IMG/VR virus record: IMGVR_UViG_3300028327_000004
Span: 3,713 to 67,712 of that record
Strand: one strand, 5' to 3'
Length of the DNA: 64,000 nt
Source of the DNA: a virus
Taxonomy: Duplodnaviria; Caudoviricetes
Notes under the pieces: generated by a model
Database searches by the model: none
The model's input: the letters and a program-made list of their open reading frames with translations, nothing else
Told to the model about the DNA's origin: nothing
Part shown: positions 1-64,000 of the stretch, piece by piece
Position numbering within the stretch: the first letter of the stretch is position 1
How the letters are laid out: each line of letters begins with the position of its first letter
Made by a program: the position numbers and the translations under genes

Positions 1-119
1 CCATTGAGTAAAATAATAGTAAGAAAAGCCAAAACGAATAAAATTATTATCAATAAATGCACAATGGGTAATTCGTTCAGATCCAGCTTTACGCTTGTTT
101 CCAATAAATATAAATACAA
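1..119 (-). CDS. Partial membrane protein running off the left edge, possibly a holin
   Basis: GGAGG RBS then TTG at 119; open frame with hydrophobic stretch LLIIILFVLAFLTIILL; position after tail fibres. Confidence 0.4.
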   Translation of the reverse strand, partial: MYLYLLETSVKLDLNELPIVHLLIIILFVLAFLTIILLN

Positions 120-128
120 TTTCCCTCC

Positions 129-2831
129 CTATACTTCTTTAACCCAAACAGGCTGTCCCTGCGTGCCGTTGTTTGTGCGTGTAACTTTCAGGGTAAAATT
201 GCCGCTTTCATTGGGCAGAGGGGGTACGCCGAAACCCGGATCGCCTTTTTCTCCGGGTGAGCCTTTTGCAACCCATATAAATACATCACTTATACCTGTT
301 GCGCTTGGAGGCAGGGTCAATCTGTATGCATTATTCATCCAGATTACACTTAAGATTACAGTAGTAGTATTATCCATTACCTTTACGTCCCAAGACGTAC
401 CACTCTTTGCTGGAAGCGTGAATGGAACAATTGTGTACAGTCTACCTTGATTATTACTCCTAAACCAACCTACGATGAGGTCTCCTGCATTCAAATTACT
501 CCCTAGTAGTATCTCATTGTTCACTACTGATACTTGGGATGATATGTTCTGATTCTCTACACCCTCGCCTTTCGGCCCGCGGATGCCGACCATCTCTTTT
601 ATGGTCAAGTTATTATAATTAAGACTATTAACAGTAACAGGCCCGCCATTAGCAAAATACCTCATCTGTATGCCGTCAGCAGTAACCATCACCATTAAAT
701 ATGCGCCACTAATTGACGCATTCGGGCCTGAAATCAATAAGCGGAAAGCCCCATCATTACCAGCAGTAGTTACAGTTGATAAATTATATGAAGTACCATT
801 TATGACTATGGAGCCAGATATAACGTAGCTTTTATCGGAAGCGGCCTCTGGTAGATATAGGACAAAACTACTAGGTTCAGGCTGTACTATTGCCCAGTTT
901 GCGATTGCTCTAGGAATTAGGCCAGTTCTCGTCCCTTCCGGCCCCTGCGGGCCAGTATCGCCCTTCATAAATTCCGTTGCTTCAAGAGCAGCAGCAGTAG
1001 CAAAGTAATCCGGCAAATGCCCGTCCAGTTTCGCGCTGTCTACCGCTTGTGAGGCCGCTGGTAAGGCGTTATCCGCTTTTGTTCCCTGCGTTGCGGTAGC
1101 GTACTCGCTCGCCGTTTTGCCGTCCAGCTTGTTACTGTCAGCGGCTTTCGCGGTTTTGCCCAGGTACGAATTGTCGCTTATTGTCCTTTCCGCTTCGAGG
1201 GCTTCCTCAAGTTCCAGTTCGTCAATAAAATCTTGATTGTCTCCGAACCACGTCCAATTCGCGGCGTGGTTGTTTGCGTCAATCGGGATCGCCTGCCACA
1301 CTCCGTTATTGCTCGGTGTCGGATCGGCAAGAACGCGGCATAAATAAGTGAACGAGGTTGACGTTAATGCCCCTGGCAATGCTGATTTCGTTTGTACTGC
1401 CGGAAGCCATTTCTGCGTTGCAAGTTTCGCCGCCGCCACTTTTTCATCGGTGTTTTCAGCCGCCGCCTGTATCGCCTCGTCCCTTGCCGCTTCAATGTCG
1501 CTGGTAAAATCAGGCCCCAGCCGTTGCGGAACAACTACCAATGGAGAGCTGGGGGCAGATTGTAGAACTCTGAAAATCTTATTATTTACAGGACTTATAA
1601 GGTAGTCCCCATGTTGTACGCCGCTTTCCGCTATCCATGTACTCCAGTCCCCGGAAGCGTAGTATATATGGTCGAATTCTATGTCATCAGGATCAAGTGG
1701 CTCTCCGCCGATTGTATCAGTAAGCAGAAGATCAGAACCAATAGTAAATGTGGCAACGCCGCGGGGAGCTACATATTCCTCCGCGTCAAGTTTGCCGTCC
1801 CACCTTGAGCGTTCTTGAGACGTTATGTGCTTTTCGGTATTGTTTGCATGGGAATTAAAATCGGTTATGTCTACTTTAAGCCCCATTGCCGTATTGAAAG
1901 CGGTTATATCCAGTTTACTTGAAAGCAGATTGTCAATTTGTGTTTTAGTATAGTATTGGGTTAAATCTACTTTCGCCGATTCTGATTCCTGTTTTTGAGT
2001 ACCGTCCCACCAATAATCAGGGACATCGAGGGCGATAATTAAAAAGAGATCGCCGATATTAAGCGCGTCTACATTTTCCTGTACCAACAGCCATGCGTCC
2101 AGTTCCGCGACATCGGCAAATACCTTTGCCCTCGCCCTGCCCTCGGCGATTGCCCTCGCTTCGTCTACCCTGCCCGACAAGGCGTTATCGGCATTGATCC
2201 TGTTTTGCGTTTCGGTGTTCAGGGCTGCGGGCTGTACAGCGCTGTCGGCTTTGCCGAGGCTGTCCTGCACGTCCTGGGCCAAATCTTCCCGCGGTATGCC
2301 GCCGTCAGGGGGTTCATAACCGCCGCCCCCGGCATTGCCGCCGCCGCTTCCGCCCCCAGCTCCGGGGAAAGTATACAAATCCGTCCATTCGGTCGGTTCA
2401 AAATTCACGAAACGGTATTGTATCGTGTCCGTGTTTTCTTTGATCCGGAATTGCGGCGCCTCTCCGTCCTTGCCGCGTAAAGATATAAGCCATTGCTCAA
2501 GCGTACCTTGAAAGCCGGCCTGTACCGCCAGCTCATACGCCGATTTACCGTCCTGCGCTTTCAGCCTTGAAAGATCATACAGATCGATCCAGTTGTTATC
2601 ACCGACAAAACGCCATTTTAAGAAATCAGCGTCCGATGTTAATTCAAGGTTTCGCGCCCTGCCGGTTTCGCCGGTGTCCACATAGCCCGGTATTGTGGGA
2701 TCGAATAATTCCCAATGGCCTGTGGTCGAATTTATCCGCGGATAGTTTATAGGGACGCCATGCAGGGCGACGCTGTCAGTATATCTTTTAGCCCTTTGTG
2801 TGGCCAATATAAAGGCGGTCATTCCATTCAT
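129..2831 (-). CDS. Long tail fibre / receptor-binding protein with collagen-like segments
   Basis: About 900 aa; GKSAYELAV..GFQGTLEQWL motif, GxY triplets, KLDG repeats, beta-rich C-terminus; start MNGM overlaps upstream TAA (TAATG). Confidence 0.75.
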   Translation of the reverse strand: MNGMTAFILATQRAKRYTDSVALHGVPINYPRINSTTGHWELFDPTIPGYVDTGETGRARNLELTSDADFLKWRFVGDNNWIDLYDLSRLKAQDGKSAYELAVQAGFQGTLEQWLISLRGKDGEAPQFRIKENTDTIQYRFVNFEPTEWTDLYTFPGAGGGSGGGNAGGGGYEPPDGGIPREDLAQDVQDSLGKADSAVQPAALNTETQNRINADNALSGRVDEARAIAEGRARAKVFADVAELDAWLLVQENVDALNIGDLFLIIALDVPDYWWDGTQKQESESAKVDLTQYYTKTQIDNLLSSKLDITAFNTAMGLKVDITDFNSHANNTEKHITSQERSRWDGKLDAEEYVAPRGVATFTIGSDLLLTDTIGGEPLDPDDIEFDHIYYASGDWSTWIAESGVQHGDYLISPVNNKIFRVLQSAPSSPLVVVPQRLGPDFTSDIEAARDEAIQAAAENTDEKVAAAKLATQKWLPAVQTKSALPGALTSTSFTYLCRVLADPTPSNNGVWQAIPIDANNHAANWTWFGDNQDFIDELELEEALEAERTISDNSYLGKTAKAADSNKLDGKTASEYATATQGTKADNALPAASQAVDSAKLDGHLPDYFATAAALEATEFMKGDTGPQGPEGTRTGLIPRAIANWAIVQPEPSSFVLYLPEAASDKSYVISGSIVINGTSYNLSTVTTAGNDGAFRLLISGPNASISGAYLMVMVTADGIQMRYFANGGPVTVNSLNYNNLTIKEMVGIRGPKGEGVENQNISSQVSVVNNEILLGSNLNAGDLIVGWFRSNNQGRLYTIVPFTLPAKSGTSWDVKVMDNTTTVILSVIWMNNAYRLTLPPSATGISDVFIWVAKGSPGEKGDPGFGVPPLPNESGNFTLKVTRTNNGTQGQPVWVKEV

Positions 2832-3040
2832 TAGTACGGCCCATCCCATTTATCAAAAAATTTATATAACTTTGTATCCTGGCCTTTCTGGTAAAGCAGC
2901 GCCGTTGAACCGCCCATTATGCCAGTAGTGGGCAAATTATTGACATCCTGATCGCTTGTAATCTCGAACGTATAACAAAAACCGTTGTGTATTAAAGTAA
3001 CAGGATCATAAGACGGCGTGCGCTCCGGGCAAAAAATCAT
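2831..3040 (-). CDS. Hypothetical protein (69 aa)
   Basis: GGAGG RBS; stop coupled to the fibre start. Confidence 0.6.
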   Translation of the reverse strand: MIFCPERTPSYDPVTLIHNGFCYTFEITSDQDVNNLPTTGIMGGSTALLYQKGQDTKLYKFFDKWDGPY

Positions 3041-3064
3041 CAGTTACCTCCCGAAGAACCTGCC

Positions 3065-3166
3065 AATAAAAAAGCCCCCTATGGCGACACTGGGTTTCCC
3101 CGGTATCGACATAGAGGGCTTCCGCTTTTCGGTAGGCTCTTCTATATCTCAAATATATACTGTCAA
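3065..3166 (-). promoter_or_regulatory. Promoter-leader-intrinsic terminator unit A
   Basis: TTGACA at 3161-3166 (weak -10), 13-mer ACCGAAAAGCGGA at 3121-3133, long GC stem-loop 3072-3121 then U-tract. Confidence 0.6.
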
Positions 3167-3185
3167 AGCGATTTTGTAAAGGCTT

Positions 3186-3569
3186 TTAAGCTGCTTCCAA
3201 CGTCCTTATTTCTTGGCGCCAGGCCTGGCGTTCAGCGATCTTTCCGGCGTATTCTTCCACTGTGGCAGAACCCTCGGAGATTTTGGCCGCGATGTAATCC
3301 GTTTCCGCAAGCAGTTTTTTGAGGACCCGGACGCGCTCGGTATTCGTTTCCGCCAGCTTTTCCGCGTCCGTTTTGCCGATGAAGATTTCACCGTCAATGT
3401 CGCGTACCAGGCTGCCCTTTGCCTCATATTCTTTAAGGGGCATTTTCTTCAGGACTTTGGTAACCCCGTCCAGTTCCTTCATAGCGTTAACGTCAGTATG
3501 CGCTACCAACGTCCCATCGGCTTTCCTGCCGATAAACACTTGCTTTTCTCCCATGATACCCTCCGTCAT
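3186..3569 (-). CDS. Tail-fibre-associated (assembly chaperone-like) protein
   Basis: C-terminal LAETDY..AK...ERQAWRQEI motif typical of small genes downstream of phage fibres; ATGA overlap with RT stop. Confidence 0.55.
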   Translation of the reverse strand: MTEGIMGEKQVFIGRKADGTLVAHTDVNAMKELDGVTKVLKKMPLKEYEAKGSLVRDIDGEIFIGKTDAEKLAETNTERVRVLKKLLAETDYIAAKISEGSATVEEYAGKIAERQAWRQEIRTLEAA

Positions 3570-4702
3570 TCCCTTATATTTATGAACAGCGAATCATACA
3601 GGCTGTCCATGTTTTGCACCGTCTTACGGGCATGAAAACGTTTTAGATAATTGCCGCGCCATGACTGGTAGCCTACCCGGAGATCCGCATAACTCATTTT
3701 TCCGGCGTCTATAAGTTTCCGGAAGCATTTCAGTTTCCGGCGCATCCGTTTCGCGGAATCCTTTGTAGGCTTTTTCAGTATCCTCCCGTTTTCTTTAAGG
3801 TAGTATTTCCCTTTCAGGAATAACAATCCTTCCTTCAAAGGGAAAATCCTCGTTTTCCTTTCGTGAACCGTTATTCCCAGATTATTGCATATAATTTTAA
3901 TTTTTTCAAGGCAATTTTCTAAAAATTCTTTGCTGTTATGGATTAAGTACAAATCATCCATGTAGCGGCCGTAAAATTTCACCCTCATTTTTTCTTTAAT
4001 GGCGTGATCAAGTTCGTCAGGGAGGAAAATAGCGAATATCTGCGATACCTGGCTGCCCAATCCCAGGGAAACGCCGTCCCCGAACGGCTGAATAAACCGC
4101 CTCGCAAGATCCAAAACGCGTACATCGCGCACTTTTCTCTCCACGCGGTTCATAAGGATATCATGCCGGATGCTGTCAAAGTATTTTTTGAAGTCAATGG
4201 TAAGGGCGTACCCCTCGTTTGAAAACCCGTTCTGCCGGTAGAACCTCGTCAAATGGGTGATGAGGCGCCGCATGGCGAAATGCGTCCCTTTCCCTTTCAC
4301 GGAAGCGCCGTTGTCATATATGAGCGAATTACAAAGTATCGGGACAAGAACCTCGTCGCATAATGTTTTTTGTATGACGCGTTCCGAAATATGGACGCTC
4401 TTTATGTGCCGCACCTTGCCGCGTTCGTTCAGGATAAACTCCACAAACCCGTTCTGCACGTTTTCCCCGGCTTCAAGTTTCAGTTTTGTTTCCCAGAGGT
4501 TTTGAAATAAATTCATCTCATAACGCTGTGTGGATTCCTTCCAGGAAACGCCCCGTTTCGCCAGCCGGAACGCTTTAAGCAGGTTATTGGGATCCGTCAG
4601 GAGGGAAAAATCGTCATATTGGTCCAGTTTGTCGCGGCGTTTTTTCCTGCGTTCCGATATCCGCCGCTGGTACCTGGCCGCCTTCCTTTCTTCGCTTGTC
4701 AT
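3566..4702 (-). CDS. DGR reverse transcriptase
   Basis: YMDD catalytic motif (YGRYMDD), LGLGSQVSQ DGR-type motif, DFKKYFDSI; no maturase/endonuclease domain; likely start MTSEERK with AAGGAG RBS. Confidence 0.96.
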   Translation of the reverse strand: MTSEERKAARYQRRISERRKKRRDKLDQYDDFSLLTDPNNLLKAFRLAKRGVSWKESTQRYEMNLFQNLWETKLKLEAGENVQNGFVEFILNERGKVRHIKSVHISERVIQKTLCDEVLVPILCNSLIYDNGASVKGKGTHFAMRRLITHLTRFYRQNGFSNEGYALTIDFKKYFDSIRHDILMNRVERKVRDVRVLDLARRFIQPFGDGVSLGLGSQVSQIFAIFLPDELDHAIKEKMRVKFYGRYMDDLYLIHNSKEFLENCLEKIKIICNNLGITVHERKTRIFPLKEGLLFLKGKYYLKENGRILKKPTKDSAKRMRRKLKCFRKLIDAGKMSYADLRVGYQSWRGNYLKRFHARKTVQNMDSLYDSLFINIRE

Positions 4703-4964
4703 AAAACTCCTTAAAGCCCTGTATAGCATCCCCGGGCTTATCTGCGACCCGCTTCAAAGCCCGGGGTTATGCGTTAACCATGCTACATAGCGTCAACAGG
4801 CATGAAACGGAAGGAACGCACAACCTACCGCCATGCAAGCAGCGTTCGCCTGGACGCATCAGGGTTACTATTCGCCGCCTTTAATGGGCGGCAGGATACG
4901 GTCTCCTTCTGTGGGCGGACAAATCGGTTATAAATAACCTACTCGTGGTTTGTCTCCACGGAAT
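4703..4964 (-). ncRNA. Structured TR-RT spacer (probable 3' part of DGR RNA)
   Basis: Non-coding; hairpins CCCCGGGCT/AGCCCGGGG (4730-4766) and GCCGCC/GGCGGC (4874-4892); position matches DGR spacer. Confidence 0.5.
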
Positions 4965-5055
4965 CGGGGGCGACCCCACCGGCCGCACTCGCATTGTTGT
5001 TGTTGTTGCTATTACCATTGTTGTTGCAATTACAGAAATACGCGGCAGACGAGGC
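4965..5055 (-). repeat. DGR template repeat (TR), 91 bp
   Basis: Reads ASSAAYFCNCNNNGNSNNNNNASAAGGVAP; 23 adenines, 10 AAY codons; matches 5862-5952 and 57956-58043 except at its adenines. Confidence 0.97.
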
Positions 5056-5072
5056 CATTACAGACCGAACCC

Positions 5073-5684
5073 TTATTCACTTTCTAAAGTTCTTCCCTTT
5101 AACTCTCCTTTCAATATTTTTTTTGCTAATTCGTTTGTGGATTTACGCCAGCCTTTCAGCAGGCGTATTTCAAATTGTAATTTGTCGATGAACGGCAGTA
5201 TTTTGTCCACGCCGATTTTGAACGTGTCAAACTTCATGGAAAAAACGTCCACAAAGTATTGGAGCTCCTGAATAAGCTGCTGGCAGTTGGCGATGGCGGT
5301 TGTCTGGTAGCGCCGCCTGTCCGCCAGTTCGTCCATTTGCACGCGCTGTACATAGTATTCCGGAAGTTTGGCGGCGTTCGGGCTTTTCGGATCTTCCATC
5401 GATGAGGGGTAGATTGAATTGCCCCCGGTAATGTTCATCATCAGGTTACGCAAAATCTGCATAATGGTGCGCCTGTATTCGGCAAGCAGCCATTCCGGGA
5501 ACTCCCCTAAAATCGTTTCATCTTCAATCTCAATTTCGGGTACGGGCTGTTTTCCGTTTTTTGGGGTTTTTAATTTTAATCCGAAGTTTCGCAGAAGGCA
5601 GACGGTCAGTTCTTTTCGCAGTTGCCGGGCGTTATTGTAGAATTCAAGCTTAGATAGACCTCTTTTGTTTTTTAAGACCGACAC
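5073..5684 (-). CDS. avd: Avd-like DGR accessory variability determinant
   Basis: Between target and TR; starts (M)SVLKNKR with RBS; helical protein ending EIRLLKGWRKS as in Avd four-helix bundles. Confidence 0.8.
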   Translation of the reverse strand: MSVLKNKRGLSKLEFYNNARQLRKELTVCLLRNFGLKLKTPKNGKQPVPEIEIEDETILGEFPEWLLAEYRRTIMQILRNLMMNITGGNSIYPSSMEDPKSPNAAKLPEYYVQRVQMDELADRRRYQTTAIANCQQLIQELQYFVDVFSMKFDTFKIGVDKILPFIDKLQFEIRLLKGWRKSTNELAKKILKGELKGRTLESE

Positions 5685-5756
5685 ATTCCCCCTCCCGAAT
5701 GCATTGCCCAAAATTCAAAAAATTTTTCGGCCGCTACGCGGCAAATAAATTTGTGG

Positions 5757-5795
5757 TTGGCACACTTCGTGTGCCAACATCGTACTATCATAGCA
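5757..5795 (-). promoter_or_regulatory. Putative extended -10 promoter and leader hairpin for avd-TR-RT
   Basis: TGcTATGAT at 5787-5795; perfect 9-bp inverted repeat TTGGCACAC/GTGTGCCAA downstream. Confidence 0.4.
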
Positions 5796-5801
5796 TAGAT
5801 A

Positions 5802-5828
5802 ACTCCCTCCCCACAAGGGGGAGGGAGT
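5802..5828 (-). other. DGR target-recognition hairpin downstream of VR1
   Basis: 11-bp stem ACTCCCTCCCC/GGGGAGGGAGT with ACAAG loop, 33 nt past VR1. Confidence 0.85.
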
Positions 5829-5844
5829 ACAAGAGAGTGTGTGG

Positions 5845-7257
5845 CTACGCCACACAGAAAGCGGGGGCGACCCCACCGGCCGCACTCGCATTGTGGTAGT
5901 AGATGCTATTACCATCGTGGCTGCAAACACAGAAATACGCGGCAGACGAGGCGGAGGGGTTATTCATCCACCACCAATCCCGCGATCCGTTCCAGCGCTT
6001 CACCCTGAACACGCTACCCTTCTGGTATATCGGCAGGAATACGCTCGTGCCGTCTCCTACATCCTGTTCAGCAAATCCGGGGGTTCCAAAAACTTCAACG
6101 GTAGTCAGCGGGAAAACTGTGGCATTAAACCAATTCCAGCCACCTTTTGTTGACCACAATTTTCTTATTGTCAGCAACGGGTTATTGCCGCCCAAAGCGG
6201 CCTTGAGGCCTGTCGCGAAAGGCCCAGAGCCGTCCCCATTGGCGCCCTCAAGCCATGCCCTCAATTCACTGGCGGCCGCGGCATAACCCCCGGCGTTATC
6301 ATCGTTCGCCCTCATGCGCGCTTTGGCGACTATATGCCGCGTTATGAAAACGACATGGTTCTTTGTGTTTTCCGTGTCGCCGGAATGCTTGTAATTGTTG
6401 AAACCGGCGATTAAAAGCCGGGTATTCTTATAGTTCGCATTCCACGCCTGGGGCGCAGTTCCCCCGGTCGGCGCGGCAATGGCACTGAGGTCAAGGCCGT
6501 CCAGAAAATCAGCGTCATTCAAGCCCGTGAAGTTCGGAACGCCGCTTCCGTCAATCTCGCTGTTGTTGTTGCTCCGATACCGGATATTCGCCATAACCTC
6601 AGCGATGGCTTCATTGCGCAGCGACTGGGTTGTCATTTCCTCGATGCCGTGGCCAAGAATGACCGCCATCAGGTCGCGGCCTAAACCTTCAACCTGGTTG
6701 GCCTGGAAAGTACGGAGTCCGGGAACCCTCATTCTGCCCAGGGCGTCAATATAGACGGAATCAAACTCGCGGCCGCCTTTAACAATGCCAGCAATGTCAT
6801 CATTGTTACCAATGCTAACACTGTCGAGGCCGTCATCAACCCATTCAAAAACGGGCGGATCAGTTTCCGGCGTATTGTTCAGTACCCACACATGGCCGTT
6901 GAACATATTTTTAACGTGGGTATTGTCCCAGATAAGCGTCCGATCCGTCTGCCCGATCTGCCCCAGGGCGTAATCGGTGAGCTGTTGCTGTGTCGGGGTT
7001 GCCGTCCCAAAATCAAATGCCGTGAGGTATCCCCCGCGGCCCTGCATGGAAGTTATCTGCCGTTGTAAATCATCGGTATTATCTTCCAATTCTTTTTTCA
7101 GGTATGCCGTTCGGTTCGCAAGCTGTTTTCCTTGAAGGTTGTCGATGCCGTCAGATCCGCCTTGCAACGGGTCGGTGATTTCATACTGGTAAATCCCCTG
7201 TTCCCATACGGGGCTTTCCGGCAAAATGTTAGCGTTCGGCGGTAAACTAATTCCCAT
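5845..7257 (-). CDS. DGR target 1: tail fibre/adhesin with C-terminal CLec-like (DUF6273-like) variable domain
   Basis: N-terminus WEQGIYQYEITDPLQGG..QLANRTAYLK typical of myovirus fibre attachment; VR encodes the C-terminal residues. Confidence 0.9.
   Translation of the reverse strand: MGISLPPNANILPESPVWEQGIYQYEITDPLQGGSDGIDNLQGKQLANRTAYLKKELEDNTDDLQRQITSMQGRGGYLTAFDFGTATPTQQQLTDYALGQIGQTDRTLIWDNTHVKNMFNGHVWVLNNTPETDPPVFEWVDDGLDSVSIGNNDDIAGIVKGGREFDSVYIDALGRMRVPGLRTFQANQVEGLGRDLMAVILGHGIEEMTTQSLRNEAIAEVMANIRYRSNNNSEIDGSGVPNFTGLNDADFLDGLDLSAIAAPTGGTAPQAWNANYKNTRLLIAGFNNYKHSGDTENTKNHVVFITRHIVAKARMRANDDNAGGYAAAASELRAWLEGANGDGSGPFATGLKAALGGNNPLLTIRKLWSTKGGWNWFNATVFPLTTVEVFGTPGFAEQDVGDGTSVFLPIYQKGSVFRVKRWNGSRDWWWMNNPSASSAAYFCVCSHDGNSIYYHNASAAGGVAPAFCVA
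5862..5952 (-). repeat. Variable repeat VR1
   Basis: 91 bp, 9 mismatches to TR, all at TR adenines. Confidence 0.97.
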
Positions 7258-7271
7258 AATTTTCTCCTTCC

Positions 7272-7715
7272 TTAAAGCACGATGGTCCAGTGGCCTTCAA
7301 TGCTGATATCCGATTCCTTATAAATCGGGTTATTCCTTGTTCTCCTTGCAAACAGCGTTCCGTCCGTTGTCAGCAACCCAAATTCCAAAATCGCCATTCC
7401 GTTATTTTCCGTAACGGGCAAATTCCAGTTAATTTGAACCTGCCCCATTTGCGGATAACTGAATCCGTCAACAGGCCGCACGAATTGGTTTGTAATAATG
7501 GAATCGGCGGCTTCCGGCGCCGTTCCGTTTGTGCCAAACGCTATGCGGTTAATACTGCGGCCGGTAACATTGCCGGCGATAAGCCGCGCGATCTGATCCC
7601 GGCCCCCGTTCACAACCAGGTTATTTTCTGTGGTTTCCTCCACAAGAACACCATTCTTGTAAACTTTGACAGTAAGACTTCCCTTAATGGGAACTTTGTC
7701 TACCATTTCGATCAT
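7272..7715 (-). CDS. Baseplate/tail-collar protein
   Basis: NLVVNGGRDQIARL, IAFGT, EFGLLTTDGTLFAR motifs of tail-collar type proteins. Confidence 0.7.
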   Translation of the reverse strand: MIEMVDKVPIKGSLTVKVYKNGVLVEETTENNLVVNGGRDQIARLIAGNVTGRSINRIAFGTNGTAPEAADSIITNQFVRPVDGFSYPQMGQVQINWNLPVTENNGMAILEFGLLTTDGTLFARRTRNNPIYKESDISIEGHWTIVL

Positions 7716-7742
7716 GTTCTTTCCTCCAAAATATATTTCAAA

Positions 7743-8942
7743 TTATTCCAACGGAATAAATACCATGCCTTTTCTTTGAATAGAGCCGTTCCTCATCCTC
7801 GTTCCGTTCCGGAAAAAATGATGGCGCAAGCCGGCAACCAGATTTTCGCTGATGTGCAGATTGTCCGCCTCCGGAGCGTCCGCGTAATTTGAAGTGAACG
7901 GATCGACAATCCTGTCCGACGCCCTTCTCAATACGCCGTTCCGGAGATGTTTCCCGTTCCGCTGATACCCCCTGCCAATGCTGTCCTCGTCAAACGCGCT
8001 CACATTTGTTGCTATTTGGTCGGTAAAAGTAAGGGTATCGGTATGCTGTACCTTGATTACGTCAATGCTGATAGCGTCATTTGCGGAATATATGGCATAC
8101 CCCGATCTGTCCACTGTGCCGTCCCGGACAAAAGCGCCGTTACGGAAAACTTGGGATTTGTGCCTGTCGATATAATTACTTTCGTTAAACCCAATGGAAA
8201 GGAAATCCTGCGGCCCGGAACGGCGGTAAATCGGCGGAAAAATTGTTCCCACGGCCGGGACGCGCTGCGTCCTGTACCTTTTTATCGTGCCGTCCCTTTG
8301 ATGAGAGCCGTCCCTTAAAACATTTTCCAACTGGGTGTCGAGAACGGTTTTACCGTCACGGAACACGCGGCCGTTCCGGAGAATAACCTGGGAAGCTGAA
8401 TCGCTGGTTATCCTGTGGACTATTTTTCTGTCTATCTCGGAAGGATCGACTTCATCAGTAAAATTAAAAATTTCTTTGGTGTCGTACCCGATGCCGGCGC
8501 CGATTACCTGGGCGATTATCCTGTTGAAATCAATATCGGGGCCTTCGCCGTCATGTAGGATTGTGAGGGCTGCCGGATAATTCGGCGTTATGTTCACTAC
8601 CTCGCTTGAATACAAAAACTTTATGACTTTAATAATGTCGTTAACCGTGCCGTTTGTCGTATTCAGCAATTTGCGCAACTCTATGAAAAGCCTGTAGAGG
8701 CTGTCATCGTTGCCGTTCCTGGGTTCTGATAAAACCCTCCCTATCCTGTCCAGCAGCACAGATTTTGCTTTTTCGGTATCGTATTGCTCGGAAAGATTAT
8801 AAATCTGCCCTTCAATTTCTATGAGATGGCCGTCATCATAAGACGTGAATTTTTTTGTTTCTCCCGTTGAAAGCCATTGGGGTAAATAAGGGGGGCGGTT
8901 ATAATATTTCCAATCAATAGGATCAAATTTCATCTCTGGCAA
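7743..8942 (-). CDS. Baseplate wedge protein with R[ND]G repeats
   Basis: Follows baseplate J; LLDRIGRVL motif; five RxGxxxRxG repeats. Confidence 0.7.
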   Translation of the reverse strand: MPEMKFDPIDWKYYNRPPYLPQWLSTGETKKFTSYDDGHLIEIEGQIYNLSEQYDTEKAKSVLLDRIGRVLSEPRNGNDDSLYRLFIELRKLLNTTNGTVNDIIKVIKFLYSSEVVNITPNYPAALTILHDGEGPDIDFNRIIAQVIGAGIGYDTKEIFNFTDEVDPSEIDRKIVHRITSDSASQVILRNGRVFRDGKTVLDTQLENVLRDGSHQRDGTIKRYRTQRVPAVGTIFPPIYRRSGPQDFLSIGFNESNYIDRHKSQVFRNGAFVRDGTVDRSGYAIYSANDAISIDVIKVQHTDTLTFTDQIATNVSAFDEDSIGRGYQRNGKHLRNGVLRRASDRIVDPFTSNYADAPEADNLHISENLVAGLRHHFFRNGTRMRNGSIQRKGMVFIPLE

Positions 8943-10380
8943 GCTCCCTGACTTCTATCCTGCTGTGGTCTAACACCGCGATTTCCCGCTTATCGACAAT
9001 GATATTAGCGGCCTTGTAATCCTCCTCATCCGGAGGGGTGAGATCGGTTGTTGAAGCGGCTTTTATAACCGCGAAACCAATTCCGGGCACGTCATATATA
9101 GGCCTGTTTAACCTTTGGAAAATAAAGTCAACGCCCACATCGATATTTTCAATGCCCCAAAAAACGATATTTTCTTTCACCATTTCAAAACCGTGTACGG
9201 GGAACGCCTCTTCCGGATTTCTTTCAATGGCAATTTTCAGCCAGATGTAGCGGTTAACAGGCCTTGTAAACCCTATTGGCCATGGGCGCCCTTCCGAATC
9301 GTGTACGGTTAATTCTGTCGAGCCGTAAGACTGGATGCCGCCAGGGCCTACGTCGAAAATTGTTTGAGCGATTTCCTGATCCAATCCCCCGACCACTACC
9401 GGGCCGAAACTGTTGGGGGGCAGCCCGTCAACTTCCGATTTACTGCGGTTGCTGTAAACCCTGGCATACAAAACGCCCGGCAATTGCTGTATGGCGTTTT
9501 CCACGGCGATTTCGTTGCCGCTTGCCTGCCGCTGGCGACGCCCCATTTGTATCCTCAGCTCCGTATCGCTTTCGGTATTCCGGCCGGTTATCCCTGTGGC
9601 GTAATTGATGATATTAGTAAGGCCGTTTACGTTGGTAATGATTTCGTTCAACGAACCGACAGGAACGGTCACGGGGCCGGGGACGCTGCCCAGGTATATG
9701 CCCAGGGCGCCCAAAGACAAGATTTCTATTTTTTCGTCATCGGTGAAGAAAACGAAAGGAGTAATGCCGGCCTTTGAATGAATGACCATTCCGTCATCGC
9801 CTGCGTCAACGGACGCATATACTCCCGGATATATCTCGTCTAAGGCGTGAAACAATCCGGCGCGGACGGCGGCCTCGTCATCTTCCTCATCCGCGGTATA
9901 TTCAATAATCCTTCCGTCAACGCTGAACGAGTATGTATCGGCTTCCAGCTCAGCGATATTGAAAAGGAAACCAAGCAGGTTATCCTTGTTAATAACGACG
10001 CTTCTCTGCAACGCAAACTGGTTTCTGTTTGTAGTTCTGGCCAAATGCCCGGCAATAACGGACGTCCCCTCGTCACCCCACAGCGCGGCATAAACCCTTG
10101 TGGAGATAGCCCCAAGGCGGTATACGTTGACGAAAGCGGCAAGGCGGTCCAGGTACACGCCGCTTGCAGTGTCCACATCGCCGGCAAGCCATAAGCCTTC
10201 CAGCATTTCCCACATCTGCGCCATCTTTATGGCCTGGTTCGCTATATACGCGCCCTCAGGGCTGTCATTGCTGGTATCTATGTCGTTTCCAAACGCTTGA
10301 CGGAAAAGTTCCCTTTCCTCCTCAAGAATTACCTGAAACGGTTTTGCTATAAATCCCTTGCTGGTTAAACCGTATTCCAT
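8923..10380 (-). CDS. Baseplate J-like protein
   Basis: ASGVYLDRLAAF, GRNTESDTELR, VENAIQQLPGV motifs. Confidence 0.92.
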   Translation of the reverse strand: MEYGLTSKGFIAKPFQVILEEERELFRQAFGNDIDTSNDSPEGAYIANQAIKMAQMWEMLEGLWLAGDVDTASGVYLDRLAAFVNVYRLGAISTRVYAALWGDEGTSVIAGHLARTTNRNQFALQRSVVINKDNLLGFLFNIAELEADTYSFSVDGRIIEYTADEEDDEAAVRAGLFHALDEIYPGVYASVDAGDDGMVIHSKAGITPFVFFTDDEKIEILSLGALGIYLGSVPGPVTVPVGSLNEIITNVNGLTNIINYATGITGRNTESDTELRIQMGRRQRQASGNEIAVENAIQQLPGVLYARVYSNRSKSEVDGLPPNSFGPVVVGGLDQEIAQTIFDVGPGGIQSYGSTELTVHDSEGRPWPIGFTRPVNRYIWLKIAIERNPEEAFPVHGFEMVKENIVFWGIENIDVGVDFIFQRLNRPIYDVPGIGFAVIKAASTTDLTPPDEEDYKAANIIVDKREIAVLDHSRIEVRELARDEI

Positions 10381-10769
10381 TATTCCTTACCTCCCGGTAT
10401 TGGCGTTTTGAAATTGTCTTTAATTTCCAAAATCTCACCGGCTTCCGTCTCCGCTACAAACTCGATATATAAAATCCGCGCGCCGGAATCTAATGACGAA
10501 TAAAAATATGTAATTTTCTTAATTCCCTCGATTGCGGTTATTTTTGTTTTCAAGGCGTTCTCAAGCATTGCCCGGTGGGCCGTCTTTATATCGTCTTTTG
10601 GTATATAGGGAATGCCCAGCGACTCATCTAAAAACCATTCGCCTAAAAAAATCGAAATAACGGAACGTGCTTTATGAGCCAGAAAATCAAGGTTTGTTCT
10701 GGTAAAAATAAAGCGGTTATTTTCCCGGATGAACTTATTGCCCTGCGGCTGTAACGCCAAACTTTTCAT
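10380..10769 (-). CDS. Baseplate wedge (gp25/W-like) protein
   Basis: FLGEWFLDESLGIPY motif; upstream of J. Confidence 0.8.
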   Translation of the reverse strand: MKSLALQPQGNKFIRENNRFIFTRTNLDFLAHKARSVISIFLGEWFLDESLGIPYIPKDDIKTAHRAMLENALKTKITAIEGIKKITYFYSSLDSGARILYIEFVAETEAGEILEIKDNFKTPIPGGKE

Positions 10770-11371
10770 GTTATGCCCCCGCTGCCGGCGCCGGAAACGA
10801 AAGGCGGCAGTAAATTAACAGTTATTTTTCCGGCTTTCAAATACGCGTCAATCGCCGCGGATAATACCTGCGCGTATAACGCATTTCCGCCTGCCAGCAT
10901 TCCTATCATTGACTTAAAGCACGCCTTGAGGGGCGTTGATATAAGCGTTTTTGTCCCGGTAAACTTTCCTATAGCCGGCCCTGAAAAATCAAAGGTCGCC
11001 CCTGCAGGGGTAGTTACTTTTCCTTTCGATGTCGCCTGTACCGTATCGTCAGCCTTACAAGCGTTGTCAATATCGGTTGCCATGTGATCCGCTAAATCAT
11101 CATCCCCATATTTTGCGTTAAAAGTTTTCAACAGGTCTTTTTCAAGCTGCCCCGCGTCTATTGTCATAGTCCCTTCGCTGTCGCCAGCGTATGCGCCGGC
11201 AGGGGCGGCGCCGGCGTCTATTGTGGCCGTTTTTCCGGCAAGGATATAAGTTTTTATAGACAGCGCCATTTTCTTGGCCTGGTACTCATCGCCGCCTTCC
11301 TCGATAGAGTTCATGGCCAGGAACGTAGCCAGTAAATCAGCCTGTAAGGTTAAAACTACTAAAGCCATCAC
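10766..11371 (-). CDS. Hypothetical baseplate-region protein with three internal repeats
   Basis: Coupled to spike gene; three similar helix-strand units. Confidence 0.65.
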   Translation of the reverse strand: MMALVVLTLQADLLATFLAMNSIEEGGDEYQAKKMALSIKTYILAGKTATIDAGAAPAGAYAGDSEGTMTIDAGQLEKDLLKTFNAKYGDDDLADHMATDIDNACKADDTVQATSKGKVTTPAGATFDFSGPAIGKFTGTKTLISTPLKACFKSMIGMLAGGNALYAQVLSAAIDAYLKAGKITVNLLPPFVSGAGSGGIT

Positions 11372-12162
11372 GCCTCCAATAGCGCGGTTAAATCCGCGTC
11401 CGCCAAGCCGATGGCCGTTGATATTGCCGGATTCCAGTTATGCGTTGCCGGGCTTCCAAATGTGGTTGGCTGCGTTGTCTTTAGCGTATCAAGCAACGTG
11501 TGCCAAATCGTATACAGGCTTTTGCCGCCATTGTTCAGCGACGCCTTCGCGCCATTCAGTTTTATTGTCGTCTTACTGTTTTTAGCGGTGAGAACATCAG
11601 CGGTCATTTCGATTGAACATTTATCTGTTTTCGCAGTAACATGGTCATCTTCCATTATTACCTTTGCTTTTTTCTTATAAACCGTTTCTATCTTGTCATC
11701 TGTCATTAAGACTTGAGATATGAGTTCCCCGTCCGGCTTATCTTTATGGATTATCTGTAAACCTGTTTCTGTCGCCGGGATGGATTCCTGCGGCTGTAAT
11801 CCAGGGACGGCATAACAATCCTGTAAATTAAAACGCCGCGGATCTTCGTCCTCGATACCGCTGCCGCCGTTGTCACGCCAAATATCAGTGCTTCTTTCTA
11901 TGACGTGTACCGAAACTTCATCGCCTTTCTCAAGGGAAATATGGATTGTAAATTTTTTTGTACCTAAAAACTGGACGGGGATATCAGGTATTATGGGAAA
12001 ATCGGCAAACGAACCGTCCGGCAGGCGGCGTTTCAATGACGGCTGTATATCCGCGCGCCTTGTTTTAGCATCGTATTTCTCCACTACACCCGGAAAACAA
12101 GTATGAACATCGGTCATCGAGTATTCAAAACTTTCGCGGAGCAGTTGTTTCAGATCATCCAT
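11368..12162 (-). CDS. Baseplate central spike (Gp138-N type)
   Basis: VHTCFPGVVEKYD, ADIQP, RRFNLQDCYAVPG motifs; beta-helix C-terminus. Confidence 0.88.
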   Translation of the reverse strand: MDDLKQLLRESFEYSMTDVHTCFPGVVEKYDAKTRRADIQPSLKRRLPDGSFADFPIIPDIPVQFLGTKKFTIHISLEKGDEVSVHVIERSTDIWRDNGGSGIEDEDPRRFNLQDCYAVPGLQPQESIPATETGLQIIHKDKPDGELISQVLMTDDKIETVYKKKAKVIMEDDHVTAKTDKCSIEMTADVLTAKNSKTTIKLNGAKASLNNGGKSLYTIWHTLLDTLKTTQPTTFGSPATHNWNPAISTAIGLADADLTALLEA

Positions 12163-13001
12163 TAAGCGACCTCCGCTTCAATGCTGATTTGAAAATCACC
12201 GGCCCAATTGTCCCCGGAATAAACCGCCTTATCGATAATAACCTCGCTGTTTAACGTAACGGATTCCACTTTGCAGGCGGCGCCGGGAAGCAGTTCCGGA
12301 AACAACATAGTTGAAAACTTCCATCTGTTGGTCGCTTCCGTTTTCTCGTCACCTTCGCCCGTCTTATCTGATACCGGCTGCGGCGTTGTAATTAAACCCG
12401 TCTCCGGAGTTAGCTTTAATCCGGTATTGTCCGCGGCTTCGCCTGGCTTTATGATGTAGAGCATTTCGTTCTGTATGGTATATGTAAGCCCGAACCTGTT
12501 AAGGACATTCCGCAATCCGTCCCCGGCCATGCCGATGTAGCAGTAACCGTGCGGATACGTTTCCCCTGAAGGGACGTTCTCCTGGCCTTTGAACGGCAAA
12601 CCGATGGCGTCAAGATAAGCCTGGACTATGGTTGTGGCGTCCGTATCTTTGGCGTATGATATCGAAACCTGCCCCGACATCACCGCGGCCCTTCCGTCAA
12701 ACACTTCCAGTTCGGTACAATAATCGTTGCCGTCCCGGTATCTGTGCCCTTTCAGCACGTCACCAAAGAAAATAGCGGACGTGTTTTCATCTTTATATCC
12801 GGCTTTCAGCGTTATATGGTTTCCGGCAACCGTTACTTTGTTTGAGTTTTCAAGCGACATATTGTATATCTGGATTTTGCTTTTATTCGGTTCGGAGCTT
12901 TTTGTCTTTTCGATATTAAAAGCGATTTTGAGTTCCGTTATCTTGAAGCCTTCGCCGCCTTTGGGCCCCACAATTATTTCAATGTTTCTTAAAAACGCCA
13001 C
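12162..13001 (-). CDS. Baseplate hub protein
   Basis: IAFNIEKT..EPNKSKIQIYN, LKAGY motifs. Confidence 0.85.
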   Translation of the reverse strand: MAFLRNIEIIVGPKGGEGFKITELKIAFNIEKTKSSEPNKSKIQIYNMSLENSNKVTVAGNHITLKAGYKDENTSAIFFGDVLKGHRYRDGNDYCTELEVFDGRAAVMSGQVSISYAKDTDATTIVQAYLDAIGLPFKGQENVPSGETYPHGYCYIGMAGDGLRNVLNRFGLTYTIQNEMLYIIKPGEAADNTGLKLTPETGLITTPQPVSDKTGEGDEKTEATNRWKFSTMLFPELLPGAACKVESVTLNSEVIIDKAVYSGDNWAGDFQISIEAEVA

Positions 13002-13002
13002 G

Positions 13003-13353
13003 CTACACCTCCACAAATTCCATATACGTCAAGGCATATCTGCTGCTGAGGTTGTTTCTCGTAACGACCGCGGTTTCCGGCCGCCCCTCGGTGTCAATAA
13101 GTACCAGTTCCCCTGGCGGAAGCCCAGGCGATGAAGCGCGGTATTTATTCAGCATCCTCACGTTCGGGATAAGCCTTAAACCGCCCAATAAAAGGTTCCC
13201 CGTTGTATCGCTTATGGCCAGCATCCATGCTTCCTGACGGGTGTTATAAGAAACGCGCAGGGAATAACGCCGCCCTGAAAGGTCAACACGGACCTCCCAG
13301 CGCGATCTGTTATCGGAGAAAATAGGTATTTCCCGGCTCTGTATTGTTTTCAT
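13003..13353 (-). CDS. Small baseplate (plug-like) protein
   Basis: YNTRQEAWMLAI motif; ATGA-coupled. Confidence 0.75.
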   Translation of the reverse strand: MKTIQSREIPIFSDNRSRWEVRVDLSGRRYSLRVSYNTRQEAWMLAISDTTGNLLLGGLRLIPNVRMLNKYRASSPGLPPGELVLIDTEGRPETAVVTRNNLSSRYALTYMEFVEV

Positions 13354-13994
13354 TGCGGATACGGCACTCCCCATTTCTGCTGGTATTCTGCCGGCGTTGC
13401 CAACCCCATTTGAACGGACTGCCTCCATTCTTCTTTCATGCGGTTGCTCTGCTGGTTCGGCTGGTTCGTTCCGGCGACGCCCATGTTCCCTTCGCCGGCA
13501 GTCTGATCCCCTGACGGCCTGGAAGCGTTAACCGTGGTCGTTTCGCTTTTGACGATTTTGATTTGTTTCAATGACATTTCAAAGGGAAGATCCGCCCCTG
13601 TCTCCGCGCTTCTGTCAATGTCATAGGAAATAATTACCATGTTCGGGTATGTGTCCAGCCCGGTAACAACATCAACGGGCTGCTTTGCGGATTTCAGCCG
13701 CAGTAATTCAAAATGAGCGTCCCTTATCCGCGCTTTGGGATCCGGCACTTCGATATCCGCCTGCGTTTCCGGCAGCGGCCCTTCCCATACGGTAAACTCC
13801 GTCTTGCCTATGAACCCGGTGATTTGTATTTCCAGCGGCTCTTCTATAACATGGTCGGATATGTTGCTCCCTTCCTCGATGGGGATATCGGTTACGGAGT
13901 TTTTGAAGCTGTACGCTTCCCTGATGAAAGCGTCTATTACAAAACCGCCGATGCTTTTCGGCGCTATAGGATAGTTGAAAGTGATTTCAGGCAT
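13350..13994 (-). CDS. Tail tube initiator / Dit-like protein
   Basis: VTDIPIEEGSNISDHVIEEP motif; follows tape measure. Confidence 0.8.
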   Translation of the reverse strand: MPEITFNYPIAPKSIGGFVIDAFIREAYSFKNSVTDIPIEEGSNISDHVIEEPLEIQITGFIGKTEFTVWEGPLPETQADIEVPDPKARIRDAHFELLRLKSAKQPVDVVTGLDTYPNMVIISYDIDRSAETGADLPFEMSLKQIKIVKSETTTVNASRPSGDQTAGEGNMGVAGTNQPNQQSNRMKEEWRQSVQMGLATPAEYQQKWGVPYPQ

Positions 13995-16900
13995 TATTTC
14001 CTCCTCACTTCCGGAGACGGTATAGTGCCTCTGGCGCCGCCGATGGCGCTGGCCAAACTGTCCTGGACGGCCCTGTCTACCTGTTGCGATATTGCGCGCG
14101 CCTGTTCCTGGGTTGTGCCCGGGGGAACAGTGACGTTTATATTGGAGCTCGCGTTAATTGTCTGCGATGAATTGCCGCCGTTATTGTTGTATACGTTTCT
14201 TGCCGCGGCCGATTCCATAGCGCTAGTCGTTATAGTTCCGGACGGGTTATTTCTTCCGGCGCCGGCGTTGTTATTCCTGCCGTTGCCGCCCGTGACAAGA
14301 TCGGTCACTCCCTGGCCAATGCCGCTGAAAAACCCTTTGACCTTATCCCATCCGTCTTTTATGATGTTGATAAATCCAAAAAACTTTTCTTTTATATTTT
14401 CAAACAAATTAAGGAAAGCGTTTTTGATATAATCTATAGTTTCGGACGGCCCCGCTTTCATGGCTTCCCATAATCCCCTAAAGAATGACAGGAAACCTTG
14501 CCAGAGGTTTTTAATTCCGTCCACTACTGAAAAAGCCGCGGTCTTAATGCCGTTCCAGACGTTCTCAGCGATATTTTTTATGCCTTCCCATAAGCTGGAA
14601 AAAAATCCCGTTATGGTCTGCCATATTTCCTTTATTCGGTCTACAACCGACCTCACGCCGTTAACGATGCCATTCCAGGCCGTACTTGCCGCTTGCGCGA
14701 TGCCTTGGAATACCTTTTTAACGGGAGCAAGTAATCTTTTCCACAAGTCAATTATGTATGTAACCAGTTTCTTGAATGACGTTTTAAGGTATGTAAATGT
14801 CGCTGCCGGCCCCTGCTTCAATGCCCCCCACAAACCGACAAAGAATTCTTTAATGCCATTTATAATAACTTTTATCTCGTCTATTACGGCGGTTATGATA
14901 TTTTTTATTTTTATAAATACGTTTTTTACGCCGTCAGGCATTTTGTCCCAAACCTTGCCGGCAATGTCTTTAATTTTGCCCCATGTCTTGTCTACGGCGT
15001 TACGGAACTTCTCGTTGTGGTCATACATATATTTAAGACCCCCGGCCCAAGGGTTTACCATGCCAAGCGCGATAGATTTCCAGTTATTTTTTAAGAACCC
15101 TCCGGCTTTCGTTGCTCCGCTTTTAATGCCCTCCCACGCCTTGCTTGCTGTATTTTTTATCCCGTCCCATGCCTTACCGGCTACGTTTTTTACACCGTCC
15201 CAAACACCGGAAAAAAATTCTCCGATTTTGCCAAAGATATTTTTAATAAAATCTACGGCAGCACTAATCTTTTCAGTTATCCAGTCCCATACCTTTCCGG
15301 CTACCTCCTTTACTTTGTCCCAATTTTTTACCAGTAAAATAATAATTGCAATCAAAGCGGCGATTGCCATAATTATTATTCCAATGGGATTGGCTGTCAT
15401 TGCGGCATTTAAGAGCCATTGGATTGCCGTCCAAATTTGCGTTGCCAATGTTGCTATTTTTTGCGCAACGGACACGGCAATTATGGCGATTTTGTTGGCG
15501 ACCAAGACGGCCGTATTTTTTATTATGCCGGCAGTCATCTTGATCCAGTCCCAGGCGGCAGTGGCGGCCGATGCCACTTTAGTCGCCGCGGCATGGGCAA
15601 GGGTTGTTATTTTATTTATCTTCATCTGGGCATCAAGCATGAATAAAGCTAGACGGTTTCCCTCCGCAGCCGCTCTCATTACGGACATAGTTCCGGTAAG
15701 CAGCCCGTAGGCGGTTTGCAAAGCCTTTACGCCTGCTATAGCCCCCTTCCCAATGGCGACAGCCCCTTTCCCGATGGCTATAGCGGTATTGACGCCCTTA
15801 ATCGCCGCGGCAACGCCCAGTATCGGCCCTATAAGTTTTCCGACAAACTGCCCCAGTTTTCCGAATAACGGCGTAAGCCCGTCCACAATGGGGATTAAGC
15901 GTTCAATCATTCTGGACAAAAAGCCGAACACTTTTTGAATAATGGGTTTTAACGCTTCAAGAACCGGCTGTACAAACGCACGTAACGGCTTGAACGCCAC
16001 AAGAATAAGCTGCGCCAAATTCATCAGGAAAGGCCACGCGCTTTGTATGACGCTTTTGAAAAACCCGAACACGTCCTGAAAAATGCCTTTGAGCGCCGTA
16101 AAAGAACCGCCGTATTTGTTCATCCTCATATTAAGGACTTCAAAGAATATGATTACCTGGGCGATGACATGAATGAGGTAATTAAAGGCCTTCGCACCGA
16201 AATCTACCAGCCCCGTTTTGCCAAGTTTTATTAAATCAGTGACGTAACTTATTAAGTTCGCAAGCGCGGGGGCTACCGTCTTTCCTATGGCTTCACCTAT
16301 ACCGCTTATAAGGCTTTTAATAATTTTCAGCGAACCGCCAAGCGTCATTGCCTGGTTGGCGGCGTTCATGTAGAAGCGGCCGCCTTCCTTTGTGGCGCCG
16401 GCCATCGCCTTAGTCAAATCATTAAACCCTATTTTACCCGCGGCGATGTCTTTATTAAGCTGCCCTACGGAGATGCCCAGCCCCTGCGCCATGTCATTAA
16501 GGCCGAACCCGGCATTGGTAAGCTGCTTTAACGTCCTTTCGTTTACTTTTCCAGTCGTGGCCACATTGGTCAGGATGCCGCTTAACGCGCTAAAGTTTTC
16601 AGCGGACCCGTTCGCAACGTCCCCCAGGACGTCTATCATTCTGGAAGTATCCTGCGCCCCCATGCCTACGGTACGGAGCTGTTTGTACGCGTTGACAAGC
16701 GTCCCCGTTCCGAACAGGGCGTCAGAAGTTTTGTCCCGGAGATCTTCAAGGGCGGCCGCGGCGTCAGTGGCGTTTCCCGTGAACGCCTGTATCTGCGTCC
16801 GGTACTTTTCCATCTCCACAGTCGCCTCGATTATGTTCTTGCTGATCCAGCCAACGCCAACGGCAACGGCGGCCGCGGCGATCTTCCATGCGGTGCTTAC

Positions 16901-17026
16901 TCCGCGGGCCGCGGTCGCCAGGCCGTTGCTTTTCTGTTTTGTGGAATCGATCTGTTTGTCGTATTGCTTTAGCGGCGCGTCTTTGAGTTCAAATCCTAAT
17001 AATGTTACAAGCTCTCTGACAACCAC
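13994..17026 (-). CDS. Tape measure protein
   Basis: 1010 aa, tape-measure N-terminal domain, 11-residue Trp/Phe periodic repeats, hydrophobic segments. Confidence 0.95.
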   Translation of the reverse strand: MVVRELVTLLGFELKDAPLKQYDKQIDSTKQKSNGLATAARGVSTAWKIAAAAVAVGVGWISKNIIEATVEMEKYRTQIQAFTGNATDAAAALEDLRDKTSDALFGTGTLVNAYKQLRTVGMGAQDTSRMIDVLGDVANGSAENFSALSGILTNVATTGKVNERTLKQLTNAGFGLNDMAQGLGISVGQLNKDIAAGKIGFNDLTKAMAGATKEGGRFYMNAANQAMTLGGSLKIIKSLISGIGEAIGKTVAPALANLISYVTDLIKLGKTGLVDFGAKAFNYLIHVIAQVIIFFEVLNMRMNKYGGSFTALKGIFQDVFGFFKSVIQSAWPFLMNLAQLILVAFKPLRAFVQPVLEALKPIIQKVFGFLSRMIERLIPIVDGLTPLFGKLGQFVGKLIGPILGVAAAIKGVNTAIAIGKGAVAIGKGAIAGVKALQTAYGLLTGTMSVMRAAAEGNRLALFMLDAQMKINKITTLAHAAATKVASAATAAWDWIKMTAGIIKNTAVLVANKIAIIAVSVAQKIATLATQIWTAIQWLLNAAMTANPIGIIIMAIAALIAIIILLVKNWDKVKEVAGKVWDWITEKISAAVDFIKNIFGKIGEFFSGVWDGVKNVAGKAWDGIKNTASKAWEGIKSGATKAGGFLKNNWKSIALGMVNPWAGGLKYMYDHNEKFRNAVDKTWGKIKDIAGKVWDKMPDGVKNVFIKIKNIITAVIDEIKVIINGIKEFFVGLWGALKQGPAATFTYLKTSFKKLVTYIIDLWKRLLAPVKKVFQGIAQAASTAWNGIVNGVRSVVDRIKEIWQTITGFFSSLWEGIKNIAENVWNGIKTAAFSVVDGIKNLWQGFLSFFRGLWEAMKAGPSETIDYIKNAFLNLFENIKEKFFGFINIIKDGWDKVKGFFSGIGQGVTDLVTGGNGRNNNAGAGRNNPSGTITTSAMESAAARNVYNNNGGNSSQTINASSNINVTVPPGTTQEQARAISQQVDRAVQDSLASAIGGARGTIPSPEVRRK

Positions 17027-17343
17027 TATTTTCCCCCGGGCTTATTAAGCCTTTCCAGTTCCTTTTCATCGATATTGTTTTTTGCAACGTCAACGGCGTC
17101 GTACATATCCAAAACGGCGTTAGCTTCCATGACATCCGCATACGTCCATTCATTACGAATCTCATTTAACGGTGTTCCTGTAAGTTTCCAGATACGCCAA
17201 ATCGGGCCTTCATCTTCTATTTCAGGCGCTAATCTTCCGACGTCTCCGATGCTGTTGATCCGCTTTCTGACCCTTTCTCTCCCTTCTCTGAGGTTGCTGT
17301 TTCCAGTATTTTCTTCCCAATACCGGAAATCTTTCCGAAAAAA
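17026..17343 (-). CDS. -1 frame extension of the tail assembly chaperone (G-T type)
   Basis: Slippery T TTT TTC at 17337-17343; -1 frame has TGA immediately upstream, then is open to TAG overlapping the tape measure start. Confidence 0.75.
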   Translation of the reverse strand, partial: FFRKDFRYWEENTGNSNLREGRERVRKRINSIGDVGRLAPEIEDEGPIWRIWKLTGTPLNEIRNEWTYADVMEANAVLDMYDAVDVAKNNIDEKELERLNKPGGK

Positions 17344-17777
17344 TCAGGGTAGTTTGCCTCCAGAACCAAGAGCAAAACGGGATATACGGAGAAAATATGC
17401 TGGTTGAAAACAATATCCATTGTCGTTTCAAAATGTTCATCAGCAAACGCAAACTGCTTCTTGTCTTTGTGGGCTACGACATTGCGGAGCATTCTTTGAA
17501 GAAACGCTATAAATTCGTCTTCGCTAAGCTGCTCCATGAGGGTTTCAATGGCATTTGCCATTTTATCGCCGTCAAGTTTAATGTCTCCTATTTTATCTTT
17601 GATATCCCCGATTTTTCCGCTTATCGGAGGGACGCCTTCAATCGTCCCTATGATTTGCCCTATTGTCGGCCCGAATTTTTTCATCAGGTACGCCTTGAGC
17701 CTGAACGCTTCAACGGCCGGAAATGCCGTAGCGACGAATTTCACGCCGTCAATAGTTTTTTCTTTCTGCTTATTCAT
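17229..17777 (-). CDS. Tail assembly chaperone
   Basis: Between tube and tape measure; NYPDFF motif at slippery site. Confidence 0.85.
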   Translation of the reverse strand: MNKQKEKTIDGVKFVATAFPAVEAFRLKAYLMKKFGPTIGQIIGTIEGVPPISGKIGDIKDKIGDIKLDGDKMANAIETLMEQLSEDEFIAFLQRMLRNVVAHKDKKQFAFADEHFETTMDIVFNQHIFSVYPVLLLVLEANYPDFFGKISGIGKKILETATSEKGEKGSESGSTASETSED

Positions 17778-17806
17778 GGTCCCATCCTCCACGATATAAA
17801 ATAATT

Positions 17807-17832
17807 TTAACGGGGGATTTCTCCCCCGTTAA
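17807..17832 (-). terminator. Stem-loop after the tube gene
   Basis: TTAACGGGGGA-GAAA-TCCCCCGTTAA perfect 11-bp stem. Confidence 0.65.
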
Positions 17833-17835
17833 CCG

Positions 17836-18282
17836 CTACATTAAAACGCCGCCCTTGTTTTCGGTGCTGATCTGTCCGGTGTCAAACGTCCAGACCCTGT
17901 CGGTGTTCTCCTGGCCATAGCCCCATGTCGGATCTCCGCGTATCCACGCCTGGGGCCAGAACGCGATTGTACCGCCGTTAAGGTCGGTGATTGTTAAAGG
18001 CATCATCGCCCTGCCCGTGAGTTTGTCGGTGTTCCTGATTGTGGAGAGAACCTGGTTTGACAAGCTGGACTGCAGAACCGTAAGGGTAACCTGGCTCGTA
18101 TTGTCCGCGCTCGTCGAACGGATTACTTCGCCGTCAGCTCCTACGGTTTTTTTGTAACCGTCAGCGTCATTCGGGGCGATTTCGACAAAAGTGCCGGCAG
18201 CGTAACCGCCCATGATGTTACCGCCAAAATTGACTACGACTTCTTTCGGATTATAAGTTCCGACCAATGGACTTGCTGGCAT
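17836..18282 (-). CDS. Tail tube protein (DUF3277-like)
   Basis: TYNPKEV, VGADGEVIRS, LQSSLSN motifs; follows sheath. Confidence 0.88.
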   Translation of the reverse strand: MPASPLVGTYNPKEVVVNFGGNIMGGYAAGTFVEIAPNDADGYKKTVGADGEVIRSTSADNTSQVTLTVLQSSLSNQVLSTIRNTDKLTGRAMMPLTITDLNGGTIAFWPQAWIRGDPTWGYGQENTDRVWTFDTGQISTENKGGVLM

Positions 18283-18299
18283 AGTTTATATCCTCCCTA

Positions 18300-19379
18300 C
18301 TACAGCTTTACCACGCCGTTTACTACGGTCGCATGAATAGCGCCGGAAAGTGTGGCAGTAAAATTGATATCCGGGAGAAGCCGTTTCCCCTTCTCGGTGA
18401 TGGGGACATCGGCGGCATCCGGAAATGTTATATCAAAGTCCGCGAGTATTTCGCGCCTTACGCCTTCATCCAGGGCCTGGCGGAGCTGCCCGACAATAAT
18501 CTGTATGCCGGCATTCGTGAACGGAACTTTGTCCAGTTGTACCAGTTTGACAAAAATCAAATTCTGTATACGGGCTTCCAGCCAGTCGCAGCCGTGTATC
18601 ACATCGATGAATTCACCCGCGGCGGTTTTGCCCTCAAACGTCATCGGCACGTCGGCGACACTGAGGTATACGGAAGCGTTTTTGTTTTGCGAGGTAGTGA
18701 ACTCCCCTTCGGTCAAGTCATAAGTGGGGACGGCCTGGAAGTTTTTGAATTTCCATGACGCGCTGCCCGGGTGTTTGGTGAGCATTTTACCAAAGTAGGC
18801 GGCTTCCGGGATCGGATCGATCTGCTTGACTTTGCCTACTTCATCAAGGCCGCAGTCGGGATGATAGAACGTAACAACGCGGTCAAGGTTGTTAAGTTTC
18901 GCCCATGCCGCAATGTCGCCTGTCTCCTCTTTGACAACGGTAGGATCGCCCGTGCCCAAGATACAAAGTTTTTTATTCCCCTGTACCCATTGCGCGACCT
19001 GCTGCTGGTCGATCATCTCCCTCGCGCTCGTGCTGACCGCATAGAAAACGTCGTTTTTTATTTTGATAGCGGTAAGCGCGTCCGCCCATGAAGCGTCAGA
19101 GGCAAGCTTAATGCCGACCCATGCGCGCCCGATGTGGGGGGATTGTGAAAATTGTTTCATAACAGCCCTGTAGACAAACGAATCGGAGGTAAATCCCGCC
19201 CCCAAAACTTCCTCTGGACTGCCGAAAACCCGAATCCGGTTGTCTGCGTTAAACACCGGAGTAATGCCGGTAGGATCAAACGCGTCAACGATGAGATGTT
19301 CCGAAAAACTTTTCATCGATGGCACGGTTGTCTGCCGTGTGATCGTCACATTTACGATCTTGCTTAAAAAGTCAGCCAT
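18300..19379 (-). CDS. Tail sheath protein (DUF3383-like)
   Basis: GSASWKFK, GEFIDVIHGCDWL, KVPFTNAGI motifs. Confidence 0.92.
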   Translation of the reverse strand: MADFLSKIVNVTITRQTTVPSMKSFSEHLIVDAFDPTGITPVFNADNRIRVFGSPEEVLGAGFTSDSFVYRAVMKQFSQSPHIGRAWVGIKLASDASWADALTAIKIKNDVFYAVSTSAREMIDQQQVAQWVQGNKKLCILGTGDPTVVKEETGDIAAWAKLNNLDRVVTFYHPDCGLDEVGKVKQIDPIPEAAYFGKMLTKHPGSASWKFKNFQAVPTYDLTEGEFTTSQNKNASVYLSVADVPMTFEGKTAAGEFIDVIHGCDWLEARIQNLIFVKLVQLDKVPFTNAGIQIIVGQLRQALDEGVRREILADFDITFPDAADVPITEKGKRLLPDINFTATLSGAIHATVVNGVVKL

Positions 19380-19929
19380 TTACTTCCTCCGTCTTTGGCA
19401 TTGTTATATCAATGTCCCCAATGGGTGTTTCGCTCGACATCCTTATGCCGCCGATCCATCCAGGAACATCCGTCACAACCCTAATGAACGTAACAACGAA
19501 ATCAAAAAAAGCGCTGTTTTCAATCTCGTTGCTTTTAGGCGCCGGCGTTTCCATAACGTCCAGCACCTGCGGAATTACCAACCCCGCTTTATACAACATG
19601 GCGGCGTATTTATCTTTGTATACGGACGCCTTAATTGTTTCCAATAAATCAATAGCGCCTTCGCCATAGCCGTACATGGTCATGGCCTTGCGCACAAACT
19701 GGCGGATTTCCTGCACTCCGTCATCTTCCTGCCCTTTCGTCTCTACTGATCCGTAATCGGGCATACCCGGCGTCTGGCTTCCGGTAAACTCAATCGAAAT
19801 GAAAGGCGGCACCGGCCTTGGCCCGTTCTCGTTCCGCCATACAACCGGGTCATTCCTTCCAGTTTCAGCCACAACGGCAGCAGCCCAGTCATACAACGAA
19901 TCTTTCAAATACTGCCGTTCATCGATCAC
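19372..19929 (-). CDS. Neck/tail terminator protein
   Basis: GTG start overlapping upstream TGA; position before sheath. Confidence 0.7.
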   Translation of the reverse strand: MIDERQYLKDSLYDWAAAVVAETGRNDPVVWRNENGPRPVPPFISIEFTGSQTPGMPDYGSVETKGQEDDGVQEIRQFVRKAMTMYGYGEGAIDLLETIKASVYKDKYAAMLYKAGLVIPQVLDVMETPAPKSNEIENSAFFDFVVTFIRVVTDVPGWIGGIRMSSETPIGDIDITMPKTEEVNG

Positions 19930-20282
19930 GTTTTCCCTTCCTTTGCCCTTACCGCGACCAATTCCCAATGAGGGATAATGCCGCATTTCCATGGCCTGAC
20001 AATCAGGACCTCGTAATTTCTGCCTTCCCAAACAATGATGTCGCCGCTTTGCTGTAGTTCCGGCTCTGCCGGGATAAACTTCAAATTGGCGGGGGCAAAT
20101 ACGGTGATAGTTTCGCTGTTGCGCTTCCCTTCCGGAAGCAGTTCCATAACCTTGCCCGACGCCGGCTGCGCCGTACCCTTGAACGGGATATCCTTCGCCG
20201 CCCCTTCCTTCCATTGCCCCTTAACGTAAACGCCCGGTTCGCGGGTTTTCTGGACCAAGTCCATCGTTCTAAACACGCTCAT
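19926..20282 (-). CDS. Head-closure/adaptor protein
   Basis: PGVYVKGQW..G, QPASG..LLPEG motifs. Confidence 0.78.
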   Translation of the reverse strand: MSVFRTMDLVQKTREPGVYVKGQWKEGAAKDIPFKGTAQPASGKVMELLPEGKRNSETITVFAPANLKFIPAEPELQQSGDIIVWEGRNYEVLIVRPWKCGIIPHWELVAVRAKEGKT

Positions 20283-20749
20283 TTCTTTATCACTTCGTAC
20301 CTGACGCTGTTCCGCATTGTTCCGGTGTCGATAAGCGGCCGGCTGCTTCCTTTCTGCTTTACGGTAGATTCGGAGTTAGGTGTAAACGCGCCCGATATGA
20401 TGTACCTCTTAATTCCGTCCTGGGCAAACTGCCCAAGCCTTTTAATCGCGGTACTTGCAGTTAACCTGCCCCCCGCTACCAGATCATAAAGTTTGTCAAT
20501 GGTCTGCTTTATCTCCTCCCCGTGGTTTTCAACCCAGCCGCGGATAAAAGGCCGCGGCGGTATCCGCCATTTCTTTTTTTTGCCCGGAACCCCGAACTCG
20601 TTCCAGGCCGCGTAATCGGCGATAGAAACACCGTCAACATTTCCGGAACCTTCAACTATCCCGGCTTTCACGCCCATGTGTTTGAAGGCCTCTATTTCTT
20701 TCCGGATGGAATCCATCCCGAAATCGGTGTCCTTTACGCCTTTGCTCAT
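20279..20749 (-). CDS. Neck protein (HK97 gp10-like)
   Basis: AAWNEFG, IPPRPFIR, PLIDTGTMRNSV motifs. Confidence 0.82.
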   Translation of the reverse strand: MSKGVKDTDFGMDSIRKEIEAFKHMGVKAGIVEGSGNVDGVSIADYAAWNEFGVPGKKKKWRIPPRPFIRGWVENHGEEIKQTIDKLYDLVAGGRLTASTAIKRLGQFAQDGIKRYIISGAFTPNSESTVKQKGSSRPLIDTGTMRNSVRYEVIKK

Positions 20750-20919
20750 TTCTTCGGGGCTTCCCCTTCGATTACCAGCGCTTTCTTCGCGATGAGTTCC
20801 TTGCCCCAGGGATCGGCGGTGATCTTTTTTACATCCTCAGGCGATAATTCGCCGCCCTTCGGATTTATTTTCACGCCGCCAACGGTTTGCGCCTGGCTTA
20901 CCTTTGTCGAATATTTCAT
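20746..20919 (-). CDS. Small hypothetical protein (57 aa, not in ORF track)
   Basis: GGAGG RBS, ATG 20919, ATGA overlaps at both ends. Confidence 0.7.
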   Translation of the reverse strand: MKYSTKVSQAQTVGGVKINPKGGELSPEDVKKITADPWGKELIAKKALVIEGEAPKK

Positions 20920-21299
20920 ATCAATCCTCCAAATCGATTTACGCCCATTTTCGGCCTGCCTTTTTTCAGCGTCATGAGCATTTTTCCGTACTTCGTATTT
21001 GCCAAATCGGTTTCGTGTGCCGCGCTTTGCGCGAATGAAACTGATATACCGCCCTCCGACATCGAGGTTATCGGGGCGCCCCCTCCCAGTTGCTGTAATG
21101 AATCAACGGTGCCGGAACTGCCCCCTTCAAACAGGGTGAATAAATGCGCCGCCGTGTAAGCGAGTGCCTGGTTATATACAACGCCAAAAAAGTCCCGGCT
21201 CGTAATCTCTACCGCCATTCCGAGGTAAACCTGCAGGGATGGACTGCCGGATAACTCCGGGCAGATGGTTTTGATTATTTGCTCGGGACTCATAGACAT
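20916..21299 (-). CDS. Head-tail connector (DUF4054-like)
   Basis: AYTAAHL, SMSEGGISVSF, TKYG motifs. Confidence 0.82.
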   Translation of the reverse strand: MSMSPEQIIKTICPELSGSPSLQVYLGMAVEITSRDFFGVVYNQALAYTAAHLFTLFEGGSSGTVDSLQQLGGGAPITSMSEGGISVSFAQSAAHETDLANTKYGKMLMTLKKGRPKMGVNRFGGLI

Positions 21300-21301
21300 G
21301 G

Positions 21302-21898
21302 TTACTTCGCCTCGGCTGCTTTAATGGCGGCGATGATTTCCGCCTTGTTGCCCGAAACGGTGATGTTCTTTTCGGCGGCATAAGTTTTCAGCTCTTCGAC
21401 CGTCATGTCGTCAAGGTTTTTCCCGCCGTCCCCCGATTCGGAGTTTTCGTCATCGTCACCTGCAAGGCCGGGAATAAACTTCGGAATATCAATCTTGAGT
21501 TCCTTCATTTTTTCCACAATGGCCAGGCGGATTTCGTCCCGGGTTTCTTCCTTGTGCCATTTGGCAAGCGTATCGGGGTTGACGCATTCGCCTACCAGAA
21601 TGATGGCGTCCTTCGCCGGCATATTTTTCAGGTTATGCGCTTTTCCGCCGCTGGGGTTGGTTTTACTCTTTGCGACTTCTTTCTCGATAACGGATATGTC
21701 GCCGTTTTTGATTTCACGCGAAAGGTGAAGCTTCATAACTTCCCATTCGTTATCCGTAACCTCGTTTACGCCCGGCAGCAACTGTACCTGGGGGCGGTCG
21801 ATCTTGAGCTTCTTTGTTTCCGGCGTGGTCGGAATAAGGGGAACACATTTAATGTGCTCGTGTTTTGGTTTGTACCTTAAAAGCATTTTTGCATCCAT
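21302..21898 (-). CDS. Head-associated protein with C-terminal Rho-N/HeH-like domain
   Basis: LDDMTVEELKTYA..KAEIIAAI; follows major capsid. Confidence 0.7.
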   Translation of the reverse strand: MDAKMLLRYKPKHEHIKCVPLIPTTPETKKLKIDRPQVQLLPGVNEVTDNEWEVMKLHLSREIKNGDISVIEKEVAKSKTNPSGGKAHNLKNMPAKDAIILVGECVNPDTLAKWHKEETRDEIRLAIVEKMKELKIDIPKFIPGLAGDDDENSESGDGGKNLDDMTVEELKTYAAEKNITVSGNKAEIIAAIKAAEAK

Positions 21899-21914
21899 CC
21901 TACAAAAAGAGTTA

Positions 21915-21934
21915 CCCCCTCCATACAGAGGGGG
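21915..21934 (-). terminator. Stem-loop after the capsid gene
   Basis: CCCCCTC/GAGGGGG stem followed by CTCTTTTT. Confidence 0.55.
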
Positions 21935-21946
21935 CTTGGGTCGGTT

Positions 21947-22897
21947 TTATACCCCGTCCGCATACGCGATGGTCATCGGATAATACACGATGACGCCGGC
22001 AGTGCGGCTGTGGCAGGGAATAGAAAACTCCATCCCTTCCTGAACGGGATCAAACTGCTCAAAGGGCTGCGGCAATTCCAGCGTCAATTGTTCCTCGGTG
22101 AACTTGCCGACCATTACGCGGTCCGTTTTCCCTTCGCCGATTCCCGACAGTTCCGTCAGCCACTCGATCCGTTTGATTGTCGGGTTGTTTTTCAAGATGT
22201 ACTGGAGCAGCGTGGTTTCATTGTCGCCCAGGCGCTTGTTGGCCAGGAAGTTGTACGCCTGCATGGGCAGGAATATGGTGTCCGGGACCTCGCGGCCGAA
22301 TGTGGGGATCATAACGGCGTCTGTGAGGATATTGAAATCCCGCAGAACCTGATCCTCGGTCTTATCCCTGAACCTGGTAGAACCGCCAACGCCGTCTGCC
22401 GGCAGTGTCGTCTCGGTTATGCCGGGATATTTCAAAAGCCCGGGGACCTTGTGTTCGGGATCGCCGCGGAAAGCGATGTCGTTCACCTTCTCGTCATTGG
22501 CGCGCCTTGCGGTAGCGGCACGGCGCGAATCAAGGTTTGATCCGGGAACCATCGCGGCGGTACGGATTTCCATGATGTTGTAGCCGTAGCTCGTACCAAC
22601 GCTGTGGACGTTGACCGATTCCTCAACGCCGTAGACGTCCACACGGGGGAAATCATGCGCGTAATCGGAAATGATTTTCGCAAAGCCCACGCCTGTAAAG
22701 CGCCGATAGGTTATGACGCGCGCGCCGGGGCCGGCGTCCGTATTTATCGGGATGTACAGCAAGGCTTTCAGCTCTTTAGGTTTGGCGTCATAAGTCTTTG
22801 ACTTTATGTGCTCTACCTCTCTGGCAAAGAAAATGGATTCCCCTTTGTCTAACCGCATGGGGTCTTTACCGCTTTGGTGAATTTTGGTGATTGCCAT
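21947..22897 (-). CDS. Major capsid protein (DUF2184/linocin-like)
   Basis: 316 aa; GLLKYPG, RTAGVIVYYP motifs. Confidence 0.92.
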   Translation of the reverse strand: MAITKIHQSGKDPMRLDKGESIFFAREVEHIKSKTYDAKPKELKALLYIPINTDAGPGARVITYRRFTGVGFAKIISDYAHDFPRVDVYGVEESVNVHSVGTSYGYNIMEIRTAAMVPGSNLDSRRAATARRANDEKVNDIAFRGDPEHKVPGLLKYPGITETTLPADGVGGSTRFRDKTEDQVLRDFNILTDAVMIPTFGREVPDTIFLPMQAYNFLANKRLGDNETTLLQYILKNNPTIKRIEWLTELSGIGEGKTDRVMVGKFTEEQLTLELPQPFEQFDPVQEGMEFSIPCHSRTAGVIVYYPMTIAYADGV

Positions 22898-22907
22898 TTT
22901 TTACTCC

Positions 22908-23651
22908 TTATTTCATGCCCCTGACTTCAATCAGGGCCAGATTTCCGCTGATACGGTCGCTTCTGAAGAAGCAGCCGCAATCAAAGTTGCCCGCGGCAAC
23001 GTCCGTAAACTTCCCGGCGTCATCTCCGGACATAATGACATATGCCGGCTTCTTGTCATCGGGGTTTGCCGCGTCTGCGACCGGGACAAAGATTTTTCCC
23101 CTTGCCATAACGCTTACGGATACGCCATGCGGATAATATCCGACTTTTTCCGCGTACCCCAACTGCGCGAACCTGGCAACGCCCATAAACCTCATCGCGC
23201 TGTATGCGGATGAGGAGAAAGTGGGCCGTGTGGCGCCGCCAGTTACAACCACGGAGGCCGTAATACTGACGCCGGGTCCCTGCAGGACAAAAGCGAGAGG
23301 GGAACCTTCGAGGAAAAACGCGTCAATGCCCAGGGCGCGTATTTCGACGCTCCTGTCAATTTCATTGACAATTTTTCTGATTGTGTTTTCCGACGTGTCC
23401 TCAAAAGTAATTCCGCTGATTGTGATTCCGTTGACGGTAACCGCGATGACGTTACCCGTAACCAGCGCCGCGGAGGCGGTAAGTATGACCGCGCTCAGGC
23501 GGGCGCGGTAACCGACTTTCTCATCGCCGACCATGCCGAACACGGGATCGCCGGGATAAATGTTTTCGCCGGCAGCCAGGGATTCGGTTTCGTCATGAAT
23601 ACCGTACTTCAATCCGGGAAGGGCGCCGTCAATGTTATCGTATATGTTCAT
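22908..23651 (-). CDS. Capsid cement/decoration protein
   Basis: VSVMARGKIFV motif; precedes capsid gene. Confidence 0.75.
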   Translation of the reverse strand: MNIYDNIDGALPGLKYGIHDETESLAAGENIYPGDPVFGMVGDEKVGYRARLSAVILTASAALVTGNVIAVTVNGITISGITFEDTSENTIRKIVNEIDRSVEIRALGIDAFFLEGSPLAFVLQGPGVSITASVVVTGGATRPTFSSSAYSAMRFMGVARFAQLGYAEKVGYYPHGVSVSVMARGKIFVPVADAANPDDKKPAYVIMSGDDAGKFTDVAAGNFDCGCFFRSDRISGNLALIEVRGMK

Positions 23652-23653
23652 AA

Positions 23654-24925
23654 CTATTTCGCCTCCGTTTTCTCGCCCCGGCTCTGGGCAAGCATGCGGT
23701 CAATCATCTTCTGCCGTGAGGAAGACGAATCGTTGCGATCCGCTTTCTCTACCGCGGGCAAACCGCTTCCCGCGCCGGCCAGCACCTCGCGGCTCTCTCC
23801 GTCCGCCAGGGAATCCAGGTCCTCAACAGCGGCGTCGAACCGGGCGGCGATGTAGACTTCATCCTTGCCGTCAAGTTTTACGTTCGGATAAACCGCCGCG
23901 ATAACCGCTTTCTTAATGTCGATGTCGGCCATGTCCTCTTTGACCTCGACGCCCGCCCTGCCGGCGGCGTCAATCAACATCAGCTTGGCGTTGACCGCTT
24001 CTTTGATCTTTTTGGGATCAGCGGCCGCGTCCTTCGCTTCCTTGAGTTCTTTCTCCGCTTTGTCCGCGCGATCTTTCATGGCGTCCCTTTCCCCCTCAAG
24101 GGTAGAAACCGCCTTTGAATGATCGGTTTTCAACTGCGTGAGATCCGTTTCGGCTTTGTCGGCGCGGTTCTTTTGCTCCTGATACGCAACAACGAGTCTT
24201 TCCTCGCCTTCGTATTCAACGCCGTCCAGTTTGATCTTCTTCATTCCCATAGTCTGATCCTCCGGGTTGGTTTTTGGGCTTGCGCCCGTATATATCTGGA
24301 CAGCATCGTCCGCGCCGTCCATGCGAATCCTTGCAGCGTCCCCGGCCCTCGCTCTGTCCACTATTGCGCAGTGGTTGTAACGAATGTTCCTTTGGATGCC
24401 GTCATAGGCGATACCGCACCAAGTCGCGCCGGCCTCTGCCGGCTCATAATCGCAGGTGTAGCCCATGGAGAGGGCTCTTTTCCCCGATTCAATATCCGCT
24501 ATGGCCGCAGCGTCAGTGATTGTCATGTCGATTGCGACATGGAAACCGTCCGAACCGTCATAGCCGCGGCCTTCAATTTCGGAGCTGTGTGTCGAACCCC
24601 ATCCGTCAATGTAACTGGACGGATTGTTCCCCAGGCTGCCCACTTGATATTCTTTAATGTTTTCAGCAGTGACCTTTTCATTCGGGTGATCGTTTGTTAT
24701 GGGCTTGAGCTTCATCGATTCAAGGCAGTCCCTTAAAAACACTTCTTCGGGGATACGCAGTTCCCGGGTAACCGTGTTATCAGCATTAAGGTATGAAAAA
24801 ACGCCCACGCTGGTAACAATCGCCCGACCGATTAAAAAACCTTCATCGGTTTTCTTGAACGGCGTGGTCATCCATTTGCCGGGATCAACGCTGTCAATTC
24901 GGTTTACCTTTTTCATCTCTGCCAT
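23654..24925 (-). CDS. Prohead protease/scaffold (DUF2213-like)
   Basis: PITNDHP, LSMGY, NHCAIVDRARAG motifs plus coiled-coil tail. Confidence 0.88.
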   Translation of the reverse strand: MAEMKKVNRIDSVDPGKWMTTPFKKTDEGFLIGRAIVTSVGVFSYLNADNTVTRELRIPEEVFLRDCLESMKLKPITNDHPNEKVTAENIKEYQVGSLGNNPSSYIDGWGSTHSSEIEGRGYDGSDGFHVAIDMTITDAAAIADIESGKRALSMGYTCDYEPAEAGATWCGIAYDGIQRNIRYNHCAIVDRARAGDAARIRMDGADDAVQIYTGASPKTNPEDQTMGMKKIKLDGVEYEGEERLVVAYQEQKNRADKAETDLTQLKTDHSKAVSTLEGERDAMKDRADKAEKELKEAKDAAADPKKIKEAVNAKLMLIDAAGRAGVEVKEDMADIDIKKAVIAAVYPNVKLDGKDEVYIAARFDAAVEDLDSLADGESREVLAGAGSGLPAVEKADRNDSSSSRQKMIDRMLAQSRGEKTEAK

Positions 24926-24950
24926 TCGTCACTCCGTATTGGCCGGAAAA

Positions 24951-25075
24951 TAAAAAAAGCCAGCAGAGATTGAAGGAGGATAGAATCCTTGCCCAATTTC
25001 TGCTGGCTCCGCTTTTCGGTCTGCCAAAATATATTGTCTACTCTGGTTATAAACCCATAGTCATAGATCTGTCAA
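24951..25075 (-). promoter_or_regulatory. Promoter-leader-intrinsic terminator unit B
   Basis: TTGACA(25070-25075)-N18-TATAAC; same 13-mer at 25008-25020; AGCCAGCAG/CTGCTGGCT stem plus U7. Confidence 0.7.
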
Positions 25076-25085
25076 GTATTATTTT

Positions 25086-25283
25086 TCAAATTTTATCTTT
25101 TAGGAATCTTGGGAAGCCGCCCGGGACGGTAGGGATGCTTTCCCTGTACCGTTCCCTCTTTTCCGTGATAATGTCCACAACCTTCGCGTTTTCCTGCCCT
25201 GATATCGAAATGGTGATTTTCCCGTAATCGATATCCTGGGCCGCTAAAACAACCTCGTCAACGAGTTCCTTCGTAAAATCCAT
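25086..25283 (-). CDS. Small protein, DUF2292-like
   Basis: DYGKITISI..KVVDIITEKRER pattern; GGAGG RBS. Confidence 0.55.
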   Translation of the reverse strand: MDFTKELVDEVVLAAQDIDYGKITISISGQENAKVVDIITEKRERYRESIPTVPGGFPRFLKDKI

Positions 25284-25332
25284 TATACATACCCTCCCAA
25301 ACCTCCATTTAGAAAAAGATATGTTCGCGCCC

Positions 25333-27285
25333 CTACTGGGCTTTGTTTACCTCTTTTAATTGTTCCGGCGTCATCGGGCTGTCGGAACGCACAACGATTC
25401 CGCTGTCTTTCATGACAAAAAACTGAATCGCGTAATCCAAATCCAGCGGCACTTTGGTCGAATGCGGATACACGACAAAACTATAGCATTCCGGCGTTTC
25501 GCTGTAAATATCGCCGATCTGGAAGCTCCATGTTTCATTAGTATGGGCATTTGTCCATGACGCGACGAGATGGCTGTTTTTCAGCGTTTCATAGGCTTTT
25601 TCTTTGGTCATCGTATTGTCCATATATAGTATATCGGCAGAATCCATACGGTCAACCTTCCTCTTTGCGTCATAGGCGGTGACTACTTTTGTAAAATCTA
25701 CCTTGGGATTGAGGATGGCGTCGTCTATCCTGAAAAAATGCAAATCCATCTTGCCGTCTTTTTCATTTACGCGGATCCTGTCCAAATAACTTTCAACTGT
25801 GGGGCCCGAACTGTTAATTTGGGGGTCAATAAACTTTATGCCGTTATTCATCCTTTCGGCTATATAGATATGGCCGTATTCGCCGCTGTCATCGGAGAAT
25901 TTCTGGAAAACGGCGAACCGCGCCCCGTCCCCGAACCTCATAAGCCTTGAAACAAGCTGATCCCTGCCTTCCGGCGCCCTTTCCATCCTGCGGCTGACAA
26001 AACACTCATAACCGTTTTTTATCGGATCGTTTTTCCTGTTTAACGGGGCCGGCATCGCGGTAACCGTATACCCGCGCCTTTGGAGCTCATACGCGACTAC
26101 GCTCCTCTGGCAATTGTTTTTATAGCCGGGGGTTTTGTAATCGTTGTGTATATTCGCGTTTCGTTTTGACGAGATCCAGCCATTCGCGTCTTCCTGTGTT
26201 ATGCCTAACTGCGTTTCTATCAGCGGCGACCTTAATCCGCGTTCTGGCGGATCTTCCGTTTCGGACGTGTCGCTTCCGGAAGGTTCGGCGTCGGAGGCGC
26301 CGGCGACGTACCCTTCCATTTCGTCTATTTCCCGGTCCACCTCATCGATTAGCTCATCCCAGTATGACAGCGCGGTACACCGGCATTGGATGTCCTGCCC
26401 TGGGTGTTCCTGCGCCCAGTCTGCCGGCCGCGGCTTCCATGTTTTCCCGCCGTCATCAGAATAAACCGTTGGATCGTCCCATCGGCAGATCACGCCTTCC
26501 AGATCCGCATGGGAATCGCGCACCCTTTCATCCGCGACCGTTGACCATTCGTACATTTCAAGGCCTACCGCCTGCATGCGCGCCTGTGTAATCTGGCCGT
26601 TAAGCTTTCCTATCTGATCCCTGGCGATGAGGTTTACCCGGGAGGCTTCTATTTTTTTATTTATTTTGTGAATGGCCTTTGCAAGCTGCCCCGGAGACAA
26701 TCCGTTGATGATCGCTTTTTCCGCGGCGCGGTTTACCTGTTTTATGTAATCCCTGCTTACGTCCTGGATGAGCATATAATTTTCTTCCTGCCAGGCTTCC
26801 TTCATTCCAGGCCACCAGCTCTCATATACCGGGAACTCCACGCCCAGTTCCGCTTTGGCCGCCTTATTCCATTGTTCGCTGTTGAAATTGGCCAATGAAT
26901 TAGCGATGTTCCCCAGCCCCATAAAAACTATCGGCGGAGCATCCCGCGTTCCGCTTTCCTTAATCGGCGGCAAATAAGTCGAATACCAGCCGTTAAGGGA
27001 TCGCACCATGCGGCGGTATGAACCGCCCGGTATTTCATCCTGTCTCATAAGGGCGGCGGAGTCGCCGCGGAGAATCGCCTCGGAATTATTTTTAATATAA
27101 GTATTGACATAATCCTGCATGGGCTTGATCCACGCGCGGATCGCTTTCGCGTAATGCTTTTCGGTAGCCCAGGGGTACAACCAGCGCGTTCTTTTCCGGG
27201 GCTTCCCTCTGGCGGCCCTTCCCATTTTTACGCGTCTGGCAAACAGGGCGGCTTTAAGCCCTATACGTCCGGAAGTAGATATCAT
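25333..27285 (-). CDS. MuF minor head protein with papain-fold (Tox-PL-like) toxin domain and fused C-terminal module
   Basis: MuF motifs ARDQIGKLN, DERVRDSH, HPGQDIQCRC; toxin triad NNC / GH / IDPQ; extra 92 aa tail. Confidence 0.88.
   Translation of the reverse strand: MISTSGRIGLKAALFARRVKMGRAARGKPRKRTRWLYPWATEKHYAKAIRAWIKPMQDYVNTYIKNNSEAILRGDSAALMRQDEIPGGSYRRMVRSLNGWYSTYLPPIKESGTRDAPPIVFMGLGNIANSLANFNSEQWNKAAKAELGVEFPVYESWWPGMKEAWQEENYMLIQDVSRDYIKQVNRAAEKAIINGLSPGQLAKAIHKINKKIEASRVNLIARDQIGKLNGQITQARMQAVGLEMYEWSTVADERVRDSHADLEGVICRWDDPTVYSDDGGKTWKPRPADWAQEHPGQDIQCRCTALSYWDELIDEVDREIDEMEGYVAGASDAEPSGSDTSETEDPPERGLRSPLIETQLGITQEDANGWISSKRNANIHNDYKTPGYKNNCQRSVVAYELQRRGYTVTAMPAPLNRKNDPIKNGYECFVSRRMERAPEGRDQLVSRLMRFGDGARFAVFQKFSDDSGEYGHIYIAERMNNGIKFIDPQINSSGPTVESYLDRIRVNEKDGKMDLHFFRIDDAILNPKVDFTKVVTAYDAKRKVDRMDSADILYMDNTMTKEKAYETLKNSHLVASWTNAHTNETWSFQIGDIYSETPECYSFVVYPHSTKVPLDLDYAIQFFVMKDSGIVVRSDSPMTPEQLKEVNKAQ
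25628..25655 (-). promoter_or_regulatory. Internal sigma70-like promoter inside the MuF ORF
   Basis: TTGACC-N16-TATACT just upstream of in-frame ATGs at 25623 and 25611. Confidence 0.6.
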
Positions 27286-27290
27286 CTTTT

Positions 27291-27569
27291 CTAAATAATT
27301 CCTTTATTGTTTTTTTCATTCCTCTTGGCTAGTAAAGTTTGAGAGATTTTGAATCTTGTTTCCTCCGACAGCGGCCCCCTTTTCTTATAAGGCGCTTTTC
27401 TGTTATAAGGGCGCTTTTCAACATCGACGGGTACAGGTTCCCTGAACGAAATGTTTTTTTTATTCCCGTATGCCATTTCGTTTAAGTTTCCCCACTTCAC
27501 AATGCCGAATGTAAGGGGCTCGTAACCCCTTAATAAAGGTTTACGCTTTTCTAAAATCAATTCCGCCAT
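27291..27569 (-). CDS. Small protein with NUMOD3-like motif
   Basis: LSEETRFKISQTL; start MAELIL after the YchJ-like gene. Confidence 0.45.
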   Translation of the reverse strand: MAELILEKRKPLLRGYEPLTFGIVKWGNLNEMAYGNKKNISFREPVPVDVEKRPYNRKAPYKKRGPLSEETRFKISQTLLAKRNEKNNKGII

Positions 27570-27576
27570 ATTCAAT

Positions 27577-28056
27577 CTACCTTCCACAACAATGTTTATA
27601 TTTTTTGCCGCTTCCACACAGGCAGTATTCGTTGCGCCCCTGTTTTGTTTCAGAACGTGTCGCAGGGACGGGGAGTATTTTGCCGCCGTCATATAACCAG
27701 CGGCCTTCATGTTTTTTGAAATAAGCCATTTCATGATGGACGTTGTTAAGCCGCCCCTGTTCGTAAAAGGCCTTGAATCCAACCCGGCCGGCATCTTCGC
27801 TAATAATTTCAGAAAGAATTATCTCAAGCCCCGTCCATTTTGAAGTCTCGCTCCATTTTTTTATGCTGTCTCGGTCGATGGTTTCCTTATCCCCAAAGCA
27901 GGTGTCAACAATGTAATCGATTTCGTGTAACACATAGGCGGTGTAGCGGCTTCGCATAAGGGCTTCCGGGGTAGGCGCTATTTCTTTGCCGCTGATATAC
28001 GGCTTGCAACACTTTGAATATAATTTGCCTGAACCGCAAGGGCATTTCTCAAACAT
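27577..28056 (-). CDS. YchJ-family SEC-C motif protein
   Basis: CPCGSG..CC, TPEALMRSRYTAY, WLYDGG, GRNEYCLCGSGKKYKHCC. Confidence 0.9.
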   Translation of the reverse strand: MFEKCPCGSGKLYSKCCKPYISGKEIAPTPEALMRSRYTAYVLHEIDYIVDTCFGDKETIDRDSIKKWSETSKWTGLEIILSEIISEDAGRVGFKAFYEQGRLNNVHHEMAYFKKHEGRWLYDGGKILPVPATRSETKQGRNEYCLCGSGKKYKHCCGR

Positions 28057-29607
28057 TTATTCCCCCTCTTTTTGTTTTTTCTTCAGCTCTTCCAATTCTT
28101 CCTGTTCCTCTTCGGACAGTTCCTCTTTTTCTTCAAGTTCCGCTATGCGGTCCTCGGTTGACGGTTCGTCATCAGCCCCTTCCGGATTTTCTTCCTGGCC
28201 TTCCTGCGGCTCTTTAACCTCGGGCAGCGTTTTCACTTCCGGTATTAAATCTTCCGGAACGGGTATCTTATCGAGGGTGTCGCCGAATTGAAGGTAACGC
28301 GCCTCATACGGCTCCATAATTCCGGCGTTGATATAGGCCTGGTATGTGCTGGCTTTTACCTGCTCTTTGTCCGCTTCCAGTTTGTCCACTTCCGCCTGCT
28401 CTTTGGGGGAGAGCTGCTGTAGCGGCTTCCAGATGACGTAAGGCTCGGGCTTGTTTTTCCATTCTGAAATTATCCGCACCAGGCGCAGTAAAATCGGCGC
28501 CGCTTCCTTGCTCTGTTTGGACCGAACCTTGTCATAATAATTTCTCATGTCTGATTCCCCGGTAGAGTTCATTCCGGCCGGGGACACGCCGAACAGCCGC
28601 GTTATGGGGATTTGCGTACACGATGACACCAGCATGAATATGACGTGCAATACTTCCGGAACGCCGGCAAAGCTCACGTTCTCCCTGATGAAATCATCTT
28701 CCTTGTCAAAATACATGGAATGGAAAACGCTTTTTGTTAAGTCCATAACCTCGACACGTTTCATCATCAGGCTTTTTCCATCGGGCTGGCTGAGGATGTC
28801 CGCAAGGTCGCTCAGTTTGTATTTGCCCACGCTGAATTCGTCTAACAGGTGACTCACGCTCGCTATTGAACTGCCCACTTTCCGCAGTTTGTCCTCTACG
28901 TTCTGCAAAACGCTTACGCCCCAGTACCGCTGTTCCTTGCCGTACCGTGTGGCGCCGTCAGGTATCGGATCGCCGTGTATTTCAATCACCCTGGAATAAT
29001 GCACGTCCTTTGATTCTTCGCTGCCAAAACTGCTGATAAACTTTATTGAATAATATTCAGGCAGGCCGTACCGGGGCAGCGTGGGATCAATCTGAAACTT
29101 AATTTTTGAAAACTCGATATCGGATCTGTCGATAACTTTCAGATATTCGATATTTCTTATTTTTTTGGGGTTTAACGGCAGGCTTAAATCCTTGCCGTCC
29201 AGCGCCCCGATGAGGATAGCCGCCCCGCCGTACAGGCGCGCCCAATAAAAGGCCTCGGTTATCTTTGAAATGGCGTCTATATTTTCAAGGACCGCATTAT
29301 ACTCATCCGTCAGCTCTTCTGATTCGATTTCGTCATCATCGGGGAAATCGTATTCCCATCCTTCCCGGAACATGTCATCGGGTATCGCCTTGACAATGTT
29401 CGTGCCCAGGCCGTCATCGACAAAGATATCCTCAAGCTCTTCATCGGTCATTATTCCCGACATCCGCGCCCTGGTATGCCTCTGCTTATCCGCGGCCGTG
29501 CCCAAACCGGAAACGAGGTTCTGCCAGCCGTCCGCTTTTAATTGCCGCCTAACTTTAACGGCCTGCACTCTTGCCGCTACCGAATCCGCCGAAACATTAG
29601 CCCTCAT
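28057..29607 (-). CDS. Portal protein (DUF1073-like)
   Basis: DGWQNLVSGLG, LYGGAAI, IPITRLFGVSPAGMNSTGESDMRNYYD. Confidence 0.9.
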   Translation of the reverse strand: MRANVSADSVAARVQAVKVRRQLKADGWQNLVSGLGTAADKQRHTRARMSGIMTDEELEDIFVDDGLGTNIVKAIPDDMFREGWEYDFPDDDEIESEELTDEYNAVLENIDAISKITEAFYWARLYGGAAILIGALDGKDLSLPLNPKKIRNIEYLKVIDRSDIEFSKIKFQIDPTLPRYGLPEYYSIKFISSFGSEESKDVHYSRVIEIHGDPIPDGATRYGKEQRYWGVSVLQNVEDKLRKVGSSIASVSHLLDEFSVGKYKLSDLADILSQPDGKSLMMKRVEVMDLTKSVFHSMYFDKEDDFIRENVSFAGVPEVLHVIFMLVSSCTQIPITRLFGVSPAGMNSTGESDMRNYYDKVRSKQSKEAAPILLRLVRIISEWKNKPEPYVIWKPLQQLSPKEQAEVDKLEADKEQVKASTYQAYINAGIMEPYEARYLQFGDTLDKIPVPEDLIPEVKTLPEVKEPQEGQEENPEGADDEPSTEDRIAELEEKEELSEEEQEELEELKKKQKEGE

Positions 29608-30133
29608 GGTTTTTTCCCCTCTTGTAAATATCTGAATTAAAATACTCGTCCGCTAGGATTTCGTATTCCTTAACATCATACAATTTATTGTCAATTAACC
29701 TTGTTTCCTGTTTTTTGATTCCGACTATCCTGCCGTTGTAGCGTTTTATCAGCCTGTCGTATGTTTTTTCTATGGGGTTTCCGATAGCGACACAAAAGTT
29801 AATTTTATTAAATCCGTATTTTTGAAAAACATCTTTAATGGCGGTTAAAACATCATTGCCAAAAATGAAATTATGCTTTGATTGCTTGCCCCCGAAATGG
29901 ATTATATGTAACCCCCAAACGCTATTCTCCGCCCTCTTGATTTGATACGCGATCATCCCTAAAATCTCGCTGTCATGTAATGATACAAAATGGTTTGCGT
30001 TGTATGTGTCATCAGGCAATTTAAGCGTCTCGCGGTACGGCATAAATTGTTCATACTGGTAAAACGGATCAAAAGCGGTGTTATAAAATAATTGTTTTAA
30101 TTGTTCCTCATACTTTTTCGCATATTCTAACAT
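29597..30133 (-). CDS. GNAT-fold (RimJ/RimL-like) protein
   Basis: FQKYGFNKI..NP....Y..G..VG pattern; AT-rich. Confidence 0.55.
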   Translation of the reverse strand: MLEYAKKYEEQLKQLFYNTAFDPFYQYEQFMPYRETLKLPDDTYNANHFVSLHDSEILGMIAYQIKRAENSVWGLHIIHFGGKQSKHNFIFGNDVLTAIKDVFQKYGFNKINFCVAIGNPIEKTYDRLIKRYNGRIVGIKKQETRLIDNKLYDVKEYEILADEYFNSDIYKRGKNHEG

Positions 30134-30143
30134 GGCATCCCCT

Positions 30144-31508
30144 CTACCATTCATACTTCGACCTGGACGCAGATCCGCCTTTCGTAAACGCTTCCCGCAA
30201 TAATGAAGCCGCGCTGTCCGGGGCGTCATCAGGCGTTGACCCCTCTTTGTAATCCGTTACCTGCAACATATACTCATCGTCAGACTCCGGCGCCCATTCA
30301 ATGTAATTCCAGAACTTATACAGGTTCGTACTAATTTTGAGATGTTTGTTCTGGGACTCACTATAAGATTTAACGCGTAAACCCATCGCCGTCAAGTCCT
30401 TTCCGCTCATCCCCTTATCGGCGTTTGATTCAACATACAATGTTTTTACCCGGTACTGGTTACAATAACTTTTAATCTGGTTGTACCAGTCCTTGACGTG
30501 CCCCGCGTATGCGAACCCTATGGCCTGGTAAACCGTGCTATCACCGCTTCCCCTCAAGGGAACGATTATTGTCAGGGCGTTGTAGTGGCTGCCGTCAAAA
30601 GCGGTATCAAGATGGGCTATCGCTTCCCTCTTTGAAAAATCCCAGCCTTTTGAATAAATAGGATCCGAAAACAGCAGGGATTCGTCTTTTCCGATTTCCA
30701 ATTCGTAATTTATGGCGTAGAGGAACGGGGTTGTGGTTTCTTTTTTTCTTGTGGCCTCTTCCTTGCTTAAAATCCTGTACGTTTTACCGCCGATCTTGAA
30801 TACGTTGAATCTGCTCTGGGCATATTTCGCAACATCGCAAAAAGCGTTAATCTCCCCCCATGCGTCCTCTCGATGCCAGGGCGTCCCGATCCATGTGCTG
30901 CCCTTCCCGGGATCAATAATGTTTGTCGCTATTTCATGCACCATTTCTTTGGTGCGTTCCCTCTCCGCGCGGCTTAATTTATCCTTGACGGTGATGATGT
31001 CATCGGTAAGCACCTTGTCAAAGTGGGCGCCGGTTAACGCGCCGTCAATTCCCAACGGGGTGATGTTCCCTTCCGGAGTAAGCGTCTTTTTGAAATTCCA
31101 ATGGTAGCGGCCGTCACGCTGCCGGACGATTTTAGGGTATGCCCCATGCGCGTACCTGAATAATTCTTTTATCTCCGGCAGCTCCATGGCCGTGGCGATG
31201 GTGTTTGTATATTCCTTCGCTGCGCTGGCGTTCTTGCGGATTATTCCTATACGGTCATCGGGATGAAAAAGCATCCAGCGGATACAGCCGATGAGCAATA
31301 CGGACGTGCTTTTATAACTGCCCCGGAAAGCCTGTAACGCCCGGGGTTCGTCACTGTCCCAGCAATACTTGATCCATTCGCTGTGTATCGGGTTTAATTT
31401 ATCGCGGCCTATCAGCCATCCCAGTTTATGGGGTTCGTCAGCGACAATCTGCAGGAAAGCGTCGGAGCAGAGCTGCTGTTTCCAGCTACCCCTTGCCTCA
31501 TCCTTCAT
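30144..31508 (-). CDS. terL: Terminase large subunit
   Basis: RGSYKST, LTGAHFDKVLTDD, nuclease DTAF/DDAPDS. Confidence 0.93.
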   Translation of the reverse strand: MKDEARGSWKQQLCSDAFLQIVADEPHKLGWLIGRDKLNPIHSEWIKYCWDSDEPRALQAFRGSYKSTSVLLIGCIRWMLFHPDDRIGIIRKNASAAKEYTNTIATAMELPEIKELFRYAHGAYPKIVRQRDGRYHWNFKKTLTPEGNITPLGIDGALTGAHFDKVLTDDIITVKDKLSRAERERTKEMVHEIATNIIDPGKGSTWIGTPWHREDAWGEINAFCDVAKYAQSRFNVFKIGGKTYRILSKEEATRKKETTTPFLYAINYELEIGKDESLLFSDPIYSKGWDFSKREAIAHLDTAFDGSHYNALTIIVPLRGSGDSTVYQAIGFAYAGHVKDWYNQIKSYCNQYRVKTLYVESNADKGMSGKDLTAMGLRVKSYSESQNKHLKISTNLYKFWNYIEWAPESDDEYMLQVTDYKEGSTPDDAPDSAASLLREAFTKGGSASRSKYEW

Positions 31509-32082
31509 TCTTCCCCTTTTTTAACGTGCCTTTTTTCGTGACTATTTTCGGCTGTATTTTTGCCGATTTCTTTTTTGTGTCGCCAAAAATCCTGTCAAGC
31601 CGATCTTTTGCGGTGTCGGGTATGCTGTTGGTAAATTCATGCTTATTGTTATTGTTGACGGTTTCCCTCCAGTTGCAATGCGCCTTCATGTAGAAAATCA
31701 TCATGGAAGGGTTCGCCTTGCCCAATTCGACGGCTTCCTCTTCTTTGTCCTTTTCGTTCGCGCCTTTTTTCTGCCCTGTTTTTGATTTCGGGGCCGGCTT
31801 TTTCGGAGGGTTCAAAGGTATGCCCATCATCACCTTTTTGTAGGCTCTTGCCCAAAAAGCGATAAAAGCCGATTTTCCTTTTTTATAAGCGTCCGAAAAA
31901 TCCGGGTAGTCTTTTGTCCAGTTAAAAAAGGTGTCCCTGGCAATGCCGATTTCGGCGCACACTTCTTCAACGATGTAGCCTTTTGACATACAGGTTATGA
32001 CGGTTTCGCACATGGAAACGTCATATTTCGACGGTCTGCCCTTTGGCAGATAATCTGCCGGGTCTTTTTTTGGAGTAGCCAT
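31498..32082 (-). CDS. terS: Terminase small subunit
   Basis: GRPSKY, HTH IGIARDTFFNW..YPDF; directly upstream of terL. Confidence 0.85.
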   Translation of the reverse strand: MATPKKDPADYLPKGRPSKYDVSMCETVITCMSKGYIVEEVCAEIGIARDTFFNWTKDYPDFSDAYKKGKSAFIAFWARAYKKVMMGIPLNPPKKPAPKSKTGQKKGANEKDKEEEAVELGKANPSMMIFYMKAHCNWRETVNNNNKHEFTNSIPDTAKDRLDRIFGDTKKKSAKIQPKIVTKKGTLKKGKNEG

Positions 32083-32104
32083 ATTTTTCTTGCCTCGTAA
32101 AGCG

Positions 32105-32132
32105 ATTATACACTGATTTTATGGAATAGCAA
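32105..32132 (-). promoter_or_regulatory. Promoter upstream of terS
   Basis: TTGCTA-N16-TATAAT. Confidence 0.65.
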
Positions 32133-32311
32133 GCGTATTACGTTTTTTAACTTTTATGGGCAGGGACTATTTCCATAACCACATAACATTTTGTCCTTTC
32201 CTGTACCTCCTGCTCATTTAACCCCATACTCTGCAGGTAGGATTTATAAGCTTCCAATTCATGACGCTGTACTAATTGAAGAGGGTTATCAGTTCCCATA
32301 ATTACTCCTTT

Positions 32312-32557
32312 TCAGTTTTTTTCGGCCAATAATTGAAAAAACTTGTTTTGCAATAAGGTTTCGTATTTCTCTCGAATACGCTTTTTCTTTGCGTTTTTAT
32401 AATAAAAATACCACTTTGGGTTTTCAGCAGAGGCCGCCAATAGCATACAGTCATAAATAGGCCTTATGACATTCTTCAAAACAACATTAAAAGCGTCTTT
32501 AATTTCATCAAAACATTTAACATACGCTTTTGCTATTGATCCCCAATCGTATCCCAT
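32312..32557 (-). CDS. Hypothetical protein
   Basis: AT-rich ORF on the coding strand. Confidence 0.5.
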   Translation of the reverse strand: MGYDWGSIAKAYVKCFDEIKDAFNVVLKNVIRPIYDCMLLAASAENPKWYFYYKNAKKKRIREKYETLLQNKFFQLLAEKN

Positions 32558-32611
32558 GAGAAAATCATACTACCTGTTATTTGTTTTGTCTACACTTTCC
32601 GAAAGTACATC

Positions 32612-32806
32612 TTAACCTGGATAATCTAAAAAAGTTATTTGGTTTATGGGTATTTCATCATTGAAGGTTGTCATCATCTCATGGAATTCCTCTTCGGTAC
32701 ATTTTCTGTCCAATTCTTTTGGGAATTCATATTCCATTGTAAAACCGCCGTTTAATAATTTGGCCATGAAGCGGTCTGCCGCCCCCTGAGCATCTTTGTC
32801 TATCAT
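32612..32806 (-). CDS. Hypothetical protein
   Basis: ORF on the coding strand. Confidence 0.45.
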   Translation of the reverse strand: MIDKDAQGAADRFMAKLLNGGFTMEYEFPKELDRKCTEEEFHEMMTTFNDEIPINQITFLDYPG

Positions 32807-32828
32807 GTTAATTTATGTTATCAAAAAA

Positions 32829-33350
32829 TTAGACTTTCCGCAAGTAAAGCTCTTTTGAATATCCCGGCGCCCTGTTGGCCATCATCTGTAGAAACTGCTC
32901 CTTCGATATGTCGGACAGGCGGTATACCTCCTCCGGTCTCATGCCCAGTTCCACGCCTATCTCCTTTATGGACTTTCCCTGCTGTAGCAGCTTTTTAACG
33001 ATGTTTTTCATGGGCTCAAGAAGGTGCGTTCCGCGGGCTCGGTTGTGCGTTACCGTCCCGTACATATCGCCGGCCTCGTCTTTATGCTTTACAATTACGA
33101 TGGGCACTTTGTTTTTAAGCTGCGTTTTCAGGGGTTCTTCGCCGGCAACCGTCCATCTGTGAAATCCGTCAATAATGGTCATATCCGGCCGCACCACAAT
33201 CGGGAGCGTCCAGCCGTTTGAAAGTATGGATTGCGTGAGAAGGTTTAAGTTTTCCCTTGACACTTTATTGGGGTTGTATGAATTCGGTTTTAATATGTCC
33301 CGTTCTACCCATTGCAGGGTAGACAACGGCGCCATCAGTTTATTTTCCAT
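32829..33350 (-). CDS. ParB/Srx-domain protein, IbrB-like
   Basis: NSYNPN, GWTLPIVV, IIDGFHRW, TVTHNRARG. Confidence 0.88.
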   Translation of the reverse strand: MENKLMAPLSTLQWVERDILKPNSYNPNKVSRENLNLLTQSILSNGWTLPIVVRPDMTIIDGFHRWTVAGEEPLKTQLKNKVPIVIVKHKDEAGDMYGTVTHNRARGTHLLEPMKNIVKKLLQQGKSIKEIGVELGMRPEEVYRLSDISKEQFLQMMANRAPGYSKELYLRKV

Positions 33351-34479
33351 GAGGTTTCCTTTCTTTTTTGTCGTGTTCGTTTGAATAGTCCATATTGATG
33401 CCGGTAATTATCGCCCGGAGGGTTCTTTGTTTCGGGTCCCCTCCGACAAGGCAGTCGTAGATTTTTTTGTATGTTTTGTCATTTATGATAAGCCCGTACT
33501 TCACAAGCAACTGGTTTATGTTCCTCGCGTTAATCAGGCCGCCTTTTGTTTTGAAGTTTTTGAGAGGGCTTTCCAACATCCTGAACACTTCGGACTTATA
33601 ATCTTTTTTTTCTTCAAGTTCCCTGCGCTTTTTCGAGGAATGCCGGAACATTTCGCTGTCCCAGTAAAGGGCGGCAAGGTAGGCGTTCGGCTCTCTCCGG
33701 ATTATGCGGTCCATTAAATCCGGGTAGTATTCGTTCATCTTCACAAGGGACTTTGCCGTGTCCACTGAAAAGAATTGGGAGACGCGCAGGCTTCGTAACG
33801 TGCTTCCGGACTGGTACAGGAACAGGTAGATGTCCGGGATTGTTATTTTCCTTTCGTGCAAATACCGCCATACGTCCGTATCTTTGAAATCATAAATAGC
33901 CCAAACCATGTTCCCCCTGGCCAACCCCTTCTTTGACGTGAAAGAATTTGTCATATACTTTGAACGCTGTACCGATTCCGCCATGCGGACGCCGGTTATT
34001 ACTATGCCGTCCGAATTATGCCTTGTTAGAAAGTCCTGGTAGGTATATACCCGGTTCTTCATCCGCGGGTGCTGCATTATGGCAAATTTCGGGGGCCGCC
34101 GCACCCACACGTCTCTTTTCGTGCTGTCCCAGCAGATGAACGATTCATCCTCTTCCAGATTATTGAAGCAGCAAAAATGCCTTACCTCAAGACAAAACCA
34201 GTTGAATTGCCCTCCCATGAGCAGCACTTTTTTCCGCCATGTCATGACGGATAATTCGATACAGTCAAAAATCGCCTCTTCATCGATGAATTCGACAATC
34301 ATCTGTTTTGGATCAATCCTGCCCTCCTGGGCGAGGGTCAGGATTAAATCCAAAAGGCACAGGGAATCTTTGCCGCCCGAAAAAGACACATACACTTTCT
34401 TTCCGTTGGAAAAAGCGTTAATAATCCGTCTCCGGGCGGCTTCTACGACTGATCTCGTTCCTTCCCGTTTTACAACCAT
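33340..34479 (-). CDS. PAPS-reductase-family (PP-loop) protein, IbrA-like
   Basis: SFSGGKDS PP-loop, FIDEEA, GVRMAESVQR, IYDFKDTDVW. Confidence 0.9.
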   Translation of the reverse strand: MVVKREGTRSVVEAARRRIINAFSNGKKVYVSFSGGKDSLCLLDLILTLAQEGRIDPKQMIVEFIDEEAIFDCIELSVMTWRKKVLLMGGQFNWFCLEVRHFCCFNNLEEDESFICWDSTKRDVWVRRPPKFAIMQHPRMKNRVYTYQDFLTRHNSDGIVITGVRMAESVQRSKYMTNSFTSKKGLARGNMVWAIYDFKDTDVWRYLHERKITIPDIYLFLYQSGSTLRSLRVSQFFSVDTAKSLVKMNEYYPDLMDRIIRREPNAYLAALYWDSEMFRHSSKKRRELEEKKDYKSEVFRMLESPLKNFKTKGGLINARNINQLLVKYGLIINDKTYKKIYDCLVGGDPKQRTLRAIITGINMDYSNEHDKKERKPHGK

Positions 34480-35051
34480 ATTTCGGCGCCGCACTGGGGG
34501 CAGGTGTGCAGGGTTTTTCCGGCGAATGTTTCATTGTCGGTTTCATCGCCGGGCCCCTCATCCTGTTCGCTGTTTACGTCCGCGTTCGCGTCAATGCCGG
34601 CAAGGTTTCCTTCGGTCGCTTTGCCGTAATCGTCAAGCGCCGCGGATATTTCTTCCGACGCGGCGTTAATGGACGCAAGCACGTCATCGTCAAAGCCGGG
34701 TATGTCGAAATCCCCGGCCAGCTCGATGATGAGCTCCTCGATGTTCCCCAGGTTGTCAACGCCCAGGCCGGCCGTCTTATTGTCCGCCATCATCAGCTTT
34801 TTCTTTTCGTTTTCCGTCAGGTCGTACATTATGATTACGCGGATCTTCTTAAAACCTTCAAGCCGCATGGCCTCGACCAAGCCGTTCCCGGCCAAAACGA
34901 GGTAGTTCTCATCGATGACGGCGTTCTTGTACTGCCCCCATTTTTTTAAGGAGCGCCGGATTTCGTTAATTTGTTTTTCTGGGTGTATGCGCGTGTTCTT
35001 TTCCGGGGTTTTAAGCAGGGATATATTGACCTCTTTATATTCTTTTCTCAT
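34470..35051 (-). CDS. ParB-like nuclease-domain protein with C-terminal Zn knuckle
   Basis: NTRIHP, VLAGNG, ADNKT; CPQCG. Confidence 0.8.
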   Translation of the reverse strand: MRKEYKEVNISLLKTPEKNTRIHPEKQINEIRRSLKKWGQYKNAVIDENYLVLAGNGLVEAMRLEGFKKIRVIIMYDLTENEKKKLMMADNKTAGLGVDNLGNIEELIIELAGDFDIPGFDDDVLASINAASEEISAALDDYGKATEGNLAGIDANADVNSEQDEGPGDETDNETFAGKTLHTCPQCGAEIWL

Positions 35052-36066
35052 GCTTTTTCCCCCGTTCAATTAAATGCCAGCCTACCGCGAACAGAACCCC
35101 GCCGATGACAATGTAAATCCTTATGGACGCCATGAGCGTCCACACGCCCAATACCCCCATCGGTATTAAGAGCTGCCACAAGGCGATGGCGGCCGCGTTG
35201 ACGGCCAGGCCCAGCCGGCGCCCGAAGGTGATGTAAATGCTGTACAAAAATGACGAGATTGTGGAAACGGCTACCAGCGTTATCAAAAAGGCCTTGATAA
35301 TGTTCAGCACGGGATTGAAGTTTGTCCACGCCAGTAGGAATGTGAACGTCAGGTAGGCGCCGAACAGCAGCCCGCCGCCGATGAAGGCGCGCCGTATGTT
35401 TACCTTTTTCGTCCCGTCCTTGTTTTGGTCGTTGTAGTCCAGTATCTCGAAAAAATACGGATAGAGGAACGGCCCCGGAAGCAGCAGAACGCATTTTTGT
35501 ATGCCGTTGGATATCGCCCCGGCCTCAAGCCCCCAGGACAGAACGCGCATATCGCCCTGGGAATAAATAATGGCGAACACCGTCAGGAGCAGCGCGACAA
35601 TGTAGACGCTGATCCAGCTCGCGTAGTCGGTGAGGACGTTCCGGATCATGCCGTACCTGAGCAACAGGATGATAAAAACGCCGGCGACCGCGTAGGCCAG
35701 AATCATGCCGAAACGCCCGGTGAGCAGGGTGTCCTTGAAAATGGATTGGATGCCGTTAAGGTTTACCCATATCTGGAACACGCACATCAGGCCGATGACG
35801 TAATGCATGAAGCGGCTGCGGAAAACCTCGCGCACCTTTGGTATCACCGGCGCCAGTAACCCGAACACAATGCAGGCCATTGTGTTCCCGAAGGCCCAGA
35901 TTAGGAAGGGCAGAACGCCGAAGTTCTGCGCCATCTGGATGCCCACCATGAGCGAACCTACCCCGGCCCATGTCGCCGCGACGGACATGGAGTAGTAACG
36001 CGATGGATTTTGAATGAAGCTGGTTTTTGCGCGTGCGAATACGCGCCCTTTGAGAATAGTGTACAT
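35035..36066 (-). CDS. Multi-pass membrane transporter (SSS/symporter-like)
   Basis: About 10 hydrophobic helices; SVAATWAGVGSL resembles solute:sodium symporter TM1. Confidence 0.7.
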   Translation of the reverse strand: MYTILKGRVFARAKTSFIQNPSRYYSMSVAATWAGVGSLMVGIQMAQNFGVLPFLIWAFGNTMACIVFGLLAPVIPKVREVFRSRFMHYVIGLMCVFQIWVNLNGIQSIFKDTLLTGRFGMILAYAVAGVFIILLLRYGMIRNVLTDYASWISVYIVALLLTVFAIIYSQGDMRVLSWGLEAGAISNGIQKCVLLLPGPFLYPYFFEILDYNDQNKDGTKKVNIRRAFIGGGLLFGAYLTFTFLLAWTNFNPVLNIIKAFLITLVAVSTISSFLYSIYITFGRRLGLAVNAAAIALWQLLIPMGVLGVWTLMASIRIYIVIGGVLFAVGWHLIERGKKHEKRI

Positions 36067-36086
36067 TAAGTTCTCCCTCGGCAATG

Positions 36087-36116
36087 AGTATACAGCAGGG
36101 ATAATTTTAATGTCAA
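36087..36116 (-). promoter_or_regulatory. Promoter for the transporter-ParB-IbrA-IbrB operon
   Basis: TTGACA-N18-TATACT. Confidence 0.75.
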
Positions 36117-36209
36117 ATTTTATTGAAAAGTATTATAAGTATTTAGCGGTCTTATACGGTATTATGAGTATTTTGTCCGAACGTTCGGACAAATTTTTTC
36201 TTTCCTCAC

Positions 36210-36419
36210 TCATTTCAGTAGAATTACATTCGCTTCGCCGGCAATACATTCGGGCAGACGGCGGCGGTTATCCCCCACAGGTTCATATAACGGCAGATGA
36301 AAAAGGTCGCACCCTGGCTGGAACGGGCCTTCACCGGTTACCCACTGTTTACGATACTTACAGCGGCCGCAAATATCGCCTTCGCAATCAATCTCAACTT
36401 TGGCCAATACTTCCGTCAT
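36210..36419 (-). CDS. Small Cys-rich hypothetical protein
   Basis: CxxxxCxxC...C..C; GGAG RBS. Confidence 0.55.
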   Translation of the reverse strand: MTEVLAKVEIDCEGDICGRCKYRKQWVTGEGPFQPGCDLFHLPLYEPVGDNRRRLPECIAGEANVILLK

Positions 36420-36451
36420 ATTTTACACTCCTTTATATCATAGTATCTTTT

Positions 36452-36907
36452 TCAATGTGTATATTCCAGTATCAGCAAGCCGCCTTTCGTCTTGCCGCAT
36501 TTTGTCCAGCCGGCCTTTTGAAAACAATATCCCGGGTTTGTCGATTTTATCTTTTTCGGATTGATGTATGTATACAGCCTATCTTTTGGCCATCGCCTGC
36601 GGCATATTGATACCGCTTCTTTAATCAGCGATGATGACAAAAGTTTTCCTTCGTTTCGGAATACGGCGCAGTTTACCCCCTGCTGGCCGCTGTCGTCTAT
36701 AAACTTTCGCCACACAAAAAGCGCCTTATTGTCCAATGTAAGCAATACCATCTTTTCTCCGGGCCCGCAAAACAGCTTCCTATCTCTTTGATCGGCGTAC
36801 CTTCGGGCCGAATAATGGCGCAGGTATATCGCGAGCGCGGCGGGGTTGCCGTCTTTTACCTGATACCAGTTGCCGCCGCCTATCGGAAATAAGAAACTAT
36901 CCTGCAT
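36452..36907 (-). CDS. Mom-like (GNAT-fold) DNA modification protein
   Basis: RHYS near N-terminus; LYTYINP..STNPGYCFQKAGW resembles the Mom-family signature. Confidence 0.55.
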   Translation of the reverse strand: MQDSFLFPIGGGNWYQVKDGNPAALAIYLRHYSARRYADQRDRKLFCGPGEKMVLLTLDNKALFVWRKFIDDSGQQGVNCAVFRNEGKLLSSSLIKEAVSICRRRWPKDRLYTYINPKKIKSTNPGYCFQKAGWTKCGKTKGGLLILEYTH

Positions 36908-37070
36908 TTTTATTTTCCTGCTCCATCAGTTGTATCATCGCCAAATCTACCACTCTCAATAGTTCTTCAGGCGGCAAATAGTTAGTACATTTTTTATAAC
37001 AATGCTCTTTGGTACATTTTTGGCAAGCAAAAATCATTTTTTCCATGTTTTTTAATTCTGTTATGCTCAT
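36897..37070 (-). CDS. Small Cys-containing hypothetical protein
   Basis: Start MSITEL with GGAG RBS. Confidence 0.5.
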   Translation of the reverse strand: MSITELKNMEKMIFACQKCTKEHCYKKCTNYLPPEELLRVVDLAMIQLMEQENKNAG

Positions 37071-37071
37071 A

Positions 37072-37434
37072 TTATTCTCCTTTCGGTTGATAAGGGCATC
37101 TAAAACGATTGTCCAAATCCGGCCGGCTTCCGAATAACCGGCATACTTCCGGCCGCACGTCATAGATCCGGCAGAGGGTTTTGCCTTCCTTGTCTTTTCC
37201 CAGGAAAGGGCAGTTTAATTCAAAGTTGTCAATCATTTTCGCCAGCTCTTCCTTGGGCCTGTTTAATTTCTTGGCCATACTCCTGGGGAGATAACATCTC
37301 TGTTCTGCTATAGTTCCTTTAACCAGGCTTATACCCATATTTTTGGCAAGGCGCCAAACTGCCTTATATTCCGCTTTGGTAAACCATATCGGGCCGCAAC
37401 ATTGGCCGCAGCGCTTACAGTTAAACTCAGCCAT
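37072..37434 (-). CDS. YkgJ-family CxxCxxCC metal-binding protein
   Basis: CKRCGQCC, CPFL, CRIYDVRPEVCRLF. Confidence 0.82.
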   Translation of the reverse strand: MAEFNCKRCGQCCGPIWFTKAEYKAVWRLAKNMGISLVKGTIAEQRCYLPRSMAKKLNRPKEELAKMIDNFELNCPFLGKDKEGKTLCRIYDVRPEVCRLFGSRPDLDNRFRCPYQPKGE

Positions 37435-37810
37435 TTCGTACCTCGTAATTCCATAGCCCCAACGCGCCGCGCGTTTCTATTGCCACATCTAGCGGCCGCG
37501 GATCTCTCATCCGCCAATGGAATAGCCCAGGCTCATCCCATTCCGTTTTTATTTCCCTGTCGATACCATAAAGTTCTACCGACCCGATTATCTTTCCGGA
37601 TTGATTTTTCCAATATTCATGACGCTCTTTTCCATCCGTTCGAATGTAAGTCCAGAAATACGGATTGTCTTCAAGTTGTTTTGAAACGTGAATATAAAGG
37701 CGTCCCCTGTAAAATGTTTCCCATGTCCGATTCTCTGTTGTTTTGAATGATCCCTCACAGCCGAATATGATCCAGTCTGCCCAGGGGTTTTTAACTGTTA
37801 GAACTTTCAT
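37427..37810 (-). CDS. ASCH domain protein
   Basis: LTVKNPWADWI..G..KTTENRTW..YRGRLYIH. Confidence 0.88.
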   Translation of the reverse strand: MKVLTVKNPWADWIIFGCEGSFKTTENRTWETFYRGRLYIHVSKQLEDNPYFWTYIRTDGKERHEYWKNQSGKIIGSVELYGIDREIKTEWDEPGLFHWRMRDPRPLDVAIETRGALGLWNYEVRNG

Positions 37811-38243
37811 TTTCCTTCCTCCAATCCAGATATTCAATGACAATCACCTCCGCAACAGCATTATCTATCGCACCTTTGCGTACTGCTTTTAGTTCAGCTT
37901 CTGAATACGCTTTTACTTTCTCTTTAAGCCTGTTATAACTGAAAGCTTCAAAATACAGTTTGCAATCCTTGTCTATTTCTGAAAAAATCCTGTACCGGCT
38001 ACCACTGATGCAATTTTCGTCAGGCGGTCTTTTGAAAACCATGTCGCTTTCATCATGGGTGATTTCAATTTTCTGGCAGTCCCTGGGATAAATAAAAGCG
38101 GAAACAGTTGTACAGTTTTTATCCATCGCATGTACACGCCAGCCGCTATCTGTACCTGTCTCACTCTCGTCCCATTCCCAACTAATATGAGCATTGGGAT
38201 ACTCCTCGATTTCTCCGTTGGTTTTAATTACTTTTACTGTCAT
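37791..38243 (-). CDS. Hypothetical protein
   Basis: Coupled ORF in operon. Confidence 0.55.
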   Translation of the reverse strand: MTVKVIKTNGEIEEYPNAHISWEWDESETGTDSGWRVHAMDKNCTTVSAFIYPRDCQKIEITHDESDMVFKRPPDENCISGSRYRIFSEIDKDCKLYFEAFSYNRLKEKVKAYSEAELKAVRKGAIDNAVAEVIVIEYLDWRKENESSNS

Positions 38244-38757
38244 TTTTCTCTCCTTCTATGTTGAATTTTGAAAAAGGCTGGTACTTCAAATAAAGCGGAT
38301 GCCGCGGATTTTTACTTCTGGTTAATTCTCCCATTTTTACCCAGTCAATTTTTCTATACATTTTAATAAGCTTCAAAACACTGTCGCGACATTCAATAAG
38401 CCACGGCCTTTTATTTATTAAGTCTCCCCACGCCGCCCAAACAGTAGACCCGTTTTTAATTACATGAAGAATAGCGTCCATATTTATATTATGTTCTTTC
38501 CAGTCAGGAACTTTTGGCAGGTCATCAGGGTTTGTAGCCCGTAACGGGTAGATATTCAGCATTACAAATGAATCAAATCCTGCTTTTTTTGCAGTATGGC
38601 TTACTCGCGTTATTGTAGGATCGTATTGTTCCGGCGTTGCCGTGCTGGGATTTACTCCAATACAATAAAGTGTTTTCTCTCCTTTGGTCCCTAGGGCATA
38701 TCGATATTTATTATCTGCAGATTTCAGGTATATTGTATTTTCAAACAAATCAGACAT
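38224..38757 (-). CDS. DUF1643-family protein
   Basis: YRYALG, IGVNPSTA..DPT, NIYPLRATNP, PRHPLY. Confidence 0.88.
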   Translation of the reverse strand: MSDLFENTIYLKSADNKYRYALGTKGEKTLYCIGVNPSTATPEQYDPTITRVSHTAKKAGFDSFVMLNIYPLRATNPDDLPKVPDWKEHNINMDAILHVIKNGSTVWAAWGDLINKRPWLIECRDSVLKLIKMYRKIDWVKMGELTRSKNPRHPLYLKYQPFSKFNIEGEKNDSKSN

Positions 38758-38769
38758 AATATTCCCCTT

Positions 38770-39132
38770 TCAATATATTTCCCATTCGCCGTTAATCATC
38801 CGCGGAACCCAAGCGCTGATCTTTCGCTCCGATTTTGGTTCTACTTTCTGTTCCTCTCCTGGCTTTTTCAATTCGTTGCAAAATATACCGCCATTTATTA
38901 TTCTTATGCCCGGCTTCCCGGCCGGATTTGTAAATATCTCATAAGAATAATTTTCTTTTTCCAAACAATTTTCTTTTATTTTGAAGCTGTCTGGGATGAT
39001 GTATTCTGCCTTTTCGGAAGTAAAGCCAGTATCGAAAAGCGTTTGCGGCTCGTATTCGGAAAGTCCCCATAAATCTTTATAGATTTTTTCCCCTGCTGTT
39101 TGGGTGTTTTTATAAAGCGTTACTATGCCCAT
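38770..39132 (-). CDS. Hypothetical protein
   Basis: ORF in operon. Confidence 0.55.
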   Translation of the reverse strand: MGIVTLYKNTQTAGEKIYKDLWGLSEYEPQTLFDTGFTSEKAEYIIPDSFKIKENCLEKENYSYEIFTNPAGKPGIRIINGGIFCNELKKPGEEQKVEPKSERKISAWVPRMINGEWEIY

Positions 39133-39135
39133 AAT

Positions 39136-39480
39136 TCAATCCTCTTTATAATCCCGGCATGGCCCCTGTCCGCAATCACAGCCAGCCGCATCGCATTGAT
39201 CCGGGTACCATGTGCAAGATAAAAACGGCTTTTCCTTTTTTCTCTTTGCCTGTTTGAAGGGATACCGATCAAATTCATCATCAGGTATCATCACTCTTTT
39301 TGGTTTCGGCTCAATTCGTTTGTAATCACAACCTTTCAGGCAATCTTTATTCGTTCCTGCGTGTTCGCAGGTGAGACAATGCCAACTACAAGTGCCGAAT
39401 TCGTTTTTAACTGAATGGCAATATGGGCAGGGTTTAGGCGATTGTTCGCTTATTTCCTTATCAGGAATCGTATCTGACAT
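39136..39480 (-). CDS. Cys-rich hypothetical protein
   Basis: Multiple CxxC motifs. Confidence 0.55.
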   Translation of the reverse strand: MSDTIPDKEISEQSPKPCPYCHSVKNEFGTCSWHCLTCEHAGTNKDCLKGCDYKRIEPKPKRVMIPDDEFDRYPFKQAKRKKEKPFLSCTWYPDQCDAAGCDCGQGPCRDYKED

Positions 39481-39610
39481 TTTTATTTTCTCCTTTTACT
39501 TTGTGGTTAACACACACACTAAACAGCCAATGCCCAAACCTAATGTAAGGCAGGCAAGGCCTAAATGTACTAATTCGTAAATTGAAACTTCAATCACAAT
39601 TCCCCTCCCG

Positions 39611-40069
39611 TTAATCCATGTATCCCGCGCCGTAGCTCATCCCGCAGGTGCTTTTCCATTCTGTGCCGTCAGGTTCTGTTAGCCATAAATCAATCATGTT
39701 GCCTTCGTACTGTTCAGCGCTGAATTTGAATCCGTCAATTTCGCCCTCATAATCATTCTCATATTCATTTTTTCGGATCGCAATAAATTGATCCATGTCA
39801 ATTTGCTCTGCCTTCCCATCACGGAAACGCCACAATTCCGGCCAGTTCTTATAACCGCATAACCGTATTTCTTTATCGCCTAAAACAGCATGATGCGAAC
39901 GGGCGGATAAATCGGTGTTTTGGTTTTCCATGTTTTTTAAGATGTTGGCGAAAATCCGGCCGCCTGCCGGCAGGCTTGCCTCGTCAGTATCAAACACGCC
40001 CACATCCTCTTTGTCTTTCCTACGTTCTCCGTTACAGAAAACAAACGCGCCCCAGTTACTGTAAGCCAT
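39611..40069 (-). CDS. Hypothetical phage protein
   Basis: GGAGG RBS; ORF in operon. Confidence 0.65.
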   Translation of the reverse strand: MAYSNWGAFVFCNGERRKDKEDVGVFDTDEASLPAGGRIFANILKNMENQNTDLSARSHHAVLGDKEIRLCGYKNWPELWRFRDGKAEQIDMDQFIAIRKNEYENDYEGEIDGFKFSAEQYEGNMIDLWLTEPDGTEWKSTCGMSYGAGYMD

Positions 40070-40070
40070 T

Positions 40071-40439
40071 TTATTCCTCCTCTAATTTGTTAATAAGCCG
40101 TTCGGCATCCGCAAATACCCGCGTACCTTCGCTGTCAACTGGATTTTGATCATCCCAAACGTGCGAATAATCATCACCAAATTCTTGAAATTTTAATTTT
40201 CCGTCACGGTCATAACTTCCAAAGTAATAGGTTAATCCATGATTCCATTCCCACGGTGTTTCAGGATAATGTCCGTTTTTTGCCGCAAGATACTTTCCAA
40301 ATTCAGGGTGTCCAGGATATAAATACAGATATTTATTCCAATGGATTCTTTCACATCTTTCCCATTTGTGGACCTCTACCACAAATTTCTTTTCAACATT
40401 CGTATAACGCCAAATTTCTTTTTTTTCACCCCATTCCAT
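40071..40439 (-). CDS. Hypothetical phage protein
   Basis: ORF in operon. Confidence 0.6.
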   Translation of the reverse strand: MEWGEKKEIWRYTNVEKKFVVEVHKWERCERIHWNKYLYLYPGHPEFGKYLAAKNGHYPETPWEWNHGLTYYFGSYDRDGKLKFQEFGDDYSHVWDDQNPVDSEGTRVFADAERLINKLEEE

Positions 40440-40497
40440 TTTCTATACCCCCTTAAATATTTCTACAAAGCAACGCTTTGTTTTTCACTAATAAAAA

Positions 40498-41502
40498 TCA
40501 TTTTTCTACCCTCTGCCAGTTTCTGGTTAATGCGTATTCATATAAATCGCGCCTAGCGGCCGCTATGGAATTTCTTGGTTTTATTTTGGCCTTTAACAGC
40601 CGTAATCCGTATTTTGATTCCCTCATGGCAACCCACTTTTTCTTGCCTTCAATTTTTACAACCTGAATTCGCATTCCGTTGTTATCAAGAAAAACCATCG
40701 TCCTTTTAACCCTCTTAAATGATTCTCTTTTACGGTCCCCTATTGCGACTTTAAGCTGCGCCAGCGTACAGTTTGCCCTTGTTCTTTCCCTGTCTTTTGT
40801 AAAATAATTCAAATGGCACATTACGGCGTGAACCTGCCTTGATACCATCATCAAGTTATTAAGCGTGATATTCTTTTTATTGCCGTCAAGGAATATTACG
40901 CAATGCCCCCTGGGTACTTTGCCGTGTTCTTTTTCCCAAAGAATAATGTGTTTTGCCTTCCATCTTCTTTGTACCGGCATGGCGGTATCGGTAATTTTAA
41001 TATCAACGTATCCGTCCGCGTTTACGCGTTCAGTACCAACCGGCATATAGTCCCAGGGGACATCCCCTTTCTTAAACCAGCCTTTCTCGCATCCAGGATA
41101 GTACACCCCCTTTATGCCTTTATTATGCGGAACATGGCCTTTTGGAAAATATCCTGTAAATCCGGTTTGTATGCCAACCCTTTTGCAGAGGCTTGCCAAT
41201 TGTCTGGCAGTAATTGTAAATCCGAAACGCTTGTTAAAGATTTTTACGGTTTCCGAATAATGCCTGCCCGGCACGTTCTTTTTGAGAAACCTGATATGTT
41301 TCTCATAGTATTTTTTATTCCAGTCGGAACCTGGTTTATAACCGCTTTTTAATCCGAATCTTTGCGCGTAAGTTTTCAAAGCTGCCGGGGTGACGCGCAT
41401 CCGGAACCGCTTATTAAACAGCTTTGTTGTCTCCAGAATATGGCGCCCTTTATAAATACTTTTGAGATACTTCAAATGTTTCGCGGTATATATGGGCCTC
41501 AT
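40498..41502 (-). CDS. HNH-family endonuclease with duplicated N-terminal domain
   Basis: ERVNADGY, HIILWEKEHG.VP, DGNKKN..NL; two Y..KH..L...FNKRF repeats. Confidence 0.8.
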   Translation of the reverse strand: MRPIYTAKHLKYLKSIYKGRHILETTKLFNKRFRMRVTPAALKTYAQRFGLKSGYKPGSDWNKKYYEKHIRFLKKNVPGRHYSETVKIFNKRFGFTITARQLASLCKRVGIQTGFTGYFPKGHVPHNKGIKGVYYPGCEKGWFKKGDVPWDYMPVGTERVNADGYVDIKITDTAMPVQRRWKAKHIILWEKEHGKVPRGHCVIFLDGNKKNITLNNLMMVSRQVHAVMCHLNYFTKDRERTRANCTLAQLKVAIGDRKRESFKRVKRTMVFLDNNGMRIQVVKIEGKKKWVAMRESKYGLRLLKAKIKPRNSIAAARRDLYEYALTRNWQRVEK

Positions 41503-41759
41503 CTTTTGGCAATTCTCCCCGGCGGTAATAACTTGGGCTTTTCAAACTGCTCCGGCAAATCAATATCCGGGTATTCCTCGCTTATGCGTATTGCGTCCAG
41601 TACAAGCCTGCCGTTGTTAATTAACTGGCTGGCCAGTTTGTTCATCGCGTCAGCGCGCTTGATTTCCTGCGTTAATTTTTCGCCCTCAAGATCATCGTCG
41701 CCAAGCTTTTCAAGCTGGGCAAAAAGCAGGTTGTGCATATCGATTGCTTTGTTTTTCAT
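41499..41759 (-). CDS. Small conserved phage protein coupled to the HNH gene
   Basis: LFAQLEKLGDDDL..EIKRA. Confidence 0.7.
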   Translation of the reverse strand: MKNKAIDMHNLLFAQLEKLGDDDLEGEKLTQEIKRADAMNKLASQLINNGRLVLDAIRISEEYPDIDLPEQFEKPKLLPPGRIAKR

Positions 41760-41803
41760 TTTCCCTCTCCTTAAAAATTATTTTTACCGGAAACTCCGGC
41801 AAA

Positions 41804-42583
41804 TTACGAATTAAAAAAAGCCTCCCTGATTTTTCTCCGATAATCGCTGCTGTTGAATTTCATAATGATCCCGTCCTCGATGATCCGGGAAATAATGTCG
41901 CTTTCAAGGTGATATTCAAGGCAGTACGGGCACGGCTTTTTCTTTTCCGTGCAGTCTTTTTGCGTGTGACAGTTTGCGATTAAGATTACAGGGAGCATCC
42001 TGTTATATCGTTTGCCGATTACATGGGACATCCAGTTCTGTTTTGATTCGGTATCCTTTATTTTTTCAATCTCATCGATGACCAGCATGGGGACCGTACA
42101 TAGTTCCTCAAAAACTTCATGTTCTTTCGTTTCGCCGTTGTAACTTTGCCGCAGGTTTACACCTATCTCGAAAGCCGTATATATAACCCCACCCATTTTT
42201 TTTAGGACGCTTACGGCAAGATGGGTTTTTCCGTTCCCGTTCTTGCCCAGCATGACAAGTTTCCCATCCGGGTTTTCCGCAAAGGCACGGCATGTTTTTA
42301 AGTGTTCTCTTAATTCATCGTTATATGCGTCAAAATTATCAAAGGTTGATTCATAATACTTTTTGTCAATGTTCATAGATTGGAATCTATGAATTATCCT
42401 TTGCCTTTCCTGTTCCTCTTTTTTCCGCTGTTCCTCAGCTTCAATTTCTTTTCCGCACTGGGGACATGGCGGATCCACTACCTTCTTTCTTCCGGAAAGA
42501 TTTATTATTATCGGCTCTCCGGAATACTCCCCGTGTTTCGGGCATTGTACGGTTATAATTTCTTTTTCGTTTGTATCGCTCAT
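41804..42583 (-). CDS. DnaC/IstB-like helicase loader ATPase
   Basis: CPKHG Zn motif, Walker A GKNGNGKT, Walker B LVIDE. Confidence 0.9.
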   Translation of the reverse strand: MSDTNEKEIITVQCPKHGEYSGEPIIINLSGRKKVVDPPCPQCGKEIEAEEQRKKEEQERQRIIHRFQSMNIDKKYYESTFDNFDAYNDELREHLKTCRAFAENPDGKLVMLGKNGNGKTHLAVSVLKKMGGVIYTAFEIGVNLRQSYNGETKEHEVFEELCTVPMLVIDEIEKIKDTESKQNWMSHVIGKRYNRMLPVILIANCHTQKDCTEKKKPCPYCLEYHLESDIISRIIEDGIIMKFNSSDYRRKIREAFFNS

Positions 42584-42590
42584 TTTTTCC

Positions 42591-43499
42591 TCACTCCAAA
42601 GTTAATTTTTCCCGTTGGGATGATCCCGCGGGGACGGCGTTTATAAGCCTGTTTAATACCCATGCCGTCAGCATCGTACTCAGGGAATATCCCCCCTTCA
42701 TAACATCGTTGTCATTCATGCCGGCGTTAAGGGCTTGGATTATTTGTTCCGGTTTCAATTTCTTAAAATGATTTTTAAGCAGTTTCCGGGTCTGCCCCCA
42801 GGTTACTACCGGTTCTGTAGTTTGCACCCTGCCATGGGAATAAAGCGTATCCCAGTTTTGAAGGTAGGCCTTTTCAACACGTTCCATGTCATTAACAGGA
42901 TCACGTTCGCGTAATGGGGGCTTTTTATGATTACCATTGGGCGGTTCGTCAGAACCGCTAGATTCTTCTTTACTCTTCTTTACTTTACTTTTCTTTACTT
43001 TACTTTGGGGCTTATCGACACCGTAAACTACAGCAGAATCATCTCCTGCGGGATTTCCGTCTACCTTTACCGAGTTTCCGTCACCGAAAACTGGGTTTTT
43101 AACCCCCCTTTCAAAAATCGCCCTTATTTCGCCGATGGTAATTACCTTGTTATTCCGCTTTTCATAAGCCGGCTCCAGCGATTTCAAAAACGCTTCGCTT
43201 GCGATTACTTTGTGCTTTTCCCATAAGTCTTTATCAAGCTTTCCCGTTTTAACCATGATCTCAATAATATCCATCGTTTTCTTTTCATCCGTCGTTTTTA
43301 TTCTTGACAGAAAAACCATTTTTTCAGTTTCTTCCCTTATGCAGTAGTAATGGTTTGGAGTCGTTGAAAGAAAACGTAATATGTTTGTAAAATACCCCGT
43401 CCCTTCCGGACCATATTTGAGTTCCAAAAAGTCCAGGGTTTTTCCGCTTTTGACAAAAAAGGGGAAATAGTCTACATCATGCCGTTCCGGTCTTCCCAT
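42591..43499 (-). CDS. Replication initiator (DUF4373-like N-terminus)
   Basis: VDYFPF, KYGPEGTGYF, Lys-rich QSKVKKSKVK linker; upstream of DnaC-like gene. Confidence 0.85.
   Translation of the reverse strand: MGRPERHDVDYFPFFVKSGKTLDFLELKYGPEGTGYFTNILRFLSTTPNHYYCIREETEKMVFLSRIKTTDEKKTMDIIEIMVKTGKLDKDLWEKHKVIASEAFLKSLEPAYEKRNNKVITIGEIRAIFERGVKNPVFGDGNSVKVDGNPAGDDSAVVYGVDKPQSKVKKSKVKKSKEESSGSDEPPNGNHKKPPLRERDPVNDMERVEKAYLQNWDTLYSHGRVQTTEPVVTWGQTRKLLKNHFKKLKPEQIIQALNAGMNDNDVMKGGYSLSTMLTAWVLNRLINAVPAGSSQREKLTLE
42962..43095. repeat. Short repeats inside the initiator gene (possible origin)
   Basis: Tandem CTTTA units and two TTTCCGTC copies; lambdoid origins lie inside the initiator gene. Confidence 0.3.
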
Positions 43500-43513
43500 T
43501 ATATTCCCCTCCA

Positions 43514-43729
43514 CTAATTTTTAGCCTTTGGCCTGATGGTCCGTGACTTGCCCGACTGGCGGATTAGGTATTCCTTTCTTATAAGGGCCCAAACATGGTC
43601 ATACGCCCCCTTTGCCGACATCTCGAAATGATCCGCAATCTCCCTTATCGATGGCGAATAATCGTTTTTGTCTATAAAGTTTTCAATGAACAAAAGTATC
43701 TGCGCCTGGCGGTCCGTTATTTGTCTCAT
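43514..43729 (-). CDS. LexA DNA-binding domain-only protein
   Basis: TDRQAQIL.FI..F..K..YSPSIREIA..F; no peptidase domain. Confidence 0.85.
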   Translation of the reverse strand: MRQITDRQAQILLFIENFIDKNDYSPSIREIADHFEMSAKGAYDHVWALIRKEYLIRQSGKSRTIRPKAKN

Positions 43730-44091
43730 TTGTCGCTCCTTTGTTCCTTCAAATAATTAAGTCTGCCCTGGGCATTAAGTTCTTTGATTATTGGTTCGAG
43801 AAGATCCATGTTGCCGGCAAGTATCCGCAGGCGCGCGGTTTTGTTATTCGCTTCGGCGCGGTTTACCCTTTCCCGGTAGGAATCCAAAATGAACTTTGGC
43901 AGATACTTCGGTTCGTCAAAATACGGCAGCCCCCGGGCGTATTCGTCTGCTGGAATGCGGATTTTGACCTCGATAAAACGGCCTGTGGAGCGTGTTTTTT
44001 TATTTTCCCCTGTAGAATTACGTTTTTTAGCGTCCAGCCTCATGGAAGTACCTACAGGTAGCTTCCTGGGCTTATTCTTAAGCGTTGCCAT
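43726..44091 (-). CDS. Hypothetical protein
   Basis: ATGA-coupled ORF. Confidence 0.6.
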   Translation of the reverse strand: MATLKNKPRKLPVGTSMRLDAKKRNSTGENKKTRSTGRFIEVKIRIPADEYARGLPYFDEPKYLPKFILDSYRERVNRAEANNKTARLRILAGNMDLLEPIIKELNAQGRLNYLKEQRSDK

Positions 44092-45007
44092 ACTGTAAAT
44101 TCCCCCCTTCCCATGGAAATTCTCTTATTAGCGGTTCACCCCATATTGGAGCAAGGCTGTCCTTCATATAAACCGGGGTTTCATAGTATCGACACTGTTC
44201 AACGATGCTGCCAATCCATTCTCTTTTTGGGATTATTTTATTCTTGCTATTGCCGCTTTCTGCCCCAATGACAACCCATGACCAACGCGCCCGCCCCTGG
44301 CAGTCTTCCCACAATGTTTTTCCGTCACCAATATCATCAAGCAGGGGTTCAATCGAGAGCCATTCGGCGCTGGTATCATAAGCCTTAAACAGACTTTCAT
44401 TATTCGTTACCGATGTGCCTAAAAATAATTCGGGGAAAGGTTCGTCATCTTCGCGGTATATCGTCAGTATGCGGTGTTTTTCCCCGTCACATTCTTTGCA
44501 TTTTTTACACCCCTCAAGAGTTTGGCCATCACAGTTTATGTAGTTGTACCGTTTGGGATTCTTCGTCAAGAATAAATACCGATGTTGCGGCGCGGCTTTG
44601 CAAGCGTCGAGTACCAACTGAATCCATGTATCGGGAACCCAATCCCCGAACAGATCGCACATGCTACCCACAAATATATTTTGTGGTTTCTTTTTATATA
44701 ACGGCTCATTAAGACGATAGCGATGGAAAGTTGGAGAAAACCCAAAAGGAAAAGAAGCTGTTATTAGTTTTTCATTGTTGCTTGAATTGTCTTTTGTTTT
44801 TATCCTTAATCGGTTTTTAATATCATGTATCCCGCGAAAGTCATATACATTATGCCCCCCAAAAGAATCAATCGGTTCAATCCCTTTAACATGACGCCCC
44901 CCAAACCGCTTCGCATATTTTTCTGCATAACAATAGGGGCAGCCATGTAAACAACCAGTTACAGGGTTCCATGTCATGGTACACCATTCAATATTAGTCA
45001 CATTCAT
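44078..45007 (-). CDS. DUF5131 (Gp37/Gp68, radical-SAM-like) protein
   Basis: TWNPVTGCLHGCPYCYA (CxxxCxxC), IFVGSMCDLF, LTKNP, SIEPLL, WVVIGAESG. Confidence 0.9.
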   Translation of the reverse strand: MNVTNIEWCTMTWNPVTGCLHGCPYCYAEKYAKRFGGRHVKGIEPIDSFGGHNVYDFRGIHDIKNRLRIKTKDNSSNNEKLITASFPFGFSPTFHRYRLNEPLYKKKPQNIFVGSMCDLFGDWVPDTWIQLVLDACKAAPQHRYLFLTKNPKRYNYINCDGQTLEGCKKCKECDGEKHRILTIYREDDEPFPELFLGTSVTNNESLFKAYDTSAEWLSIEPLLDDIGDGKTLWEDCQGRARWSWVVIGAESGNSKNKIIPKREWIGSIVEQCRYYETPVYMKDSLAPIWGEPLIREFPWEGGNLQYGNA

Positions 45008-45422
45008 TTTGTTTCTCCTCCGCCCTCATTTCTTGATTAGCCATGGCTAAAATGCTGTCATAATCCGCTTGCGATAAATAAAGCCTTGCCGCGGCCAGAA
45101 AGTAGTCGCTGAATTTCTTGTCGCTTTTATAGTGTTTCCGGATTAAGTAATTTATATAGGCGGCCACGCGCTGGTTAATTGACATGGCATTCCTATGGCG
45201 TATAGTCCAGTTTGTTGACGTCCTTTTGCCGCTGTTGGCATAGTCCATTCTCTTTTCCGCAATGGCCGCGGCCAGACCGCTAATTTTTTTGTTTATCAGC
45301 ATTTTCAATGTAGTAAGATCATCAAGCGACATCGCCTGTAAATCTTCATCCGTATATTCTTTGTCCTCTATGACAAAGACTTCCTGGTCGAATGCGTCTT
45401 TTAATGTCATTCCGGCCTCCAT
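44994..45422 (-). CDS. Hypothetical protein
   Basis: ORF in operon. Confidence 0.6.
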   Translation of the reverse strand: MEAGMTLKDAFDQEVFVIEDKEYTDEDLQAMSLDDLTTLKMLINKKISGLAAAIAEKRMDYANSGKRTSTNWTIRHRNAMSINQRVAAYINYLIRKHYKSDKKFSDYFLAAARLYLSQADYDSILAMANQEMRAEEKQNECD

Positions 45423-45712
45423 GCCTGTACCGCTTTTACTATTTTTTGCGCGGCGTTTTTTCTTTTTCTTGGAGTATCGGCGTTAAGCCATCCCCAATAC
45501 AAACTGTCTCCGCAAAAACACGGGGAAGGCTTATTCAAAGGGCAGTCCGTATAACAATCACGCAGAACATGACACAAGGGACATTTGTATAGCAACATAT
45601 TTATTTTAGAAAACAATTGCGGCGGTAAATTCGCTTTGCTATCTATTTCCGGATGTTCCGCCAGATACCGCCAAACCTCAAGCGTTAATTCTTTTGCTTC
45701 TTGTTTTTTCAT
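45407..45712 (-). CDS. Cys-rich hypothetical protein
   Basis: CPLC..C..CP motifs. Confidence 0.6.
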   Translation of the reverse strand: MKKQEAKELTLEVWRYLAEHPEIDSKANLPPQLFSKINMLLYKCPLCHVLRDCYTDCPLNKPSPCFCGDSLYWGWLNADTPRKRKNAAQKIVKAVQAWRPE

Positions 45713-45837
45713 TCTTTACACCCCTAAATCCCTTAAAATTAGGATAATTATTATTGCGACAACGCCCCCTGCCATAGCGGCGCTCCAGCCAAACCAAAAT
45801 CCTTCCAGCCATTCGTTCTTACTGCTTTTCATTTTCT

Positions 45838-46200
45838 TTAGTCCTCCGGCTTCCAGCCAACAGGCGGCGGTACTGGCGAATCAGCGATAACAATAAGAAT
45901 ATTATTTACTGTTGACTGACGTTTTGCGTAACTATAACTTTGTGTTCGCCATTTCTTATTCCCTCCTGCATACTTCCACCATACAGGCGCATTGTGAGGA
46001 TACGCTTTCCCAGTACGCTTCTCATACTGCGCCGGGGTTTCATAGTCAGGGATAATACTCATAATTTCGGGCGGCGCATCTGCGAAAATACCGTCTCCGC
46101 ATAGACGACATTCAACATTGCCATTTTCATCCTTCTGCGCTTTATCGCCTTCTGTCAGCAACCTAATTTCAGCGTTGCATTTTTTACAGTAGTATTTCAC
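45838..46200 (-). CDS. Zn-ribbon hypothetical protein
   Basis: CKKC...CRLC. Confidence 0.6.
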   Translation of the reverse strand: MKYYCKKCNAEIRLLTEGDKAQKDENGNVECRLCGDGIFADAPPEIMSIIPDYETPAQYEKRTGKAYPHNAPVWWKYAGGNKKWRTQSYSYAKRQSTVNNILIVIADSPVPPPVGWKPED

Positions 46201-47003
46201 TTTGTATCCTCCAGTTTTGGAATAAGGCCTTTAGCTATGCAGACGGCATTCCGCGTCCGTTGACGCTGCCATGCGCCCTCAGACGGCGCCCATCGGAAAC
46301 CGTTATGTTTTAACAGGGAGCGTATTTCATCGGAAGGCTTGCCGTCGAAAATAAACTGTACCCGGTTTATGTCCAAACTCACGCGCATTTCGCCGCCTTT
46401 GAATGTGATTATCTCCGCGGCCATGCTGTCCAGTTGCGAAAGGTTTTTTAATTTTTCTTTTATACGGTTTATTTCGGCATTGTTATTGCTCAGCCGCCAG
46501 CTCTCATACGGTCCTGATTTCTGCACCCAGGAATAGGCTGTTTTCATTCGCTCGTCAATTTGTTCGGCATCGCTATCTACCAGTCCGGGATATCCTTTCA
46601 TGGTTTTATGCTTTCGCCAGTAACTGTTTATAGCTTTCATGTATTCTTGAAAGGCTTCCAGCTTCGCCAGTTTTTCCTTGTACTTGTTAACGGCTTCCGG
46701 ATCGTCTCCGCTGATAGAGTTATTGCCCGCGGCGGCCTCTGCTCTGCTCTGGTAGTAGTCGGATTTATCATTTTCAGCCATTGCTTTTTGCATGGCTTCA
46801 TCCTGCTTCCTTATTGCGGCCCGGTGTCTTTTTTCAGAATGATGGCCTACAAGGATAGGCTGCCCAAATTCAATGCCGCGGCCGGCGTCAATAGACCTTT
46901 GAACATGGCGGTTTGATTCCTTTTTTGCCTTGACCGCTTTTTCCGCAAGATAGTTTATACGGTCCTCTTTTCGTTCTTCGTGGTCAGATCTTCCGATTGC
47001 CAT
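46197..47003 (-). CDS. DUF3560-family protein
   Basis: GQPILVGHHSEKRHR, SISGDDPEA, NNNAEINR, GFRWAPS..AWQR. Confidence 0.88.
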   Translation of the reverse strand: MAIGRSDHEERKEDRINYLAEKAVKAKKESNRHVQRSIDAGRGIEFGQPILVGHHSEKRHRAAIRKQDEAMQKAMAENDKSDYYQSRAEAAAGNNSISGDDPEAVNKYKEKLAKLEAFQEYMKAINSYWRKHKTMKGYPGLVDSDAEQIDERMKTAYSWVQKSGPYESWRLSNNNAEINRIKEKLKNLSQLDSMAAEIITFKGGEMRVSLDINRVQFIFDGKPSDEIRSLLKHNGFRWAPSEGAWQRQRTRNAVCIAKGLIPKLEDTK

Positions 47004-47325
47004 TTTCTTTCTCCTTTCTTTCAGTTCTTGTTAAAATGCGCCCGTACTCTTCAATCTCATCTACCATCCAGCTATAGCCGTCAAATCCCTCGGAGCGTTT
47101 CCTGTACAATTTTGCTTCATCCGCGGTTATGCGTTTTATTGATACAAGCGCGCCCCATCCGTCGCCAAAGTTGTAATAATGGCTTTTTTCCTTATCAGTA
47201 TTTTCAAGGATGGGGTCTTTATTCTTGTATCTTTTTACAATGCAAAACAATCTGCCGTCACCCGTCCATTTATTATTCCACGCGTTATTGTTAGGCATGG
47301 TTAAAACGAAAACACGGTATTCCAT
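46984..47325 (-). CDS. Hypothetical protein
   Basis: WNNKWTG, GFDGYSWMV motifs. Confidence 0.65.
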   Translation of the reverse strand: MEYRVFVLTMPNNNAWNNKWTGDGRLFCIVKRYKNKDPILENTDKEKSHYYNFGDGWGALVSIKRITADEAKLYRKRSEGFDGYSWMVDEIEEYGRILTRTERKEKENGNRKI

Positions 47326-47644
47326 TTTCTACTCCTTTTTTTGGCGTTCTATCTGGCACTTCTTGAAACTTTTACAAGTTCCATTGTCCGGAAGCTTTCC
47401 GCAGAGGCGTTCAAAATGGGGGCATTTTTCTTTGCTATTCCTATTTGCGCAATTTCTACATCTATGCAAAACCCTCATTGTTCCTCCCTGGCCGTTTCCG
47501 GCACGTCTTGTTTTACACCCGATACTTTCGGGCATTTGTTTGCCGCTACCGTAGCAGGGCAGCCGGCCCGGTAACACCAGGCCGGCTCTCCGTCATCGGT
47601 AGAATAGTCAGAACATTTAATTTTCTGACATTCCAATTCCCGAT

Positions 47645-49345
47645 TCATTTTTTCGTTTTTCCCTTGCCTTTAGCGGCATTAACAGCCTTGATGTGTTTCG
47701 CGCTCGGAAGTTTTTTCAGGGGAGCCTTTTTTACCGCTGTTGTTTTTTTCGCTTCGGGCGTTTTAGGCTTCGCTTCCTTTTTTTCAGCCGGCTTTTTCTC
47801 GGGCTTTTTCTTCGGCATTCTCTTGCTGATTTCTTCCTTGTACAACTGCCGCAGTTTCTCTTTGGGGATACCGGCCCACTTCAAGACATCGCACGGTTTC
47901 CCCTTTTCAAAATCTACGGGTTCAACCAGCTCATACTCGCTCCATTCCATGGCGGCCAAAAGCAGGAAAACTTTTTCAGCCGGCAGCTTCGCAATATCGG
48001 GGACCGCCATTTTACCGACAAACATCTCAAAGACCTTTTTCCCGTTCCCGTGCAGATAGTGAAAATGTTTTTTCAGGAACGCTTCTTTGCTGACGGTGTC
48101 AACCTTTTTGGGATCGTCAAATTCCTGTTTTTTGATTTCCATAATCCGCCAGAACACGGAGTCGCGGACATTGCCGCCAAGCCCGGAAGCGGTAAGCCGT
48201 TTCCTGTCGCCCAGGGCATTAAGCGTTTCTTCCGCTTCGTCTTTCGGCAGATCCAGGATATTAACAATCGGAGTAAATTCTTTTTTCTTTGTGGCAGGGG
48301 AGGCGGTTTGTCCGGAAGTTATTTCTTCGGCTTTTTTCCAGTATCCGGCTTCTACTTCCAATTTGCCTGATGATGACAGATCAATCACGAAACACGGCTG
48401 GGCGCCTTTGTCGTTGGCCTTTGCTTCGGTCCTCCATGTCCACTCAATAACTTTGTAGTCTACCCCGTCAATGGACGCCTTAGCCCCCATTATTTTTTCG
48501 ATTTCATCGGAATGCCTTATAAGAATAAGCGATGCCGCGGCGTGTGATTTCTTGCTCCCCCTCAGGCTTTTAATTCTGTTCGCAATGACCGCCTGGCATT
48601 TTCCCTTATAGCATTCATGGTTTAGGCATGAATCGTCCACATCGTTCCATTCGGGGAATAATGTTTTTTCGCCGCAGAGTGTTCTTGTTTTGCATTCGGC
48701 GCACTGTTTGTCTTTCATAAAACTAAACAGTTTGTCATGGCCAAAGTTGGAAATAAATTCCTTTATGCGCCAACCGGCTATTTCCTCCCCCCGTTTTACC
48801 TCCACACAAGTTTTGTATTGTTTATAAAAAGCTTTCTGCGCTTCATCGCCCAGGCTTTTCAATGCGGCCGCCGAATGGAGCGACAGGTTGCCGTTTTTGA
48901 ATAATGTTTTTATATCATCATTCAGATCCAGCAATTGAATTCTCTGCCAAATGCCGGACGGTTTGCGGTCATACCGTTTTACCAATTCTTCAATTGTCTG
49001 ACCGTTTTCCAGAAGCCTTTTGTAGACTGCTGCCTCGTCCAGCGGATGCATCGCATCCCTGTTGATGTTTTCCGAACCTGCGATCTCATCGGCATGGTTA
49101 ACCTCATCGCCTTCAAGTATGCAGCTCGGTATTTCATTTCTGCCAAGAAACTTAAAAGCCGCGACGCGGCGCCTGCCGGCAACAACCTCAAAGGCCTTTT
49201 CCTCTTTAAGTTCCTTGACCGTAATCGCGTTGATAAGGCCGATCTTGTCAATGTCCTCGGCAAGAATTTTAATGTTTCCCTCGCCGCCGTAATCGCGATT
49301 TGACTTAACGCGCAAATCGGATAATTTAATGTTTTCCTTTCTCAT
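47645..49345 (-). CDS. ParB/RepB/Spo0J-family protein
   Basis: IGLINAITV, VVAGRRR, ENINRDAMHPLDEA, HTH. Confidence 0.88.
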   Translation of the reverse strand: MRKENIKLSDLRVKSNRDYGGEGNIKILAEDIDKIGLINAITVKELKEEKAFEVVAGRRRVAAFKFLGRNEIPSCILEGDEVNHADEIAGSENINRDAMHPLDEAAVYKRLLENGQTIEELVKRYDRKPSGIWQRIQLLDLNDDIKTLFKNGNLSLHSAAALKSLGDEAQKAFYKQYKTCVEVKRGEEIAGWRIKEFISNFGHDKLFSFMKDKQCAECKTRTLCGEKTLFPEWNDVDDSCLNHECYKGKCQAVIANRIKSLRGSKKSHAAASLILIRHSDEIEKIMGAKASIDGVDYKVIEWTWRTEAKANDKGAQPCFVIDLSSSGKLEVEAGYWKKAEEITSGQTASPATKKKEFTPIVNILDLPKDEAEETLNALGDRKRLTASGLGGNVRDSVFWRIMEIKKQEFDDPKKVDTVSKEAFLKKHFHYLHGNGKKVFEMFVGKMAVPDIAKLPAEKVFLLLAAMEWSEYELVEPVDFEKGKPCDVLKWAGIPKEKLRQLYKEEISKRMPKKKPEKKPAEKKEAKPKTPEAKKTTAVKKAPLKKLPSAKHIKAVNAAKGKGKTKK

Positions 49346-49497
49346 TCTTCATTCTCCTCTTGTGTTTTTGATGCCCGGTTATTATCCGGGCCGTTTTTAG
49401 GTTTGTGCGGACAACTGCCGCCCCTTTCTTCCGCCTCGCAGTCGTGGCTTTCATCGTTGATATACCAGCAACCGATATCCTGATAAGGGCACTTCAT
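49342..49497 (-). CDS. Small Cys-rich protein (51 aa, not in ORF track)
   Basis: MKCPYQDIGCWY...; ATGA overlap with ParB start. Confidence 0.5.
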   Translation of the reverse strand: MKCPYQDIGCWYINDESHDCEAEERGGSCPHKPKNGPDNNRASKTQEENEE

Positions 49498-49510
49498 TAT
49501 TCAGCGCCCC

Positions 49511-49939
49511 CTACCACGGTATTTCATCGGTAAAATCCCCGTCGTTTGCACCGGATGAAGTTTCATGTGAGGATTCCTGCTGTTCATGGCCGGCATTGTT
49601 ATCTGCCGATTTACCGCCAGAGAGAAGCTGGATTGATGAAGCGGTAACGGTGACTTTGGAATGGTTCTTACCGTCATCGCCGCTCCAGCGTTCCTGGGTA
49701 AGTTCCCCGGTTATTGATACCTGTTTTCCTTTGGTAAGGTAGTTACTCAACGATTCCGCCAGTTTTCCCCAAACCACAATCTCGAAAAAATGCGGTTCGT
49801 CTTTGTAGGTGTCACCGGATTTGCGTGACTTGCTCACGGCGATAGAAAACTTGAGAACGGATGTGCCGCCTTTTGTGGCCGTGAGTACAGCGTCGCGGGT
49901 TAATCTGCCTATTAAGACAACGATATTTGTATCTACCAT
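49511..49939 (-). CDS. ssb: Single-stranded DNA-binding protein
   Basis: NIVVLIGRLTRD, KGKQVSITGEL, acidic tail DEIPW. Confidence 0.96.
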   Translation of the reverse strand: MVDTNIVVLIGRLTRDAVLTATKGGTSVLKFSIAVSKSRKSGDTYKDEPHFFEIVVWGKLAESLSNYLTKGKQVSITGELTQERWSGDDGKNHSKVTVTASSIQLLSGGKSADNNAGHEQQESSHETSSGANDGDFTDEIPW

Positions 49940-49948
49940 GGCGTACCC

Positions 49949-51079
49949 CTATATTCCCAGCTCACTGCCGGCTGTTGCGCTTGCGGGGGCGGTACTCTTT
50001 TTTCCCGCCTTGCCCTTGCCTTTTACGTCTTCGGGGATGTCATCGATGAAACCGTCATCGGGAGGCGCCTGCGGCTTACTGGGTTGCGCTTCCAGCGCCG
50101 CGGTATCATCACCGAAAGGAACCGGCGTATAATTCGCCTTCCGTTTTTCAAGTTCCTTTTGCCATTCGGAAGCGAATTTCTCCAGCTCTTTTATGTCTGC
50201 CGTTTTTTCGATATACCCTTTGGCCATAGCCCTTTCCGCGTCGGAGAAGAAATCCGTTTCATCCGGAGTTTTAGTCAGCAGTATCGCAACGATGCTGGCA
50301 ACAATATCTTTCCGGTTAGGCGGTTTGGTGTTTTCGCCGCCAGGCGGTGTAGTGGGGGCAGGGGGTGTTTGAGGCTTTGTCGCGGGAAGCGGCGCGGCGC
50401 CCTCGTTAAGCCATGCGATAAGCTGTTCGCCGAATTCCTTTCCGGGCTTTTTAATGTATTTGTCCTGAAATTTTCCTGTGCGGTCTTTTGTCACATGACC
50501 AGTATGGCTACCGTCCATTGTCATCGCCATTGTGAATTCGTACTCAAAACCGGCACGCTGTACCGCGGCAAGCCCGACCTTGTTTATCTCCGTTTTGCCT
50601 TCCCCGTTCTTGTCAATGGAGTATTCCGTTTTTGAACGGCAGGTAACAATGATGTGGCCGGGATAATTGAGCATTGCTTCAATAAACTGCTTCTGGAGCG
50701 GCGTTCCCTGCGCCCATGCCCTGAAAGACGTATTTCCGCCCTTCATGTTGTTTGCAATCTGATCAACACGTTCTACAAGGGCGTCCCATGCGTGGGATGT
50801 GCTGTCAATGATAACAATGGGATAATTGGCTTTTGCGGCCGCATTCAACGCATCGATATAGTTCTCGATTTGAAACTCCATGAGGTCAACCGTGTCGAAC
50901 TCAAACCTGTCGGCATACAGCGATGCGGAACCGTGTTCCGAATCGATAAGCGCGACAGGGCTGCCCATTCCTGACGCGATAGCCAGGGCGGTATAGGTTT
51001 TTCCGCTTCCAGAAATACCGTCAATCGCAAGCCTCAGCCGCGATTTGGTTTTAACCGCTTTCTTAAACTCCATACTCAT
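49949..51079 (-). CDS. Sak4-like AAA ATPase recombinase
   Basis: GISGSGKTYTAL, IIDSTSHAW, FEYEF, KDRTG. Confidence 0.85.
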   Translation of the reverse strand: MSMEFKKAVKTKSRLRLAIDGISGSGKTYTALAIASGMGSPVALIDSEHGSASLYADRFEFDTVDLMEFQIENYIDALNAAAKANYPIVIIDSTSHAWDALVERVDQIANNMKGGNTSFRAWAQGTPLQKQFIEAMLNYPGHIIVTCRSKTEYSIDKNGEGKTEINKVGLAAVQRAGFEYEFTMAMTMDGSHTGHVTKDRTGKFQDKYIKKPGKEFGEQLIAWLNEGAAPLPATKPQTPPAPTTPPGGENTKPPNRKDIVASIVAILLTKTPDETDFFSDAERAMAKGYIEKTADIKELEKFASEWQKELEKRKANYTPVPFGDDTAALEAQPSKPQAPPDDGFIDDIPEDVKGKGKAGKKSTAPASATAGSELGI

Positions 51080-51148
51080 AAACTCTCCTTAAAAATTATT
51101 TGTCCGAACGTTCGGACAGTTCCCCTCCATAAAGAAGGGGAACATGGT

Positions 51149-52030
51149 TTATGCGGCCGATTCCTGTTCCTCAGCCGCGGCGACATTGTTGCGGTAGAAA
51201 TCGCAATACTCGCAACAAGAGCAATACTCACCGCAGCGCACCGATTCCCCGGGACGCTTCTCGACAAAATGCCCCTTGCCCAATTCGGCGACCATTTTCT
51301 CCGCTTCTGCCGCATTATCGAGAACACGGACGGCGGACTTGCGGCCTTCTTTTTTGACGGCGTATTTTGTGGGCTTTTCCCAGCGTTCCTTCGCGGAACA
51401 GGGCGGGATATCATCATCGGCCATTTCCTTACACCGTTTGTAATCGGCGATTTTTGCCCTGATGTAAGCCTCGATTTCGTCCAGCCCTTCCTGGGTAACG
51501 TCAAACTCATAGACATACACGGGCTTTTGGGGATACGATGAATTACGCTTGGCGTCCCGCTTCGAATGGTCTTTAAGGATACCGATGAATTGGCATTTAT
51601 GGACCTTAAAGCCGTTCTTGATAAGGAGCCAAGCGTATATTAACCCCTGCCGGCGCCAATCCTCAAAATCATTGAACATGATTTTCCAGACTGAAACGCT
51701 CTTGTAGTCCGAAAGGACGCCGGTCCGCATATTGTAGTTGTCAATGCGGCCGGTAACGGTCATGTCGTCCACTTCGTAGGGAATAAATTCCTCCGTGAAT
51801 TCATCTTCCCCCTCGTTTTCCAGAACCTTATGGACGGCAGAACCGAAAATGGCGTAGAAGTGATCCGCCACATCGTCCTCAAGTTCGTCCCAGTGGCGAT
51901 CTGTGAGGAGGATCTGCTTTGTCCCGTTCAGAAGCGTAGTAGCGGACAGCCGGCCGGGGTTATTATGGCGCCGAACCGTTACCGCTTTAACCAACGCTTC
52001 CGGAAGGTTCATCCTGTTGGTTATTTTCAT
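51149..52030 (-). CDS. PD-(D/E)xK (Cas4-like) exonuclease
   Basis: LSATTL, GSAVH, TGRID..DYKS, four Cys. Confidence 0.85.
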   Translation of the reverse strand: MKITNRMNLPEALVKAVTVRRHNNPGRLSATTLLNGTKQILLTDRHWDELEDDVADHFYAIFGSAVHKVLENEGEDEFTEEFIPYEVDDMTVTGRIDNYNMRTGVLSDYKSVSVWKIMFNDFEDWRRQGLIYAWLLIKNGFKVHKCQFIGILKDHSKRDAKRNSSYPQKPVYVYEFDVTQEGLDEIEAYIRAKIADYKRCKEMADDDIPPCSAKERWEKPTKYAVKKEGRKSAVRVLDNAAEAEKMVAELGKGHFVEKRPGESVRCGEYCSCCEYCDFYRNNVAAAEEQESAA

Positions 52031-52091
52031 AAAATCTCCTTTCTGTTCAAAGAACAGAATGTTTATCTTGAGCCGCGACGCGGCTTTTTCC

Positions 52092-52850
52092 CTAAAATAA
52101 TTCTCCCTGGACCAATTCACGCGCCGGGGGTAGGCTTATAACTTTCTCTACTTCCTTTTCTTCCTGTGGTTCTGTTTGCGGTTGTGTTATCCGATCAAAC
52201 ATTCTTTCTGTCTTGAGCCGGAAATCCATCCCACTTATGCAGTAGCCGATTGTTTCCCATTCCCAGAATGTTTCATTGGTCAATGCATTACCGCAGACAA
52301 TGACGGCGGGCGCGCCTAGCAAACTCATCTGAATAAAAGTCATCCGCGCGCATCGGGGATCGATATCAATTCCTTTGAAATATACGTCCCACTGATAATT
52401 CATTCCGCGCTTTCTCAGTACATCGGCGCTGGCTATGAGCATAACGCCCGATCCGCAAGCCGGATCGCATATCTTCAATATCTGGTTTTTGGGAGCATCA
52501 CCAATAGACATTTCTGCCATCATGTAGGATATGTGGTAGGGCGTAAAAAATTGGCCGGTTCTTGAATTAGACATCTCCCCATAGGTAAATACTTCGCCTA
52601 AAAAGTCCTGTTCCTTTTCCTCAAGGGCATCAGTTACCATTCCCAATAATCCGCTTAGCTGTTCTAATTCTTCCTTCGTATACAGCTTGGCGACTTGTAA
52701 GTATTCTTCCTCGACCGCCTTGTCTTTTTTCCATGTAGCGTACAGGGAAGCAGATGCCAATATCAGCCAATCGCTAAAAATCTCATAACGGCTTTTTGAC
52801 GGCCTTATTTTATCCAGTTTCTTTATAAACTCTTGAACATGCGGCGTCAT
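52092..52850 (-). CDS. N6-adenine methyltransferase-like protein lacking the NPPY motif
   Basis: GQFFTP, DPACGSG, GIDID, GNAL; no NPP(Y/F/W). Confidence 0.8.
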   Translation of the reverse strand: MTPHVQEFIKKLDKIRPSKSRYEIFSDWLILASASLYATWKKDKAVEEEYLQVAKLYTKEELEQLSGLLGMVTDALEEKEQDFLGEVFTYGEMSNSRTGQFFTPYHISYMMAEMSIGDAPKNQILKICDPACGSGVMLIASADVLRKRGMNYQWDVYFKGIDIDPRCARMTFIQMSLLGAPAVIVCGNALTNETFWEWETIGYCISGMDFRLKTERMFDRITQPQTEPQEEKEVEKVISLPPARELVQGELF

Positions 52851-53299
52851 TGCTCACCCCCGGCGTCAAGATATTTAATAAAGTCATTTATTTCGTAATC
52901 TTCAAAATTCTCTTTAATTTTTCCTAATTGCCTATAAGAATAAAAATTATCTTTTGGCGTTATTATTATGTGGTCTAACAAATGAATGCCCAGTATAAAT
53001 GCCGCCCTACTAAGACGTTCGGTAATAACATCATCTTCATGCGAGGGCTGGGCGTTTCCGCTAGGATGGTTATGAATGAACATTACGGCCGCCGAATAAT
53101 CCCGGATTACTGGAAAGAAACACTCGCGGGGGTGTACTATGGTTCTATTCAACAAACCTTTCGTAATGTGGTGTATGCGGTATACAACATGATCCCCGTT
53201 CAAAGTAATCGCCAGGAAGTTTTCTTCCCGGCGTTTTTTCCATTTATTCAGAATGGGGAGAATATCAGTCGGATGTCTAATTTTAATTTCCCTGTTCAT
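52847..53299 (-). CDS. RadC-like JAB domain protein
   Basis: VHPRE, HNHPSG..PSHEDD, LLDHII. Confidence 0.93.
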   Translation of the reverse strand: MNREIKIRHPTDILPILNKWKKRREENFLAITLNGDHVVYRIHHITKGLLNRTIVHPRECFFPVIRDYSAAVMFIHNHPSGNAQPSHEDDVITERLSRAAFILGIHLLDHIIITPKDNFYSYRQLGKIKENFEDYEINDFIKYLDAGGEQ

Positions 53300-53526
53300 T
53301 CGGATTTAACAACCTTTCCCAAGCGCTGTAATTCGGAAACAAACACGGTGATCCCGCCGCGAATGCCGGCAAGGCTTTCTTTCGCATCAGCGAGTTCCTT
53401 TTCTGCGTCTGCCAGACAAATCTCCGCCATGCGCAAACGGTTTACGGCCACAGTTTCTTCTGTTTGGTATTTGATTAGTTCTTCAGAACAAAACTTATAT
53501 TCTTCTTTCGCTTTTTCCTTATTCAT
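53296..53526 (-). CDS. Coiled-coil hypothetical protein
   Basis: Coupled ORF. Confidence 0.55.
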   Translation of the reverse strand: MNKEKAKEEYKFCSEELIKYQTEETVAVNRLRMAEICLADAEKELADAKESLAGIRGGITVFVSELQRLGKVVKSE

Positions 53527-53577
53527 ATTTCCTCCGGAAACTACCGCCCAGGAACTGGCCCCGGGCGGTGTGTTTAT

Positions 53578-53877
53578 TTAGGCCGCCTTTTCCTCAAACT
53601 GGCCAAAGGTGATTTCTTCCTTTTTGATTTTGGTCAGCGTGCAAAACACCGCTTTGAACGTGTTAATTTCCGCAGGTGTGATTTTGCTGGCGATGGGATA
53701 CAGCACCTTTACCCTTTCCACAAGTGACGAAACGATAAACGCCTCGTTCGGGAATACTGCTTTGAGCGCCGCCTTAGCCTGTTTTGCGGTCCGTTCGCTG
53801 TTGAACTTCTTTTCCTTCTTGGCCTTTGCCACTTTCTCCGACGTTTTCTCCGTCTTCTTCTCATTTGTTTTGTCCAT
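53578..53877 (-). CDS. Lys-rich hypothetical protein
   Basis: GGAG RBS; ORF in operon. Confidence 0.6.
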   Translation of the reverse strand: MDKTNEKKTEKTSEKVAKAKKEKKFNSERTAKQAKAALKAVFPNEAFIVSSLVERVKVLYPIASKITPAEINTFKAVFCTLTKIKKEEITFGQFEEKAA

Positions 53878-53992
53878 GATAAAATCTCCTTCTTCATGGT
53901 TTATTTTCCGGCGCTAGGCGCTGGAGGCTTTCGCCGACCGCCCGGGGGGAGGGCGGTTTCGGGGAGTAGCCAACTCCCCATCGTCAGGGCGA

Positions 53993-54220
53993 TTATCTGT
54001 TCCACTCCTCGGGGCTATACCGCCTTTCGTATTGGGATATTTCCCTGATACCGGGAACAGTCACGATTGTTTCATTAAGGTTATTTCCAAACCTGCGTTT
54101 TATTTTTCTTAATTTTCTGCGGGCTTTCGCGCCGTACCCAATAACGCCAACCGACAGCAAAATATCCATTGGGCAGCCGTCCATGTCATGCCCTACCATA
54201 TACCTGCAAACTGTTCTCAT
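53993..54220 (-). CDS. Hypothetical protein
   Basis: ATGA overlap with J-domain gene stop. Confidence 0.5.
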   Translation of the reverse strand: MRTVCRYMVGHDMDGCPMDILLSVGVIGYGAKARRKLRKIKRRFGNNLNETIVTVPGIREISQYERRYSPEEWNR

Positions 54221-54957
54221 GCTGTTATTCTCCTTGCCCCTTTCGGGCCTTTGTTTGTTTGGATGCGTTCCCTTCTGGGAACGATTTTTAAGGGTTTGTT
54301 CCATTTGCCAATATCGAAATGGGGATAAAAGTTTGTGCTGTAATAATCAAATCGACCATCGCTGTCGTCATAACGATAAGAATTAACAAGGCTCTCCACA
54401 TCTTTTAGAAGTTCTTTTGCTTTATCGGTCATCCAGTCGTAATACCAATCCCAATTTTGGATGCCTCTGCCTGAATGGAGCTGCTGACAAATTATTGCCG
54501 CGTCTTCATTACTTCTGTATTCGCCGCTTTGTCTTGGAACCGCTTTTATTCTGTCTTCTAAAAAAATGTTTTCCGGTGCTTCCATGAGAGTTACATATAA
54601 ACCGCAACTGCCAGAATTATGTTCCTGTACAACGCTGAATTTCCATGTGGGATAAACGTCTTTGACATACCCGCGGATAATAGGTGCAATATCGCGAAGG
54701 CGGAGATTGGGATTATACCTGGCGCCGGCCCAGCCGTTCGACGTGTAGAACGTGCGCCTATATTCCCCTGCGGTTTCAGTTCCGGAAGTTTTAACCGGGG
54801 CTTTTTTCTCAAGGATACGGAAAGCAAGATCAAACTCAGCGTTGATTTCCTTCATCACCTCGGTATCGCCGCCAAGGTCAGGATGATTTTCCATAGCAAG
54901 GCGGCGGTATTCGGTTTTTAAGACATCCAGCGTGTCAATACGGTTAAAGTATTTCAT
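54217..54957 (-). CDS. J-domain protein (HPD) with LPD29-like C-terminal domain
   Basis: YRRLAMENHPDLGGD.E.MKEINAEF; NSYRYDDSDGRFDYYSTNFY. Confidence 0.82.
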   Translation of the reverse strand: MKYFNRIDTLDVLKTEYRRLAMENHPDLGGDTEVMKEINAEFDLAFRILEKKAPVKTSGTETAGEYRRTFYTSNGWAGARYNPNLRLRDIAPIIRGYVKDVYPTWKFSVVQEHNSGSCGLYVTLMEAPENIFLEDRIKAVPRQSGEYRSNEDAAIICQQLHSGRGIQNWDWYYDWMTDKAKELLKDVESLVNSYRYDDSDGRFDYYSTNFYPHFDIGKWNKPLKIVPRRERIQTNKGPKGARRITA

Positions 54958-55145
54958 GCGGCAATCTCCTTCAATTTGAGATTCTTCATAATGGTTATCA
55001 CCGCATCCCAATAACCCCAGTTATATTCGGCGTTCATCATCCCCTTAACCAGAATATTATTGGTTATGCTTTCCAGTTCCTCATTTGCGTCATTGCGGAT
55101 TTTTCTGGCTTCGTTTCTTTTGGCCAATACTTCATCAAAAGTCAT
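54954..55145 (-). CDS. Hypothetical protein
   Basis: ATGA-coupled. Confidence 0.55.
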   Translation of the reverse strand: MTFDEVLAKRNEARKIRNDANEELESITNNILVKGMMNAEYNWGYWDAVITIMKNLKLKEIAA

Positions 55146-55149
55146 GCTG

Positions 55150-55401
55150 TTACCCCCTTGCCCCGCAATAGTTGACGATGTCTCTTAACGCGCTGGTTAC
55201 TGTTGTTTGTTCAAATCCGGTTTTCCGGGCAATAGCGTTATCATCCTTTTCCTTTATCCTGAGCAGGGCTACCTGCTCATGGATCGTTCCGCCTACTTCG
55301 TCTTTTTTAATTTTAGAATTGAGGTACAAAGCACAGCAGATAACTTGTCCCAGCGGGCTATCGGCATCTACGCTTTCCAGTAATTCTTTTTTGACTTTCA
55401 T
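55150..55401 (-). CDS. Hypothetical protein with possible C-terminal HTH
   Basis: IARKTGFEQTTVTSAL. Confidence 0.55.
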   Translation of the reverse strand: MKVKKELLESVDADSPLGQVICCALYLNSKIKKDEVGGTIHEQVALLRIKEKDDNAIARKTGFEQTTVTSALRDIVNYCGARG

Positions 55402-55658
55402 TTGGTCCCCCTTTCCATTTCGTCAGCCCATAGTTCCCGCGAATCCGCATATTCGGTTTCGTTCATCTCGTAAAACTTCATCACCTGTTCCTTGTCGGCG
55501 TGGTTTACCGCCCAGATGTAAATGTCCTCTTCAAAGTCGGCGGAATTTTCATAGTCGAATTCTTTTGTCATAGCCAAGATTTCATTCTCTCCGGCAGTCA
55601 TGTACCGATCAAAAATTTCGTTTGTGAGTTTCATTATGCTACCACCTCCATAAGCCAC
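55398..55658 (-). CDS. Acidic hypothetical protein
   Basis: Coupled ORF. Confidence 0.55.
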   Translation of the reverse strand: MAYGGGSIMKLTNEIFDRYMTAGENEILAMTKEFDYENSADFEEDIYIWAVNHADKEQVMKFYEMNETEYADSRELWADEMERGTK

Positions 55659-55840
55659 TCAGCGGCGGCTTCTATCCGGCTTGGGAACTTCAAATGTATG
55701 GCCTCCCTATGCCAATACGGATCGCTCTTGCACGAAATTATATAGAAGTCAGAAATTGTGTCCGACTCATAATTCCGTACAAGCCATTTGTCATCGCCCG
55801 TTTTCCCTTCCAGTTTTTTCATCGCTTCTTCTTTTGTCAT
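55634..55840 (-). CDS. Hypothetical protein
   Basis: Coupled ORF. Confidence 0.55.
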   Translation of the reverse strand: MTKEEAMKKLEGKTGDDKWLVRNYESDTISDFYIISCKSDPYWHREAIHLKFPSRIEAAAEWLMEVVA

Positions 55841-56529
55841 GCTGATACCCCCGCGTGTTCGGGTTTGCCAAACTGGTGAACGGTCCCGAAAGTTTTTGTA
55901 TTAAACGTCCGGGTATTAAAGGATTCGTTTGCGAGATGCCAGAGGATATCATTGGCCGTCTGCCCTGCCTTTTCATCGCCTTGCCGGGCCTGGGCAATAA
56001 GTTCCGGAAGATCCGCCAGCGCTTCATCGAATTGTTTTTGGGTAGATTTCCCAAACTTTCCAATAAGTCTCTGATCGCCGTCCGCGTTTTCGTATTCCAT
56101 AGAATGAATAACTTCAATGGAAAAGTAATTTAAGATATCAAACCATGTGCCTTTTACTATGGCACCCTTGAAATTGTTTTCCCTTCCCCAAAGTTCAGCC
56201 TGTCCAAAAGTAGAAGCATGGCCGGTAGCGGGAACAACGGTATAAACCACATCGCCAGTTTCAATCTCGCAGAAGCGGAAGTCATCATACAGTTCACCGT
56301 TGACAGGGCAGTTATTTTTGAAGAACACATACATTGTGTCGGTGTCGATTTTTGAAGAGGCGGCAAGCTGCTTTACTTTGGGAAACAGCCCGTCAAGTTT
56401 TGATTTAAGTTCCTCATCTTCGCAGAACCAATCAAACCAGCCGGCCTCAATCATTGTGTCGGTGTCGGCATTGGCATATTTGCCATCTTCGTAATTACGG
56501 ATAAATTCATTTACAGATATTTCGCTCAT
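55837..56529 (-). CDS. Conserved mobile-element hypothetical protein
   Basis: IEAGWFDWFC, FKNNCP..G.LYDDFR motifs. Confidence 0.65.
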   Translation of the reverse strand: MSEISVNEFIRNYEDGKYANADTDTMIEAGWFDWFCEDEELKSKLDGLFPKVKQLAASSKIDTDTMYVFFKNNCPVNGELYDDFRFCEIETGDVVYTVVPATGHASTFGQAELWGRENNFKGAIVKGTWFDILNYFSIEVIHSMEYENADGDQRLIGKFGKSTQKQFDEALADLPELIAQARQGDEKAGQTANDILWHLANESFNTRTFNTKTFGTVHQFGKPEHAGVSA

Positions 56530-57011
56530 GCTGGTATCCTCCCGTTCAAATCCAAACAGATCCTTTTGCCATCAAGGGTGTACTCAAGCCATGCGCCTTT
56601 CGGATATTTATCTGAGTAAATTCCGTTTCTGAGAATGATTCTTGCGTGTGCTTCTGTTAAACCGTAGATTCTGTCAATGACGTATTCGCCTTCGCCATCA
56701 TCACCTTCATCATCGCGCCATTCGATAACTTTGAATTGGATAAATTCATCCGCGTCCGGCATCGGTTTTTCAGTGTTATCTTCATTCAAAAAACCTTTGA
56801 GGGCGGGCAGGTATTCTTTCCGGATTCCCCAGCCGGAACTCATCCAGAAATGCCCTTCATCCGTGAAGCTGTAAATTGTAAGACCGGGACTGAGTGAATC
56901 ATTCAGTTCATCAATTACGATGACCTTCGATCCGTTTTCGCCGTTGGCGATGTGGTGTTTAGGGTTGCCTTTGCTTTCAAGCCATTCCGCTAAACTTTTG
57001 TACTCTCTCAT
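56526..57011 (-). CDS. Hypothetical protein, first gene of a leftward operon
   Basis: AAGGAG RBS; downstream of promoter 57106-57134. Confidence 0.65.
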   Translation of the reverse strand: MREYKSLAEWLESKGNPKHHIANGENGSKVIVIDELNDSLSPGLTIYSFTDEGHFWMSSGWGIRKEYLPALKGFLNEDNTEKPMPDADEFIQFKVIEWRDDEGDDGEGEYVIDRIYGLTEAHARIILRNGIYSDKYPKGAWLEYTLDGKRICLDLNGRIPA

Positions 57012-57105
57012 AAAATTCTCCTTTGGCCTTTGGCCATTCGGCTACCGGGGCTTCCGGCTGCCGTTTTTTTAATGTTCTAGTATTCCGATAGTAGAACATA
57101 TATAA

Positions 57106-57134
57106 AGAATACCCCTGCCATAGTATGCTGTCAA
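57106..57134 (-). promoter_or_regulatory. Leftward promoter
   Basis: TTGACA-N17-TATTCT. Confidence 0.65.
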
Positions 57135-57237
57135 GTTCCAGAAGGGAATTTTGGGGTTTTTTGAAAGTTTTTTGATTTTTTACTATACATTCGTATAGTA
57201 AAATGTCCCAGTTTCGGAACATTTTACCATTTATTAC

Positions 57238-57267
57238 TTGATCTATATCATCTGGGAAGGTTATACT
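57238..57267 (+). promoter_or_regulatory. Rightward promoter for a probably leaderless HTH gene
   Basis: TTGATC-N18-TATACT, 7 nt before ATG 57275; no RBS. Confidence 0.6.
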
Positions 57268-57274
57268 TCTATGT

Positions 57275-57514
57275 ATGAAAGAATTGACGGCGGTAGACAT
57301 GGCCCAAATACTGGGCATATCCTCAGATGGCGTAAAAAGAAGATTACAAAGAAAGGGCATCCGCCCGTTCAAATACATAGGCCCTGTAGGTATATATAAA
57401 GAAGATGATTTGGAAGCAATAAAAGACGGCGGCGCCAGAGGCCGGCCGAAAGTAGAAACACCAGGTAAAAAAACACCCAAAAAGACAACGAAAAAACCCA
57501 CTAAAAAAACCTGA
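57275..57514 (+). CDS. HTH DNA-binding protein with RGRP AT-hook and Lys-rich tail
   Basis: LTAVDMAQILGISSDGVKRRL; ARGRPK. Confidence 0.78.
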   Translation: MKELTAVDMAQILGISSDGVKRRLQRKGIRPFKYIGPVGIYKEDDLEAIKDGGARGRPKVETPGKKTPKKTTKKPTKKT

Positions 57515-57873
57515 GAAAAGAGAGGCAATTCCATTTGCGTACTCTGTTTAGGCGGCTCTGCCGGAGGCTCAGCTTCCAGGGCTGTTTCCTTTCTTATTTC
57601 AGCCAGCTCTTCAGATACCGATTTCACTTTCAGTTTTTTGTATAGGCTTTTATTCTGGTCCTCGACACAGAACGCGTAACGCCGATGGCGCCGCGCCATC
57701 CGGAGTATCGTGTCGGGGTACATATTTACAGCGTCCGGGTAAATCTCCACAACGTCCCTTTTAAGCTCATTGCCGTGAAATACAAATCCTGCTGGGTATG
57801 CGTCTATCACCTTGCGGACTGCGGCGCTCATCGATGAGAGTTTTTCTTCTTTTTCGCAATCCGGCATATTCAT
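57511..57873 (-). CDS. Hypothetical protein downstream of target 2 (3' end uncertain)
   Basis: Plausible about 120 aa domain ending near QMELPLF; the frame stays open to 56977. Confidence 0.45.
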
Positions 57874-57897
57874 AAAAAAATGACTCCAGAAGTTAAG

Positions 57898-57921
57898 TCC
57901 CGCCCCACAAGGGGGACGGGA
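57898..57921 (-). other. DGR target-recognition hairpin downstream of VR2
   Basis: TCCCGCCCC-ACAAG-GGGG(A)CGGGA; same CCCCACAAGGGGG core as 5809-5821; 34 nt past VR2. Confidence 0.85.
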
Positions 57922-57938
57922 TATTGGATTGGTGTGGC

Positions 57939-58799
57939 TTACGCCACACAGAATACGGGGGCGACCCCACCGGCCGCACTCGCATTGATGCGGCTGCAAT
58001 AACCATGGTAGCCGCAAATACAGAAATACGCGGCAGACGAGGCGCGCGCAGAAGCCGTCCAATACCAATGGGTATCATCTTCCCAAACCTTGATCCTGTT
58101 TTTGATTTTCTTGAAGAAAGAAAACTGTTGCGGCTCGTCAAAATAATTTGATTCCGGCTCCCAGTAATCCTCATCGCCAAAAAGTTCATAGGCCGTAAGG
58201 AGTGAGATTTTATGTTCTTTTCCTTTTTCCCATGTGCCGTTACACGCCAGCAGAACGTCCCCAATGCCGAATGCGTCCAAGAATTCCGTATTGAGATATT
58301 TGCCCAGGGCGCCCGCATGAATGCCGCCCTCGTTCACGTCTTTTGCGTTAATAGCGGACAGGAATATTATTTCATCGAAATTAAAGATGATTTTTCCGTC
58401 CACTACTTCAATGATCTGGACTTTCCCGTCAACGTGCAGGGCCGGGAATAATACGCCGTCATGTTTTGCCGCGGGAACGTCAAACTCTACCCGGATAAAA
58501 TCGCCGATATTAAGAAGCGAAGGATCTCCGGACCGTAAAACTTCCTGCGACAGACTGAAAGCATGGCGCCAATCCTGCGCCCTCAGGTAACGGGTAAGAT
58601 CGCTCCTTTCTCCGACATGGCGCCTTTCCAATTCAGAGTTAGTTGTTTCAGGCGTTTCCGGATTTTCCAGTTTCCCATGTTTGGTTAGTAACTGGAGCTT
58701 GATCTTTGAAGACCACGGCCTTTTAGAAAACTTTGTGATTAAAAACCCGGCCGTTGAAAGCGCCGCGGTTAACCGATTTAATGTTTTGTTGTCATACAT
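57939..58799 (-). CDS. DGR target 2: non-structural CLec-like (DUF6273-like) protein
   Basis: GGAGG RBS before MYDN; ISLLTAYELFG, WYW, C-terminus ASSAAYFC...NASAAGGVAPVFCVA shared with target 1. Confidence 0.9.
   Translation of the reverse strand: MYDNKTLNRLTAALSTAGFLITKFSKRPWSSKIKLQLLTKHGKLENPETPETTNSELERRHVGERSDLTRYLRAQDWRHAFSLSQEVLRSGDPSLLNIGDFIRVEFDVPAAKHDGVLFPALHVDGKVQIIEVVDGKIIFNFDEIIFLSAINAKDVNEGGIHAGALGKYLNTEFLDAFGIGDVLLACNGTWEKGKEHKISLLTAYELFGDEDYWEPESNYFDEPQQFSFFKKIKNRIKVWEDDTHWYWTASARASSAAYFCICGYHGYCSRINASAAGGVAPVFCVA
57956..58043 (-). repeat. Variable repeat VR2
   Basis: 88 bp; 11 mismatches all at TR adenines plus one 3-nt gap in the AAC run. Confidence 0.95.
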
Positions 58800-58934
58800 A
58801 TAAACCTCCATATATGAACAGCGGATCGGGCTGGGCTCGAACCAGCGTCTGGTCGGTAAAGGAGGTTTTCGGAAACCCGCCATGTCCTGCCGTCTGGACG
58901 ACCGATCCATTGCCCGTCTCTCCGGGCTGTCGTT

Positions 58935-59447
58935 TTATTCCTTGTCCTTTCCGAAAAGCCCTCCGACGACCTGGGCAATGCCTTTTTTCTTTTTCTTCTT
59001 GCCTTCATCGCCGTCTTCTTTGAAAGGTAAGGTACGCTGCCGGCGCGCGCCTTCAAGAAACTTTTTCACTTCATCGCGCAAAGTGTTCGCCGCGCTGTTG
59101 TACTGGTTTTTGAGATCTCCGGGATCATATATGCCCTCTTCGGGAGTCTCCGCGTCCGCCGTGGAAACTTTTGGCAAGGCCATCTTGAATTGGCCAAACA
59201 TACTTTCCCCGGAGAGCAGTATGCATTTGCTCCCCGCTTTTTCGCCGTCCTTCCATTCAATGGCTTGCAGTTTGCAGCTAACGTCGTTGATCTTAAAAAG
59301 ACCCAGCGTCGCCAGGGCTACGTTGTCCATGGCCGTTACCAGTTCCGTTTCCGGCTCATCTTCGGTCTTGAGGGTTTTTATATCCTCGTTTTCCTCGTAC
59401 TGGACAAAATACACGTCCCCGGTCTTTTTGAATTTCAAAATGTCCAT
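58935..59447 (-). CDS. Hypothetical protein
   Basis: AAGGAG RBS; ORF in operon. Confidence 0.65.
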   Translation of the reverse strand: MDILKFKKTGDVYFVQYEENEDIKTLKTEDEPETELVTAMDNVALATLGLFKINDVSCKLQAIEWKDGEKAGSKCILLSGESMFGQFKMALPKVSTADAETPEEGIYDPGDLKNQYNSAANTLRDEVKKFLEGARRQRTLPFKEDGDEGKKKKKKGIAQVVGGLFGKDKE

Positions 59448-59448
59448 G

Positions 59449-59712
59449 CTATTCTCCTTTTGCCTCCTCCAAGGCTTTTTCGTTCAAAGCGGCATATTCG
59501 GTTTCAAAAACCTTTAGCTGCTTTTCCAGGGCTTCCTTTGCGATGGCGGGATCGAGCAAGACCGTAATCCCCTCATCCCCTCTTTTGCCGGCGACATTTA
59601 TGAACGGTGTCTCCGGCTTTTTGTCATCGCTGAATAATTCAATGGCAAGTTTCGTGTCGGTGATTTGGCTGCACACGCTTGAAATGCCATAGGCCGTCTC
59701 TTCTGTGATCAT
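59449..59712 (-). CDS. Hypothetical protein
   Basis: GGAGG RBS. Confidence 0.6.
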   Translation of the reverse strand: MITEETAYGISSVCSQITDTKLAIELFSDDKKPETPFINVAGKRGDEGITVLLDPAIAKEALEKQLKVFETEYAALNEKALEEAKGE

Positions 59713-59722
59713 TTGCTCCTCC

Positions 59723-60124
59723 TTACAATTCCGTTTCGATAGTGATTTGCGCCCCGGTTTTTCTCCCGGTGTAGTATTTCCCGGTCAGTATTTCATAGAC
59801 CTGGGAATCATCTTCCCAAATGCCGATGTCAGTTAACGAATCCATCGTGCTTTTCAGAAGATTGTCGGTGTCAGGTTTTTTCACATGGGGTATAGGGACG
59901 CTGTTTGCCATTTTCATTCCCTTTGGCAAGGGGATTGAAAAACGAACCGTAAGCCGTACCGGCCCGGTAATGGTCTTTTTCCGGCAGGGGAGGAAAGCGG
60001 CTTTTACTTCGTCTTTCCATGAGTCCGCCGTATGGGGGTTGTATACATGGCCGTTGCGCGCCATCCGCGGCCTGGGCTGGGGTTTCGGCGTGCCTTCGAC
60101 AAATATCTGATAAATCGTTTTCAT
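59723..60124 (-). CDS. rusA: RusA-family Holliday junction resolvase
   Basis: PKPQPRPR, KKPDTDNLLKSTMDSL..WEDDSQV. Confidence 0.92.
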   Translation of the reverse strand: MKTIYQIFVEGTPKPQPRPRMARNGHVYNPHTADSWKDEVKAAFLPCRKKTITGPVRLTVRFSIPLPKGMKMANSVPIPHVKKPDTDNLLKSTMDSLTDIGIWEDDSQVYEILTGKYYTGRKTGAQITIETEL

Positions 60125-60336
60125 TAAAGCGTCTCCACTAAAACCCTTTTCATTAGCCGCTTCATAGACAGCCGCCGCTTCTGTTTGTTGCTCTGCGGTT
60201 CGCCTTTTTCCTCCGCAAAGTATTTGCAATGGATTGAAACGCAGTAATAAGGAACGGATGCTAAACATTTTTTGCCCTCGCAGTTAGCGCAGTATTTACA
60301 GATAACGCCATACATTTGCTCCGATACATCCGTCAC
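60124..60336 (-). CDS. Cys-rich hypothetical protein
   Basis: CKYCANC...C..C..C. Confidence 0.55.
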   Translation of the reverse strand: MTDVSEQMYGVICKYCANCEGKKCLASVPYYCVSIHCKYFAEEKGEPQSNKQKRRLSMKRLMKRVLVETL

Positions 60337-60542
60337 GCCTTCCTCTTTCCGGCAGTTTTACCGGGCTTCGCATACCGCATATCCCATGCCTTCCATGCCT
60401 CAGGCTCGGTGTCATGCCAGCCTGTTGAGGCTCCGCATTTTTGGCACTGCGCCCGGAACTTTGCAGGCTTGCCCCCGGCATATTTCAAAGTGTCGATAGC
60501 GGCGCCGTTACCGCAGAACGGGCAGCCGTGATGACCTTTCAT
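60333..60542 (-). CDS. Lar-like restriction alleviation Zn-finger protein
   Basis: CPFCG...CQKCGA...EAWKAWDMR. Confidence 0.7.
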   Translation of the reverse strand: MKGHHGCPFCGNGAAIDTLKYAGGKPAKFRAQCQKCGASTGWHDTEPEAWKAWDMRYAKPGKTAGKRKA

Positions 60543-60676
60543 TTGCCGCGTTTCCTTGTGGCCGGAAAGCCCTTATCCTCTTTGCCATCCTCTTTTTTAA
60601 GCCGCCGTCCCAGCAGTAACACCATGGCGATTAGCAGGCCGAAAACGATCAGGCTGGCAACCGACTGGGCGGCCAT
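60539..60676 (-). CDS. Small single-pass membrane protein (45 aa)
   Basis: SLIVFGLLIAMVLLLG; overlapped start/stop on both sides. Confidence 0.55.
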   Translation of the reverse strand: MAAQSVASLIVFGLLIAMVLLLGRRLKKEDGKEDKGFPATRKRGK

Positions 60677-60849
60677 TACCTCAGCTCCTCGATGGGGCAG
60701 TTGGCAACCATGCCTTTTATGGCTTGCCCAAGCAGGATTACTGGCCGGCAGAACCAGCTTGTTATTTTCCGATGGCCAAGGCGCTCCCCAAATTCCTTGG
60801 TCGCCACGCCGGCGCGGAATATCTTGCCTTTGTTAATTTTCAAAATCAT
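60676..60849 (-). CDS. Small hypothetical protein (57 aa)
   Basis: GGAGG RBS; TAATG coupling. Confidence 0.55.
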   Translation of the reverse strand: MILKINKGKIFRAGVATKEFGERLGHRKITSWFCRPVILLGQAIKGMVANCPIEELR

Positions 60850-60960
60850 CTTTTACCTCCCATGATTTTTGTTGGTTTGCGGCGGGGGCCGAAATAAATG
60901 TTAAAAAGCCCCCCGCCTTTGGAAATGGCGTTCTTTTTGGGCTACTGCATAAAAACCTCC

Positions 60961-61206
60961 TCATACACCCTCCGGCTTTTTACCGGCTGGATTTTTTGTT
61001 ATGCGCTGCCAGTCCTCAAGATCAGCAGAGTCGAAAAGCCTTTTTCTCAGGCCTGGCGAATGGTAGGGAAAAGGGAGCTTGCCTTTTTGAATTTGTTTGT
61101 TAATCCATTCCGCGCTCATACCGATTTTTTTCGCGGCCTCTTTTGTGTCCAGCAACGTACCGCGGACTGGTTTATCTTCTTGCGGTACTGCTTTGCCTTC
61201 CCTCAT
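60961..61206 (-). CDS. Cro/excisionase-like HTH protein
   Basis: LLDTKEAAKKIGMSAEWI...RLFDSADLEDW; divergent from the cI-like gene. Confidence 0.8.
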   Translation of the reverse strand: MREGKAVPQEDKPVRGTLLDTKEAAKKIGMSAEWINKQIQKGKLPFPYHSPGLRKRLFDSADLEDWQRITKNPAGKKPEGV

Positions 61207-61216
61207 CAACTCCTCC

Positions 61217-61404
61217 AAAAAAAAGCGGCGGAATTTTTCAGGGCTTACGGGGGGTAGTTCGGGCTACCGCCCAGCCTTCAAAATTCAGCCGCTTCTTCGC
61301 ACTGCCCGAACAATGCTAACCCAATTTCTTACAATTGGTAGTTACAGGTTTATTATTTCTTACTATTGTAAGATTGTCAAGCAAAAAAACTACTTTTTGT
61401 AAGA
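61217..61404. promoter_or_regulatory. Lysis/lysogeny switch: promoter, three operators, leader terminator
   Basis: TTGACA-N17-AATAAT (61352-61380, minus); 16-mers at 61327, 61358, 61389 sharing a TCTTAC/GTAAGA half-site; hairpin 61223-61294 plus U8. Confidence 0.75.
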
Positions 61405-61435
61405 TTTTTTTAAGGGGTAGTGTCGATAAAATAGT

Positions 61436-61840
61436 ATGACTTCTTTATTCTGGAATAATCTTGAAATCGCAAGGATAAAGGCTCAAAAAGAACGTAAAAA
61501 CATCGAAAAAGAGTGTAATTTGCCTAACAGCGCCTTTACCCAAGGCATTAAAAGGGGGAGCTCTCCATCTGTAGACCTGGCTTATCAGCTTGCTAAAACC
61601 GTGCGTTTTACGATTGAAGAGCTTGTAGCAGGGGAATCCGGCGCGGAATATGTACATAATATAGTAAAAAATGATCCCAGGGCAATCCAAGTCCCTGACC
61701 GAATAGCCCCTATTGTCGATTGCCTGTTGGTCCTGGACGAGAGGGATTTGGCGGCTATTCTGGCTAATGTTCAGTCCCTGGCCGGGGATAAAAAGGGGCA
61801 GCAAACGGCTATAATTGGGGATTCAGATGTCGCAGTATAA
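61436..61840 (+). CDS. CI-like XRE-family repressor
   Basis: IEKECNLPNSAFTQGIKRGSSPSVDLAYQLAKTVRFTIEELV HTH; no S24 peptidase domain. Confidence 0.8.
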   Translation: MTSLFWNNLEIARIKAQKERKNIEKECNLPNSAFTQGIKRGSSPSVDLAYQLAKTVRFTIEELVAGESGAEYVHNIVKNDPRAIQVPDRIAPIVDCLLVLDERDLAAILANVQSLAGDKKGQQTAIIGDSDVAV

Positions 61841-61851
61841 TTCAATTCCCT

Positions 61852-61968
61852 AAAAAATAACGCCGCCCCATGCAAATGGACTCTGAGGGAGAACCATGTA
61901 CACCGGGGTGGCGAGTTCACAAAGTAAACTTAATTCACAATGTTAGCCACATTCGCAATGTTTGTCAA
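61852..61968 (-). ncRNA. Putative small RNA convergent on the repressor gene
   Basis: TTGACA-N17-TAACAT, long stem-loop 61861-61913, U-rich tail. Confidence 0.45.
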
Positions 61969-62011
61969 CATAGCGCGCAAAAAAAATTATATTATCAAAG
62001 ATAATAATGTT

Positions 62012-62200
62012 ATGGCCAATAAACAAGTTGTCTCGAAAGGATTCCGTATCTCAATAAAAGCAGATGAAATTCTTAAAGAAGTCTCAAAACGGGATTTTCG
62101 GGATTTCCCAACTGTTGTAAGGTTTTCCTTGCTTGAGTACGTCCAGAAAAAACACCCGGACCTCTACGAAGCCCTTTCAGCGGAGTTTACCCCGCAATAA
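62012..62200 (+). CDS. Ribbon-helix-helix-like small DNA-binding protein
   Basis: GFRISIKADEILKEVS..RDFPTVVRFSLLEYV. Confidence 0.6.
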   Translation: MANKQVVSKGFRISIKADEILKEVSKRDFRDFPTVVRFSLLEYVQKKHPDLYEALSAEFTPQ

Positions 62201-62228
62201 GCCCCCTAGAAACAAGCCAAAAGGGCTA

Positions 62229-62257
62229 TTGCCATATGGAACATCCTCTTTTATACT
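62229..62257 (+). promoter_or_regulatory. Promoter for a moron-like gene pair
   Basis: TTGCCA-N17-TATACT. Confidence 0.75.
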
Positions 62258-62285
62258 CTCTGGTATCACTTGAAAGGAGTTACCA

Positions 62286-62687
62286 ATGAGAAAAGCCGTA
62301 TTTTTTATCTTTCTGGCCGCAACAGCCGTGACCGTGTGGGCCGGAACAGAGTACCGGGATTCCTGCCGGAAAATTATCTATGCGGTCAATCCCGTAGACG
62401 AGGTTATCAAGGTAGACAATGACCGCCTGCGGGCGCTTACCCGGTATGCCCTGGGGATAGCCGTTGACGGGCAGGACGCCTTGAATGAGAATGACGCTCT
62501 AATGTTTGCCTTTCTCGGACGTGTGGAGATGAAACGCCGCCAGGCTACCGCCAATGAGTTTTCCCTTTTCCTGCATGATGAAAAAGAGAAATTAAGCCCT
62601 TATATCTGGGGAAAGGGAGACGTTACTGCTTACATTAGAATGGACAACTGGATTGATATGTACCAGCTCAAATTGATTGTAGGATAA
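62286..62687 (+). CDS. Exported protein with signal peptide
   Basis: MRKAVFFIFLAATAVTVWA; AAGGAG RBS. Confidence 0.75.
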   Translation: MRKAVFFIFLAATAVTVWAGTEYRDSCRKIIYAVNPVDEVIKVDNDRLRALTRYALGIAVDGQDALNENDALMFAFLGRVEMKRRQATANEFSLFLHDEKEKLSPYIWGKGDVTAYIRMDNWIDMYQLKLIVG

Positions 62688-62690
62688 TCA

Positions 62691-62879
62691 ATGATCCCGG
62701 ATGTAGTTACCACGCTAAAATTTGGCAAATTCACTTTGCAAATCTTGGCATACAGAAAACTAACCAAGGCAGAAAAAGAAGCGTCCGTTTCCATGTACCT
62801 GCAAAGTAGGCGTTCTAAAACATTTCCCAAGGAAGGATCCGCCAAACTTATAACCGCTTTTGGAATGTTTGATAGATAG
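62691..62879 (+). CDS. Small basic hypothetical protein
   Basis: Follows the exported protein; stem-loop GCGGCTG/CAGCCGC after it. Confidence 0.55.
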   Translation: MIPDVVTTLKFGKFTLQILAYRKLTKAEKEASVSMYLQSRRSKTFPKEGSAKLITAFGMFDR

Positions 62880-62985
62880 AACATTGTGATTCCAAAAAAT
62901 AAGCGGCTGCCTTTAGACAGCCGCCGGACGGGATTCCCATCCCATTTATAATTCTAATCTATATATTATTCCCTAAAAAGTCAAG

Positions 62986-63720
62986 TTATTTTTTGATCCT
63001 CATTTCCTTTTTCAGCTTATCGGCGCCGCGCTCGAACCGCCGCAGTTCCTCCATATCGTACAGCCGGGTAGTGTACAGGATTTCGCCGGCCTCCAGCGCT
63101 TCGCCGGCCTTTACATTGATATCTATTAGGTAGTTTTTGGTTTTCCCGTCCAGCTCCGGCGCGAATGTTATGGCCAGTTTCTTGCCCACAAACAGCCTGT
63201 TCCCCACAACCTTTATTTTCGACGGCGGCGCCTCGGCTTTCTCCCCTTTGGAGTATTCCCGGAACGCGCGGACGGACATACCTTTGATGTTCTTAAACAC
63301 GTCCCGCTTTTCGTACAATTCCAGCGCCCTGTCCACATAGGGGAGTTTTGTGGGCCCGTCAGCGTCGGAGAATTCTATCCGTTCCAGTTCCCTCCGGTAT
63401 TTTATATAGGCCTCCCCGATGTACAGCCAGTTATGGGCGGTACTCCGCTCGATTTGCATTTCATCGCACAGGCTTTCAAGGTAATCATTCATGGAATGGT
63501 AGTTAAGATCGACATACAGCCCCTTTGCCTTGAGTTTCGCCAGCCCCAGCCCCATGGCCAGGATAGACAGCCGGACGCCTTTTATGGTGTCCCGGATGCC
63601 GGCGTCAATTTCGGTTGCGTCATCGGAATTGGCATAGTCCAGGCTTATATGGCTGGACGGCAGCCTTTTTGCCGGGGGGCGCGGCCCGTCATACTGGTTC
63701 TGGATTATTTCAGTTTTCAC
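62986..63720 (-). CDS. HTH-containing protein (DUF3102-like / partition-associated)
   Basis: GLYVDLNYHSMNDYL...IERSTAHNWLYI pattern; GGAGG RBS before GTG. Confidence 0.5.
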   Translation of the reverse strand: MKTEIIQNQYDGPRPPAKRLPSSHISLDYANSDDATEIDAGIRDTIKGVRLSILAMGLGLAKLKAKGLYVDLNYHSMNDYLESLCDEMQIERSTAHNWLYIGEAYIKYRRELERIEFSDADGPTKLPYVDRALELYEKRDVFKNIKGMSVRAFREYSKGEKAEAPPSKIKVVGNRLFVGKKLAITFAPELDGKTKNYLIDINVKAGEALEAGEILYTTRLYDMEELRRFERGADKLKKEMRIKK

Positions 63721-63756
63721 ACGGCCTCCGTAAAATCGTGCATAAATCGTGTTCTT

Positions 63757-63798
63757 ATTATACACCTATTGACGCAAAATACTCAATTTACTTATAAT
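63757..63798. promoter_or_regulatory. Overlapping divergent promoters
   Basis: Plus: TTGACG-N18-TATAAT (63769-63798); minus: TTGAGT-N18-TATAAT (63757-63786). Confidence 0.6.
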
Positions 63799-63857
63799 AC
63801 TTGAGATTATAATTCTATATGGGTACGGTATTTATATACCGCATAAGGAATTAGTAT

Positions 63858-63914
63858 TCCCCAGAGCGAATGACTCTGGATCTGCTTGTGGGGGTTCAAA
63901 TCCTCCCTGGGGAA
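63858..63914 (+). pseudogene. D-arm-less tRNA-Gln(CTG)-like element / possible att core
   Basis: TCCCCAG/CTGGGGA acceptor stem, CT-CTG-GA anticodon loop, GGGGG-TTCAAAT-CCTCC T-arm; only 9 nt between acceptor 5' strand and anticodon loop. Confidence 0.65.
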
Positions 63915-64000
63915 CAAATAATAGCACCCCGTTAAGGGGTGTAGACGGATAAATGCAACTGGTTCCGGCGCCGGACAAATCAACCACGATAAGTAAATGC

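Follow-up and report, generated by a model that had tools for sequence, protein, structure and literature searches.

MuF polymorphic toxins are the described systems closest to the locus studied here. Of the MuF toxin genes, 89% have a small ORF behind them, and the MuF protein of phage SPP1, gp7, is packaged at the portal (PMC5576092). Fusions of MuF to the papain-fold domain Tox-PL1, which is defined by an NC-H-DxQ signature, have already been described, as has Imm35, a Tox-PL1-specific family that is sometimes fused to papain-like toxins and is known from Actinobacteria, Bacteroidetes, Proteobacteria and Planctomycetes (PMC3482391). The action of MuF toxins and the protection of the producer and its lysogenic kin from them are largely unexplained, and the literature consulted names few studied examples. 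Constitutive immunity promoters occur inside nuclease-colicin genes. In Vibrio cholerae, internal promoters in vasX, tseL and vgrG-3 drive the T6SS immunity genes tsiV1-3, as has been shown experimentally (PMC3857813).

In this study, we analyzed a 64,000-nucleotide stretch (hereafter, the window) of a 67.7-kb IMG/VR virus record that is rated complete. The original prediction for this DNA held that a MuF toxin and its probable immunity protein form one ORF, and that the immunity module keeps its own promoter.

Architecture of the gene and its fused homologues

The gene at 25333-27285 is a single 650-aa ORF on the minus strand, as are all domains, motifs and downstream elements described below, and has no stop between its papain-like domain and its tail. 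It is built as MuF domain, acidic spacer, Tox-PL1/Gln_amidase domain, linker and immunity-type tail. Residues 183-305 (26371-26739) matched the Pfam family PF04233 Phage_Mu_F (E 2e-20), a head-protein domain of the SPP1 gp7 type, and the ORF also matched TIGR01641 phageSPP1_gp7 in NCBIfam and phrog_324, head morphogenesis, in PHROGs. The acidic low-complexity spacer that follows (approximately residues 310-372, 26170-26358) was read from the translation and was variable in an alignment of eleven relatives. The gene order is portal (PF06381, 28057-29607), one SEC-C/YchJ-like gene, the fused gene, a 65-aa ORF, DUF2213, cement and major capsid, and the homologues of the fused gene showed the same head-module order. 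A tyrosine integrase (PF00589, E 9e-26) was found in the same record, outside the window, which points to a temperate phage and agrees with the lysogen context assumed in the original prediction.

The papain-fold domain spans approximately residues 375-540 (25666-26163). Residues 390-490 matched PF15644 Gln_amidase ("Papain fold toxin 1") with 27.8 bits against a Pfam cut-off of 24.1. The NNCQ Cys, GH His and IDPQ Asp that had been read as papain-like correspond to N391-C392-Q393, G471-H472 and D487-x-Q489, and all of these residues were invariant in the alignment of eleven relatives. The catalytic codons are located at 26110-26112 (Cys392), 25870-25872 (His472) and 25825-25827 (Asp487). Since the invariant residues match the NC-H-DxQ signature (PMC3482391), we assigned the domain to Tox-PL1. 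An AF2 model of the domain had a pLDDT of about 90, and its closest structural matches were SpvD (5lq7; Z 10.9 over 158 residues) and OspI (3w30; Z 8.3 over 143 residues); C39 peptidases and staphopains ranked next. We regard the domain as a putative toxin of the glutamine-deamidase or peptidase type. The AF2 model of residues 341-650 was a single compact one (pLDDT 87, pTM 0.86), in which the linker alone was disordered. This compactness is the one hint that the tail may bind and neutralise the toxin domain.

We searched for homologues with residues 340-650 and found six more fused proteins (P0002-P0007) at 74, 60, 50, 49, 37 and 38% identity, with coverage of 95-100%. Four others (P0014, P0016, P0023 and P0032) came from an exhaustive search in which the tail was the query. 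The results showed that the tail is in frame in all eleven fused proteins, which come from independent metagenomes at 37-76% identity, and that the tail Met is kept in every one of them. The fused genes end 259-261 aa past the catalytic Cys, and the eight lineages with available DNA range from 39 to 60% GC. The frame is open down to 37% identity, in different samples and across 39-60% GC, which excludes an error or a recent event as the source of the fusion and shows that the joining of toxin and tail is real and old. Two caveats of the original prediction, a sequencing error hiding a stop near 25680 and a recent loss of the stop codon, can accordingly be set aside. A contrasting case was seen at one locus (L051), where the loss of 2 nt from an ATGA overlap has joined the toxin to an 84-aa partner of an unrelated family; this joining was present in one of about 35 near-identical loci and looks like a one-off accidental fusion.

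The tail family and unfused toxins

The tail is a 92-aa alpha/beta module (MTKEKAYETLK..., residues 559-650, 25336-25611). Its ATG (Met559, 25609-25611), which appears to be that of the ancestral free module, is preceded by a second in-frame ATG at 25623. The exhaustive search recovered nine free homologues of 90-98 aa, all of which begin with MT-x-(E/D)EA and align from query position 13, that is, from the ATG at 25611, so that the tail Met corresponds to their first residue. The family also occurs as two to four tandem modules in one protein. Two further candidates (P0031 and P0033) were rejected as true modules, since each matched in 9-10 short stretches that are confined to the beta-hairpin part of the tail and represent a repeat motif. 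The two domains, the lack of a stop between them and the free homologues starting at the tail Met support the predicted union of a toxin and an immunity-type module in one ORF.

We compared the tail with several databases. It had no match in Pfam, where 17 members of the tail family failed to match any Imm model even at E values up to 10, and no match in NCBIfam. A sequence search of the PDB gave no match (best E 0.6), and Foldseek against the PDB gave nothing at E below 0.08. In PHROGs, the tail matched phrog_25511 alone (E 0.005), the function of which is unannotated, and protein-atlas scores of 0.81-0.87 (NTF2-type immunity, PepSY) were under the reliability line. Modelled alone, the tail formed a helix on an antiparallel sheet with a pLDDT of 95. 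Its top structural neighbours were YpeB (5boi), YpmB (2gu3) and the vibriolysin propeptide (3nqz), with Z scores of 5.0-6.1 that are within the noise range.

We then turned to 80 viral loci with Tox-PL1 relatives, in which partners were scored where the toxin ORF was recognisable. Untailed toxins end 128-158 aa past the catalytic Cys, and a 54-138-aa ORF was found at, over or shortly after their stop, with the exception of three loci cut by the locus end. These partners belong to several unrelated families, and such diversity at one position is typical of immunity genes. At 13 viral loci, the start of a 54-76-aa ORF coincides with or overlaps the stop of an untailed MuF-Tox-PL1 gene. These ORFs form a partner family with homology to the N-terminal half of the tail (HMM E 5e-6 to 1e-3; hhalign 96%, E 4.8e-9). 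Two other families of small ORFs after untailed toxins (famB and famC) had no detectable relation to the tail. The module itself was also seen next to separate toxin genes. At locus L098, a Gln_amidase gene (E 1.5e-9) with a portal-like gene nearby is directly followed by a four-module protein. At locus L009, a partial ORF with a Gln_amidase C-terminal end is followed by stop codons, the site TTGACA-17-TATTCT, a GGAGG, an ATG and then a free module.

Most free modules were found on contigs under 4 kb, and several of them do not adjoin a toxin. A small gene directly 3' of a toxin that also has orphan and tandem copies is a generic trait of immunity genes, and the tail family shows it. The family consists of unannotated proteins of about 90 aa accompanying Gln_amidase/Tox-PL1 toxins, and the tail is probably an immunity or inhibitor module. 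On the module tree, in which most free forms come from very short contigs, fused and free forms interleave, and well-supported branches force at least five changes. Judged by this interleaving, the pair may have switched between one and two genes several times through a single stop codon.

The linker and its promoter-like site

The linker comprises 18 aa (residues 541-558, 25612-25665) and is predicted to be disordered, with residues 542-556 below a pLDDT of 50 in the AF2 model. It aligns with the stop codons and non-coding DNA of the unfused locus L009, and with the DNA upstream of the free copy at locus L001, and appears equivalent to a former intergenic region. In the window, the linker DNA contains a -35-like hexamer TTGACC (25650-25655) and a -10-like hexamer TATACT (25628-25633) with a spacer of 16, located before the in-frame ATGs at 25623 and 25611, as originally predicted. 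This TTGACC-N16-TATACT site (25655-25628, minus strand) has 10 of 12 consensus matches. The motif alone is at chance level, as the region from 20 to 32 kb contained 11 promoter-like sites versus 12.9 +/- 3.5 in shuffles, and we took its significance from conservation in homologues only.

The results of this comparison showed that the best sigma70-like site of each gene of about 2 kb falls at the same aligned place in the linker in 8/8 fused lineages, being tied for best in the window. The site is a perfect TTGACA-N16-TATAAT (12/12) in L011 and L094, whose genes have 59-60% GC, and scores 11/12 in L093 and L095. We also kept the linker peptide fixed and redrew its synonymous codons from each gene's own usage. 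The redrawn codons reached the observed promoter score in 0.1-13% of trials, giving a Fisher combined P of about 5e-5 over six lineages, which are related and not independent, making P only indicative. Synonymous codon choice in the linker appears to favour the promoter hexamers beyond the needs of the peptide. At locus L001, linker DNA with TTGATA-N16-TATACT stands before a free module and behind an in-frame TGA, and nothing toxin-like was found upstream of this module in any frame.

A Shine-Dalgarno-like sequence (GAGGA, AGGTGA or AGGAG) was found 7-9 nt before the tail ATG in five lineages. The corresponding sequence before ATG 25611 in the window is poor (tggac), and it is also weak in the nearest relative, L010. 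The distance from the -10 hexamer to the ATG is 16 nt in the window and 13 nt in L010; with so short a distance, only a leader of about 10 nt would be left for making a free product from this site. Because of the poor Shine-Dalgarno sequence, a free product is less well supported in the window and its closest relative than in the homologues. Across the fused lineages, the conserved promoter motif and Met, together with the site at L009, support the original claim that the module keeps its own expression signals. The linker peptide is conserved as well, as (I/V)D+xDS..I.Y, and the conservation of the linker DNA may in part reflect selection at the protein level, for example for cleavage.

Directly 3' of the fused gene lies the 65-aa ORF (25086-25283), which has a strong GGAGG and is conserved in the fused clade and, among the loci compared, only there. 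Considered as an immunity gene, this ORF had no family match, and no link to toxins was found. A hairpin followed by U7 (24952-25009; -38.4 kcal/mol, z -3.3), the first such element that a transcript through the tail and this ORF would reach, is a likely intrinsic terminator. The 65-aa ORF would be co-transcribed from the putative internal promoter.

Proposed mechanism, alternatives and comparison with known systems

We propose, with a probability of roughly 0.6, that the gene encodes a MuF toxin fused to a former immunity gene whose promoter and ATG have been retained, yielding a self-silenced toxin and a free antidote. In the ancestor of the clade, the stop codon between the Tox-PL1 domain and the downstream cognate immunity gene would have been lost, and the short intergenic region would have turned into the 18-aa disordered linker, the DNA of which would still hold the sigma70-type promoter of the immunity gene and its ATG at 25611. 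During late expression, the full 650-aa protein would be made, with the toxin kept inactive by the covalently attached antidote, and this full-length fusion would be packaged at the portal in the manner of SPP1 gp7. A short transcript, covering the tail and the 65-aa ORF and ending at the hairpin near 24952, would arise from the internal promoter in the lysogen and would provide unattached antidote to counter the toxin that sibling virions inject. In this reading, the promoter would fire, the papain-fold domain would be toxic and inhibited in cis by the tail, and a free 92-aa product would be made.

A covalently attached antidote raises the puzzle of how the toxin ever acts. Our guess is that it could be freed by cleavage in the disordered linker, carried out by a head protease or by the papain-fold domain itself, and the conserved linker peptide could serve this cleavage. 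A more elaborate picture, which we hold tentatively and at somewhat under even odds, is a nested gene whose linker DNA would be promoter and start site at the same time. The toxin would be packed with its antidote attached and would stay unarmed until it is processed in the capsid or the target cell, and the prophage would make the same antidote alone from inside the toxin frame.

Alternatively, the tail could be only a cis-acting inhibitory domain or pro-domain, a zymogen-like safety catch, with no free antidote; the linker would then be a processing or docking site, and the hexamers a by-product of its peptide. This would fit the conserved peptide, which includes a D-S within the promoter spacer, and the disorder of the linker, as cleavage sites are often disordered, and Tox-PL1 has itself been proposed as a releasing peptidase (PMC3482391). 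The weak Shine-Dalgarno sequence and the very short distance from the -10 hexamer to the ATG in the window and L010 also point this way, as does a 36-aa insertion between the promoter-like motif and the tail Met in L095. However, the codon choice in favour of the hexamers exceeds the needs of the peptide, and perfect consensus sites are located inside genes of 59-60% GC. The same DNA stands before a free gene behind an in-frame stop and without a toxin at L001, and the gap of L009, which is untranslated, also contains a promoter-like site. Moreover, the Met and the Shine-Dalgarno sequence have been kept, and the free and tandem forms show that the module can function as an independent protein. 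We consider this alternative unlikely.

The pair could also be something other than a toxin and antidote of bacterial warfare. The papain-fold domain would then be an injected effector or a peptidase of head maturation, with host or phage proteins as its targets and the tail as its regulatory or substrate-recognition partner. It has been argued that peptidase-type MuF cargo may have only mild toxicity and might influence the choice between lysis and lysogeny or act against host defences (PMC5576092), and a processing role has been suggested for Tox-PL1 in MuF systems (PMC3482391). SpvD and OspI, the nearest solved structures, are effectors as well and modify particular host proteins, and some of the free modules are surrounded by small genes, with no Gln_amidase gene among them. 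The partner nevertheless has the hallmarks of an immunity gene, being small, starting at or over the toxin stop, coming from several unrelated families at the same position, and having tandem and orphan copies. We consider this second alternative improbable. An artefact or a very recent accident, with a stop masked by a sequencing or assembly error or newly lost in this one phage, is highly improbable. The one-off fusion at L051 shows that such events occur, but here all eleven fused proteins have an open frame, in different samples, down to 37% identity and at 39-60% GC, and both domains fold with high confidence.

With a fused toxin and a retained immunity promoter as the preferred reading, the clade offers a compact test case for MuF toxins. 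The antidote is marked by its attachment, so that the cognate pair needs no guessing, and the proposed internal promoter could be altered by synonymous changes. The analysis also defines an unannotated family of about 90 aa that accompanies Tox-PL1 toxins in free, tandem and fused forms. In addition, the linker is a candidate example of regulatory DNA surviving in a coding region in genes of 39-60% GC, which is relevant to the annotation of nested genes in phages. MuF toxins with a small downstream ORF, MuF-Tox-PL1 proteins, Imm35 and internal immunity promoters are already known. We did not find descriptions of the tail family, of a clade-wide in-frame fusion of this kind in a phage MuF toxin, or of a promoter, Shine-Dalgarno sequence and ATG kept in a linker.

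Several known structures and families can be compared with parts of the protein. The toxin domain shares its fold and Cys-His-Asp triad with SpvD (5lq7) and OspI (3w30), from which it differs in sequence (9-10% identity) and in delivery route. The tail, a helix on a four- to five-stranded antiparallel sheet, may resemble the PepSY and cystatin-like folds, which are classic peptidase-inhibitor folds; there is no sequence match to them, and the Z scores of 5.0-6.1 are in the noise range and make this likeness a lead only. Like Imm35, the tail is a small alpha+beta protein linked to Tox-PL1 and sometimes fused to it (PMC3482391). Unlike Imm35, the tail family matches no Imm model in Pfam, a comparison made with family models that leaves room for remote homology, and the study that describes Imm35 does not mention a retained internal promoter (PMC3482391).

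As in MuF polymorphic toxins (PMC5576092; PMC3482391), the locus combines an N-terminal MuF/gp7 domain, a place in the head module downstream of and near the portal, a C-terminal Tox-PL1 toxin domain of a kind that other polymorphic toxin families have as well, an integrase indicative of a temperate phage and a 3' partner. In contrast to these systems, a separate small immunity ORF immediately downstream was not found; a homologous module stands in frame instead throughout the clade, and the joint keeps a promoter-like site, an ATG and, in most lineages, a Shine-Dalgarno sequence. The partner family is unannotated, and a SEC-C/YchJ-like gene separates the portal and MuF genes. As in the T6SS of V. 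cholerae, a putative promoter lies in the 3' part of a toxin ORF and, by analogy, could provide antidote while the toxin operon is silent. In V. cholerae and in the colicins, however, the immunity gene is separate, whereas here the putative promoter, the start and the probable antidote are all nested in the toxin frame.

Genes and signals around the fused gene

Directly 3' of the fused gene, the minus strand carries an ORF of 65 aa (window 25086-25283) that has a strong GGAGG and for which a family match was sought and none was obtained. The results showed that an ORF of 65-81 aa occupies this position in every fused-clade locus, while no counterpart was found in any of the untailed loci compared (MuF-Tox-PL1 genes without the in-frame tail). 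The 65-aa ORF would lie on the transcript made from the putative internal promoter. Just ahead of the DUF2213 head gene, the minus strand carries TTGACA-N18-TATAAC and, after it, a strong hairpin plus U7 (window 24952-25080; -38 kcal/mol, z -3.3), and this predicted terminator 3' of the promoter-like site fits an attenuation reading.

A SEC-C motif/YchJ-like NTF2 protein, an unusual passenger for a head module, is encoded between the portal and MuF genes (window 27577-28056, minus strand). The gene is kept in the same place in loci L090 and L091 and is absent from L095 and L096.

Irregular relatives

In the closest viral-contig relative (L010, 76% identity), the toxin-tail part is undamaged, whereas the MuF domain contains an N and lacks a stretch (L010:3600-3960), which most probably reflects a gap in the assembly. 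In L095, which represents the P0023 lineage, 36 additional residues lie between the conserved promoter-like site and the tail Met (L095:4574-4730). Any free transcript would therefore have a leader of approximately 120 nt, and no clear SD was found.

A second fusion and free modules

A second toxin-immunity fusion, independent of the window's, was observed in L051 (L051:1945-3696; compare L038:1945-3700). Here, a MuF-Tox-PL1 toxin and its 84-aa partner, which is of an unrelated family, are fused through the loss of 2 nt from their stop/start overlap, ATGA. Because this fusion occurs in 1 of approximately 35 near-identical viral contigs, it could be either a natural mutant or an error of assembly.

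In L004 (1299-2961) and L005, a free tail-family module was found two genes downstream of an ADP-ribosyltransferase toxin (PF03496) and an ORF of 137 aa. In L006 and L007, an ORF of this length also adjoins the free module. This arrangement may represent a mixed immunity or accessory-gene island.

Follow-up and report, generated by a model that had tools for sequence, protein, structure and literature searches.

The prophage analysed here carries a single DGR that serves two targets, the tip of a tail fibre and, in a distant part of the genome, the 3′ end of a 286-aa gene of the early operon (hereafter target 2). Judged from its sequence, target 2 is a real second target of this one element. 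Taking the evidence as a whole, we consider it probable that the second target is a soluble, intracellular, non-virion early protein endowed with a programmable lectin-type surface, a reading that combines the repeat alignments, the genomic setting, the predicted fold and the conservation of the gene family presented below.

One DGR cassette in one temperate prophage

The window under analysis is a 64,000-nt stretch corresponding to bases 3713-67712 of a 67,712-nt virus record classified as complete by CheckV, and its phage genes are all on the minus strand (Table 1). The record represents a temperate prophage of roughly 67.5 kb that has integrated in tRNA-Gln. Its relatives place the host among termite-gut Treponema/Spirochaetia, and six termite-gut sequencing runs contain the phage, with no RNA run among those listed.

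The reverse transcriptase (RT) of the cassette is encoded by a single ORF and has 8ub7 ("Reverse transcriptase", E 1.9e-19), which we take to be the DGR RT of a Bordetella phage, as its best solved relative. The accompanying Avd-like protein returned no Pfam, PHROG or PDB sequence match and was identified solely by position and conservation. Target 1, the protein that ends in VR1, matches tail-fibre PHROGs at residues 12-89. A repeat search recovered three copies of about 90 nt in the window (4962-5055, 5859-5952 and 57950-58043), which correspond to TR, VR1 and VR2. The whole 67,712-nt record holds no TR or VR copy besides these three and only one RT, so that the 3.7 kb beyond the window conceal neither another TR nor another RT; the observation made in the first-pass annotation, that none was seen near the remote target, can thus be extended to the complete record. 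The distance of 52 kb from the RT, also given there, is right for the integrated map, on which it separates VR2 from TR, but not for the excised circle, where the two are about 14.5 kb apart across the att junction.

Table 1. Features of the DGR, its two targets and the early operon. Positions refer to the window unless marked as record positions.
Feature	Position	Strand	Basis and remarks
attL	record 83-125		43-nt exact repeat, partner of attR
Tyrosine integrase PF00589	record 97-1554		beside complete tRNA
DGR reverse transcriptase, 387 aa	3566-4729	-	Pfam RVT_1 5.7e-16, phrog_1423 5.6e-80
TR	4965-5055	-	91-nt core, 23 adenines; rich in AAC/AAT codons; followed by IMH* ATTCCGTGGAGAC...GTAGGTT
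Avd-like accessory gene, about 190-212 aa depending on start	5073-5711	-	position and relatives' cassettes; between VR1 and TR
Target 1, tail fibre, 470 aa, ends in VR1	5845-7257	-	N-terminal tail-fibre PHROGs, C-terminal DUF6273
VR1	5862-5952	-	3′ end of tail-fibre gene; 9 substitutions relative to TR
IMH-distal flank with two hairpins	57898-57955	-	sequence
Hairpin 2, GC-rich	about 57898-57920	-	sequence
Hairpin 1, GTGTGGC-GTAA-GCCACAC	57932-57949	-	7 bp; stop codon in loop
Target 2 gene, 286 aa	57939-58799	-	ORF; ATG at 58799; GGAGG RBS
VR2	57956-58043	-	88 nt, 3′ end of 286-aa gene; 11 substitutions relative to TR
tRNA-like element	58821-58908	-	ARAGORN; 22 nt upstream of target 2 start codon
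RusA	59723-60268	-	early operon; followed by two small ORFs, tRNA-like element, target 2
Lar restriction alleviation	60333-60542	-	early operon
Xis/MerR-like HTH	60961-61218	-	early operon, after promoter-like site
Promoter-like site TTGACA-17-AATAAT, 11/12	61352-61380	-	consensus scan only; head of early operon
attR	63872-63914	+	43-nt exact repeat of tRNA-Gln(CTG) 3′ end

VR2 departs from the template only at adenines

When both variable repeats are aligned to the 91-nt TR core, every substitution falls on a TR adenine, 9/9 in VR1 and 11/11 in VR2, the latter having a probability of 1.1e-8 if substitutions were placed at random. There is no non-A difference between VR2 and TR in 88 nt, whereas VR2 and VR1 differ from each other at many sites. 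The block of identity begins exactly at the TR 5′ end, and the three copies are identical up to and including GGTGGGGTCGCCCCCG. Beyond this point VR1 and VR2 both read TTCTGTGTGGCGTA(A)GCCACAC, continuing into a second GC hairpin, while TR diverges: the variable repeats have ...GTCGCCCCCG-NN-TTCTGTGTGGCGT in common, and TR runs on with ATTCCGTGGAGAC. The IMH is identical in VR2 and VR1 and differs from the IMH* that follows TR, and both hairpins are shared by the two variable repeats and absent from TR. An IMH opposed to an IMH* is the arrangement of BPP-1-type DGRs. With differences restricted to adenines, an IMH/IMH* pair, a downstream hairpin and a cognate RT in the same replicon, VR2 is a DGR variable repeat. 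Both the adenine-only match, with its 11 substitutions, and the IMH and hairpins held in common with the tail-fibre target had been reported in the first-pass annotation and agree with our alignments.

That account left out a length difference. VR2 equals TR minus one codon, owing to an in-frame 3-nt deletion inside an (AAC)4 run, whereas VR1 has the length of TR. After adenine mutagenesis VR2 itself has no repeat left to slip, so the deletion most likely arose by one of two routes. The first is slippage while the (AAC)4 run was being reverse-transcribed; the second is the gain of an AAC by TR after VR2 was last written, the length-matched VR1 having been rewritten later. Expansion of TR would imply that VR2 has been homed into less often than VR1, or no longer is.

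Target 2 belongs to the early operon

The gene harboring VR2 is real, but the interval 57898-58799 originally assigned to it is too long: the gene proper is 57939-58799, and 57898-57938 is the downstream hairpin region. Two further ORFs at this locus were discarded as gene models, one (57939-58910, 323 aa) that overruns the tRNA-like element and is without an RBS, and another (56977-58068) that overlaps VR2 out of frame.

The earlier placement of this gene among early genes stands, as its neighbours in one minus-strand operon include Lar, RusA, HTH, Sak4-like and ParB genes. Between the promoter-like site and target 2, a scan of the minus strand found no strong terminator-like site and a single weak one (59316-59302). 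Downstream of target 2 there are unclassified genes followed by those for a DnaJ/LPD29 protein, a methyltransferase-like protein, a Sak4-like annealing protein, SSB and ParB, so the operon includes both the Lar anti-restriction and the methyltransferase-like gene. Structural genes start some 20 kb further on. VR2 is therefore found far from the RT cassette, outside the structural module and among early and counter-defence genes, and target 2 would be expressed early, either in infection or on induction.

The tRNA-like element just upstream of target 2 scores 36.1 bits against the Rfam tRNA model, 32 nt replacing the 17-nt anticodon arm. It shows covariation in the acceptor and T stems and was found in 5/6 family loci with a model (R1).

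A C-terminal lectin-like domain on an N-terminal module of its own

The AF2 model of target 2 (pLDDT 76.8, built on 20 homologues) predicts an alpha/beta module at about residues 1-40, a disordered linker, a helix and beta-sandwich at about 60-141 and a lectin-like domain at about 137-286. At the C-terminus the protein matches Pfam DUF6273 (27.4 bits against a cut-off of 23.5, profile positions 75-170 of 172), with VR2 falling at the C-terminal end of this domain, and phrog_21980 spans residues 130-284. An earlier study described DUF6273 as a C-type-lectin-like domain of DGR targets (PMC10743442). Consistent with this, residues 73-286 of the model matched the fold of 9qa6 (Z 6.7), the DUF6273-bearing N-terminus of the Thomasclavelia (T.) ramosa IgA peptidase. 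Weak fold matches were obtained to Legionella Lcl (8q4e, Z 3.9) and Treponema denticola TvpA (2y3c, Z 3.8), many phage DUF6273 proteins were matched in BFVD, and Foldseek against the PDB returned none at E <= 0.001. Structure prediction, which the first-pass annotation had suggested for both parts of the protein, hence recovered the CLec-like domain but gave no informative relative for the N-terminal 136 residues in structure comparison; a Protein Atlas search with the N-terminal 130 residues of a homologue (P0028) produced sub-0.9 leads only.

Sequence analysis found no TM segment and no signal-peptide-like N-terminus in target 2, whose maximum 19-residue Kyte-Doolittle mean is 1.36. The tail-fibre N-terminal PHROGs do not match it, and its N-terminus does not align with that of the VR1 protein. 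The hydropathy, PHROG and alignment comparisons thus agree with the earlier claim that signal peptide, TM segment and fibre-attachment domain are all missing. Over the DUF6273 domain target 2 and the tail fibre are 33% identical, and near-identity is confined to the TR-templated stretch; in such distant paralogues this is the footprint expected of retrohoming from a shared template. PADLOC returned no defence or anti-defence match for target 2, and two weak, sub-threshold matches for its neighbours.

Alternatively, target 2 might be a virion component encoded away from the structural module, a second receptor-binding or decoration protein with its N-terminal module seated on the tail or head, in which case both targets would serve host range. 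In support of this, the C-terminal two thirds of the protein, DUF6273 and the beta-sandwich that precedes it, align best with the C-termini of phage receptor-binding and tail-collar proteins (BFVD, E 3e-7 to 1e-3), and published two-target phage DGRs include two DUF6273 proteins that were both read as receptor binders (PMC10743442). We nevertheless find such a role unlikely, given an early-operon position, from RusA to SSB/Sak4/ParB, that is kept in at least five prophages at 42-57% protein identity, an N-terminus unlike the tail-fibre N-terminal PHROGs of the VR1 protein and a structural module 20-50 kb away; neither the attachment domain nor the tail-module location of a tail fibre is found. 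We therefore favour a protein that would reside in the cytoplasm, a reading also in keeping with the Lar and methyltransferase-like genes of its operon; the argument for its absence from the virion is one of gene position and missing domains.

A conserved family and an independent two-target prophage

A homology search returned 33 full-length homologues of 275-300 aa with 42-67% identity, and an exhaustive profile search about 35 full-length clusters at 50% identity, along with thousands of proteins that match the lectin part alone. The named genome records with a family member are Treponema sp. MAGs from termite gut and a Spirochaetia bacterium. Conservation in the family fails exactly at the TR-templated AAY codons: over 20 homologues the entropy is 2.76 bits at the nine AAY-templated positions against 1.10 elsewhere (permutation p < 1e-5), and these codons are accordingly hypervariable among relatives. 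VR length also differs among family members. At closer range, three runs from two samples (X1-X3) show the same VR2 allele in their assembled contigs, which break at the repeats, and a roughly 90% relative in X4 contigs differs at a few VR2 sites, among the matches listed.

Synteny is kept in four longer contigs (L005, L006, L007 and L198), with the conserved order integrase, regulators, RusA, a gene of roughly 200 aa, the tRNA-like element, the target and SSB/AAA_24/SSB/ParB. The IMH and both hairpins are retained in 9/9 family loci, among which hairpin 1 shows a compensatory G/C change (GTGTGGC/GCCACAC versus GTGTCGC/GCGACAC). Homing signals that are intact and covarying in every family member imply selection on these signals.

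Searching metagenome contigs for the 3′ flank that is specific to TRs returned 28 TRs; the pattern GGTGGNGTNGCCCCCG, tried on viral contigs, proved too loose, its matches being mostly due to chance. One of the 28 TRs shares a 168-kb JGI contig with P0028, the homologue mentioned above, which derives from a Treponema sp. MAG and is 44% identical to target 2. The early gene, Avd and TR sequences of this contig are identical to those of ENA contig k141_793001, where the early gene is at 20.6-21.5 kb and a DUF6273 fibre/Avd/TR/RT cassette at about 66-70 kb, on the same strand and roughly 47 kb apart. Compared with their own TR, the early-gene VR of k141_793001 presents 12 mismatches and its fibre VR 11, all at adenines and with no change in length. 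As a control, tail-fibre VRs were compared with 34 TRs, and zero non-A mismatches were obtained only to the own TR or an identical copy. The survey of related phages proposed in the first-pass annotation thus shows that the two-target layout recurs.

Orphan targets and the present state of VR2

Family members are also found apart from a DGR. Two IMG/VR records, G002 (67.6 kb, 100% complete) and G001 (82% complete), have the family gene with its IMH and both hairpins, and neither record holds an RT or a TR copy. The VRs of G002, G001 and L006 matched none of the 34 TRs, nor did the orphan VRs of L006, L009 and L010 find a cognate among the 34 compared. In the draft genome of Spirochaetia bacterium MS502-68, two tandem family genes precede ParB, each with VR and hairpins, and at least two related DGRs lie elsewhere in the genome; a search of this draft for the cognate TR of the two targets did not find it. 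Conversely, five further records of this DGR lineage contain RT, TR and tail-fibre VR, and no early-gene family member was found in them. Loss of the DGR, assemblies broken at the repeats or rewriting in trans from another element could each account for the orphans. Because TR/VR repeats break assemblies, little weight can be given to the failure to see a TR in a draft.

These orphans raise the question of whether VR2 is now frozen, the relic of past writing by the DGR in what has become an ordinarily evolving early gene, a state that the one-codon mismatch to TR makes possible. The mismatch is not shared by VR1, contigs from three runs all carry one VR2 allele, G002 and G001 keep the gene with neither RT nor TR in the record, and the same is suggested by the tandem copies of MS502-68 and their missing TR. 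We give this reading little credence nonetheless: the IMH and hairpins of VR2 are intact and the same as those of the active-looking VR1, with covariation in every family member, VR2 shows zero non-A differences from TR in its 88 nt, the deletion has a simple alternative cause in slippage of the RT on the (AAC)4 run, and the absence of TR from drafts counts for little where repeats break assemblies. Homing into VR2 may continue, though perhaps rarely. As for ordinary recombination or gene conversion between the tail fibre and its paralogue with no retrohoming involved, suggested by the homologous DUF6273 domains of both genes, the sequences compared effectively refute it through the A-only pattern, since VR2 differs from VR1 at many sites and from TR at adenines only, the identity block starts exactly at the TR 5′ end and the same pattern is repeated in an independent relative.

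Proposed mechanism and role

In the mechanism that we propose, the RT would copy TR RNA into cDNA randomised at adenines, and this cDNA would home to any site ending in the matching GC-rich IMH and hairpin. Two sites appear to qualify: one at the tip of the tail fibre, the other at the 3′ end of the 286-aa early-operon gene. The product of the latter would most likely be soluble, intracellular and non-virion, made early in infection or on induction, and its DUF6273/C-type-lectin-like domain may offer a programmable surface of about nine variable residues, carried by an N-terminal scaffold (residues 1-136) that is conserved. The most likely use of such a surface would be to bind a fast-evolving component of the host or of a competing phage, that is, counter-defence or exclusion; target 2 may in particular be a cytoplasmic binder of host defence proteins, as the first-pass annotation had it.

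A bolder version, which we would not expect to hold, is that the family of about 285 aa acts as a DGR-programmable intracellular binder, an adaptive inhibitor or sensor in conflicts of phage with host or with other phages, forming a unit with the conserved tRNA-like RNA just upstream, and that its RT-less copies are rewritten in trans. If true, target and mutator would circulate separately among spirochaete prophages by way of the DGRs of co-resident elements.

Relation to known systems

A distal, non-structural phage target is not new in itself, contrary to what the first-pass annotation implied. The DGR of Quimbyvirus has two VRs, one beside the tail genes and one in a lectin protein far from the structural module (PMC8008677), and the distal target was judged non-structural, located among methyltransferase and counter-defence genes (Benler 2021, Microbiome 9:78, PMC8008677). 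Likewise, four induced gut prophage species have a second VR that is remote from the RT cassette and close to counter-defence genes, methyltransferases for example (Nature 2025, PMC12629997). The prophage described here resembles Quimbyvirus in that one phage DGR has a tail-side VR and a distal C-type-lectin non-structural target near a methyltransferase. It differs in its setting, a termite-gut Spirochaetota prophage as opposed to human-gut Bacteroidota, and in a target that is on the operon strand, larger (286 aa) and provided with a conserved 136-residue N-terminal extension, as well as in its single-ORF RT. The four induced prophages come from cultured Bacteroidota hosts, whereas our case adds RT-less relatives that retain the target.

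The closest mechanistic model is BPP-1 (Mtd, Avd, TR, bRT), with which our system shares adenine-specific mutagenic retrohoming, a GC-rich IMH versus IMH*, a hairpin downstream of the VR and a C-terminal lectin-fold VR, in addition to the 8ub7 likeness of the RT. BPP-1 has one target, Mtd, beside the cassette, while here a second, DUF6273-bearing target is 52 kb off on the prophage map. TvpA of Treponema denticola, a lipoprotein encoded by a cellular DGR, offers a likeness of another kind, as it is a lectin-fold variable protein (2y3c, see above) from a spirochaete lineage. Multi-target cellular DGRs, in turn, share the use of one TR for dispersed targets. DGR-diversified intracellular sensors, components of putative conflict systems, have been reported in multicellular bacteria (PMC10907252); they are a precedent for non-surface, conflict-related DGR targets, from which target 2 differs in being small, phage-encoded and without a recognisable effector domain. 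Remote targets were, by its own statement, beyond the detection of the largest DGR survey (PMC8144416), which makes such cases look rare.

A tblastn search of target 2 against 50,697 deposited phages gave two weak matches, both limited to the lectin domain (Acutalibacter and Roseburia phages), and none in a Bacteroides phage; a small DUF6273 representative (P0075) matched none of the deposited phages. The family may be distinct from the distal targets of Quimbyvirus and LoVEphage. What is new here is the host phylum, the larger target family with its N-terminal extension, the retention of the target by RT-less relatives and the adjacent tRNA-like element.

The usual explanation of phage DGRs is that they serve host range. 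That a target is conserved in the early operon suggests an additional, intracellular function for the same mutator. To the known cases the present lineage contributes a second host phylum (Spirochaetota), a well-populated family whose synteny is clear and, within the lineage itself, a replicate of the two-target layout, while the relatives that have the target and its homing signals but no RT constitute natural comparison material. Although no new category is opened, the question of what a non-structural DGR target binds becomes more approachable.

tRNA-related sequences in the prophage

In 5 of the 6 loci of the target-2 family, a conserved tRNA-like element of 86-92 nt immediately precedes the DGR target gene. 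The acceptor, D and T arms of the element have the canonical form and show seven compensatory pairs; in place of the anticodon arm, 32 nt fold into a long hairpin whose loop is short and variable. The anticodon assigned by ARAGORN differs from copy to copy (Arg, Arg, Trp, Lys), and the Rfam tRNA model is matched at 36.1 bits only with the anticodon arm skipped.

The two prophage ends, attR (window 63872-63914) and attL (positions 83-125 of the prophage record, L004), are marked by a 43-nt exact direct repeat of the 3′-terminal sequence of tRNA-Gln(CTG). The D-arm-less tRNA-Gln-like RNA proposed at 63769-63945 in the first-pass annotation is most simply the partial copy of tRNA-Gln at attR.

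Features of the prophage and of related loci
Feature	Locus	Position	Strand	Remark
tRNA-like element	window	58821-58908	-
tRNA-like element	L005 (relative)	9882-9973
tRNA-like element	L006 (relative)	8316-8418
tRNA-like element	L007 (relative)	9890-9976
tRNA-like element	L010 (relative)	7437-7522
Orphan target	L010/L159			IMGVR_UViG_3300002552_000004
Orphan target	L009/L153
Orphan target	L200			Spirochaetia bacterium MS502-68, contig 172
906-aa protein	window	129-2849	-	tail-fibre-like PHROG matches; downstream of RT
127-aa ORF	window	3186-3569	-	downstream of RT
Methyltransferase-like gene	window	52092-52850	-	early operon of target 2
Lar-type restriction-alleviation gene	window	60333-60542	-	early operon of target 2

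DGR targets and fibre genes

Genes of the target-2 family in which the IMH and hairpins are intact also occur as orphans at three loci of relatives, and both RT and TR are absent from the prophage records that carry such targets. MS502-68 has two paralogues in tandem ahead of ParB, each with its own VR, for which a search of its draft genome returned no cognate TR.

Since a tail-fibre-like protein is encoded downstream of the RT, the DGR cassette of the window is flanked by two fibre genes. In some relatives (L157, L158, L193) the tail-fibre VR is followed by a first hairpin whose arms are separated by an insertion of about 35 nt (GTGTGGCGTAAAAATAAAGCAAG...GTAGCCACAC); a tight 3-4-nt loop is kept at the early-gene VR of the same phages.

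Early operon around target 2

Just downstream of target 2, a 79-aa HTH_17-like gene (57275-57514, + strand), preceded by several promoter-like sites, runs antisense within the - strand operon and is overlapped by a long - strand ORF (56977-57873); because of this overlap, one of these reading frames is probably spurious. L006 has a counterpart encoding 88 aa, likewise on the opposite strand.

Target 2 shares its operon with Lar-type and methyltransferase-like genes, which give the operon a counter-defence flavour, and in this it resembles the counter-defence setting described around the distal target of Quimbyvirus, a Bacteroides phage.
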